A stretch of 64,000 nt of DNA from Podarcis erhardii (GCA_964252035.1 OZ176206.1); one strand, 5' to 3'; numbered from the stretch's first letter, positions 1-64,000 are shown. The notes: generated from the sequence alone by a model not told the origin. Translations and numbers: made by a program.

Positions 1-3000
1 ACACACACACACACAGGCAGGCCATAGAGGAAGTGTCGGTTCATCCTCACGTTCCTTTGCTGGGTGTTGAGTTTCAGCTGGCTGGGGCAGCTCTTGTAGC
101 AGTGGAGGGGGAAGGGGAGGGCAAGGCAGGCCGCAAAGAGGAGACCGCAGGCTCCTGATTCATTCACCCAACTAATTGCAAGTGCCCTTTGCAGGAAACT
201 CCTGGCCTTTGGGCGGCTTGCCAGGGACCTCCACGCTGCGCAGCTTCCCCCTCCCAGCTCCGCTTGCGGTCTGGGGCCTGGCTGCCTTCCAGGTTGCCTT
301 TGCACCCTTTTCTGCAGCGCTAGGCAACGGCCCGCTGACTGACGGAAGGTTCTCTTCCGAGTGGCAAAGAAAGCCCTGCTCAGGGCAGACCCAGGCAGAC
401 AGATAATGTCCTCCCCCCACCCCACCACCTCCGCCCTTGCAAGGCTGCTGTTTCTCTTTCCCCTCCTCCCCCAGTCTCTCACCGGAAGGTTCTTGTTTTT
501 ATTTGGAGACAGAACAGGCAGCAGGAGGGTCAGGATCTCTGGATGACTTGAAGTAGAGTGGTAAATGTTAAAAAAGGGGGATAAGAAACAGCAGCAAAAA
601 GACTTTTCCTCCTGTAAACTAGGCTGTTAAAACAAAGAGAGGCTGAAAGGTTGGTGGTGGAGTGGAGGGAAACCAGGAATGGGTTGTTGTTTTTGTGCCT
701 GAAAGGGCTGTGAGCTGAGCTCTGGTACAGACAGCGAAAAGCAAAGCATGGTTATAGCCCCAGTGGGCCCCCCTTTTCCTGACTATGTCTCCCTCCGCCA
801 TCCCATCCATTGCTGCCACTGTTTTACACCTGGCTGTCACTGGTGAGCCTTGGGATCCTTGCAAAATCCAAAATAGATCCCGCAAGCCTGAAGACTTCTC
901 ATACCTAACTGAGCATGTGCTTCATCCCACACTCTTTAGTCCAGGAGGACATTCATAGCTGTCCAAAGAATCCAAGAAGAGAATAAAACAATATTTAGCA
1001 TAAAAGCGATTTGTTCATTTGTTGCATTTATATACTGCCTTACTGCAGCTTAATGCTCGGACTCTGCAGAATTGGTTCTTAATTGGTGTGTGTAGCAGCC
1101 ATTTTCAGCCTGGTACCCTCCAGGTGTTGTTGGACTAGCAGCCCCAGCCACCAGGGCCATGTTATGGTGGGGCAATGGCGAGTTGTAGCCTAGCCAAGCC
1201 ATGAGCAAGGAGAGCTTAGAAAACCAGCTCACTGATTGTCCCAAAAGCAAAGATATGCAGTGTTTGAGTGCAGGGGAGATGGAAAGAGGCAGATGTCCAG
1301 AGCTTGGTTTCCACAAATGCTTTCTTGTGGAAACAGCCCTCCTTTGCTGCTTCATGGTTGAGGTCAAGTGCTTTGAAAGTAGGCAGGTTGCAGCTTGTAG
1401 AGCCTACCTGCATGGCAGATTCTTCCTTCCCTTGACATTTTCTGTTTGGCATCAGCTGCTACCACCTGGGCAAGTCACTTCCTGTCAGCTCTTGAGCCTG
1501 GGCTGTACGTGGGCAGCTTTCCACACTCTCCCTGCCTCGAGAAAGCAGCCAAGACACTCCGATTCCAATAAAAGACTTCCTTGCAAAGCAGCCAGACACT
1601 CTGCAGACTCCAGGCTGCTTGTGTGTTCCCTGGGGGTACAAAAAGCCATCTTGATTCAGAGCCTCTAAGTGAAGCTTGTCCCTGACACTCTCACGGCATG
1701 GGCCTTACTTGCTCCAGATCTTTCCAGTGGATGACAGCCCTGTAACGCTGACTGTAAGAAGGCGATGATGCCTTCAGGGTCGGAGAGCACTGCAAGAGCA
1801 GTGGAGGGCAGTCAGGATGGCTCCTTTAAGCTCAGGGTTAGAGAGAGGCTGTGACCTTCCTCCTAGTGCTGGTGGGCTGGTGCTCCCATCATCCCTGACC
1901 ACTGGCTGTGCTGGCTGCTGGGGGAGTTTGTTTTCCCACTGCCTCTGTAGCTTCCCTACCCTGATCTTCACTCCTCTAGAGGTGTGCACAGCGAAGCAGT
2001 TGAAACTGCAAGGCTGCAGAGGCAAGGTTGCGTTTTCTGCACCAAAAAAGGGCTGGATTCTGTGAGCTGAATCAGTGATTCATTTCGGAATGAATATGCA
2101 ATGCAGAATCCTCTGCTTCGGTCAGCTATGGTGTGTGTGGCAGGTAGGGAGGCAGAGTTGGGGGCTGCAGCCCAAGTCCCTGGTTGTGGCAAGTCCTACT
2201 CAGCTCCTCTCTGGTGCCTGACTGGGGCTTTACCTGCCTTTCTAACTGCACACCTTTGGTCTTCACTTGAAAGGCAAAATGTTTGTTGCTTATAAACGAA
2301 AGCACTCAATTGCATCCCTGTCGCACAAGCTGCCAACTGTTCCCGTTGTGATGGGTGGCTATTCTTCCTTGGCGGGGGGGAGAGTCAATTATCTTGAACC
2401 ATCTAGAGTGCCCCTCTCATCTTCCCTGCCCCCCCAACTTGGTCTGGAGAGATCGCTCAGAGAGCAGAGAGAGTTTTTTTGCAACCTTGTTGGCGGATTA
2501 GCAAAATAATCCCAGGGGAAGAGTTTACCTTTCTGCTGTGTTTGCCCTTATCCAATCAACCCAAACAGGAGTGAAATTATTGTGGGTGGAGCTGGGGTGC
2601 AGGAAGCAAAATCTGTTTCCCCAGGAGGTTAGCTTGACACGAGGATGGGGGAAGCAGGCCAGGGCCTCCAACTGGGCTGGAGAAGCAGCTGCAGCCTTTG
2701 CCAGTGATCTGGAGAGCAGAGTCGGTTTTGCAGCATTTCCAGTTTGGCTTATCAGATCTCTTAATAGGTTGAAGAAGGTTGGTGCTAGGCTTTTGGCTCC
2801 TAGATAGTACAAATTCCCCCAAACAGTTTTGACCATTTTTGCTCCTTGATCCCTGCTGTTTGCCATGCATTTCAGGTGGCACATCCTAAATTCCCCTAAT
2901 GGAAGTGCAAAAATTTCACTTGCCACATGGATGCAGTGTTTGGCTTTCCTTGGGCAGTCATAATGCTTGATGGATCCATAGTGGCAGTTGGACCACGTGG

Positions 3001-4412
3001 CTGGGATTAAGTCCCTCAAACTGCCCGCCTTGTAGCATGTTCCTCCTCAAAGTGCTGCAGTGCTGTCTTAACACCTTCCCTTGGCAGATTGAGAAGTATG
3101 CAGCAGCTGATACATCTCTGGAGGCCATGCAGGGAAAGTGGACTTTGCCATGTCTTGACGCCTTTTTCTTGTGTGTTTCGCACTTCATTTTTTTCCTAAG
3201 CAGTGACTCTGGGAGATGGTTTGGTCCAGTCGAAATCCCTCCTATCTTCCGAGTGGGGCAGGTAGGCAGTCACCCAGAAGCAACTGTTTGCGAGAAGCAT
3301 GTTCTGCAGCCTGAGCCAAAAGTAGCTTCTCCTTTGGAGCTTACCTGGCCAGAGGGAGGAGTGAACAGAGTTCTCTTTGCAGGTTGCTGCAAGTCCCATC
3401 GGGTCAGACAAGCTATCGCCTCCTCCTATTTGTGTACAGAGTGTAAAATCAATTACATAGCCCAGCAGCAGCCACTCATTCAGGGAGAAGTAGCCCATGC
3501 AGAAGGCTTTTATACAGCTCCAATGCCCCAGAACACCAAATGCTGGGGGAAGAAGGAAGCAGCAGTTAAGTGAATAAACCCAGCTCATAAATTCCTGCCT
3601 TCTCCATTTAGCTTTAGCTGCCAAGAGGTGGGTCTGGTGGAGGGTGGAGGCTGCCATTAAAGGCTCTGGCTGCAGCTTCCCCATCTGCCAAGAGGTGGGT
3701 AGAGCAAGCAGCAAGGTTGCTGTCACTTTCTGGTGGTGGAGGGCAGGCTGGATGCCAGGTACCCATGCTCTGTGGTGGTATTTGTGAGTGTAGCCAGGGA
3801 TGGGCCTGGGCACGATCGTTGCCCTCAAGAAGAGCCAGCAGAGTGCTCAAGGCCACGCTCCACCTAATTCTGCCCCCTGCAGGACTGGTAGCTGAGGCCT
3901 TACTGCTGCCGCCTCCTAACTGGGACTGTTGCTTTAGACACCCTTTAGAAATCATGAGCAAATGCGTTGCAGCCCCTTTTCCTAATAAAAGTGGGAGAAA
4001 GATTAACTCAGGAGTAGGGAACCCTTTTTAGCCCAAGGGCCGCATTCCCTCTTGAGCAACCTTCTGAGGGCCAATTGGCAGTGGTGGGCAAAACCAGAGG
4101 CAGACATGGGGAGAGCAAGAAAAGCGAGTGTTGCTTTTTTGTAGTAGGCTCCTTTCTGCACGCACACACATGCACACCCCTATCTAGCTCTGGGCAAGAA
4201 AGAGGCATCCCCACGGTTCAAGGACACATTTCTGGCCAGGCAAGTGCTTTTGAGGACACAGTGAAGAAGGGGCAATGAGAGGCCTGGCCAGGGGAGGGTT
4301 TTGAGAGCCAGGTGCAGAGGCCTAGAGGGCTGCATTTGGCCCCTTGACTACTTAACCATTGATTGTGTGCTGACTCCAATTGCTCAGCTCTCCTGTGAGG
4401 ATGGGTCCTCTT

Positions 4413-4620
4413 TGGGGAAGGAGCTGGAGATCAGTGGCAGAGCTTATGATGTGCATACAGAAGGTTGCAGGTTCAATCCCTGGCATCTCCAGGCAGGGCT
4501 GAGAAGGAAGGACTCCCTGTCCTGAAACCCTGGAAGACCATTGCTACTACCAGCATAAGTGGTACTGAGATAGATGGACCAGTGGTGGCATTTGGTAGAA
4601 GTCAGATTCCTGCAGGCACT
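4413..4620 (+). mobile_element. tRNA-derived SINE (Squam3-like)
   Basis: A/B-box-like head (tcagtggcagagc...ggttcaatccctggcatctccagg) and tail actgagatagatggacc. Other copies lie at about 6535-6695, 31612-31790 and 50893-51060 (+), and 45110-45300 and 54030-54215 (-). Confidence 0.7.
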
Positions 4621-4697
4621 TGGCAGTCCAGACCATTTCTTCTGGCAGCCTCCCCACTAAGTTCATCCTGCCCTTCCTTCCTTCCTTCCCTGCGCAG

Positions 4698-7600
4698 GTT
4701 GATAGAGTTGCACTCGCCTGACAGCCGGAACACCCTGATCCTCCGCTGCAAGGACACGGCCACGGCGCACTCCTGGTTCATGGCCATCCACACCAACATC
4801 ATGGCTCTCCTCCCGCAAGTCCTGGCCGAGCTCAACGCCATGCTGGCCGCCAGCAACACACCGGGGAGCAGCAAGGAGGTCAAGCACATCGCGTGGTTGG
4901 CGGAACAGGTGGGCCAGGAGACTCGAAGCTCTGTGCAGTGGAGGTTCAAAAGCTCTTTGGGATTGCGATGGGGCGTTATTGATGGCCTGAACATAAGAAG
5001 AGCATGCTGGATCAGGCCAGTGACCCATCTAGTTCAGCATCATGGTCTCACGGTGGCCAACCTATCTTGCTTCCCTCCCACCTTTTAGGAGAGATGTCAG
5101 CTGGTGACTGGAGAGGGGACATGTAATCTCTGGTACCTCCTCCTGCCCATGGTGCTTGTGAGGGGAGAACAGTCTTCTCCTCTCTGCCCATCCCAGCACA
5201 GAAGTCCTTGGCTGAGCTTCCTCCTGCAGTGAACTTGACAAATGCATCGGGTGGAGGGTGGGATGCTCGGAAGAGGCTCTGCCATTGGTGGGAAAATCCC
5301 TGCTCTGTATTCTGTTGGATGTATCATTTCAAGGCTGAAAGGAGTCTGGGAGCTGCTGTGCTGTGGGCACTTTGTCTCAGTATTGTTACATTTGCACACC
5401 TTGCTCTAGTCTGTTTCTGCTGCCTTGTTTCCCCACTTAGGCTTGTTAACCCATGGGGGAGGAGAGCGGGTGGGGGGACCCGTCTGTCTCTGCCCTTTGC
5501 AGAGTAGGTGGGCCCAGCGCTGCCCTGGCCCCTCAGACCCTCTGGGACAGCCTTTGCTGGCTTGGTGGCTCTCATGAGCCTCAGCCTGCATGTCAATTTT
5601 GGGCTCCACCTGCTGGCCTGGGGCTGATGGGAGTTGTCACCCCAACTATCTGGAAGGCACCAGGCTGGGGAAAGCTGTTTTAAGGTGTCACTAGACTCTA
5701 GGTGTTTTGCTGCAACTAGTTAGCATGGCTTCCCCTTTGGGTCTTCCTCTTGGTTTTGAGCCGCCCCAGCCCTATTTTTTGTGCTCGCATCCACCACCTT
5801 CAGTCAACAAAGTAAGCAGTTGCTTGGATAATCTGATGCCACAACAACACACTCTTCTTTTACTGCAGATGGAGCTTTAAATGTGTTTTGCACGTGCAGA
5901 ATCGTGTCCTTCAAGTTATTGTTGTGCAGGGCGGAGGGTGGTTTGTGGTAGCTTTCATCCTTCCCATTATTTCCACTGCTGCCTTGAACCCTGCAGAAGG
6001 AATCTGCTGTCAGCAACTTGGGATCTAGCCTTTCTATAGGGCTGGATTCCCGCACCTAGGTAGAGGCAGCAACAGCCCCAGCTTCCTGTCCAGCCAGGCA
6101 TGGCTCCCTGCCAAGGGCAACATGCAGGGCCCAGCCTTGCTTTGCAATGAAGTGGGACCTGTTGCTTGTTTCCTGGGATACGTCTGACCTGTGCCGTGGA
6201 AGGTGCAGGAGAGCCTGGCAGGCAGTGGGAGAGAAATAGGAGCCTAGACTGGAGGAGGGGGTAGGCTGGTACTTGGGTGCTGCAGGGTGAAATCCTGGCT
6301 CTGTGGCTGCCTTGCATTCTGCTAGCAGCAACTGGCAGTTCCTAGCACAGCAGCTCCAGTTCTTGGTCTTCTGTCCCATAGCACAAGAAATAGCTTGGGG
6401 GGGTGGGGGTGGTATGGAACACATGCAAACACCAAGGGTACCCTCCACTTCCTGTGCCTTCTGTTTGCCAGCTTTGAAGTGCCTGAAAGATTGGGGCAGG
6501 GAGGAAATGTGAGTAAAAGGAGCCCCACCCCATCAGCGTTGCATGCCGAATGTCCCAGGTTCCATCCCCGATGGCATTTCCAGATAGGACCGAGAGAGAC
6601 TCCCTGCCTGAAACTCAGAGGAGGCACTGCTGCCAGGCAGTACTGAGCTAGATGGACCCAAGGGTCTGACTCTGCAGAAGGCAGCTCCCTGTGTTGCAAG
6701 ATACGTTTGACACAGGATTGCAATTCATTTCCTTATGATGGAGTAAAAGGGGGGGAAAGGGAGCAGAGCTTTGATTAAAAGGCTCCTGTGTGCTCAAAGC
6801 CTGAGAGCCGTGTGGGAGAGTGACTTTCAGGATCCAGATCCGGCCTTGGGGTGGGAACAAAATATTCCTGTCTCTACAGCTCCTCATAGGCTTGCAAGGC
6901 CGTTACCTCCCTCCTGCACTCTGTTCTCCCTGGCAGGTCCCTTCAGAAGGGTGTGTTCTCCACCCCTTATGTTCTTCCCCTAAATCCATGCTTGCTTTGC
7001 TCATGGAGATGGACTGCCAACAACCCGCCCCCTTTCCCTCTTGTCTTCCCATAGGCCCGGCTGGATGGAGGCCGGCAGCAGTGGCGGCCAGCTCTCTTGG
7101 CCGTGACGGAGAAGGACTTGCTGCTCTATGACTGCATGCCATGGACAAGAGATGCCTGGGCCTCCCCGTGCCACAGCTACCCGCTTGTTGCCACCAGGTA
7201 AGGGAGCAAACAGGTGACTCTGCAAGAGGAAGAGTGTGGAGACTGCCAATCTGTGAACAGAGATGCCCTTGAGACCGGATGCCAGGGAAAGTGCAGATTA
7301 AGGCAGCCTTGCAAACAAATCAACAAACTGACTGACATATGAAGTCCAAGGATGGTAGTCAACAAAGTGTGACCCATTGAAATTAATGGATCATGTTGAT
7401 ACCAGCCTGAGTGTGAGCCCAAGCTGTGTGTGCATACCAAGGGTGATGGTGGGGGGTGGGAGAGATCGGAGGAGAGAGTTGGCTTGTCCCTACCATGCCT
7501 GGCCTTTTGCCATCGGGGGTGGGCTGGCTGAGACAAAAACTTGGCAGCTCTGTGATCTTGCTGGAGAGTTAGGGGTGGGTGGGCTGACAACTTGCAAGAG

Positions 7601-10600
7601 GCTCTCCCTGTCTGGGCAGGCTCCTGCCACATTGCCTGCCCTGGCAGCTGCCGCCGCCAAGCTAGTTGTATTCCCGCCACCCGTTGGAAGCCTCCCCTGC
7701 AAGCCCCCAAGAGGTGTGGCTGCTGGCAGAGGTTTCTGGCAGCATGCAGCAGCTGGATTCAATTAGGGTCCCTCCCAAACCATCCCTCCAGCCAAAACTG
7801 GTTGGAGAGAGATTCTCAGGCCTCAGACCCTGCAGCTTCAGAACTGGCCTTTTCCCACCCCCCACATCCAGGAACTGTAGGGGTTTCTCTCCTGTGCCAG
7901 GTTTGCAGCCACTTGTTGAGTCTGTCGGGTGGATTTCTGGATGGCTTTCCAAGTTTTTAGGGGGGGGGGAGTTTCACAGGTGTGGTTGCTGCTTGCTCTT
8001 TTGACCAACCCACCCCTCCTCCTGCAGGCTAGTGCATTCTGGCTCAGGCTGCAGATCACCCTGCATGGGATCGGACCTCAGCTTTGCCACGCGGACGGGC
8101 TGCCGCCAGGGCATTGCCATGCACATCTTCCGCGTGGAGACTCATCGGGACCTCTCCTCCTGGACCAGAATCCTGGTGCAAGGCTGCCATGCTGCTGCAG
8201 AGCTGGTCAAGGAGGTGTCTTTAGGTAAGTGGCCAGCAGCCCTGCCTCTCTGAAGCCTGGTTTCGGATTCTTGCCTGAGCTGCTGGGCAGGGTGGAGGCT
8301 TGGCCCATTCGCTGCCTTGAGCAGCTGGGGAACCCAGGCCTTGCAGTGTTTGTCTTCCAAGCTCAACAGGAGAAGAGAATGATTCTTTTGTTCTTGAAGG
8401 GTGCATTTTCCTAGGCAAAACTTAAATGCTCAAGCCAGGCTGAAATGTGATCATTTGGGTGTTGGTGCCAGTAAGAGCTACCCAAAGGCACATTTAATCT
8501 AAGGTTCTGTTCTCACAGTACCCAGCCAGGATGCCTAAAAGGAAGCTGGACCTGAGTGCAATAGCAGTGCTCTCCCAACTCATGATTCCAGCAAATGGTA
8601 CGCAGAGGCGTCCTGCAGCTGGTGGGAGAACAGAGCCATTGTGGTTAGTGAGAGGAGAGTACAGCTGTTTGCGTTGATGAAGGCTGATGGTTGCACTGGT
8701 TGCTTGGTAGAAGTCTGGATGATCTCAGAATATTTGGGGGGGGGAGCAAGGTGTATGTAATCCTCTGCTGTCAGGTAAGCTAGTCTGAGCCTTTGAAAAC
8801 GCCTTGGCTCAACCCCACTTATGCAAGATGAAGACGCCTGTAACTCTATCTGCTGGGAGGGAGCCGAGCACCTGGGAGAGAGGAGCTTTTGTTCCTGATG
8901 CTTTCAGAACAGAGGAAAGAGGAGTCATATAGCTCAGGCCTGCATAAGCATTGTCTCAGAACACTTTGAAAAGCCAGGCTTTGGCGCTGCAAGCTGTTGA
9001 AGGAGGAAGATCCCAGGGAACTCTTTGGGCTCTTGGTTTCTCTGGTTTTGTTAGAAGGCTCTCAGAGCTGATTCCCAGGTCTCAAGCTCCCTCTAGAGTT
9101 TGTAAGAGAACAGCACCCATTCTGCACAGGAATGCTTCATTGCTAACACTCTCCTGACTGTGGTATGAGGAGTCTTCTATGAGCCAGGTTGATGTGAATC
9201 GCAGTCCAAAACTTTTGGAGGGCACCCGGTTGGTGATAGTTGGCCGACATTATCTGATTTTGTGTCAGTGAGGCAAGTGGAACTTCAGAGGTAACTGCTT
9301 TTAGGAGCACATGGCTGACCGAGCTGCAATATTTGCTGCCAGACACAACTTGCGCAGTTCAGGCATTTGTTGGCTTGCAGCAAGTGGTCTGTGATCCTCA
9401 TCACTTGTGAAATGCCACTTAGCAGTTTTGACATGCATCATTTCTGGCCTTCATTTTTGCAAAGTATGTAACAGACAGGGGAACACCTGTGGCCTTCCAC
9501 ATGTTGGCCTTCTGATTCCCAGCAGCCAGCCTGGTCAAGGATGAAGAGAGTTACTGTAGTCCAGCAACAATTGAAGGGTCCTCAGATCCCCACCCCAGGG
9601 TTAGTAAGAAGGTCCACACTATATTTGGGGTGATTTAGTATGCATGTAATTTATTTGTTTATTAGCATTTATCAACAGCTTAGTATTTAAAACAAACAAA
9701 CAGCATCATTAAAACAAAAATGCACCCTAAAACCAATAGAACAACCTTGTAAGAGCAAGAAACAAAAATTCAAGGGATCTATCATGAATGGGAATTGGTG
9801 AGCTTGATGGCAAAAGAAATTTATTATTTATTCAATTTGGTTTATTAGTCTCTTGACATATTAAGAAGTCTCCAAGTGACTTACCAAACCTAAAAGCATA
9901 TAGAATGGGATAAAATCAGAACCCAGACCAAGACAAGCAAGCTGTCTTCTGCCACTGTCTAGCTGAACATCATTGCTGGCTCTGATGGAAGGACATAAGG
10001 GGGAAACTCTGCTCCGCTCTGTGTGTGTGTTGGGGAGGCAACTTGACCTGGAAGGACGTGTGCCAGCCTGTGTCCAATGACAATTTGCGTTTTCATGTTC
10101 TAGGGTGTGTCCTGAATGCCCAGGAGGTCCGCCTCATCATCCACTATGAAAACGGCTTCATTATTTCCAAGGAAGAGGCAGGCTCTGCCAGTGTCCTTTT
10201 CCGATACCCTTTCGAGAGGCTAAGAATGTCTGCGGATGATGGCATCAGGAACCTCTACTTGGATTTTGGGGGACCGGAAGGGGAACTGGTGAGTAGAGGG
10301 CCTGGGCCACAGCTGGTGTAAGGGCAGAGGATTTAAATGGGCTGGATCTATGTACTTCAAGGTTCCTTTAAAAAAATAAAATTATTTTTTATAAGTACAA
10401 AATAGGAAAAAAACCTATTAAAACATGTTTTATATGCTCTTGCATATGCAGCAAATTAAAGTAATTTTTTAATCATATAATAAATTGCTGGGGGTGGCTT
10501 CATGGGAAATGATTAATAGATGAAAGAGTAATATTTCATTAATATTAATTAGTAATTAATACTAATTACTATTTTCTATTAAGTTTTCTATTAATATTAA

Positions 10601-10803
10601 TAGTAATTAATATTAATAGAAAAATAATAAAAACTTGCAATTAAAAAACATGTGTTCACCTTATCTCATGTGCAAAGTAGTGACCTCATTGTGTGCTGCT
10701 TCTCCCCCAGACTCTGGAGCTGCACTCCTGCCCCAAACCCATTGTGTTTGTGTTGCACACGTTCTTGTCGGCCAAAGTGACTCGTCTGGGGCTGCTCGTG
10801 TAG
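4698..10803 (+). CDS. SNTB2: Beta-2-syntrophin, 3' part (exons equivalent to human 3-7; earlier exons lie upstream of the window)
   Basis: Exons 4698-4908, 7055-7197, 8028-8224, 10104-10288 and 10711-10803 (stop TAG). All have AG/GT boundaries and consistent phases. They translate to [27 protein letters not shown]..., [12 protein letters not shown]...[23 protein letters not shown], ...[20 protein letters not shown] and [30 protein letters not shown], matching the syntrophin PH and SU domains. Confidence 0.96.
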
Positions 10804-12308
10804 GAGGAGCCAAGGGGCCTTGGTGACATGGCAGTGTCAGCGAACCACAGCAGTAGCAGCACCGAGTCCTGCCTCTGCGATGTTCTCCAGCATCAGTGCC
10901 TTGACCAAGACTTGTGATTGGCAGCTGCATTATAGACACAAGGCCATTGGATGAGCTTCGGCTGGATGCTGCAGCTCTTGCATGAACTGCCTTCCTAGGA
11001 GAGAAGCAGCTGAAGGATGGAAAGGCAGCCAAAGGAGTAAGATTGGGGGGGGGGGATAAGGCGGTCAGGGAGGCTGCATGTCAATCCCCTTGCCTGCCTC
11101 GAGTTCGGCATTGCTCTGAAAACCCCACCGTCGTCTTGGCACCTTGCCATTCAGGATCATGCCCCGTACGAAAGGCAGGTGAGATGAGAGGCGGTCCTGC
11201 CAGGCTAGTAGAGCAGCTCCTGACCTGGGGCATTACAAAGCCATTTCTCCCATATCCCTTTTACCACTTGTGCCTTTTGGTAGAGGAAGGAAAGAGGAGA
11301 GCAGTCATGGCAGCAGTGGCAAGCTGGACCCTGGGCCATTTGCCTGGTTGGGTCGGAAATGCTGTCTTGTCGGGCAACCCCGCCTTGCAGCTTGGGGGGA
11401 GCTTGCATCCTCTGCAGGCGTCTCAAGAGCCGGGCTGGAAATGCGAGCTCCCCTGGTCCTTTCGTTCTGGCAGTTGGGATGCTGCAGGGCTCGGCTCAGA
11501 TTGAAGAACTGAAGCATATGCACTTCAGAGCCACAAGACTCTGAAGGCCTGGAGCAGTAAAGGAGGCCGGCTTTACTTAGTTCTAGGTTCCCTGCTCAGG
11601 CCAAACAGTGACATTTTTGAGCTAAGCTGAGAGCACTGTGTTCCTCTGGGCGGGTGGGGCGGGGTTTGGGTGCTGTGAAATCTGGAATGCCTTCGCCCCC
11701 CAGGGCTGTGGTGCAGATCAAGACGGTGGTAATGAGAAACAGCTAACCTCAACAGGAGGAGGAGCAGCAGCAGTTTATAAACCAAAGCTGAGCAAAGAAG
11801 TCTGTGGTGAGGGTGATGCTCCCCCCTTTCCCCCTTACGAAACGAGTGTCCCTTTCTCCTCATTCCTGTCCACCTTACTACTACTTCTCGGGGAAGAAGG
11901 AATTCATGACAGTGTGAAACAGAACATAATAGCCTTATGAAAGGAAGCACTATTCGGCCCCATTTGTGGTTTTTGCAAAACTCTACCATGTGATGGTCAC
12001 ACACACCCTGATCTTTGCTGCCATAAAGGCCAGGAATTTTATTTTTCAATTGATGGAACTGCGGAACATGCAGCTCTTCCCAGCAAACCCAGCTGGGTGC
12101 CCCTCATACCACAAGCCCATTGCAGGGGTGGGGAGAAGCACTGGGGTCAAGGATAGAGGTTGGTGGGGAAGAGGGCACAGTAGAGCCGCATGCATCCTTA
12201 ACAGAGTGGGGCTTAGCCTCAAGGATTGCAGTGATTACCTAGGAGATCAGAATGGTGGTCCATTTGCCCTGTTTAGTAACATAGAAGCCTTTTACCAAAG
12301 CCCTAAAC

Positions 12309-12434
12309 CAGCGGTTCCCAATTCTCATAACTAAAGCTGCCATAGAGATATCAAAATTTCCAAAAGTAGGGGGTCCATGGCTTGGTTTTTGAAAAACAAG
12401 GAGTCTGCAGTACTTAGCTAATTGGGAACCACTC
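12309..12434. mobile_element. hAT MITE, shorter copy of the 13171-13331 family
   Basis: Same TIRs (cagcggttcccaa / ttgggaaccact) and a shared internal sequence (ccatggcttggYttttgaaaaaca...cagtacttagcta). The 8-bp TSD is degenerate (ccctaaac/ccctaggt). Confidence 0.72.
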
Positions 12435-12554
12435 CCCTAGGTGGTGGAGCAGGACAGGGAAGAGAGAGGGGAAAACCATTTTCCCTGTTCATAATACAGG
12501 CCCCTGAGAATGCTTGAGTCTGAGGCTTTAGGAGACAAGTAAAAGAGAGATAGG

Positions 12555-12556
<2 letters not shown>

Positions 12557-12594
<38 letters not shown>
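12557..12594. repeat. (GT)n microsatellite, about 19 units
   Basis: Read directly from the sequence. An (AC)n tract also occupies 1-14. Confidence 0.97.
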
Positions 12595-12599
<5 letters not shown>

Positions 12600-13170
12600 A
12601 GTGTTCCTGTGCTCCAAAAAAGCTCATTTAGCCATGGGGCAATGCCTAAAAGACGCAAGTCATGCTTGGCTTAGCAGCTGGCCATGGACCAAATTTTGCA
12701 AGAAGGGGGCCAGGTGCTTCTGTGAGTTGTGGTTCCTCTGAGGCGGTAACATCCTCAGGTTTGGGAGGGACTGACTGGGAGGAGTATCTGATAAAAGGTT
12801 GTGTGTGTGTGGTGGCTCTTGTATAAAGAGTGCTTATTCCCAGCAAGGTGGCTTCTGCCTGCAAAAGTCCCAACCGAATATGTAGAGTTGCAGACTTGGT
12901 GTTTTGGCAGAATTCTGAAGGATGTGCTGTGGTAGAAAGGAAAGGGAAGTGTGGTCTAGTGTTGCGGGAGGTGGGCCTTAGAGACATTGGAAAGGGGCTA
13001 CAGATGAGGACTTCAGTCCCTCCCTAAATCCTCTTAGGCCTGTGCACTTTTATTCTGATGATGTCTCAAAGCTAGTCACAGCTTAACAGAGCTTTATAAT
13101 TAAGCAGACATCTGTTCTTTTGTCACTTATGGTCCCACAGAACAGTAGAAAAGAGCGTATTTGTTTAGAG

Positions 13171-13331
13171 CCATGGTTCCCAATTGGTGGTAACCCACCC
13201 AGGGAGTCCGTGGCACCATTCACATAATGTAAGCTGCTGTAGAGCTAACAAAAAATTCACAATTAGAGGGGCCATGGCTTGGCTTTTGAAAAACAGGGAG
13301 TCCACAGTACTTAGCTAACTGGGAACCACTG
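13171..13331. mobile_element. hAT (Charlie-type) MITE
   Basis: TIRs c(c/a)atggttccca / tgggaaccactg and an exact 8-bp TSD GTTTAGAG on both sides. Confidence 0.8.
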
Positions 13332-13488
13332 GTTTAGAGTGTGCATGTGTGCTGGAATTTAGTTGCAAGCAGGGGGCAGGGTTTGGGTCACTTTCAAGGC
13401 TCCTCTCTTGTGTCATTATGGGCAGCAAATCAGTCGGAGTGCAGTTATTGCCTGTGCTTGTGAAAAATTATAAGTATGTATCCCAACA

Positions 13489-13846
13489 GGTGACGCAGGT
13501 GGCGCTGTGGGTTAATCCACAGAGCCTAGGGCTTGCCGATCAGAAGGTCGCAGTTCGAATCCCTACGACGGGGTGAGCTCCCCTTGCTTGGTCCCTGCTC
13601 CTGCCAACCTAGCAGTTTGTAAGCACCTCAAAGTGCAAATAGATAAATAGGTACCGCTCCGGCGGGAAGGTAAACGGCATTTCCGTGCACTGCTCTGGTT
13701 CGCCAGAAGCGGCTTAGTCATGCTGGCCACATGACCCGGAAGCTGTACGCTGGCTCCCTCGGCCAATAAAGCGAGATGAGCACCGCAACCCCAGAGTCGG
13801 CCACGACTGGACCTAATGGTCAGGGGTCCCTTTACCTTTACCTTTA
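13489..13846 (+). mobile_element. Full-length Sauria SINE (lacertid type)
   Basis: tRNA-like head (gtggcgctgtgggttaa...gttcgaatccc), typical body and (ACCTTT)n tail. About 10-bp TSD TATCCC(A/G)ACA at 13479-13488 and 13845-13854. Confidence 0.92.
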
Positions 13847-15225
13847 TCCCGACATTAGCAAGGGCTGTCTGACAGTTGTTCCAGTTGGCTGGAGCGGGGA
13901 AGTAGATTTCACGGAGCTCACCTTTGGTGCCAGCCTAAGGGCAATGCAACAATGTGGGGAGGTGACAACCGTAGTTCTTGCATAGGTGTGAGAATAGCAG
14001 TTGGGTTGTGGTAGAACAGACACCGAAGCATTCATTTCTGTATGTTTGAAATTCACTCAAACAAGCATATTAGGCCTCTCTCCTTATTTAATAGTTTAGC
14101 TGCTCAATTTTAAGAGGAATTGTTTCTGGCTTACATAGAAACCATTTAATGCAATGAAAACCAGATTTTTATTTGTCCCAGACAAGTTACCTCCATTGGA
14201 GAGTGTGTCTCACCACCTCACAAATACTGACTTCACTTCCATTCATGGCATTATCACAAGACAATTTCCTGCACATTCACATATGCATTAGGCAACCAAA
14301 GCTGTACTTGGGGTTAGTGGCACGCTCTGAGCAGAAATGGCTTCTTAATCTCTTGTACTCTGACCTTTGGAATGCACTTGGGTATCCCAGTTTTCATTCA
14401 GTGTGATTCTGGTGGTTGCCAACACTTGTGTTTTGCACCAAAAGCTGCACCATGACTGTTGTGGGATGCAGGACAGCACCAGATGCTGCTATGTGTGTCT
14501 GGGGTTTCCAAACACACACAGTCATAAACAGAAGATACTCTGGCTGGCCTTAACAGAACTTTTTAAAATGGTGCTTTGGTATCACAGTGAAAGGTGACCT
14601 TACAAAAAACACACCAAGATGGGCTTTTAAAAACAAAATTATTAAAAGCCCAGGTAGTCCTGCAGTTCCCACTCTGAACACTTCCTTTTTAATAGCACTT
14701 TCCCTAAAAGTTGTATAGCACTCTGTTTTTTTTTCATACCAGGCATAGTTCCCATAGCTGGGGTGGGGGCCATGCTAACCACTTCTGTGATCTGGACACT
14801 GAGCAGTGGCGATAAAACGACAGGTGTTTGGTCTGTACAACCTTTGCATTCATTGCCTGGACCTCATTTGCTCCTGACCCTTCAGCATTGGGGCATGGAG
14901 CAAACGATCAAATTCCCTGTGGAGTTGCACTTTGCCATCCCAGTGACTAGATTGTGTTTGTGCAAAAGAATGGTGGTTCCTGATTCTTGCAAAAGTATTA
15001 TTTTTTGATGGCAATTTTATTCCCCCATCAGCAAACAACCCCCATCCCCATTGTCTGGTTTCCTTTGTTCTGCAGCTGGGGTTTTCCTGTTTTGGGGTTT
15101 CCCCTTCTGCTATAGACATCAGTCAGGAGTTTACAGTTTGGGCAAATGCAACTTTAAGGCCCCAAGTGCCAAAGATGAGACTTCTTGAAAGATCTCTTCA
15201 AGAAATCTGCACAGAAACCACAACA

Positions 15226-15643
15226 AATAAATGTTTGTGTTTATCCCGCGTAAGGTCTGTTTGTGCTTGTGTTTGTGTGCACACTGTTTGAAAGAATCTA
15301 ACCTTGGGTATTGAGGCACAGCCAGTAACACTGCCACAATCAATCCAAAATGTACAACTGACGTTATTTTTGTACTCTTTGTAAATGGTATTTATACAAG
15401 AACAAATTCTTTTTTTCTGAGTTTTTAATTTCAAATGCTGGGAGTCTCCAGGTTACCAAATCCAAATAAAACAAGTGGTGGTGTGGGCAGTTTATGGTCT
15501 TCACAAGCAAAGGAATGTGCTTTCTCTAGAGAATACATGGACACCCTCCAACCCTTGAGTTACATGCTAACTGTATAGTATTGTACATTACAATGGAAAT
15601 GTGACTTAAGGGCGACTGTAACCTTTATGTTGTATATAATAAA
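15226..15643 (+). terminator. Cluster of three AATAAA signals, candidate SNTB2 3' end
   Basis: AATAAA at 15226-15231, 15465-15470 and 15638-15643. The first and last are followed by GU/U-rich tracts. Confidence 0.5.
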
Positions 15644-15889
15644 GGTGTTTATGCTTTTAGTTTTAATTCATTGGCTTGTGACTTTGTGGGAAAACACAGA
15701 CTTCAAAAATATATGTTAGTGAGTTGGATTCCAGAGTAACTTAAAAGGAAATGACCTAATGGTTAAGGTCACAGACACAGATAAGGTGGCAAGTTCTGAA
15801 AAGAGGGGAGGGCATCCTCCTTCCTTCCTGCCTGCTTTAACTCTACAGAATCTCCTCTTTCAATACATCCTTCCAGGGCAATGCAAGTT

Positions 15890-16400
15890 TTAAGAACATC
15901 AGAAAAGCCCTGCTGGCTAAGACCAAAAGCCCTATCTAGCCCATCATCTGTACTCACAGTGGCCAACCACATGCCTTAGTGGGAAGCTGCAAGCAAGACC
16001 TGAATGCAACAGTGCTCTCCCTGCTTGGGATTCCCAGCAAATGGCATGCTGCCTCCCGACAGTGGAGGTGGAATGCAGCCATCATAACTTAGCAGCCTTT
16101 GATAGCCTTTTCTATGAATTTGTTTAATCCCTTTTAAAGCCATCCAAGTTGGGGGTCACATTATCTTGTGAAATCAGATTCCATAGCTGAACTGTGTGTT
16201 GTGTGAATAAGTTATTTTTATCAGTCCTGAATCTTATCACATTCGGCTTCATTGAACTAACACCATTGGATTCTACAAGAGAAATCAACACACACTCCAC
16301 TTGATTTCCGTTTCCCCCCTAAACTATAAAACCCAAATGCATTGCGACCTTTCCTCTTAGGGGAACTGCCCTAGATATTCTGATAATCCTGGACCAGATA
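15890..16400 (-). mobile_element. CR1 LINE 3' fragment
   Basis: Plus-strand taagaacatcagaaaagccctgctgg...tctagcccatcatctgtactcacagtggccaacc is the reverse complement of the CR1 3' end. Shorter relics lie near 4985-5060, 8500-8650 and 22780-22910. Confidence 0.65.
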
Positions 16401-16444
16401 CCTGTGACACCAGAAACTTTGTTGGAGTATTCAGCTGACTGGAA

Positions 16445-17400
16445 CATATTCTTTTATTTTTAAATTAAAATTAAATTTGTATAACCATACTTTATCCATG
16501 GATCTCAGGGCGGTTCACAACGTGAATGCAAGATAAAAACACAAAATACATAATAAAAACAGGAACAAAAAACTACAAACCAATAAACTTCCCTCCTCCC
16601 TCCCCCATTTTAGAGACTGATACAAAGGCCTGGTCAAACAGGAACATTTTCACCCGGTGCCTAAAGGTATAATGAAGGCACCAGCCAAACCTCTCAGGGT
16701 AGAGCATTCCACAAACGGGGAGACACGGCAGAAAACGCCTGTTCATGTCCATCTGGACCTCTCGTCGAGTGGCACACAAAGAAGGGCCTCAGGAGATGTC
16801 AGCATCTGGGTAGGTTCATACGGGAAGAGGCAGTCCTTGAGGTATTATGGTCTTGAGACATTTAAGGCTTTATAGGGCAAAACCAGCACTTTGAATTATG
16901 CCAGGAAGCTAATTGGCAGCCAGTGCAGTCAAACTAGGGTCAGTGTAATATGCTCAAACCACTTGCCCTAGTGAGCAACCTCGCTGCCAAGTTCTACACC
17001 AGCTGAAGTTTCTGAACCATCTTCAGAGGCAGCCCTACATATAACACATTGCAGTAATCTAACCTAAAGGTTACCAGAGCATAGACAACAGTAGTTAAGC
17101 CATCCCTGTCCAGACAGGGAAACAGCTGCGCCACCAGCTGAAACTGATGGAAAGCACTCCATGCCACTGAGGCCACCTGAGCTTCACCTGACAGCAAAAG
17201 ATCTGTAAGTACCCTCAACATACCTGCTCCTTCAGAGGAAGTGTAACCACATCAAGAGCAGGCAACCTCCCAGCTATCCAATCTAGGGGACTACCCACTA
17301 ACAGTGCCTCAGTCTTATGTGGAATTGAGCTTCAGTTTGTTGCTTCTCATCCAGTCCATTACTGAGGCAAGGCAACGGTCCAGTGTATCCACTGCCATCT
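16445..17400 (-). mobile_element. L2-clade LINE 3' fragment
   Basis: The minus-strand ORF remnant ALVTFRLDYCNVLYVGLPLKMVQKLQLV is typical of the L2 RT C-terminus and is followed by an AT-rich 3' tail. Boundaries are approximate. Confidence 0.75.
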
Positions 17401-18269
17401 TATAATAAGGTGCTGACTTGTGTCATATTAGGCTCCTTGTTTTCAAGCACCAACTAAATCTGTGCACTTGTAATTCAGAAGTTTTATGGTGTTTCCACCT
17501 GGTAGTTCAAGCCCTGAATGCAACAAGACCACAAAGCCACAGTTTCCCTGAGTTTGGGACTAAAGGAAATAAAGGTCTGTTAATTCTTCCGCTTTTTCAA
17601 AGTACAGTAAACCCAATGAGGCAACCACCCCCAAAATAAACTATTTGTGCCCCAAACACAAAGTATCAGCATAACCATGTTCACATATCTCAAGAGTTAA
17701 AAATAAACTGGCAAGTTTAAAATGTTGAGACAAAACACAGGAACTTGGTTTGGAATGGGATTTATAGTAACTTGACAGTGGTTGTGAAATGACAGCTTGC
17801 ACTACTGATGTTCAAGTATTTCAGCAGGAGAAAAGTGGCTCTCAAATTAACATCCATCTACTGCTAAGCATTTGCCTGTAGGGAAAAGCAAAAGAGATTT
17901 GCAAAGCTCAATGACCAACCAGATGCCTTTAGGGGAAGCCCACAAACGGCACATGGGCACATAAGCACTTTCTGCACATGCAATTCCCAGCAACTGGTGT
18001 TTAGAAACGTACTGCATAAAAATAATCCTCAAAGTAATACAACACAGAAAAATAAAAGTTATAAAACCCAAATACAGAAATTTAATATATTCATCTGATG
18101 GAATGGTCTCTAGTCCACAAAAACTTCTGTATATACACACACCTTCACAACTTTTATGAAGTCAAGAAATGTTCCAAATTTAAAAGTCTTTACACTGCTA
18201 CAAACGTGATTGATTTTGCTCCTATTTGTGTACTTTGTGTGTGTGCAATAGAAAGTAAGCTCCACCTCA

Positions 18270-18600
18270 ATCACAGATATCCCCTGATGGGGCACTTCTT
18301 CTGGTGGTTCTCCACGCAGCCTCTGATATTGGCCTTCACTAGGGCCAAGCCTTTAATATGGCAGGTCCTGCCCTGTGGAACTCCCTGCTAGCTGAGGTTT
18401 GGCAGGAACCATCCTTGCCTTCTTTCAGACATCTTCAGAAAATTGCATTGTTTAGGCAGGACTTTTAAGTATGAATTTATTTTCTCAACCCACCTACTGT
18501 TGGTTTTAGTTATGTTTCTTTGAATGTTTCTTGCTGGTTTTACTCTTATGTGTTGTATACTGCCTTGATAGGCTTTTTTGAAAGTGTGGATTATAAATTA
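18270..18600 (+). mobile_element. L2-clade LINE 3' end fragment
   Basis: Contains ggcaggtcctgccctgtggaactccctg...aggcaggac, then a T-rich tail ending in gattataaatta. Boundaries are approximate. Confidence 0.6.
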
Positions 18601-18604
18601 TAAG

Positions 18605-18867
18605 TACCTTATTTTTCGCTCTATAAGACGCACCAGACCACAAGACGCACCTAGTTTTTGGAGGAGGAAAACAAGAAAAAAAATATTCTGAATCTCAGAA
18701 GCCAGAACAGCAAGAGGGATCGGTGCGCAGTGAAAGCAGCAATCCCTCTTGCTGTTCTGGCTTCTGGGATAGCTGCGCAGCCTGCATTTGCTCCATAAGA
18801 CACACAGACATTTCCCCTTACTTTTTAGGAGGGAAAAAGTGAGTCTTATAGAGCAAAAAATACAGTA
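18605..18867. mobile_element. Tc1/mariner-type MITE with an internal hairpin
   Basis: TA-bounded TIRs taccttatttttcgctctataagac / gtcttatagagcaaaaaatacagta. Internal inverted repeat cagaagccagaacagcaagagggat / atccctcttgctgttctggcttctg. Confidence 0.82.
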
Positions 18868-18869
18868 AA

Positions 18870-19430
18870 TACAAGAAAAGCCTGCTGGATCAGGCCTATG
18901 GCTCACCATTCCAGCATCTTCTCACAATAGCCACCCAGATCTCCCCTCCTGTGGACCAGTTCTCCCCTCCTGTGGTTTCCAGCAACTGGTATTCGGAAGC
19001 ATCGCTGTGGCTAGTAGCCATCAATAAACTTCTCCATCCATTTGTCTATTCCTATTTTAAAGCCATCCAAGTTGGCTCCCATCACTGGCTCCTTTGAGAG
19101 TGAGTTCTGTAACTATGCTGCATGAAAAAGTACTTGGGAGTCAATAGAATTGGAAAGGGACCACAAGAGTCATCTAGTCCAACTCCCTGCAATGCAGTAA
19201 CCTTGTACCCAACGTGGGGCTGGAACCCACCACCCTGAGTTTAAGAGTCTCATGTTCTATCGACCGAGTTATCCCTTTATTCTTCCTTTTTCCTGCCCTG
19301 AATCTTCCACTATTCAGCTTCATTGGTTGTCCACGGGTTCGTCTATCTGGTGTTATACTTTCTCCATGAATTGCATAAATTTGTAAACTTCGATCACATC
19401 TTGCTGGCCTTTTCTCTAAGATACCCCCCC
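18870..19430 (-). mobile_element. CR1 LINE 3' fragment interrupted by a SINE at 19140-19275
   Basis: Colinear with the 15890-16400 copy (aagccatccaagttgg ... ctgaatctt...cttcattg) on both sides of the inserted SINE. Confidence 0.62.
19140..19275 (-). mobile_element. tRNA-Lys(CTT)-derived SINE with a CR1-type tail
   Basis: The minus strand gggataactcggtcgatagaacatgagactcttaaactcagggtggtgggttccagccccacgttggg resembles tRNA-Lys-CTT and is followed by gttggactagatgac...gtccctttccaattcta. Confidence 0.8.
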
Positions 19431-19897
19431 CCATATGTGTTACTGTTTCCTGCTACTCTAAGCAAAAGGTCAGAAAAGGAGGCTCCCCGCAAATTTGATA
19501 ATGCAGCCATAACTCAGCCATCATTCAGCCCCTGAGTAGGGGGCAGCAAAGACAACCGGGAAGCCGAAGAGAAGAAGAGAGAGCCCGGCCGGCCTCCTGA
19601 GAAAGGGGCTCGTGGGAGGCGGACAAGGGCGGACCACCTCCGGGCTCTTCCTCACTCCCGCCCCTGAATGGCGTCGCGGTTCCTCGGGCCTCCCTTTCCC
19701 CTCCTCTCCGCCTCCGCCTCGCCTGCTGCTGTTCCCGGTGCGGCCTGCAGGCGGCAGCCCAGAAACCGGCCCGACTCTCCTCAGCGGGGCTCCCGGTGGC
19801 CGCCTCGTACGAGCCCGGAGGAGGGAACCAAAGCCCAGCAGCCTCGGCAGCCGCAGCAGCAACAGCCGCCGCCCCAGCCCCAGCGGGAGGAGATGCG

Positions 19898-27351
<7,454 letters not shown>

Positions 27352-27678
27352 TGCTGTGCCTATGAGGAGCAGCGGTGATGGGGGGCATTTTACCACGGAC
27401 ATGTGTGTAGACAAGGCCCTTTGTGCTAACAGTGGACTGTGCCAAGCAGAGGTTAGCATCCAGCTTACTACTGAATCTGTCTCTGCTTGGGGCACCTGTT
27501 TGGCTGGGGAAGGAAGAGGATGAGGTGACACAGCCTCCATTGCTACTCTGGGAGATGGACACAAAGGGGAGAAGGCTGAGCCCAGCCCACTCTGGTTTTT
27601 TCCCATCCAGACATCCCTGCCTTCATGGTTGCTCTTTCATTTCCCCCCCTCTAACGCTGCTTGGCTTGTTTATATACA

Positions 27679-28897
27679 AATAAAAACAATCCGAAACTTC
27701 CACTATACCGCAACCCTTTTTTCCTGAGACCCCTTCCAGCTCCTGTGGAAGCAACACCTGGTGCCACCCCAAAGAGAAAACCGAACTGGCTTCACCCAAG
27801 GCCATTGCTTACTCCTTGAAATCTGAAATGCTGCACCTCCAAGCTTGAGCTGAACTTTGAAGAGTGTGGCCTTCTGGCTCAGCCAAAGTGGCAGGAAGCT
27901 CTCCAAGTGAGAAATACACTCCAAGGCTTAACTAATGCTCAGCTCTCTCCTGGAGTTGAGGTACTCATGTTGGAAGTGCTGTCCAAGAAGCTTACCTTGC
28001 CAAGGCCTGATCTGTTGCATGGTTTGAGGTACGGTATCTGAAAATGTGCTCTGCCCCACAGGATGCTGTGTTGCTGCAGAATTTGTTGCCCTTCAGCTCT
28101 GTAGCGTTTTGCATGTGTGGCACAGAAAAAGCAGAAGGGGAGCAGAACAGGGATGAGGAGGGCTGCAGCTCCAAGCCCCTCAGCCTTATCCTGGCACTGT
28201 GGCTCAACCCAGCAAGCCTGCTGCTTCTCAGAAAGGGATGACGTCTTTGCTCTTCCAGCTGTGGCACAAGAGGTGACGTACTAAGGAATGCAAACTGGGC
28301 ACCTGTCAGCACACAGGTGCTGGCAAAGTCCTGCAAAGGAGATGGAGCTTTCCCGCCTTTGCAGCTGCAGCAGGTGGGAGATCTGCCTCCCATCCCCCCC
28401 CCCATGGCTCCTTTGGTCACGGTTGGGCCTCTGCTGGTGTGTCTCTGCTGCAATCTGGGGCTCTAGAGTGTCTTTTAAAAAAATCCATGCTATGGGGAGG
28501 CAAAGGACTCATTTATTCCACCCCATTGTCTCTAGGCAATGGCTCTTGTGCCACAAGTGGAGGAGGCTGGCAATGCTTAAGCATAGGCTTCTACTTACAG
28601 CAGGGTTTTTGCTTCCCTGAAGGTAACTGCTGATTCCTAATTCAACAAATCCACCTTTCTCGGCCACTAAAGCTACTTTCCTGTGCTTTAGTCTTCTTGT
28701 CTTAGTACTACTGAGGAAGGCATGTAGAGGAGGGTGGGAGCTCTTTGGTCTCTAGAAATTCAAGTGAATAGCTGTGAGAACCTCTTTAACTGTCAAGGGG
28801 TTTAGCGGCCTGTACACCCCCTTCCCCCTTTCTTGTCATGTGTACATAATTTTGAGTTGATTCCAGTGTGGGGAGGGACAGTTTATGGAAGAATAAA
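27679..28897 (+). terminator. VPS4A candidate proximal (27679-27684) and distal (28892-28897) poly(A) signals
   Basis: AATAAA hexamers downstream of the stop at 27351. Confidence 0.55.
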
Positions 28898-29173
28898 GTG
28901 TTGAACTATTTGTCTCTTATATATTCAGCTGATTTTTTACAAGCAACATACAATGGTACAATTTGTTTCACAGTTTCTCCACAGGAGATGAAGGAAGAGG
29001 CAGTAGTCTCCTTTGTTCTGCTTAGTCTTATCTCCTTCCCACACCACAGATGCAATCCACATCCCTACAAGTTGAAGGTGCTAGGGCGTTGAGGCCAGCA
29101 GCTCTTTGTGCACAATTTAGCTAGCTAGGAGGGGGTTGTGGGTGCATTTAATCTGTAAATCTCTTTAAGAGGT

Positions 29174-29378
29174 TTTATTAAAATCAAGAGGTTTATTGTA
29201 TGAGTTGATTGTTTAATTTCTATACTGCTTAATCTATTAAAAATATCTGCAAGCGGTGTACAGAAGACAAGCAAAAACAGACAACTTAAAAACATTACTA
29301 AATACAGTTGCATATTATGTTATGAAGTAAAACATGGTGAGGTATTACAGGTGAAGAGGTGGTCAATGCCTTTTTATT
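29174..29378 (-). terminator. PDF candidate poly(A) signals
   Basis: Minus-strand AATAAA at 29373-29378, 29192-29197 and 29174-29179. Confidence 0.5.
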
Positions 29379-30020
29379 GTGAATTGCTATGAAGTTTTAG
29401 TTGGTGTCTGTTGCTTTTAACAAGTGTTTGCCCACCTTCCTGCATGTTAGCCTACTTCACTAGTCAAGGTAGAAGTTGGAGAAGGCCATCTCACAGGATC
29501 AGCCTTGCTTTTTCTTCTTGAATTTTGCCCCCCCCCCCCAAATGAGCGGCTGGAGAGAGGCCCCATTAGTAGATGATCAAGTTGTTTAAGGTTGGTTTGG
29601 ATGGGCTCTGTTTGGAGCTTCCACTGGCTGAAATTGGACAAAGCCATTTTCCTTTAAGGTACTGTACAGTGCACTGGCCAAGAGAGTGGCATGCAGTAGT
29701 TGAAAGATACTGAATTGCGACCCTTTAACAGCTTCTGCTTTCTTAGTATTCCCCCCCCCCAAAAAAAAAACTCCTGCAGCGCCATGTGGGGTGGGGGAAG
29801 GGCATGCTTATGCCCAGCTTACCTGCCCAGCTTCCTCTCCTCATGCCACAAATAGGGAAAGTAAAGATGTCAAGCAGTAAAAACATAATTAAACCCCCTC
29901 ACCTTGGAAGTGTCCACCTTCTCTTTCTATTGCCCCTTTCACTGGTTTGGACATACTTGGGAACAGCAGACAGAGAAAAAGTGGCCTTTCTCTCCCTGCC
30001 CCCCTGGGCCCAGTCCTGCT

Positions 30021-31420
30021 TCATTCATTTAGCTGTTCCCACTGGAGATTCACAAAAGTCCTGCTGTCCATCTTGTCAATATACAACACACCCTGCAGAT
30101 GGTCCATCTCATGCTGGATGATGCGGGCTGCCCAGCCACTTGCCGGCCAGCTAAACTGCTCCCCGACTTCATTCAGACCTGGGGAAAGGAAAAAGAGGAA
30201 CTCCAGTGAGAAATGCAGCTCTGGTGGCCTGCCATGCCTTAATGACTCACTCCCCTTGAAGGAACATGTATACCTGACTGAACTTTCCCCAAGCTGTAGG
30301 CCCAGTGCAGGCTCCCTGCACCCAGAGAATATCTATCTGTCCTTGCTTTTTGCTGGCACTTATTGAAACCAGCTGTGCCCCTCAGTCCTGTCAAAAATTA
30401 GAAATGTGAGACTTATGAAAGATTCCAGAGCAGGACAGCATAAGTAAGCAGGAGAAAGTGATGCCCCTGATGTTCTACCCACCCACTCTCCCCATTCCAT
30501 TTTTCATACATAAATTGTCGCTTGCTACACCTGTTCACAGTCACACCAAATAACAGAAGAGCAACATGTGAGTGTGCTACTGATGAAAGCCTTTGGCATA
30601 AAAACATGCACATTTTGACAGGCAGTGTGGGGAAAAGTTGTTTGGTGCTTGTGCCATGAGTTTGTACTTAGCTACTACATTCCCACAATTGGAATGCATA
30701 ATGTAGATTCCCCTTTGAATTAATAACACCTTGTAAGATCAACATAGAGCCAAGTTTGAACACCTGAGGCTCGCTACACACATATACCAGCTCCAAAACT
30801 CACACCTCATCCAAGTGTGTTAAAGCTACAAGGAATAACATTGCCAGCTCACCGGAAACTGCCACGGCTTGGTATCTGGCGACGCAAGCAGAGAATCCAC
30901 TGATGCTTTTACAGCCCTCGGGGAAAGAGACCAGTTGGGAGTCCAGCACCCTCATGGATGGATTCACTACCACATGCAGGGGGAAGGGGGCCATCTGGCA
31001 AGCCTGGCGCATACTGGGGGTGTGCTCATGAAAGAGCCTCTCGGGGAACTCCGCCACAAAGATCTGGAGTGGCACGCCCACTTGGGGAGCACTGAGACCC
31101 ACACATTGTTCTTTCCTCATCACGCGAACCAGAGTACGGATGAGGGTCTGCACCTCACCACTGGCAATCTGTGAGGGCTCCACGGGTGCAGCCTGGGAGC
31201 GCAGAATGGGGTCCCCCACCTGGCAGACATGACTGTAGGGTGGGGTGGGAGGTTTCAAGACTTTGCGTCGCAGATATTGCCAATAGGTGCGCTGCTTCTC
31301 TGCCGGAGAGGAACAAGTGTGGCTGCAACTTCTGCATGGTAAAGGTGCCAGGAAAGCTCTGTTCCAAAGGAGGCTGTCCAGCATCCAGGCCAAGCCAGGC
31401 CTTAGCCTACAAACTGCCAT
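30021..31420 (-). CDS. PDF: Mitochondrial peptide deformylase (241 aa, 2 coding exons)
   Basis: Exons 31420-30853 and 30178-30021 (726 nt) are joined by a phase-1 GT-AG intron. Deformylase motifs [13 protein letters not shown] and QHEMDH are present, after an Arg/Leu-rich N-terminal transit peptide. Confidence 0.96.
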
Positions 31421-32229
31421 AATTGTGCTTCAGCCACAAAGCCATCTGCCCAAAGAACAAATAAAATAAAAATAAGATGAGAAAATAAAAATAATGCAAA
31501 GACAACAGGTGCAAGCACTCCTAAGGCTTACTGCTGGGAAGTTTCTAGAGTCAAAGGTTGGCCTAGCTAAGATCACTGGGAGGGGAAGGGCTGGAGGCTG
31601 GAGCTCAGGCAGAGCATCCGCTTGGCTTTTGCATGGTCCCAGGTTCACCACCCAGCAGCGTCTCCAAGTAAGGGCTGGAAGAGACACACAGAGACCCGAT
31701 AGGAAACCCTGGAGAGCTACTGCCCATCAGCATAGCCAGTACTGAGCTAGATGGACAAAGGATCTGTCTACTCTGTATGGCATTTTCCTGTGACTCTGCA
31801 GAGATGGAAAAAGCAGGCTTCTCTGCAAAAGCAATACAGAAAGGTTCTAAGATTCTGCCAAAACTCTCAGCCCACATTTGCAGCAGCAAAATTAAGAGGC
31901 GGAATGTTCTGTACCCCTTCCAATTAAATTTTGGATACCTCTCTTGTATATATTATCATCTATTTATTTCCCTCCAAGCAGCTCACATGGTTCCTTCCCA
32001 CCGATATTTTAATTCTCCCAATAACCCGGTGAGGTAGGGATATGCTGCGGGAGAATGAAGGGTCCAAGGTCAGCCGGTGAGCATCATGGGAATGAGTGGA
32101 GGACTTGAACTCAGCTCTCCCAATGCACTCTTGACCAGCAAAAGGCCGAAACTCTGCTGCTGGGCTTCTACTTGCAGGGAGGCTCGTTCTAATTTATTTT
32201 AACATCGGGGAGGGTTTCAAAATGTGGGT

Positions 32230-32470
32230 CCCCCCCACCCGCAACCAGGACCTCAGCCCTACCTGACGCCAAGTCTCAAGTTTCAATGGGGCCGCCCAAC
32301 TTCCTGTCTTGACAAACCACGCGAAGCGAGGAAACCGGAAGCGCTCGTGGATGCTGGGAAATGTAGTTCTCAAAAACAAAGAAGGGCACTACTCCGTGGC
32401 AGGCGGGGTCCTTGCAGACGCTTTAGGTCAGCTTTTTCCGTAAGAGGAAGCGGTTGTGTAGCAAAGGGGA
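32230..32470 (-). promoter_or_regulatory. PDF promoter with a ZNF143/THAP11-type motif and an ETS site
   Basis: AACTACATTTCCCAGCA on the minus strand at 32352-32368, CCGGAAG at 32335-32341, and local CpG enrichment. Confidence 0.7.
32263..32335 (-). other. PDF: Probable non-coding first exon of PDF (5' end approximate)
   Basis: A donor CAG|GTAGGG lies at 32263/32262 inside a small CpG-rich island. A long polypyrimidine tract and AG acceptor sit at 31446-31447, 25 nt before the PDF ATG. Confidence 0.55.
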
Positions 32471-32964
32471 GAATAAGATCCCTCTTGAAGTGACAGGTTT
32501 TCCCCATCATATCATTGGTAGCGATGCAGCTGCCTCAGGCTCACCTGCTTTACCTCAGCCCTGCTGCTAAAGTCAACACCAGCAAGTTTTGGCCCTGAAT
32601 ACTTGCTGCATTTCCACACATGCACCCCTCAACTACCTGCTAGGGGAAAAAATCCTTCCAACCTCTCTAGACAAAAATTGTTCTATCCTTTTCTATGCAG
32701 AGACTTAATCCAATTAAGACTCCCTCGCACTTACCTGCTACCTTTTTAGGACTCCTAGACACAGTCCAGTCCACCCTTCTCTCACTGCCTCCTGTCCACT
32801 TTGCTTAATACCCCCCCCCAAAAGGGAGGATTCTGAAGCATTCAAAATCTCACTCACTTGCTGTCCTGGGCCATTTTAACTTGCCCTGGTGATGGAGCTG
32901 TTTTAAATTTGTTTATTTCTCATCTACTAAAGCTCAGACAAACCAGGATCTAAACTCTTCTCCT

Positions 32965-33150
32965 CCCTGTGGAATGCCCTCCCTTCAAATGCCAAGGAGA
33001 TAAAAGAACTACAGAACTTTTAGAAGACGTCTGAAAGCAGCCCTGTATTGGGAAGTTTTTAATGTTTGATGTTTTACTATGTTTTATATATGCTATAAGC
33101 TGCCCAGAGTGGCTGGGGAAACCCAGCCAGATGGGCAGTGTATAAATAAA

Positions 33151-33199
<49 letters not shown>
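32965..33199 (+). mobile_element. L2-type 3' end with (ATT)n tail
   Basis: Reads ctgtggaatgccctccc...gctgcccagagtggctggggaaacccagccagatgggcagtgtataaataaa plus an ATT microsatellite. The same tail recurs at 56703-56830. Confidence 0.72.
33153..33199. repeat. (ATT)n microsatellite forming the L2 tail
   Basis: Read directly from the sequence. Confidence 0.95.
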
Positions 33200-33635
33200 T
33201 AAACCTCATTTCTTGGGCTTCAACTGCAGATGATCTTGGTCTTGGCTAGCAGGTTTCCTCTTCCTGTAGCACCAACTAAAGTAATTACCCTCTTCTGAAG
33301 GGCCAGCTACAACGCAAAGCAGTTGGTAGAAACAGTGGGATTCCCACACTCAGCAAGTTGGACTTACCAAAGAAGAAATTCATACTTAGTCTGAGACATC
33401 AAGGGAAAACTGGCAGACACACATTTTATTCTGCAGCTTAAGGCATCAGGCAATTCCAGAGGAGAGGAAGATAAGGATGACACACAAGCATTTTTGGTGA
33501 ATGGGGAGGCCCAGAAAAAACTGGTACTGACTGATACCTAAAGCAACTAGCCTCGGGAGAGAAGATTCAGGGGCCCACTCTCTTCACAGTACAGTATAGT
33601 GAGGTACAACACAGAGAACCAAACAAGGAAACAAG

Positions 33636-33641
33636 TTTATT
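33636..33641 (-). terminator. COG8 poly(A) signal
   Basis: AATAAA about 220 nt after the stop, followed on the minus strand by a U/GU-rich tract (cttgtttccttgtttggttctctgtgttgt). Confidence 0.7.
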
Positions 33642-33858
33642 CAAACCCTGATCCACCTTCACCAAAATTCCTTCCTCCCAGTGTCCACACCCAACTTCCT
33701 TCCCACCAGAGCAATGAAAGCTCAACTCAGTCTGTCCTTGAAGTGCTGAAGTAGAACCCAAAACCAAGAGCTGTGCCTGTCCATGGCAGGAATGAGTCTC
33801 TCCTCAGTCAGGTTCAAGTATCATGGAACCCCGGAAAACAGGCAAAATCCAGTGAAAA

Positions 33859-36800
33859 CTATTCTAGAGGAGCACTCAGCAGCAAGGCATCACCAGAAGC
33901 TGCACTGCTCTCTTCTGCTTCCAGAACAGGGACTGGGGCACTGGGATCTGCTTCCTGCATGGCATCAGGGAGTTCCAAGTCCAATGGAGGAGGTGCTAGG
34001 CTTTCTTCAGTCAGCCTTTTCTCCTCAGACAAGGGATAGACAGTCTCTTTCTCCGGCAGGACTGAGGCCAGGAGCTCCTGAATCAGCTGTTCATCCACAC
34101 AGCCAAGACTGCCATATTTGTGCAGCTGTGTTGGGGGAACACCTAGCAGTAAAAAAAGAAAATATATTAAAATGAGAAGTTAAAATCTTACATCAACCCT
34201 AAGCTAGAGAACATTCCTTGTACTACTGCCAATTCTCTCTCTCTCCCTTCCCCTGGCAGTAGCCTGAGCTGTTGAGCACAGATTTCAATGACTTGCAGGC
34301 CTTCAAGGACCACCACCAAGCAACCCCACCCCACCAATGTGCTGTTCACAAAGTCACAAGCAGAAGCCACTCATCCACCACAGGCCAGGGCTCAGCTGCA
34401 AGCTCCTTCCCCACCAAAAGTATTCAAGCAGCCATACCCAAAGTCTGTGCAATTTGTGCTGGGGGAAAGAGGAGTTGCAGACAACGGTTGAGGTAGGGCA
34501 CCAAGTCTTCCAGAAATGCCATGCAGAAGTGAATGAACAGCTCTTGCTCTCGGCTGCTGAAGGCCACAGCCTCTGCCCGGTGGAAAACCAAAATGACCTT
34601 TGTCACCTGCAAAGAGAAAAAGAGAAGCTAGAATTTCTTGGTTTGGTGTCCAAATGGAAGGAAGGGACTGCAGTACTACTCAGCATGCCAGCCTCATCAA
34701 ATGGTCAAAATAAAAGCCCAGCAAATCAGTCTGGGACACACCCAGAAGCTGAGTGAAAAGATGTCACATACTACCTTATAGAGCAGGGACTGAGAACCTT
34801 TGATCTCTCAAGTGCCACAGTCTCCTGGCAGGCAATCCAGCAGGGGCCATTTGCTGACTATGGGTGGTTAGAGCTAGTGGTGAGCAAGTTCAGTAGCAAA
34901 AACAGGCGAGGTCAACGACTTTCTCCTTCCTCTCTCCCAGCCCACCCAAAGCAGGGACTGATTGCTGTTGTCAGATGCCTGAACTGGTTGCTTGCAAAGG
35001 GCTTCTTGAAATAAGGCAGAGGCTCATCCCTGAACAAACAGACAGCAGCAACATGAGAGGGAACAAGCATAAACTCACAAACATGACCTGCCAAGTTGCT
35101 GAAAAGGGCTAGGAAACTCCAAGGAGTATGACTAAAGATAAGGCTGCAAGCAGCTAAAACTCTGCTGCTAGCAAATTTCTGTCCTGTCACCTAGACATCT
35201 TGAGCATTTTTAATCCAGCATATTGGTGCACATGAGCAACAGAGAGCCCCACCTGGCCAAGTGCATCCTCCAGGGTAGCTGCCACGTCTGGGGCAAGAGC
35301 CACAGGGCAGCAGAGGCGCAAGTCGTTGAAGGCTACCAGGATGTTGTTGAGGAAGCAGGCGAGTGGTGGGAAATCTAGCAGCACCATGGGGGGCTGCAGG
35401 GTGCCTGGCTGGGCAGAAGGAGCCACTGCTACAGGGATGGTGCTGCTGCTGCTGCCCAAGGCAGTCGGCACAGAGATTAGAGTGTAGGAGTTCATCTCCT
35501 CCTGGAATTTGTTCACAGCTTCCTGCATGGCTCTCTTGAAGGTGACCAGTGCCACCCGCTGAAATATGGGGATGAGCAGGCCCCGGAAGTCCGCTCCAAC
35601 ACGGCTGAACGAGAGGCCAAAGTACATGCACTGGCCCAGCAGGGAGTCCAGGCGGCTGCCCACACCACGCTGCAAGTCACGCTCAAGCACCAGCAGGAAC
35701 TGGGAGACCTTCTGCAGGACCCACCCATGGAAGATGGCACTTTCATTGAGGGTGTCCTGCCCAGGGGGAGGCACCAGCGGCTCCTCGTCAGCAAAAATGG
35801 CACGGTACTGCGTGACAATGTCAAAGAGGTGCACGCGGCAGGCCTCGATGGTCTTGGTAATATGCACATAGGGGTCGTCACCAGGAACAGCAGCGAGGAT
35901 AGAACGTAGCCAGATGTCCCGTGCCTGCAGGAAAGTAATTCGTAGCTCAGCCTCAGTGAAGACATCCATGCAGCGAAGGTAGCCAATGATGCGCAAGCAG
36001 GCTGGCAGCTGAATGTTGGTGCGAAGCTGCTGGATCAGCTGCGTAAGCATGAGCTGTGTGGACTGGCGCACCTCTGCCACTATGCCCTGGGAAGGAGAAG
36101 AGAGACAAAATCAACTTCTGTTACCCATGGTTCCCAAACCATGCTGATCTCAATACTGCACAAACTATTTTATTTTCACTACAGTCCTTATGGATCATCC
36201 ATGTGATCACTTATGGAGAGGGTCTACAGGTCAGTGGTAGATATACCTGCTTGATATAGTAGATACACTCTGGCTGCCAGAGCAGACAATACTGGGCTTA
36301 GTGCACAGTCAAACCTGGTATGAGGTAACTGCATTTTATAATGATGTGTACTTTTGGGAACTTTTAAAGAGGCATAACTTGCTGTCATCCTGAGTTCCTT
36401 TAGGAGGAAGAGTGGGATATAAACATGGTAAATAAATAAAGTGTTGTGACCTTAACAATGCATTCTTCTTTGCAGGTGGAAGAAGGGCTTTATTGGATCA
36501 GAACAGGGCCTGTCTCATCTCAGCTTTCTGTAAAAGAATCCCTGCAACTAGCAAATTAGACATTAGCCAAGAGTCGTTAGTCAGTGATGGGGTGTGCTCT
36601 ACCTTCCATCTATCCCTGCTTTACAGATTGCACTTAAAGAGATCAGTGGCTTGTATCCTGCTCTTGTTGAAAGTCAAAGAAACAGATCCCTACAGCACAT
36701 GCACAAACCCTGGCTGCAATAAGCAACATAAGCACTTAGTCAAGAAAAAAAGACAACAAGAGAAGAAGCCTCAGATCCAGAAATATTCTGGCTTCTACAA

Positions 36801-37809
36801 ACAGAACATGACAGCTCATGATGGTCCAGGATTGTGGGCCTTGGGTATCACCTGGATCAAACTTAGGAAACCAGCACAGAAGCCACACCACCTCTGCCTC
36901 TGTGAGCCATGGCAGAGAAAACAAATGCAAAAGGTTGGAGATGCCTTTCTTCGCTAAGCTTTTGCTCAGGTCCTGAAACTCTAGTAGCAAATAGTTGGGA
37001 CCTACTATCACCGTATGGCTTAAGGCAGCTCTGGCACCTGCCAGGCTCAGAACATGTCTGCACCTGGATGACAGGGATGGTGGCATGCTTCTTCTCCAGG
37101 CGGCGGACATAGGACACCAGCTCCAGGGCCTCCTCGTAGTAACTGTTGCGGACGCAGGTGTCCATCAGCTGGGGAATCTCCAGCACTTCCAGGATCTCTG
37201 TGTGGAGGTTCAGAGTCAGGCTGTTCATACGACGGTTCTGAGCAATGTGTTCAGCCTCCTGCATGAAGTTCCTGGAGGCAGGAGCAAAAGAAGAAGAAAG
37301 CAGGTTAGGCCAGGAAAAGCAAAGGGGGAAGCCCCCTCTAACCCACCCATTCCAATGGCAGTGAGTTCCATAAGTTAACGGTGGGGCGCCCCAGGATTAT
37401 TCCTGCCCCCAAAAGGAGTGTGGCGGCAGCCTTGGCCTCCAACTCCTCCTGCTCACCGGCAGGCCTCGGCGAAGGGTGGGAGGCGGCCCAGGAGGCGGTC
37501 GAGGCCCTGCTCGATGCCACCGAAGCCGCGACGCGTCTCAGCGGTGCATTCGGCGGAGCGGATGAAGGTCTTATAGTGGGCGAAGGCCAAGGCCCGCGTC
37601 TGCGCCCCGAGCTGCGCTCGTTCCTCCGCCAACCGGCCGGGTTCCCTCCGCAAGGCCTCCAGGCCCAGCCCCGCCAGCGCCGACAGGTAGGCCGCCAGCT
37701 CCGCGTCCCCCGCCGCCAGGGGAGGAGGCAGCGGCGAGGTCGCCCCGCGGAACAGCCATGCCAGCAGGCTCGCTTCCTCTAGGTCCGCCGAAGGCTCCGG
37801 GGCCGCCAT
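33859..37809 (-). CDS. COG8: Conserved oligomeric Golgi complex subunit 8 (615 aa, 5 coding exons)
   Basis: Exons 37809-37457, 37271-37064, 36086-35253, 34606-34438 and 34142-33859 sum to 1848 nt with consistent phases. Recognisable segments include LAFAHYKTFIRSAECT, EIPQLMDTCVRNSYYEEALEL and LDSLLGQCMYFGLSFSRVGADFRG. Confidence 0.97.
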
Positions 37810-38127
37810 CGGGCCTCCCTCGACGTGGACCAGGAAGTGATCGCTATGGCAACCGGAGGCTAGTCCTCCGTGGCAGATCCGGGTGCCGCTCTGCCCGAAA
37901 CCTCTGTGTTCGTATGACGTAACCGGGAGGTCACGCAACGACGCTCCGACACTTGCACTCTATTGTGACCATAGACATATTTCTGGGTGTCAGCCTAGAG
38001 AGGAGAGCCTATGAGTGTAGGACACCCGAACTTAGTTTGATGTTGCAACTTCCGCTTCGCGTCTTTGATCCGAGGCTTCCCTGAATTGGAACCACGCGGG
38101 TCTCCGGCATCTGTCTCGGGAGGTGCG
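37810..38127. promoter_or_regulatory. COG8/NIP7 bidirectional promoter (318 bp between ATGs)
   Basis: Divergent starts inside one CpG island. Motifs: ETS CAGGAAGTG 37831-37839, X-box-like GTTGCCATAGCGAT (minus, 37840-37853), CRE-like TGACGTAA 37915-37922 and ACTTCCG at about 38048. Confidence 0.85.
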
Positions 38128-40993
38128 ATGCGGCCCCTCACGGAGGAAGAAACGCGCGCGCTCTTCGAGAAACTCTCCAAATAGTAAGCGGGGTGGCGGT
38201 GGCGGCACTTGTGTTCTCTGGGTTCATTAGGCTTTATGATTAACCCATGGAACTCACTGACACAAGATATTCGAAACAAAATAAAAAAAATCCTTCCAGT
38301 AGCACCTTAAAGACCAACTAAGTTAGTTCTTGGTATGAGCTTTCGTGTGCATGCACACTTCTTCAGATACCTTCCATTTCATGCGGCTCAATGTGGTGCC
38401 TTCCATAGTTCCAGTTACAGATAGGTAGCCGTGTTGGTCTGCCATAGTCAAAACAAAATAAAGAAGTGTGAAGAAGTGTGCATGCACACGAAAGCTCATA
38501 CCAAGAACTAACTTAGTTGGTCTTTAAGGTGCTACTGGAAGGAATTTTTTTATTTTGTTTTGACTATGGCAGACCAACACGGCCACCTATCTGTAACAAG
38601 ATATTCGGATCCCCACCCAATGGACTTGCAGAGGGAATTAAAGAAATCAGTGAAGGAGGGGAAGTCTGTCTCTTGCTGTTGGCCCAGAAAGTAAAATGGA
38701 AGCGTCATTGAACCATAGCGGTGGAAGATACCGCAAAGGTCCTCTAGCCCACCCCAATGGATGTAGAGACTCAAAACATTATAGGCAGGCAGCAACCAAT
38801 GCTCTGCTGTGAGGAAGGGGGCACCCACCTTCTCAGACAGACTGTACCAGTGTGGAATAGCTCTTCTTAATCTTCTTGCCACGGAATACCACTAGCTGGG
38901 AGACAACAGCAGGAGAACTAGATGGGTCGTGTTTAATGCAGAAAAATAATTACAGGGGTTATAGGGAAGTCAGTACAATAGTTTAAAATTGAAGTCTTCA
39001 TATACAGAGGCAGTATGTCTTAGAAATGGCTGCTGTTCTCCACCCCTGCTTGCTGGCTCCCTGCAGGTATTTGACTTGCTTTTGCCAGGAGGAGGAGGCT
39101 GAACTAATTGGGCATTTGGTCAAATCTAGCATAAGAGGGCTGTTCTCATGTTTTGTGGGGACTGGCTGACAGTGTGTCTCTTTGTTCCAACCTTTTTAAG
39201 TATTGGTGAGAACATCCAGCTCCTGGTTGACCGGCCAGATGGTGCCTACTGCTTCCGCCTGCACAAGGACCGAGTCTATTACCTCAGGTGAGGAGGCCCT
39301 ACATACACCCTGGGGCATGTTATTAATGTTAACACCTTCATCCATAACACACATTAAGTAAAAATAAAAGGATGGATCTTTGAACATGTGTAAGGCTCTC
39401 TTCCTCTTCCAGAATGTACCCACGTCTCTGTGGGTGGGGAGAAGAGTAGAGGCATCTATGGGGGAAAGTGCCTGTTTTCTTTTGTAAGATGCTGCTTGTT
39501 CTCACTACAGAGCTGCAAGGTGCTGGGAAAGAGATCTTGTTTTCCTTGTGTTTTTAGCAGCAGAAGAGCAAAAGATGTAAAAGGAGCAGAACTGAACTAA
39601 GGGAAGCTGTACTCATGGACAGTCTTTCATATGCAAATGAAGGACAGAGAGGAGGGACTTGGTCTCATAATTTAACTCTGAGCTCCCGTCTTGTCTGATC
39701 CAGCTTTTGGCACATTTTATCACTTCCAGTGCAAGTGCAACACATTGTATTTGGGGACGAGGAGTGGCTATGAGGTCTTGCTTGTTTTAGGGTTGCTTGG
39801 ATTAAATCCCCAAACCTGCCTTTTCCATCATCAGTATCCCTGATTTGGTTTAGGTACTTTAAAGCTTCCCATCTCCCCTATGGAAGCATATGACCAAAAA
39901 GCCACAATACTGGCTGCAGGTACTTGGAGTGTGCCTCAGGCCACAGCATGTTTCAGTGATGCTCTTATGATGACTTCGGAGCTTCTGAATCTGGAGACAC
40001 AGAGTCCTAATGATAAGTCTTTGCTTTCTGTTTCTTAGTGAGAAGATTCTGAAGCTCGCTACAAACATCCCCCGGGAGAATCTGGTGTCTCTCGGCACCT
40101 GCTTTGGAAAGTTCACCAAGAGCCAGAAGTTCCGACTCCACATCACTGCCCTCGATTACCTTGCTCCCTACGCCAAGGTAAAGATGGCACAGAGGACCAT
40201 TTATTTGAGGGGCACTATCCTACCAAAATAGGTACCGCTCTGGTGGGAAGGTAAATGGCGTTTCCATGCGCTGCTCTGGTTTCGCCAGAAGTGGCTTAGT
40301 CATGCTGACCACATGACCCGGAAGCTGTACGCCGGCTCCCTCGGCCAATAAAGCGAGATGAGTACTGCAACCCCAGAGTCGTCTGCAATTGGACCTAACG
40401 GTCAGGGGTCCCTTTATCTTTACCTAGCCTACCAAAAATGTCAAAACACCTGTAGTGCTGTGTGGGGTGGGGACCTGCTAGCTGTTTATTGGGAAGGAGG
40501 GTATTTTTTCCCCTTGTGCTAATCTAAGGAGGACAAGAAAGGGAACCCGTGTAGTGGTACATTTATTGTAACTCAAAGAGGATATCTCTCATTTTTTTTT
40601 CTCATGCAGTACAAAGTGTGGGTGAAGCCTGGGGCAGAGCAGTCCTTCCTTTATGGGAACCACATACTGAAGTCTGGCTTGGGGCGCATCACAGAGAGCA
40701 CTGCCCAGTACCAGGGTGTGGTGGTATATTCCATGGCTGACGTCCCCCTGGTGAGTGACACTTAGTGGGTAGGTGGGTGGGTGGGTTGGATGGTTGGACC
40801 TGAGTGAATTTGAAGTTAAGACAATGCCCCTCCAAGGTCTTAATGCCTTCCTTGTTCCAATTGACCTTCTTAGGGCTTTGGAGTGGCAGCCAAGTCCACC
40901 CAGGAGTGCCGGAAAGTGGACCCCATGGCGATCGTGGTTTTTCACCAAGCGGATATTGGAGAATACATACGGCATGAAGAGACGCTGACATAA
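38128..40993 (+). CDS. NIP7: 60S ribosome subunit biogenesis protein NIP7 (180 aa, PUA domain, 5 exons)
   Basis: Exons 38128-38183, 39201-39287, 40039-40177, 40610-40750 and 40874-40993 total 543 nt and translate as [33 protein letters not shown]...[16 protein letters not shown]. Confidence 0.98.
38274..38595. mobile_element. Penelope-like element pLTR-derived insertion with inverted arms, in NIP7 intron 1
   Basis: Flanked by an exact 12-bp duplication ACAAGATATTCG (38262-38273 and 38596-38607). About 90-nt near-perfect inverted arms (38274-38364 vs 38469-38561) and a second inverted pair (38414-38462 vs 38549-38597). The sequence resembles reptile Penelope terminal repeats (from recall). 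Confidence 0.8.
38332..38371 (-). ncRNA. Minimal type I hammerhead ribozyme motif (PLE-associated)
   Basis: The minus strand reads GGTAT-CTGAAGA-A-GTGTGCATGCACAC-GAAA-GCTC-ATACC. This gives stem I GGUAU/AUACC, the core CUGANGA and GAAA, a palindromic stem II, a palindromic AGCU stem III and a CUC cleavage triplet. Confidence 0.8.
40229..40427 (+). mobile_element. 5'-truncated Sauria SINE in NIP7 intron 3
   Basis: Near-identical to the 3' 200 nt of the 13489-13846 copy, with an exact 10-bp TSD CCTACCAAAA (40219-40228 and 40428-40437). Confidence 0.92.
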
Positions 40994-41615
40994 ATGGCAG
41001 GGCAGAAAGCCCCAAAGACTGACTTTCCCACCCTCCTCAGATAGAAGCTGCAGGCTTTCAACCAGCCTGTGCCCCTTTTCATGCAGACTGTGGAAGGCGC
41101 AACTGTGTAGGTTGTTAAACTGCCAGCAAAATATCTATCTACCTCCTGATGGCCACAGTGAGACTGTAGATGAGTCACAAAACTTTGAGATGTAGCTGTA
41201 GGCCTGGCAGTTCTAGGGACACAGCTACAATTCTGACACAGTAAAGCTATTTCATTTTTCTCCTTTCATTGTCTTGATTCATCTGATGTTCAGGGAACTG
41301 GTTACATTACAGCCTCTTTTATTTTGCCCTGGGCTTTGGGGCTGGGGAACCAGAGGTGTTTCACAAAGCCATGGAGAACCAAAAGCTAGAAGTTCTCTTT
41401 TCCTCCCACCTTCCCTGCTGCAGCTGCCTTTGCTTCCAAGCTGGCTGCCTCTAAAGGAAGAGGAAGGAATCTTGTGTTTGGTGGTGGTGGAGATCATGTG
41501 TGTCTGCGTGCGCACCCCCATTTACTAACTATGCCCTTAATGTACCTCTTGCTGAATGTAAAAATCTCACATACCTGTGCTGTGGTTGCAGCAGGACTCC
41601 CGCATTTTGAGTCAT

Positions 41616-41621
41616 TTTATT
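41616..41621 (-). terminator. TMED6 candidate poly(A) signal
   Basis: Minus-strand AATAAA about 240 nt after the stop; a second lies at 41318-41323. Confidence 0.5.
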
Positions 41622-41860
41622 TTAACTTGGGGCAGTTTTCATTTCAAGTCAACCAACCCCCTGTGGCTCCTCTGGAAGAATACTTGGATTTTTCAGCCAA
41701 CACCCCTCCCCCCACCAAAAAAGAAGCCGCACCAACAGGTGGACGTGCCCTTGCTCTCCTTTGCTGCTTGCAGGTATTTAGTCAGTTGGGTGTTAAGAGG
41801 GTGGCAAGGAGAGAGCAATCTGGCTTTTCAGCCTGGCATAAATAGCCTTCTGAAGCAGCC

Positions 41861-45826
<3,966 letters not shown>

Positions 45827-47149
45827 CTACCTGCTGCTTGCCAGACTTCTTGGACTGCAATTCCCATCAGCCCTAGTCTCAGATGGTTGTGCTGATGTAA
45901 CCTGTAGTCCAAGAGATCTGGAGGCTAGGGGAGGCAGTGGTAAAGTGTTCCTTCAAGCACAAGCCTCTTGCAGCAGTTGAGCAGCAGAGCACTAGGCCCT
46001 GTACAGGTGAGGCAGCCGAGGGGCAGACAGAACATTGATTCCTCACCTTTCCTCCTAAGATCTCCAGGTGGCATACCTGGTTCCTCCAACACCATCTTTT
46101 TCATAACCACCACCCTGTGAGGTTGAGAAGCTGTCTGGACCAGGCTGACCCAGGGAGTTTTCCTGCTCAATGCTTTGAACCTGGCTGGAACCAGTCCCTC
46201 ATAGCCTGACATTCTGGCTAATTCAACCATCACACTGGTACTCTTTGCTGCAGGTTTCCTGTTGGGGCATTTGGCTGGCCGCTTTGAAAACCAGGTACTG
46301 GACTAGATGGACCCCTATTTGACCAGATTATTCAGCTGCTGCAGGGCTCTTCTGATGCCTTTATGCTAAAAGACAATAGGAAATGGTCATATCTATTCTG
46401 TCTCAGACGAAGGCAGGTTACCCAACAGCAAAAAGCACTGAGCAAACAAATCTGCTATATTAGAGGGTAAGCAGGTCACACTTTCATTACTGCAACTCAC
46501 ACATACTGCATTTTAAGTCCCAAGACTGCAGTTTGATTTAAATAGTATCTCTTTCCTATTAAAGCCCTTTGTTGGGAAAAACTGCCCTAACTAGTTTGCC
46601 CTTTTCTTTGCCCAGAGTGTGGCTGCATTCCATTCCACCCACTTCAGCGCAAATCCTTCTTGTCTCCTTGATACTCAAAAGTTCTCCCAAAGCACAACTC
46701 TGCTTGCTTGTACCAGCTGGTGCTTGAAGGACAAAGTGTGTATCGCAGGAGTAAGTTTTCCCAGCAGCTGAGATAAGAGAGGAGGGCCCCTCTGGGATAA
46801 AATCTGCTCATGGGAAAAAAAGCTAACCACTTTCAAGATCTGTGTAGTTTTGGTGGTGAGGCAGAGGGAAAGCACAGCCACAACCCATTTTGCACTTGTG
46901 TCTGGTTCCATCCACGCTACACAATCAACCGCTTCTTGGACTCACAGAAGCCAGCATGTCCTCCAACACATTTGAAGTTCAAGCAGTACACCAGCTAAAA
47001 AAAGGAACAGGAAAAGCAGTGGTGACAGGAACAATCTGCCCCAATAGGAGAACAACTAGCAACACCTTTGTCCTGTCCCAGAACGCCTGGAATGCTAGTG
47101 CCAAACCAAATAGCATGATGGAGATTCCTTTTAATTATCATGGGAAGCA

Positions 47150-50068
47150 GCGCCTGTTAAAGGAACATGAAATACAGAAGTTGGGGGGGAAACGCACTTT
47201 GAAACAGGTTCTAATGAAATCCTTAGAAAATTGGAACACAAAAGATCAGAATTAGAAGTGTTATATATGGAGAGAATAGGCAAATCCATGCTCGTTGTGA
47301 GTCAAAAGTTATATGAACATGGTAATAAACATTCCAAATGCTAGCCAGGGCTCTCAAAAGTAAGCAATTTATTTAAATAATTACTTTAAATATGGAACTT
47401 TCACTCATGACTAAAATCAGATTAGCAATATGTTTATAGTGTTTTATAAAGAGCTATATAACCCAAATAACCCTTTACCTGAAAAAAATTAAGTGAGAAG
47501 ATGTGTTATCAAACCTTTCATAAAGAAAGCACAACATTCTGCAGAAGAAATTGATCAAGCTATTAAAAAAACTGAAATACTGTATATGAGCCCTTGACCC
47601 GATGGGCTTGGCAACACATTTTTTAAGAAATACAGAGACCTACTCACACTTTATATTTGTCAACTTTATCCATCTGGCAAGAGCAATCAGGCGCTGATAC
47701 ATAGGCAGTGATCCAGAATAACTGTTCTTCTAAAGCCAGGCAGAGATAAAGCACAGGTGTGCTCATACAGGCCAATTACCTTATTGAATCAGGACCAGAT
47801 TATCTTCTTCTCAATTTTAGTTGCACATTTAAATCTAATAATTAGGAATTTAATCCATACAGACGAAACATACCTCTTGGGCATATCTTGGATCCCATAA
47901 GACTGTTCTTCTTGGATTTATGTTCATTACAAATTTACAAAGCCTTTGGTGGTTTGGAATGGTGTTATCTCTTAACATTTTGCGGACATGCCAACTAGGC
48001 AATCACCTTATTACAGCAATAGCTAAACTCCATTCAAATAATTCAGCTACTCTAAGAATTAATAACATGGACTCCTCAGCAATTGCAATCTGGAGAGGGA
48101 CAAAAAAAGGTTGTCCCTTGTGGCCACTGCTCTTCGTCTTCTCTTTTGAACCATTTGCTAATATCTTACGTCTTAATCCAGATGTAAAAGGATATTCGAG
48201 AAAGGGCGAAGAGCATCTGTTGACAATGTATGCAGATGATATTGTTGTGATGATGAAAGGCCCTAAGGGGTCAGCCTGTGCATTAAAGGAAGAATTAACA
48301 TCTTTTTGTGAAGTGGCAGGCTTAAAAATAAACACTGGAAAATCAATGATGTTTTTCAGTCTTCCACCACTGATTCAAATACACACTTGTCATATTCTTA
48401 ATACACCTATGTGCTGCTCTGCATTTGGAGACTTGGGTGTGCCAATTCTAAAAAACATGAACCATGAATCTAAACTGAATTATCCCATTATTTTAAAAAT
48501 GAACATGGACTTTAAAAAATGGAACAAATTTAACCTTTCCATTTTAGGCTCTATTGCAGCAGTACATATCATGTTAATTCCCCTTTTCTGTCCCTCTTTC
48601 AGGTCCTCCTTACTTTTCTCCAACGTCCAAATGGCAAACTAAAATTGTTTCATATTTCAAGATAAGTCTTCAAGGTTGCCCATGAAATCTTCTTTTCTTT
48701 TCTTTTTTAAATCAAAGTTGTTGGGGTTTACCAAACCTCTCGGTATACCATGACGCATTCCAATTGAGACAGCAGGCTTTCATGATTATGAAGGATGGTA
48801 AGAAATGGATCAATTTGGAAGAAAAACAAATAGCCCTAGGTCTGCTATGTGCTTTATCTTTCAAAAACCTTAAAATTATCACCCAAATGAATAACCCATA
48901 TTTACAAACTAAATTGAGGATATGGAAAAAATGGAAGTTGACTCTCCCCAGGTTGTTCACCACTCACTTCTCTGCAGACATATGCCAGTCTGAAAGCTGA
49001 TACTGATACTTTTAAAGCTAAAATAAAGAAAAGGGTAAAATTGGGTTATTTCAGACTGTGATTTTTTTTTTACAGGAGTAAGACCAGTAACTTTAAATGT
49101 ACCAAAAATGGGAATTAACTTTAAAGAGGCTTCAAATTCTACAAATTAAACATTTACTAAAGGATCTGATAGTTAAATTACATGCAACTAATTTTGAATG
49201 ATCCAAGGTGCCACTAGGTAATGGAGGCAAGGAAGTAATATCAAAATTTTATGGTTACTTAATACAGAACTAATTTGGGGACTTGTCTAGCTTAAAATCA
49301 AGATGGGAATATGATGTAAAAGTAACAATGGAAGACTCAATTTAGAAAGGCATATGCATGAAGAAACCCTTTAAGTCAGTGTCTGCGAACATTAAAGAAC
49401 TTTCACTCAAAATCTTCCACAGATGGTATAGGACTCCATCCCAACATCACATCAACTATAAGCCCCTTATGTTGGCATGGATGTGACACTAAGGGGACAA
49501 ATATACATTTTTGGTGGACTTGTTTTTGAATACAAGTTGTTTGGTCCCTGGATCACATAGAACTAACAGCACTAATAAAGGAAACAACTGAATTCACTCC
49601 ATAGCTTTTTATTTTAACAATGTTCCAAGGTACAAATAAAAATGTACTATCTAAAGAACTCATCACTTTACCAACTGTAGCAAGGCGGTCTATTGTCCAA
49701 CACTGGAAATATTTTGTGGTATAAAAACATGTACAACACTGCAATTTCAGTAAAAATTACATTTAGTTTTCAATTAATTCAAGTTGAGGCATAACCTATG
49801 GATTTTGGAGCAGTGTGGTGGGATTTTATATAGTATGTTATTAATACTAATTGAAGTAACTTGATTCCACAAGTAAATAAGAATGTTTGCCTATCGTGAG
49901 ACTGTAAGATGTCATCCTGTTTGTGGATAGAATATATCTTATTCTACTATCTTTTTACTTTAACCTTATTTATAGCATTTGTACTCCAGATGATTATGGC
50001 ATAATACCAGTTTATTAATATCACAGCAGACCTACAGTGAAAAATAACATTTATAAGAAAATAAAAAA
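47150..50068 (+). mobile_element. Decayed, 5'-truncated L1/Tx1-type LINE (ORF2 remnant plus 3' UTR)
   Basis: Frameshifted ORF2 motifs occur in order: QKLYEHGNK, SYRPITLLNQD, GTKKGCPLWPLLF, MYADD, GLKINTGKS, a C-terminal CW..C..H.WW.C knuckle (about 49470-49520) and VARRSIVQHWK. AATAAA and an A-rich end lie at 50060-50068. Confidence 0.85.
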
Positions 50069-50351
50069 TTGAAACGACGTATTTTTTATACTGTAAAACG
50101 TGCACTTTCCATACCAATTGTTTACACAAGGTTGAATCTGTATTTTCAGTACTGAAAACTAAAAGGGAAAAAAAAAAGAAACAAAATGGAGGGAGGGGGA
50201 GAGCCTATGTCAGAAAGCAGAGGAAGACGCCTCCAGTGATGCTAAGAGATTGTGGCTATCAGCCTGCTGGCCCAATGCAATACACTGCAAAAGTACCTCT
50301 GGCCCACCCTGTGTCCACATAGCGTTGGAGCTCAGGCACTTGCCCCCAGGT

Positions 50352-53300
50352 TCACAAGAGCCCCAGATTCTTCATCGTCCGCCATCGGTCCTTGATCGCC
50401 ACAGGAGTGCGGTTCTTAAAAGGGAATGCCTGGGAAATGGCTTTCCACCTCCCTTCCCCAAACTTCTTCACGCCTTCCTTAATCCACTGAGACTCCTCTG
50501 AAGTCCAGATCTAGAAAGAAGAGGGCATAGGCTCTCATGAGCAACCATCAAGTGCTGCAAGACTTGCCCCTTGTCCCCATGACAGAACGACAGATACCCC
50601 ACCCTCTGGAGATGGTTCCATGGCTGTTGCTAACAGAGGATTGCCACTAACATGGGATGTAGCCCAGTAACTCACAGCAGGCAAATATCCAGCCCATATT
50701 TCAAGACATTAAACCCAACTTGGTGGCGCACTTAGTCCTCCTTCTGCAATATGTGGGTAATAAAAATAAAATTCTGCTTCCTTAAAGTGTGGTTGAAGAG
50801 GCCATCAAAGATAGTAGATATAATGTGCTGAGATTGCCCAGGCTTCTTTGAAACACCTGGGTATCCAAGACCCTTGATTATTTAATTAATTAGGAGAGGC
50901 CCCTTAGTCCAGTGGTTGAACATGCAGAAGATCCCAGCTTCAAACCTGTGACATCTCCAGGTAGAGCCACGAAAGAGACACCTGGCCTGGAACCCTGTAG
51001 CACAGACAATACTGAGCTAGATGGACCAGGATTCAGCATATGGCAGCTTCCTATGTTCCCATTAATGGGGATTTCATCAGTTATTTCATTTGGGAGGGGG
51101 GGTCCTCATCAACTGGCCTCCATTTAGAGGGGTCTTGTCAAGGCAGGCCTATTTCTCCCCACTGGAGTGCTCAGCTCCAGACTGAGTGTAGGCTTGGTTA
51201 CCTTCTTTTTCGAACCAAAGAGGGAAGTGTTGATGCTGCTGCTGCTTTCTTCCTTCGATTCTGAAACACAAATTCATTTACAAACTTTATGGGATGCATG
51301 GAACCACTTGGTAAGCTGGTTATTGCTACTGGCTCAGCAGTTGGGAGGTTTTACCACTACTGCACCTCATCAGAAATCCACAGTAGTGGTCAAATTCCAC
51401 CCAGCCCTTGGCATGATGTGTACAGTCAACTACTGATGGAACTATGTTAGGGTTGCCATACATCCAGGGCATTCCAGACATGTCCTCTTTTGGGGGGCCA
51501 ACAGGCCCATCCAGGGGGATTTTTACATTTTAAAGGAAATGTCCAGGGTTGTAGGGAGGGGTTATTTATTCATTTATTGCTTGGCCAACTCTACACACCA
51601 CTGCTGCCGCCAGCCCAAGCTGGGAAAAGAAGAATGTATGTGCACTTCCTTCCCTGGCTCAGGCTGTCCTCTTTTTTGCTCTTCAAGATATGGCAACTCT
51701 AAACTATGTGGCAAACAGTCATCCATGTTCACTCACAATTGAGCATCATGCAGAACAAGAAGCCAGTCTGAGGCAAAAGGCAGTAATTTTGTCAGTGCTG
51801 CTGCTGCGCACTTGGGAGTAGGTAGTCCAAATATTTTACTTTTCTGATCCAAGAGCTGTGCTCCCAAATCCCTCTGCTTACTGTATACAGGATACTAGCT
51901 GCTTACCAAAAAGTTCATCCTCATCACTCCAGACCTCCTTTTCTTCATCCCGATTTAAACAAATTAGTCTCCTCTTTGCTAATCTGAATGGAACAGAGAA
52001 ACACAAGTAAGGAAAGACCTACCCCACAAGGAGATGAGACGGGACTGAGCTGCATCAATTAATGTCGCACACAACCGGGATTATGGAGATGCTGGGTTAA
52101 GTATCAGAAAAGGAGCGAGGTTAATTTGTCACAGCAAACACACCACTGCAGAGACCTATGGCAGCTTAAATATGAGCAAATAGCTGGTGGCAGAAACACA
52201 AACCCTTATCCTTGGTACAGACGGAAGGAGGGATGGGGGAGAGAAATAACATTTTCTACCTTCTGTCTGGCAACTGAAGCTAACATTCCAGGCATCTGAC
52301 AAAGCAGAGTCCGGCACAGGTGTTTCTGTCACAATAAATTTGTTTAGCAATCTTTAATGGGGCCAGAGACCGTATTGTCAATTCTGCTATCTTTGCAATC
52401 TGAGTAATAAAAATTAAGACAAGGTATGTGAACCAGATTCTCTCGCAATCTGCTTCTACTAGCTGGGGGAGAAGATGCACAGCGATGCAACCCTACCACT
52501 GCAAACCACCTTTGCCTTCCTTGGAGCTTCTGGGCTGAGGCCTAAGGCCTTCTAATGGATTCCTTGCAAAGGTGAAAGTTGCACCAAATGCCTCATGCTG
52601 TGCCAGTTCCCCATCAGACCCCACAGCAGTCATAGCCTCTTACCTGGGATATCGGGAGGTATCATCAGGCTGGGTGGGTTTTTGGGGCTGTGCAGGCCGG
52701 ACAACCAAAGTTGCCACAGGCCTCTTGGATGGAACTCGGCAGGAAGTTGGGGGGTTCCAGCTCTCTGACCCCATAACCAATGTGCTTATGGACACTGAGC
52801 GTTCACTGGGGTGCGGCCTGGAGGCAGCACGGTTCTTCTCCATTTGGCACTTGGCTGCGTGGAAATCAGAAGCCAAACATGGCTTGGGGAAAGTCCAGTC
52901 CAACTTGTCCAGTTTTGAAAACTCTTCATCTGCATCTGGGGAATTGGACAGGATCTTGAAAGCATCCCTCAGAGTAGAAAACCCATACGAGCCCATCCTC
53001 TTAGGCGAGCATCTGCAAAATAAACATCAGAAGGTTGCTCCACAAGTTTTGCCAATTTATGTTGCTGACCTCACCCTCAAGACCTTGCTCCCCTGGCAGC
53101 AGGTGTAATTTGAGTCTGAGAGCCAGAAATTGTATGGCAAAACAGCTGCCCAGCATGGCAAAGGGAGTCAAAACTGTAAGAGGCCATAGGCTGCTAACCT
53201 GTCAGAGTCACTGGAAACTGCTGAGACAGTGGCAACAGCAACCACAGCAGGCTCTGCAGCTCCACTGGTTTCTTCTTCTGGCTTTGAAGCTGCTTGGCAC

Positions 53301-56300
53301 TCATCAACCACTTTAGCAAGCTCCAAAACAGCTCCCTTTGCCTCCATCAAAGGCTTTGCAACTGTCTCACGGCCTCTCTCCATAGACTTTGGCTGTTCTT
53401 CCACTGTATTTCTAGGCGCTGCCTCAGGCCGGGGCTCTTCCAAAGTCTCATCAGATCTTCCCACAGATTCAGGATTATCTGCTGCTGCCACCTCTGAGGT
53501 TTCTTTCACCATTTCCTCCTTGCTGGCCATTTCCAAAGGATTGAGCCTGGTCTCTATCTGATCATCCGAATCCCTTTTTGCCATCTTAAGCAGAGAATGT
53601 GAACACAGTTACTAGAGAACACTTCTCAACTTTATTTTATTTTTTCTAGTTATATACAGCAGCCATGCCCAAGCTGGTGCCCTGAAGATGCTTTACCTAC
53701 AAATCCCCTAATTGTAGGGCCTCATGATGCTGGAGCACAGCCTCATGATGCTGGAGCTGTTGGGAATTGCTAGTCCAAAACATTGTCAGGTTACAAGCTT
53801 GATATATGTCAAATGTGACATTGGAGCCCTGTGCTGTTCTGCTGTGGGGTACTTTGCTCTTCACAAAAATATTTCCCAAACACATAATAGTTTGGCCAGG
53901 GAGGCTTCTGTCTTAAGCCTCAGGTGCTGAATGTACTTTTTTGATCACAGTGTTTAGACGGCAAGAGTTCTGCTGTGGCAATGTGGGTGATATTGAAGTG
54001 CTCCAGCAACACACAGAAATATATGAAGAAAGCAAGCTGCCTTATGCCAAGCCAGACCAATGGTTCATATAGTTTCCTATCACCACACATTGAGTGACAG
54101 CGGCTCTCCAGGGTTTCAAGCAGGGGACATTCCCAGTCCTACCTAGAGATGCCAGGGATTGCACTTGGGACCTTCTGCATGCAAAGTAGATGTTCGACTA
54201 CTAAGCTATACTCCCACTACAACATCCCACATCTCAATCAAGCAGCACTCCATACCCTTGCTTACCTCTAAGAGAAAGGGCTCAGAGTCACTCAAGCAGC
54301 TTTCTAAATACAGAAGTATTCTCTGCTGGAAAGCTTTATAGGAGAAGTTCCAGATGGCTGGATGAGCGAAGTTTTTTTCTCGGATGATGCTCTGGAACAT
54401 CGACCTCATTTTCTAAGCAAGGGGAAATGTTTTTCAGTACTTGCAAGCAAATTGCAGCACAGGGCAGAGATAAAAGCAATTTTTGCAGTCATTAGAAGTT
54501 TAAACAAAACAAGCCAAACCACCAGAGCAATCTAGGTAATGTAAAAAATGCATGAAAGTAATGATGACTAGAGATGTGGACCACAATCTGTAGCAACATG
54601 GGCTGCTTGTGGATGCAATTTTTCTCATTGCGTAAGGGGGACAATAAACTCTCAAGTATTTAAGACACTCACTGAATTGGAGAATGTGGGAAGGACAAAC
54701 CATGACTCTGCATTGCAGTGAAATGACCCTATAAGAGGCACATTTCAACAACAGCAGCGACATGAACTCATACCTGCTGAAAGCTCACCTGGGAACTTGG
54801 TTCCTTTGACATGTGTTTCCTCAAGATCCTGCTGGCTTGTTCATATTCTTTGTTTTTTAGACAGGTTATAACAGCCTGGAGAAGAAAGACAAAATAATGG
54901 TTTGCAAGGAAGACTTTGGGGGACTGTTCCTAATCTAAGAAGATACTGTTCGAGAGATATCCCTCTGGCAATTTTCTAGATCTGCTTCACATTTTCAACC
55001 CAGTGTGTTTTCATTGTGTAATATTAGACCACTTATTAAAGAATTAAAAAAAAAAATCAAGTAAGGCAAGTTACTTAAAAGTCTGTAGGCTAACAACATT
55101 GAAATAATGTATGCCTCAGGAGAGTCCAGAAGCCAGCTTTTCCTGGATTGCCCCCGAAGGAAACAAGTTTTCAAAACATGCTGAGTTCCAATAAACTCAG
55201 GCACTTCTGAGGAGACATTTCTCTTTCATTTCATCCCAACATATAGGAATCGTGCCTCCTTGCTTCTATTAATTTTTGTGAACTTATTTAAAAGTCCAAT
55301 TTAAGCATGGAGAAAAATAGGCAAGAGTTAATCCTGGCATTGAATTAGCACCTTAATTAAACCCTTTCCTAAATATACTGCATTTTGAAACTCAAGACAG
55401 CTGTCCTCATACTAACTAGGCTGAGAAACAGTAATCAGTGCCTACAGAAGAGGAAATGCTAACACTTACTGCTTCCTTTATTTTATTTCTTATTTCTTCT
55501 ATTATATCAATGCCTATGTCCAATTCATTCTTCATCTTATCCAAAAGAACAAGGGCATATTCAAGAGGTGTTAACTTGGTCTTGGTATCAATGGTCCAAT
55601 CTTCTTCAATCCTAGACAGAAGCTGGATAATCCGCAGCTGAATGCCAATGCGTTTCTCTAGCACTAGGGGCCTTGCAAGCACAGCTGGAGAAGAACAAGA
55701 CAGTCAAAACAGCCACTAAGCAAAATCAGATAGTTCAGCAAACCAGGTGTAACGAGGCTTGGGTAAGGCACCAAAGCCCTGTCCCATATATTGTATCCCT
55801 GGCCATATACAGACAGACAGCTTCATCCTAACGTGCCCTTTGGCCCAGGAGTCACTTTGCATTTGCTTGTTTTTTTGTGTGTGATCTGCAATATCTTTTA
55901 GTATCTATATATACACAAACACACACTTTTTTTTTTTAGTGTCTTAATCTTTGTGGTGAGAGATCTTGCTGGAGCTCCAGTTTTGTAGGGCAGAAATGCA
56001 GTATGTACAGATTTTATTAATAATAATAATAATAATTTTTATTTATACCCCGCCCTCCCCAGCCAAGGCCGGGCTCAGGGCAGCTAACAAGCAATAATAA
56101 AAACAAGTTGAATGATTACAACTTAAAAACAAAATTAAAATACAACATTAAAATATTGAAACATTAAAATATTTATAGACACACGGAAGTAATTACTGTA
56201 AGAAAATGAATGGTAAAGTACAGTAGTTGAGTTTCTTAGAACTACACTCCAAAGGTGCTAGGCCATTCCTAATGGTTGGCTTCTGGAAACCATCACACTC

Positions 56301-57132
56301 AACTACAGGCCACACCCAAAACTCATTAAATTCAATCTCTTAATACACACATCAACATTCTCCAATTTGAAATAGATTTCACGAAGGCTCTGAAGTTTTA
56401 TTGTTATTCACGCTTTTATACTGTATTTTATGCTGTTTTTTGTTGTATCACAATTGTTTTAAATTTGTTAGCCACCCTGAGCCCGGTTTTCTGAACCGGG
56501 AAGAGCGGGGTATAAATAAAAATTTATTATTATTTCCCTTAATGTCTAAAGGCAAATGACAAACGTTCCAGGGACACAGACTGCATTATATTTTAAGTTG
56601 CTTTAGGTTCATTATTTCTTAAATGAAAACACCTAATGATTATTAAATGTAATATGTCACTGTTACTTATTTACATTTATATAAGTGGAACCAGGGCTAT
56701 TACGTGACATATTTTAATGCTTGATGTTTTAGTATGTTCTGATATGTGCTGTGAGCCGCCCAGAGTGGCTGAGGAAACCCAGCCAGATGGGCGGCGTATA
56801 ACTAATAAAATTATTATTATTAGTTATTTACACTCACGTTCCTTAGCAGGAAATACCTTTACAGTTATTTAACCCAGCGAGAATGTTCCCCAAATGCCCC
56901 TTTCGTAAAACAAACTGGTCTCCTCACCGTATATGACGTCGCGCAGCTGGCGAAAGTCCTGGCTGCGGCCGGCCCGGAAAGCCTGAAGGGCCCGGTGGGC
57001 GTAGAAGAGGATGGCCCACCGGTTCACCGCCTCCTCCAAGGCCTTTTCGCGAGCCTCCGCGGCTCCTTCGGGCGATGCAGCAGGAGACGCTCCAGGGCCG
57101 CCGCCCGCCATCTTCCCTCTCCCGCGCGCCAT
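50352..57132 (-). CDS. TERF2: Telomeric repeat-binding factor 2 (about 567 aa, 9 coding exons)
   Basis: Exons 57132-56928, 55684-55470, 54875-54789, 54412-54266, 53584-53199, 53012-52644, 51983-51907, 51260-51202 and 50510-50352 total 1704 nt. Domains seen: TRFH (LEEAVNRW...FRQLRDV, LTPLE), a RAP1-binding-like [11 protein letters not shown], a TIN2-binding-like SISTLVM and the Myb domain [21 protein letters not shown]...IKDRWRTMK. Confidence 0.95.
56019..56830. mobile_element. Three L2-type 3' tails in TERF2 intron 1 (56019-56170 minus; about 56385-56535 and 56703-56830 plus)
   Basis: Each ends in a gggcgg(g/c)gtataa.taa.aa plus (ATT)n motif preceded by gccgccc(t/a)gag-like sequence. Confidence 0.68.
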
Positions 57133-58352
57133 CCCGCCGGGAAGGGGGCGTGGGCGTAAGTGACGACATTTAACGGGTCCTTCCCCTGACGTAGTCGGTG
57201 GGCGGAGCAGGAGGGGGGACCGCTGGCTCAGAGCCTGGGACCCTGTAGTCTCAGCACCGTCCCGGTCCCAGCGGGGCTCTCTCTGCTCACTCCTCTGCCT
57301 GGAGGCCCACAAAGCGCAGAGGGTGGAAGGGAAAGCTATGGGCAGCTCGCCCCTCGCCGTGGCGCTGCTCGCCCAGGGAAATCAAGGGGGCAGCCGGGCA
57401 GGTTCCAACAGACAGAGGCAGAGAAAGCGGACTTGGGGAGGATACAAGACGGAGCACGAGGGCCGAGACCGGGACACTGTCTCTGGCAGGGGGTTTCCAG
57501 GGTGATGGCTGCTGCTGCTGCAGCTGCGCTGCACGTGCGAAATCACCAGAGAGGGGGGGGGATCAAGATGCCCCGACGGCTGGGGGGTGGGATCATCTGC
57601 AGCAGTTGCCAGATGCTCCCGCGTTGTCTCTTGTGCCTCTTCAGCCAATCAAAGGGAGCCGCTGTTCCTCCCTCTCTCGTTTCATGCTGGCCATCTCCCT
57701 TCACGCCTGTGCGGCCTGCCTCGCCCCTTCCAGGAAGGCGCCCTACGCCTCTGCCTCGGGCAGCCTGGGGAACAGGGGTCCCGGAGATCGGTCCTGCTTG
57801 GTTGGCTGAAGGGACTTGGAGATGAAGGTGGTGGGGTAAAGCCCCACCTGCGATTTCTGGGTCGGGAGACGGGTTGCATATGGGGCTGTGCTCCATAAGG
57901 ACTTCTTCGGGCTGCCCATAATTTTTCTTCCGCTGTTGATATCCTTTTCTTTTCATATCACTCTGCGAAGTCTTAGCACCCGACACAACATTGCGAAAAA
58001 AACAACAATGGGCAACTATTCAAACTAGACCAAAGGGAGTGAAGCTGCATTAAAAGCGTTTTATTTTGCATGGGAAATGCGAGCGGTTTTTAAATACTAT
58101 AAAACGCAACTTCTCGGTATGCACACGGCTTTCGGCTGCTCCTGAGGGCTAGATCTGCAGCCCTGCTGGGATCATTTCGGGGGGGAAAGGCAGAATGTAA
58201 TCGAGGGTGCCCCTAAACTCGGGAATTGAGAGACTATAAAAGGAGACGGAAGTTTTGCCTCTTGTGTGTTTATAGTGCCGCGCGCTTCTTTGTAGTTCAG
58301 TTTCCGGCTCTCTACCGGAAGTGGAGCCCATGTGCATCCTCCTTTTGCTGCC
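57133..58352. promoter_or_regulatory. TERF2/DHODH divergent promoter region
   Basis: CpG-rich. GC boxes and TGACG motifs at 57145-57206 lie next to TERF2, and ACCGGAAGTG at 58315-58324 lies next to DHODH. Confidence 0.75.
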
Positions 58353-61300
58353 ATGGCGGGAGCTGCGGGCGCGTCGCTCTGGGTGAGGAAGGTCGCACAG
58401 GGGGCGGGCGCTGGGCTCAAGGGTGGGCCGTAGCTTCGTGCCAGAGCAGGCATTTTGCAGGTCGAGGTAGCCTGTGAAGAAAGTGCCTTTGCTCTGCCGG
58501 GGAGAGCCTGGAGGGAGGCCCGCCTTTGCCAGTCAGAGCAGGCGATACTCGGTGGGCAAATTATTTGCCTCCCGCAGTGCTCTGCGCGCGCGGCCCCCCA
58601 CCCACCCGTGTTGCTGGTTTGAAGCAACTAATGGGGAAATGCGGAGTGGATTCTTCTGTCTTGAGGCGGGGCTAGATGCGCTGTAGGACGATATGCAGTC
58701 TTGCAGTTGTGGTTGCCCAGAAACAGGATACCAGCCTCCAATTCAAGGGGAAAGTTGCACCTCCTTCACTACTGTGACACCTATAAAAGCGCTTAACTCC
58801 TCTTACTGCTTGAAAGGGACTAAGCGAAGTTTGCAGGGCTGGTATCATGCCTTCGAGAGAGGAAGGAGCTGATGCCGGTCAGAGCAAGCATCCTGACCTA
58901 GGTGGTCCAAAAATCTGTCGGGGGGGGGGCGGCAGGAAGCAGCTTCTTGCCATTCCTGAGTGAACCGTGCAGCTTGAACGTAGTTGCTGGGAGGGCTCCA
59001 GTGGCCAGCTGTGAGAGCAAATCGTGTGTTGCTCCTTTGGGGTAGGCTGGAGCAACAGCCAAGGCAAGCAGAGGTTGAGCGGGTGCAGCTTTTGCTGAGC
59101 AGCAATGGTTCTCCTGCCTGCCATGCAGCTGCTGAAGAGCTGGAGGCAGATTCCTCTACCAAAAGGCCTCCTGTCAGATCCGGCCAGTCATTGCCAGGAG
59201 CCAGTAGTAATTGGAAGCTATGTGTTCCTTGTGTTTGGGCATCTGAAATCCTCCCCTTTTGCCATCCCAGGTAGTACCAGCAGCTCTTCAACAGGATTCC
59301 TGCTGCATTTACCGTATTTTTCGCTCTATAACACACACCCGACCATAACACGCACGTAGTTTTTAGAGGAGGAAAATCCGTAGGCATGCCACCCGTAGGC
59401 ATTTCCTCCATAACACGCACAGACATTTCCCCTTACTTTCTAGGAGGAAAAAAGTGAGTGTTATGGTGCAAAAAATACGGTAGCTCAGAGTGCCCCATGC
59501 GGACCAGCTGCTTTCTCAGTTTTAGGGTCAGTATTTATCCCAACTGGGATGATGAGGCAGGGTAGCTTGGCCAGGTCTAGCTAAAGCCAACTTGGAGCTT
59601 TAACCTAGATATACCAGACAGAGTTCTGTGGGTGTGTTAGGGTGGAGCAGGGTAGTAGACCTTCCTCCTCCCGTTCTACAGGGGTTGGGTGGGCAGTAGG
59701 CTTGGGGGTGTATCTCACTCTCTTTGCTCTCCCAGCGACGCTTTAAGGAGGCAACAGTGATTCTCGGTGGGGGCAGCCTGATCTTCACCTCATACCTGGT
59801 GGTCAAGGGAGATGAGCACTTCTACGCTGCGCAGCTGATGCCACTCCTGCAGAGAGTGGTGGGCCCTGAGACAGCCCACAGGCTGGCTGTGCACTTTGTG
59901 GCTCTGGGGATCCTGCCCTGCTCAAGCCAAGCTGACTCGGATGCATTGGTGCGTAAACTATGCAGGTGACTGGCGGTAGAGGCTGCTGTGCTCCTGCTTT
60001 GGGCCCTGCCTCTCATCCTACTGCTCCCAATCCCTTCCTGTGGGCCCACCATGCCCTTTCTCTCCTGGGACAGGATGGGGCCTTGCCTGTCTCTTCTGCT
60101 GCCTAAGGCTTTCTGCTGGTTAACAGGTGCTTAATTGGCTTCCCAGGCAGTGGAAGTCTTTGGGCGCCGGTTTCGGAACCCTCTTGGCCTGGCTGCTGGT
60201 TTTGACAAGCATGGAGAGGCTGTAGATGGACTCTACAAGATGGGATTTGGCTTTGTGGAGGTGGGGAGTGTCACCCCAGAGCCCCAAGAGGGGAACCCCA
60301 GGCCCCGTGTCTTCCGGCTGCCAGAGGACCAGGCCATTATTAACAGGTAGGAGGCTGGAACAGAGGTGGGTGGTGAGGGTGAGCCTTTGACAAGTCTCTC
60401 CTGCAGTGGAGGATGAGGTGATGTATTGAGGAAGAGAGGGGTGGTGGTATTCACCTGAGCTGTATTCACCTGAGCTGTGTCCACCACTTTCTAGGTATGG
60501 GTTCAACAGCCATGGGCATGCAGTGGTGGAGCACAGACTTCGAGCCCGACAAGAAATTCAGCGCCAGCTCAGCTCAGGTGAGGTGGCTTGTGTCCTCCCT
60601 GCCCATGAGCCATGGAAAATCCCGGCCCCCTTCTTCCCCCCACCCAATTGCTGCTGTACTAGTACATGCTTGTGGCAGTCAGATCTGGAGAGGAGCTTTC
60701 AGGGAACGTGAAGAGTGGCAAGGAGCAAATAATGTTACAATTGATTAGTGGAGGATTTCTGGATCCTGCCCTGGACCCTTCCCAGAGCATCTCTGGTCAG
60801 GAGCAGTGCCTGCCTGAGTGCCAGTGGCTGCTTTCTTTTACCCAGCCCTAACAAGCCCACCGTGGCCCTGTGCTCTCCCTGGGGAAATCTCTTATGTGTC
60901 TGCCCCCTCATCAGGGATTCCTCATGTAGCAGTCATCTTTGCTCTGGCCTTCCCTGTCTGACTGGCTTCTGTTTGTGCATCCTCTCCCTTCCTAGTGGGG
61001 ATGCCTCTTGGAATAAATCTTGGCAAGAACAAGGCCTCTGTGGATGCAGCAGCTGACTACGTGGCAGGTGTGCGTGTGCTGGGCCCACTGGCTGATTACC
61101 TGGTGGTGAATGTTTCCAGCCCCAACACACCGGGACTGCGGGCCCTTCAAGGCAAAGCCGAGCTGCGCCTCCTGTTGGCCAAGGTGGGTCTCTTGCCCCA
61201 AGAGCATTTCCTGTCCTCTCGGTCCCCTCCAGTAAGCAGCCAGGGCGCCCTCTGGCACACATTTCAGCGCCTGCTCTCTGGGCCGAGGGCAGCAGCTGCT

Positions 61301-64000
61301 TGGAGCAAAGGAGGAGCAGCCTGCTGCTCCCATTTCACATTTATTGAACAGTGCCTGGCAAAAGAAGGCCAGGGCTTTGCTGGTACATTGTTCACAAATC
61401 CTACTGCAGGAGTTGAATGCATGCCTGATTGAGAACCTTGTACAAGTGCGGCAGCCTTGCCTCCAGATGTTGGTGGTGGACCAACAGGAGGCTGCTTCTA
61501 TCTCGTCCTCCTTCCATACCTGCCCTTTGGATCCTGCTGTTGAGCCTCTCCTGCTCTGCAGAGCTCAGCTTCTGTCCCTAGTTCATAGCAGGGCCAGTTC
61601 CCCTCTCCCAGCCGTGTTGTGCTGCGCTCCATGGCTTGTAATCATGTGCCCTTCTGGGCAGTGTGAAACTTATGCCCTTCTGAGCAGTGTGAACGTGATC
61701 TTTGGCCAATGGCTGTGTGCTTTTTGGCAGGTGCTGGCTGAGAGGGACGCCTTGGCATGCAAGCACAAGCCGGCTGTACTGGTGAAAATTGCTCCAGACC
61801 TCACGACCCAAGACAAGAAGGACATTGCCAGTGTCGTCTCTGAGGTGATGCAGGGGTGGGTGGGCAGGAGTGGTTCTGTCTGGCTGCTGCCTCAATTATG
61901 CCTCGTTGGTTTGGCCTTTTATGCCTTGTTCTAGAGCAGCTCCCTTAAGAGATCACCTTGCCCCATGTGGGCCTCTTTGATCACTTCCATCTGTGGAACT
62001 TGCACTTTTAGACCTGCCACTCTGCACTCCTCGCAAGAGCAATCTCGTGAGCATAGCAGCACTTGGAACTCCCTGCCTCTTGATACTGGGCAGGCACCCT
62101 CACCATATTGCATTTGGCAAGCGTCCCCAGACATGTAATTTAGTCACCTATATCGGCTTTAAATATTTATTGAATTTATCGTTGTTTTGAATTGAGGTGG
62201 CTTTACATACCTTTGCTTTTAGTGAACTGTGGATTTCAGCTGTGTTTTAGCTTAAGCTATATTTGTACGCTATTTGGGAGATATATAGATTTTTGATTAA
62301 GTGGTCTTATGAATTTCCTTTAAATAAGAGTGAGATTGGGGTAGGGCTAGACTTTCAGGGCCACCGCGGGCGGTGGGAAGGAGGGCAGCGCATAGGAGGA
62401 GGCTGTGGCTCTGAGGCTTGACTGGGCTCCCTTTTTCCCAGTTAGGCGTTGATGGACTGGTGGTCACCAACACCACTGTGAGCCGCCCCAGCACCTTGCG
62501 TGCAGCTCTTCGTGGTGAGGTAGGGGGTCTAAGCGGAGCTCCCCTGCGAGAGCTCTCCACTCAGCTGGTCAGCGAGATGTACTCTCTCACCCAAGGTAAG
62601 GAGACAGAGGCTGGAGGGAGGGAGGAGGGGGTGCAGGTAGGAGGGACTCCAGAATCCCTCCCACTAGCAGCCTCTTCTTGCCCCCCAGGACGGGTCCCCA
62701 TCATAGGTGTAGGTGGAGTCTCCAGCGGGCAAGATGCCTTGGACAAGATCCGTGCAGGGGCCTCCTTGGTGCAGATGTACACTGCCCTCACCTACCGTGG
62801 GCCACCTGTGGTGGGTGCTGTGAAACAGGAGCTGGAGGCTCTGTTAAGGTGAGTGCCAGGCTGGGCCCAGCTCCCAGCTTCTTGATGNNNNNNNNNNNNN
62901 NNNNNNNNNNNNNNNNNNNNNNNNNNNNNNNNNNNNNNNNNNNNNNNNNNNNNNNNNNNNNNNNNNNNNNNNNNNNNNNNNNNNNNNNNNNNNNNNNNNN
63001 NNNNNNNNNNNNNNNNNNCCCTCAATCCAGCTGTGTGTTGCAGATACATCATGATGTTACTTCAGATTCAAGCAAAGTTTTGCTGATTAGAAAGCACAGC
63101 AGAATGAGATTGCTGCCAGCATGAGATTAGGCTGTAGAGGGAGCTGAGCAGACCACATAACTGTCTGTCTCCCACCTAGGTTGTCATGCTGGGCTCCTTA
63201 TTGCATGTATGCTCTCCATTTACACTGCAAGAAGCTGATCCCTGATACTCTTTACATCAGCTTCAAGTACCTTGTCCTCCTTTGCTTGATGTTCTGTGTC
63301 TCTCGCTCTGCCTCTTACACCCATTTCTTCTCTTCCTCCCACATTCTGCTTGCCAGCCAGCCTGCCTTTCCTCCAGATCTGCTTCCTAGCCCCTGGCACA
63401 TCTCCTCTTGGAAGCCCCTGCTGCCGCCTGTTCTTCCACCTGTCCCTTATCTCCAGTCTCAAATTACCTTCCACTTCCACCAAGACAAATTACCTTATCT
63501 CCACTACAGTTCCTTTGTGTCATTTTGTGGTCTGTGGGGCTTTGTTGGCTTTGCAGCAGTTGATGTCTGGGACAACAGTAGTCCCCAAACAAGTAAAAAC
63601 AGACCTTGCTTTCTATTCTTTATATCTGTGCATCTGTTGTCTTATCCAAACAATCAAATATGTACTACGTAGAGGATAAAGTGGTCTTGATCCTGTGGGT
63701 ATTTCACATCCTTGGTTTCCTGTGACTCGCCTGCAGGTCACAAGTCCCCTCCCCACAACGTACAAGGATCTGCTCTTACAAGCATAAGCTTTTCTGGTTA
63801 CCTTTTGTAGCTGGGGAGGGAGATGGGGACCCAAGTGGGGAGCTGGTATCTTAAGCAAATAAGGACTTTGCTTGGGTTGAGGTTTTATCTTTCTAGGTGC
63901 CAAGAAAACTGCAGGGCCAGAGACAGCTAGCTGGTCTACTCACTCTGTGCTGTTTTCTCCTTTGTGCAGGGAGCAAGGATTCCAGAGCGTGCAGGATGCT
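58353..64000 (+). CDS. DHODH: Mitochondrial dihydroorotate dehydrogenase (quinone); last exon truncated by the window end
   Basis: Exons 58353-58382, 59736-59948, 60147-60346, 60495-60577, 60996-61183, 61731-61844, 62442-62595, 62689-62848 and 63970 to window end. Motifs include [15 protein letters not shown], the catalytic NVSSPNT, KIAPDL and GGLSG, plus [10 protein letters not shown]...[11 protein letters not shown]. Confidence 0.97.
59310..59482. mobile_element. Tc1/mariner-type MITE, internally shorter relative of 18605-18867, in DHODH intron 1
   Basis: TIRs taccgtatttttcgctctataac / gttatggtgcaaaaaatacggta, and a shared subterminal cagacatttccccttacttt. Confidence 0.8.
62888..63018. other. 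Assembly gap (131 N) in DHODH intron 8
   Basis: Run of N. Confidence 1.

What the first reader, a model, noticed from the sequence alone, without database searches (positions are those of the whole stretch)
55470..55684. TERF2 TRFH: two ancestral exons fused, four codons lost, and the F120 docking residue replaced by Ile
Seen: one 215-nt exon reads ...[22 protein letters not shown]...KIKEA with no intron. Established (from recall): human TRF2 encodes this as two exons (96+131=227 nt) reading SRIEEGENLDCSF120DMEAELTPLE, and F120 is the key TRFH residue for binding [Y/F/H]xLxP motifs of Apollo, SLX4 and other partners. Here GENL (exactly 12 nt) is missing at the former intron position, C118 is W and F120 is I. 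Inference: imprecise intron loss remodelled the peptide-docking loop, so lizard TRF2 may recruit accessory factors differently.
Basis: partly seen in the sequence, partly recalled or inferred. Interest (0 to 1): 0.7.

Follow-up and report, generated by a model that had tools for sequence, protein, structure and literature searches.

The report
Squamate TRF2 docking loop remodelled
All lizards and snakes examined lack four residues and the key phenylalanine of the partner-docking loop of the telomere protein TRF2, while the fused exon seen in this wall lizard comes from a later, exact intron loss that did not cause that change.

Summary
Window 55470-55684 (minus strand) is one 215-nt TERF2 exon with AG/GT splice sites. 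RNA of a congener splices it as a single block, and DNA runs from four studies hold it.

It is four codons shorter than in other amniotes. Trp replaces C118 and Ile replaces F120. Tuatara, turtles, crocodilians, birds and mammals all keep GENLDC[ST]FD (144 sequences). All 50 squamate sequences have the short loop, so the change is derived and squamate-wide.

The proposed mechanism, imprecise intron loss, is not supported. Gecko, cordylid, monitor, agamid and rattlesnake already lack GENL but keep the intron, as exons of 84+131 nt. Turtle, kiwi and colugo have 96+131 nt. The 12 nt were therefore lost from the 3' end of exon 2 on the squamate stem. The likeliest cause is a splice-donor shift onto the Gly-Glu codons (GGT GAG).

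The intron was removed exactly (84+131=215) much later, before lacertids and amphisbaenians split.

The TRFH fold is kept, and fixed squamate changes cluster at residues 93-138. Whether Apollo or PNUTS docking is altered, lost or compensated by the new Trp was not tested. I found no report of this in the searched literature.

The parts
55470..55684 (-). TERF2 exon 2. A single 215-nt exon that equals ancestral exons 2 and 3. It encodes TRFH helix 3, the docking loop and helix 4.
   Evidence: ORF and splice sites. Alignment to human TRF2 TRFH chains. RNA joints at both ends, none inside.
55600..55601 (-). Former intron position, inside the Asp codon G|AT (55601-55599). The upstream 84 nt correspond to the squamate exon 2 and the downstream 131 nt to exon 3.
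   Evidence: Junction comparison with Gekko, Crotalus, Hemicordylus, Varanus and Pogona (84+131 nt) and with Rhineura (215 nt).
55587..55601 (-). Codons GAT TGG ACC ATT GAT = D-W-T-I-D. This is the remodelled docking loop. W aligns with human C118 and I with F120. GENL (human 113-116) would lie immediately upstream.
55685..55686 (-). Acceptor AG of intron 1.
   Evidence: RNA joint 55684->56928.
55464..55469 (-). Donor GTAAGT of the next intron.
   Evidence: RNA joint 54874/5->55469/70.
56928..57132 (-). TERF2 exon 1 coding part, from the start codon ([12 protein letters not shown]...) to ...FRQLRDVIY plus 1 nt.
   Evidence: tblastn with the P. lilfordi TRF2. RNA joint at 56928.
54789..54875 (-). 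TERF2 exon 3 (87 nt; [29 protein letters not shown]).
   Evidence: RNA joints on both sides.
54266..54412 (-). TERF2 exon 4 (end of the TRFH domain, ...SDSEPFLLE).
   Evidence: RNA joint at 54412 and RNA contig pieces 54266-54414.
51903..51985 (-). Exon carrying the acidic, Trp-centred iDDR-like motif ([14 protein letters not shown]). The boundaries are approximate.
   Evidence: ORF and tblastn. Motif as defined in PMC8653790.
50352..50510 (-). Last exon: Myb/SANT DNA-binding domain and stop codon.
   Evidence: PF00249 on the orthologue.

Best explanation
This is the genuine, expressed TERF2 gene of a Podarcis wall lizard. Its 215-nt exon 2 is the product of two separate events.

Step 1 took place on the stem of Squamata, after the split from tuatara and before geckos diverged. 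The last 12 nt of ancestral exon 2 (codons Gly-Glu-Asn-Leu, human 113-116) dropped out of the mRNA. The most likely cause is that the Gly-Glu codons GGT GAG became the new splice donor G|GTGAG. That donor lies 12 nt upstream of the old one, in the same phase, and re-forms the split Asp codon G|AT. In the same interval TGC(C118) became TGG(W) and TTT(F120) became ATT(I), later T in geckos and V or M in a few lineages.

Step 2 came much later, before lacertids and amphisbaenians split. The intron was excised exactly (84+131=215 nt) without touching the protein.

Functional reading (inferred, not shown). The loop between TRFH helices 3 and 4, which in mammals docks Y/H-x-L-x-P peptides around F120, was rebuilt in squamates rather than abandoned. 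The new [DN]-W-x-[ITV]-D loop has been held for the whole squamate radiation. It probably still serves as a docking surface, with the invariant Trp supplying the aromatic contact and with changed peptide specificity.
For: Shown:
- The exon, its splice sites and its expression.
- It is not an assembly error.
- Non-squamate amniotes have exons of 96+131 nt ending ...GAG GAG GG(T/G) GAG AAC CTN G|gt. This holds for Chelonia L001, Apteryx L002 and Galeopterus L003.
- Five squamates keep the intron with exons of 84+131 nt and the donor G|GTGA(G/C) directly after the EE codons. These are Gekko L004, Crotalus L005, Hemicordylus L006, Varanus L007 and Pogona L008.
- Rhineura L009 and the lacertid TERF2-like paralogue L010 have the same single 215-nt exon as the window.
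- The tuatara protein keeps GENLDCTFD.
- 144 non-squamate sequences have GENLDC[ST]FD and one has GQNLDCTFD. All 50 squamate sequences have the short loop, with W in 49 and F only in a paralogue.
- The TRFH core is 182 residues in squamates and 186 elsewhere, so this is the only indel.
- The fold is kept: AF2 pLDDT 84.5 and TM 0.85-0.90 to human TRF2 TRFH crystal structures.
- 25 alignment columns share no residue between squamates and other amniotes. Fifteen of them fall in human residues 93-138 (hypergeometric p=2e-5, or p=1e-3 without the gap columns).
- The squamate stem is the longest internal branch of the TRFH tree, 0.43-0.45 changes per site.

From the literature:
- F120A abolishes SLX4 and Apollo binding (PMC4334113; PMC10497418).
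- Cys160 (=C118) lies next to the Pro of the bound peptide (bioRxiv 10.1101/2023.02.01.526591).
- The Apollo and PNUTS motifs are present in amniotes (PMC8653790).
- The iDDR-like motif is retained in the window. In mouse the iDDR makes telomeres depend on TRF2-bound Apollo.
Against: - The donor-shift mechanism is not proven. GTGAG is also simply the generic donor consensus. A 12-bp genomic deletion by slippage between the two GGT triplets that flank it in the kiwi-like sequence would give the same mRNA. Intron starts beyond GTGAG show no clear remnant of AAC CTN G.
- Teiid, dibamid and skink loci were not obtained, so the date of the intron loss is bracketed by only a few taxa.
- No binding data, no complex model and no squamate Apollo or PNUTS sequences could be examined, so the functional reading is inference only.
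- Geckos carry a polar Thr at position 120, which fits a relaxed or lost pocket as well as a rebuilt one.
- Squamates evolve fast genome-wide, so the long stem branch is not specific evidence.
- One Anolis carolinensis-like model (P0052) has four extra residues (DENK) at this very site and is unexplained.
Confidence: 0.8

Rival explanations
1. A single imprecise intron loss in the lizard lineage removed the intron together with 12 nt of flanking exon, and so created the short loop.
For: In the window alone the missing 12 nt abut the former intron position, so the inference was reasonable from one sequence.
Against: Gekko, Hemicordylus, Varanus, Pogona and Crotalus have the short loop with the intron still present (84+131 nt). 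The fused exon equals exactly 84+131.
Confidence: 0.02
2. Variant of step 1. The 12 nt were removed from the genome by replication slippage between the two GGT triplets (GAG G[GT GAG AAC CTA G]GT), leaving the old donor in place. No splice-site shift was involved.
For: The kiwi sequence shows the direct GGT...GGT repeat exactly 12 nt apart. No recognisable remnant of AAC CTN G follows GTGAG in squamate introns.
Against: All five squamate donors read GTGA(G/C), which matches the ancestral Gly-Glu codons. None resembles the old donors GTACGA, GTGGGT or GTATGG of turtle, kiwi and colugo. Selection for a consensus donor could, however, produce the same result.
Confidence: 0.3
3. Functional rival A. 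The docking site was lost in squamates. The loop is conserved only for folding, and Apollo and PNUTS reach telomeres by another route or are dispensable there.
For: F120A alone abolishes partner binding in mammals. Squamates changed F120 and C118 and shortened the loop. Geckos have Thr at position 120.
Against: W is invariant and position 120 is restricted to I/V/T/M across the squamate radiation. Fixed changes cluster around the groove, which looks like coordinated remodelling. The iDDR-like motif is retained, and in mouse the iDDR makes Apollo recruitment necessary.
Confidence: 0.25
4. Functional rival B. The change is neutral. Ile and Trp keep the pocket hydrophobic, and binding of YxLxP partners is essentially unchanged.
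For: Ile is a conservative hydrophobic replacement. The fold is unchanged. Squamates evolve fast in general.
Against: The motif GENLDC[ST]FD is invariant in 144 non-squamate sequences spanning the amniote crown (one further sequence has GQNL), which argues for strong constraint on exactly these residues. A 4-residue loop deletion next to the contact residues is unlikely to be silent.
Confidence: 0.2
5. Artefact, pseudogene or retrocopy. The intronless junction reflects a processed copy or a mis-assembly rather than the functional gene.
For: None beyond the missing intron.
Against: The other introns are present and spliced. Synteny NIP7-TMED6-TERF2-DHODH is kept. The reading frame is open and the TRF, RBM and Myb domains are present. 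Independent DNA runs hold the exon. The same structure occurs in Rhineura.
Confidence: 0.01

Closest known systems
Mammalian TRF2 TRFH docking site around F120 (F162 in the long numbering), which binds Y/H-x-L-x-P motifs of Apollo, PNUTS, NBS1, MCPH1 and SLX4
   Same: Orthologous gene and the same TRFH fold (TM 0.85-0.90, 53-55% identity). Same helix 3 - loop - helix 4 position, and the same downstream 131-nt coding block.
   Different: The loop is 4 residues shorter. F120 is I (T, V or M in some squamates) and C118 is W. Eleven further fixed substitutions lie in residues 93-138. Binding was not tested.
TRF1 TRFH docking site around F142, which binds the TIN2 FxLxP motif
   Same: Paralogous pocket with a Phe at the equivalent place (PMC8653790). 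This shows that the Phe predates the TRF1/TRF2 duplication.
   Different: A different paralogue. Squamate TRF1 was not examined here.
Exact intron loss, by reverse-transcript-mediated recombination or by microhomology deletion
   Same: The intron is removed to the nucleotide, with no change in the coding sequence relative to intron-bearing sister lineages (84+131=215). Neighbouring introns are kept.
   Different: It is a single 5'-proximal intron. Two-nucleotide AG microhomology at both ends (GAAG|GT ... TAG|AT) would also allow a genomic deletion. The mechanism was not resolved.
Splice-donor shift onto a cryptic in-frame GT (tandem donor or 'intron sliding' type events)
   Same: The new donor lies 12 nt upstream, in the same phase, and overlaps the ancestral GGT GAG codons.
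   Different: It is fixed in a whole order rather than being an alternative isoform. None of the 147 non-squamate sequences seen shows the short form.

Membership tests
TERF2 (TRF2) orthologue | TRFH dimerisation and docking domain (Pfam PF08558, TRFH fold) | tested here: met
   PF08558 on Podarcis TRF2 (55 bits, cut-off 25). AF2 model matches human TRF2 TRFH crystal structures better than TRF1 (TM 0.85-0.90 against 0.63-0.78).
TERF2 (TRF2) orthologue | C-terminal Myb/SANT telomeric DNA-binding domain | tested here: met
   PF00249. Window exon 50510-50352 is 100% identical to P. lilfordi TRF2.
TERF2 (TRF2) orthologue | RAP1-binding motif and iDDR-like acidic Trp motif in the hinge | tested here: met
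   PF16772 on P0001 and P0019. [14 protein letters not shown] is read in the window. Motif definition from PMC8653790.
TERF2 (TRF2) orthologue | Conserved synteny with NIP7 and TMED6 | tested here: met
   NIP7-like and TMED6-like ORFs lie downstream in the window. NIP7 is next to TERF2 in the colugo locus.
Canonical F120-type TRFH docking site | Phe at position 120 | tested here: not met
   Ile in the window. I, T, V or M in all 50 squamate sequences. F in all 147 non-squamate sequences.
Canonical F120-type TRFH docking site | Loop G-E-N-L-D-C-x-F-D of ancestral length, with Cys118 beside the peptide's Pro | tested here: not met
   GENL is absent and C is W. Role of Cys160 (=C118) from bioRxiv 10.1101/2023.02.01.526591.
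Canonical F120-type TRFH docking site | Binds Y/H-x-L-x-P peptides of Apollo or PNUTS | not testable with these tools
   No squamate Apollo or PNUTS sequence could be fetched, because no query was available by reference. No complex prediction or binding assay is on offer.
Exact intron loss | The fused exon equals the sum of the flanking exons of intron-bearing relatives, and the other introns are retained | tested here: met
   84+131=215. Introns 1, 2 and 3 of the window gene are spliced in RNA.
Splice-donor shift | The new donor coincides with ancestral coding nucleotides, and the old donor plus the skipped nucleotides become intronic | tested here: inconclusive
   All squamate donors are G|GTGA(G/C), matching GGT GAG of kiwi.

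The most novel reading that the evidence does not exclude
Squamates (over 11,000 species) rewired TRF2's partner docking about 200-250 million years ago. The canonical F120 pocket no longer exists, and a Trp-centred, shortened loop recruits Apollo and/or PNUTS through a co-evolved motif, or recruits a different set of factors. If so, leading-end telomere processing in lizards and snakes uses an interface distinct from that of every other amniote.
Probability: 0.3. Interest if true: 0.75.

Novelty: new variant of a known kind. Interest (0 to 1): 0.55.

Why it matters
F120 is the single residue used throughout the mammalian literature to uncouple TRF2 from Apollo and the other TRFH clients. Its motif, GENLDC[ST]FD, is invariant from tuatara to mammals in the sequences seen here. 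An entire order that replaced it gives a natural experiment on how the TRFH docking code can change.

The case yields directly testable swap mutants and a co-evolution test on squamate Apollo and PNUTS.

It is also a clean textbook example that separates three events often conflated from a single genome: a probable splice-donor shift that deleted four codons, a much later exact intron loss, and a lineage-specific gene duplication.

For annotation, homology-driven gene models read into this intron or add residues here (the Varanus and Anolis models), so squamate TERF2 models need RNA support.

Tried and rejected
- Pfam on the 71-residue exon alone gave nothing. The full orthologue was needed.
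- Two locus look-ups failed because only the longest isoform is indexed (Tiliqua X2 and Rhineura X3). Rhineura X1 was recovered through cluster members.
- Chen et al. 2008 (the TRFH-peptide structures) is not held, and the supplements of Myler et al. 2021 are not held. Contact residues other than F120 and C118, and their squamate Apollo alignments, could therefore not be checked. My statement that helices 3 and 4 and the loop between them form the peptide groove rests on recall.
- The scan's earlier notes had nothing on TERF2, Apollo or shelterin. The one nearby note, a hammerhead in NIP7, is unrelated.
- Squamate Apollo and PNUTS could not be searched. The length rule of the word search needs a full-length query by reference, and none was available.
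- Amphibian and fish TRF2 were not retrieved, and the third word search was left unused. Polarity within amniotes is already fixed by tuatara, turtles, archosaurs and mammals, and by the paralogous F142 of TRF1.
- The model's coordinates are not exposed, so side-chain geometry of W and I could not be measured.
- No human contig was fetched or compared. The human state came only from PDB protein chains and from papers.
- The N run at 62888-63018 was left alone.

Full report
**What is in the window**

TERF2 lies on the minus strand, between DHODH (plus strand, from about 59.7 kb) and TMED6 and NIP7. The flagged stretch 55684..55470 is one open exon of 215 nt. It has an AG acceptor (55686-55685) and a GTAAGT donor (55469-55464), enters in phase 1 and leaves in phase 0.

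It encodes (A)[41 protein letters not shown]...KIKEA. phmmer against PDB chains aligns it end to end with the human TRF2 TRFH domain (E=2e-7). There is one 4-residue gap after SRIEE. This puts W opposite C118 and I opposite F120.

**Is it real?**

Fourteen DNA runs, under five organism labels and from four studies, hold every sampled 31-mer of the exon.

RNA reads and RNA contigs of a congener give three joints: 55684->56928, 54874/5->55469/70 and 54412->54789. All have GT..AG ends on the minus strand. There is no joint, gap or indel inside the exon, and contig pieces span 55469-55684 without gaps. The two fixed differences in that RNA (55513 and 55485) turn G57 into D and N66 into K, exactly the residues of the P. 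muralis protein P0001. The RNA therefore most likely comes from that species.

The window gene has 9 coding exons and an open frame, and its products match Podarcis TRF2. The Podarcis orthologues carry the TRF, RAP1-binding and Myb Pfam domains.

**Polarity**

A search of 1.8 billion representative proteins, followed by two word searches, gave 204 TRF2 sequences.

- Non-squamates. 144 sequences carry GENLDC[ST]FD exactly. They come from tuatara, 20+ turtles, 3 crocodilians, many birds and many mammals. One gannet isoform has GQNL. Two turtle isoforms skip the 96-nt exon.
- Squamates. All 50 sequences lack the four residues. They cover geckos, skinks, a cordylid, lacertids, an amphisbaenian, a teiid, a monitor, an anguid, iguanians and snakes. 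They read [DN]-W-x-[I/T/V/M]-[DN]. W is present in all but one, a lacertid paralogue with F.
- The tuatara reads SRIAEGENLDCTFD.
- The TRFH core is 182 residues in squamates and 186 elsewhere, so this is its only indel.

The state in the window is therefore derived and diagnostic of Squamata as a whole. It arose after the split from tuatara and before crown squamates diverged. From general knowledge, not tested here, that is roughly 250 to 200 million years ago.

**Gene structure**

I fetched TERF2 loci of ten species and located the junctions.

| Group | Species | Exon structure | Sequence at the junction |
|---|---|---|---|
| Non-squamates | turtle, kiwi, colugo | 96+131 nt, phase-1 intron after GENL | ...GAG GAG GG(T/G) GAG AAC CTN G\|gt |
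| Squamates with the intron | Gekko, Hemicordylus, Varanus, Pogona, Crotalus | 84+131 nt | ...GAA GA(A/G) (G/A)\|GTGA(G/C) |
| Fused exon | Podarcis window, Rhineura, lacertid TERF2-like paralogue | 215 nt = 84+131 | ...GAA GAA GAT TGG (paralogue ...GAT GAA GAT TTT) |

In every species the downstream part begins AT/AC TG(C/G). In the intron-bearing squamates the donor follows the EE codons directly.

The four-codon loss therefore predates the intron loss, and the intron loss was exact.

The intron loss is bracketed between the Lacertoidea-Toxicofera split and the lacertid-amphisbaenian split. Teiids could not be checked.

**How the 12 nt were lost**

In kiwi the Gly-Glu codons read GGT GAG. 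The sequence GAG G|GTGAGA is already as good a match to the donor consensus as the real donor TAG G|GTGGGT. It lies exactly 12 nt upstream, in the same phase, behind the same G, so the split Asp codon G|AT is re-formed.

Every intron-bearing squamate uses precisely this position, and its intron starts with GTGA(G/C). I therefore favour a splice-donor shift, by about 2:1.

The rival is a 12-bp slippage deletion between the two GGT triplets. It cannot be excluded, because GTGAG is also the generic donor consensus and nothing recognisable follows it.

C118W (TGC->TGG) and F120I (TTT->ATT) are single-nucleotide changes.

**Context and function**

The AF2 model of the Podarcis TRFH is confident (pLDDT 84.5). 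It superposes on human TRF2 TRFH-peptide complexes at TM 0.85-0.90. The loop between helices 3 and 4 spans model residues 67-78.

Of 25 alignment columns with no residue shared between squamates and other amniotes, 15 lie in human residues 93-138, that is helix 3, the loop and helix 4 (p=2e-5, or p=1e-3 without the gap columns). The squamate stem is the longest internal branch of the TRFH tree, although squamates are fast-evolving in general.

From the literature:
- F120A abolishes Apollo and SLX4 binding and causes leading-end telomere fusions (PMC4334113; PMC10497418).
- Cys160 (=C118) sits next to the Pro of the bound peptide (bioRxiv 10.1101/2023.02.01.526591).
- Only Apollo and PNUTS carry the motif across amniotes. 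SLX4 gained it in haplorrhine primates (PMC8653790).

The window keeps the iDDR-like motif, which in mouse makes TRF2-bound Apollo necessary.

The new loop has been conserved for the whole squamate radiation, and the changes cluster around the groove. My best reading is a rebuilt docking surface that is still used, with altered specificity and with Trp as the new aromatic contact. Loss of docking and neutral change remain live rivals, and nothing here tests binding.

**Novelty**

Full-text searches found no paper noting a squamate exception at F120/F162. Myler et al. 2021 describe the site as present in vertebrates. This is a new variant of a known system and of moderate interest. It would become high interest if squamate Apollo or PNUTS motifs prove to have co-evolved.

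**Constraints observed**

No human contig was fetched or compared. The mammalian gene structure was taken from a colugo. The N run in the window was not touched.

Noticed in passing
L010 (Zootoca vivipara, other chromosome); also proteins P0002 (Podarcis lilfordi) and P0090 (Lacerta agilis): Lacertids carry a second gene, TERF2-like. It keeps the other introns, so it is a DNA-level duplicate. It shares the fused 215-nt-type exon and has the loop DFTID (Zootoca) or NWTID (P. lilfordi). The Zootoca product has no hit to the RAP1-binding motif PF16772. I did not check whether the window's genome also has it.
   Followed up: partly
protein P0052 (Anolis carolinensis-like, MetaClust) against P0009 (RefSeq isoform X2): One Anolis model reads SRIEE-DENK-DWTVD. 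That is four extra residues at exactly the site where GENL was lost. The RefSeq isoform lacks them. It could be a gene-model artefact, a tandem splice site or a real remnant. The locus could not be fetched.
   Followed up: no
proteins P0010 and P0032 (Varanus komodoensis, UniRef): Homology-driven models read through the squamate donor into the intron (SRIEEGECGEP...) and skip DWTIDTK. The RefSeq-type model P0023 and the locus L007 show the normal 84+131 structure.
   Followed up: yes
window 55987-56208, 56320-56541, 56653-56874 (TERF2 intron 1): Summed contig depth reaches 10^4-10^6 in a DNA run, with many partial reads in RNA. This indicates very high-copy interspersed repeats with an AT-rich or (TTA)n tail.
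   Followed up: no
window 47920-48642 (+): A 240-aa ORF with a reverse-transcriptase-like YADD motif lies between TMED6 and TERF2. It is probably a LINE fragment.
   Followed up: no
protein P0005 (Sceloporus undulatus, named 'TMED6 isoform X2', 747 aa): The RefSeq model joins a TMED6 GOLD domain (PF01105) to the TERF2 TRFH and RBM. It looks like a read-through or merged annotation of the two neighbouring genes.
   Followed up: no
proteins P0136 and P0137 (Caretta and Dermochelys isoforms): These turtle isoforms skip the 96-nt exon 2 in frame (...RDVMQ|DCTFD...). This removes helix 3 of the TRFH while keeping F120.
   Followed up: no
alignment A3, human residues 93, 100, 138, 196, 210, 223: Several other squamate-fixed, non-conservative changes occur in the TRFH: K93L, L100Q, L138K, L196Q, R/T210W and Q223L. 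Together they suggest a broader surface remodelling on the squamate stem.
   Followed up: partly
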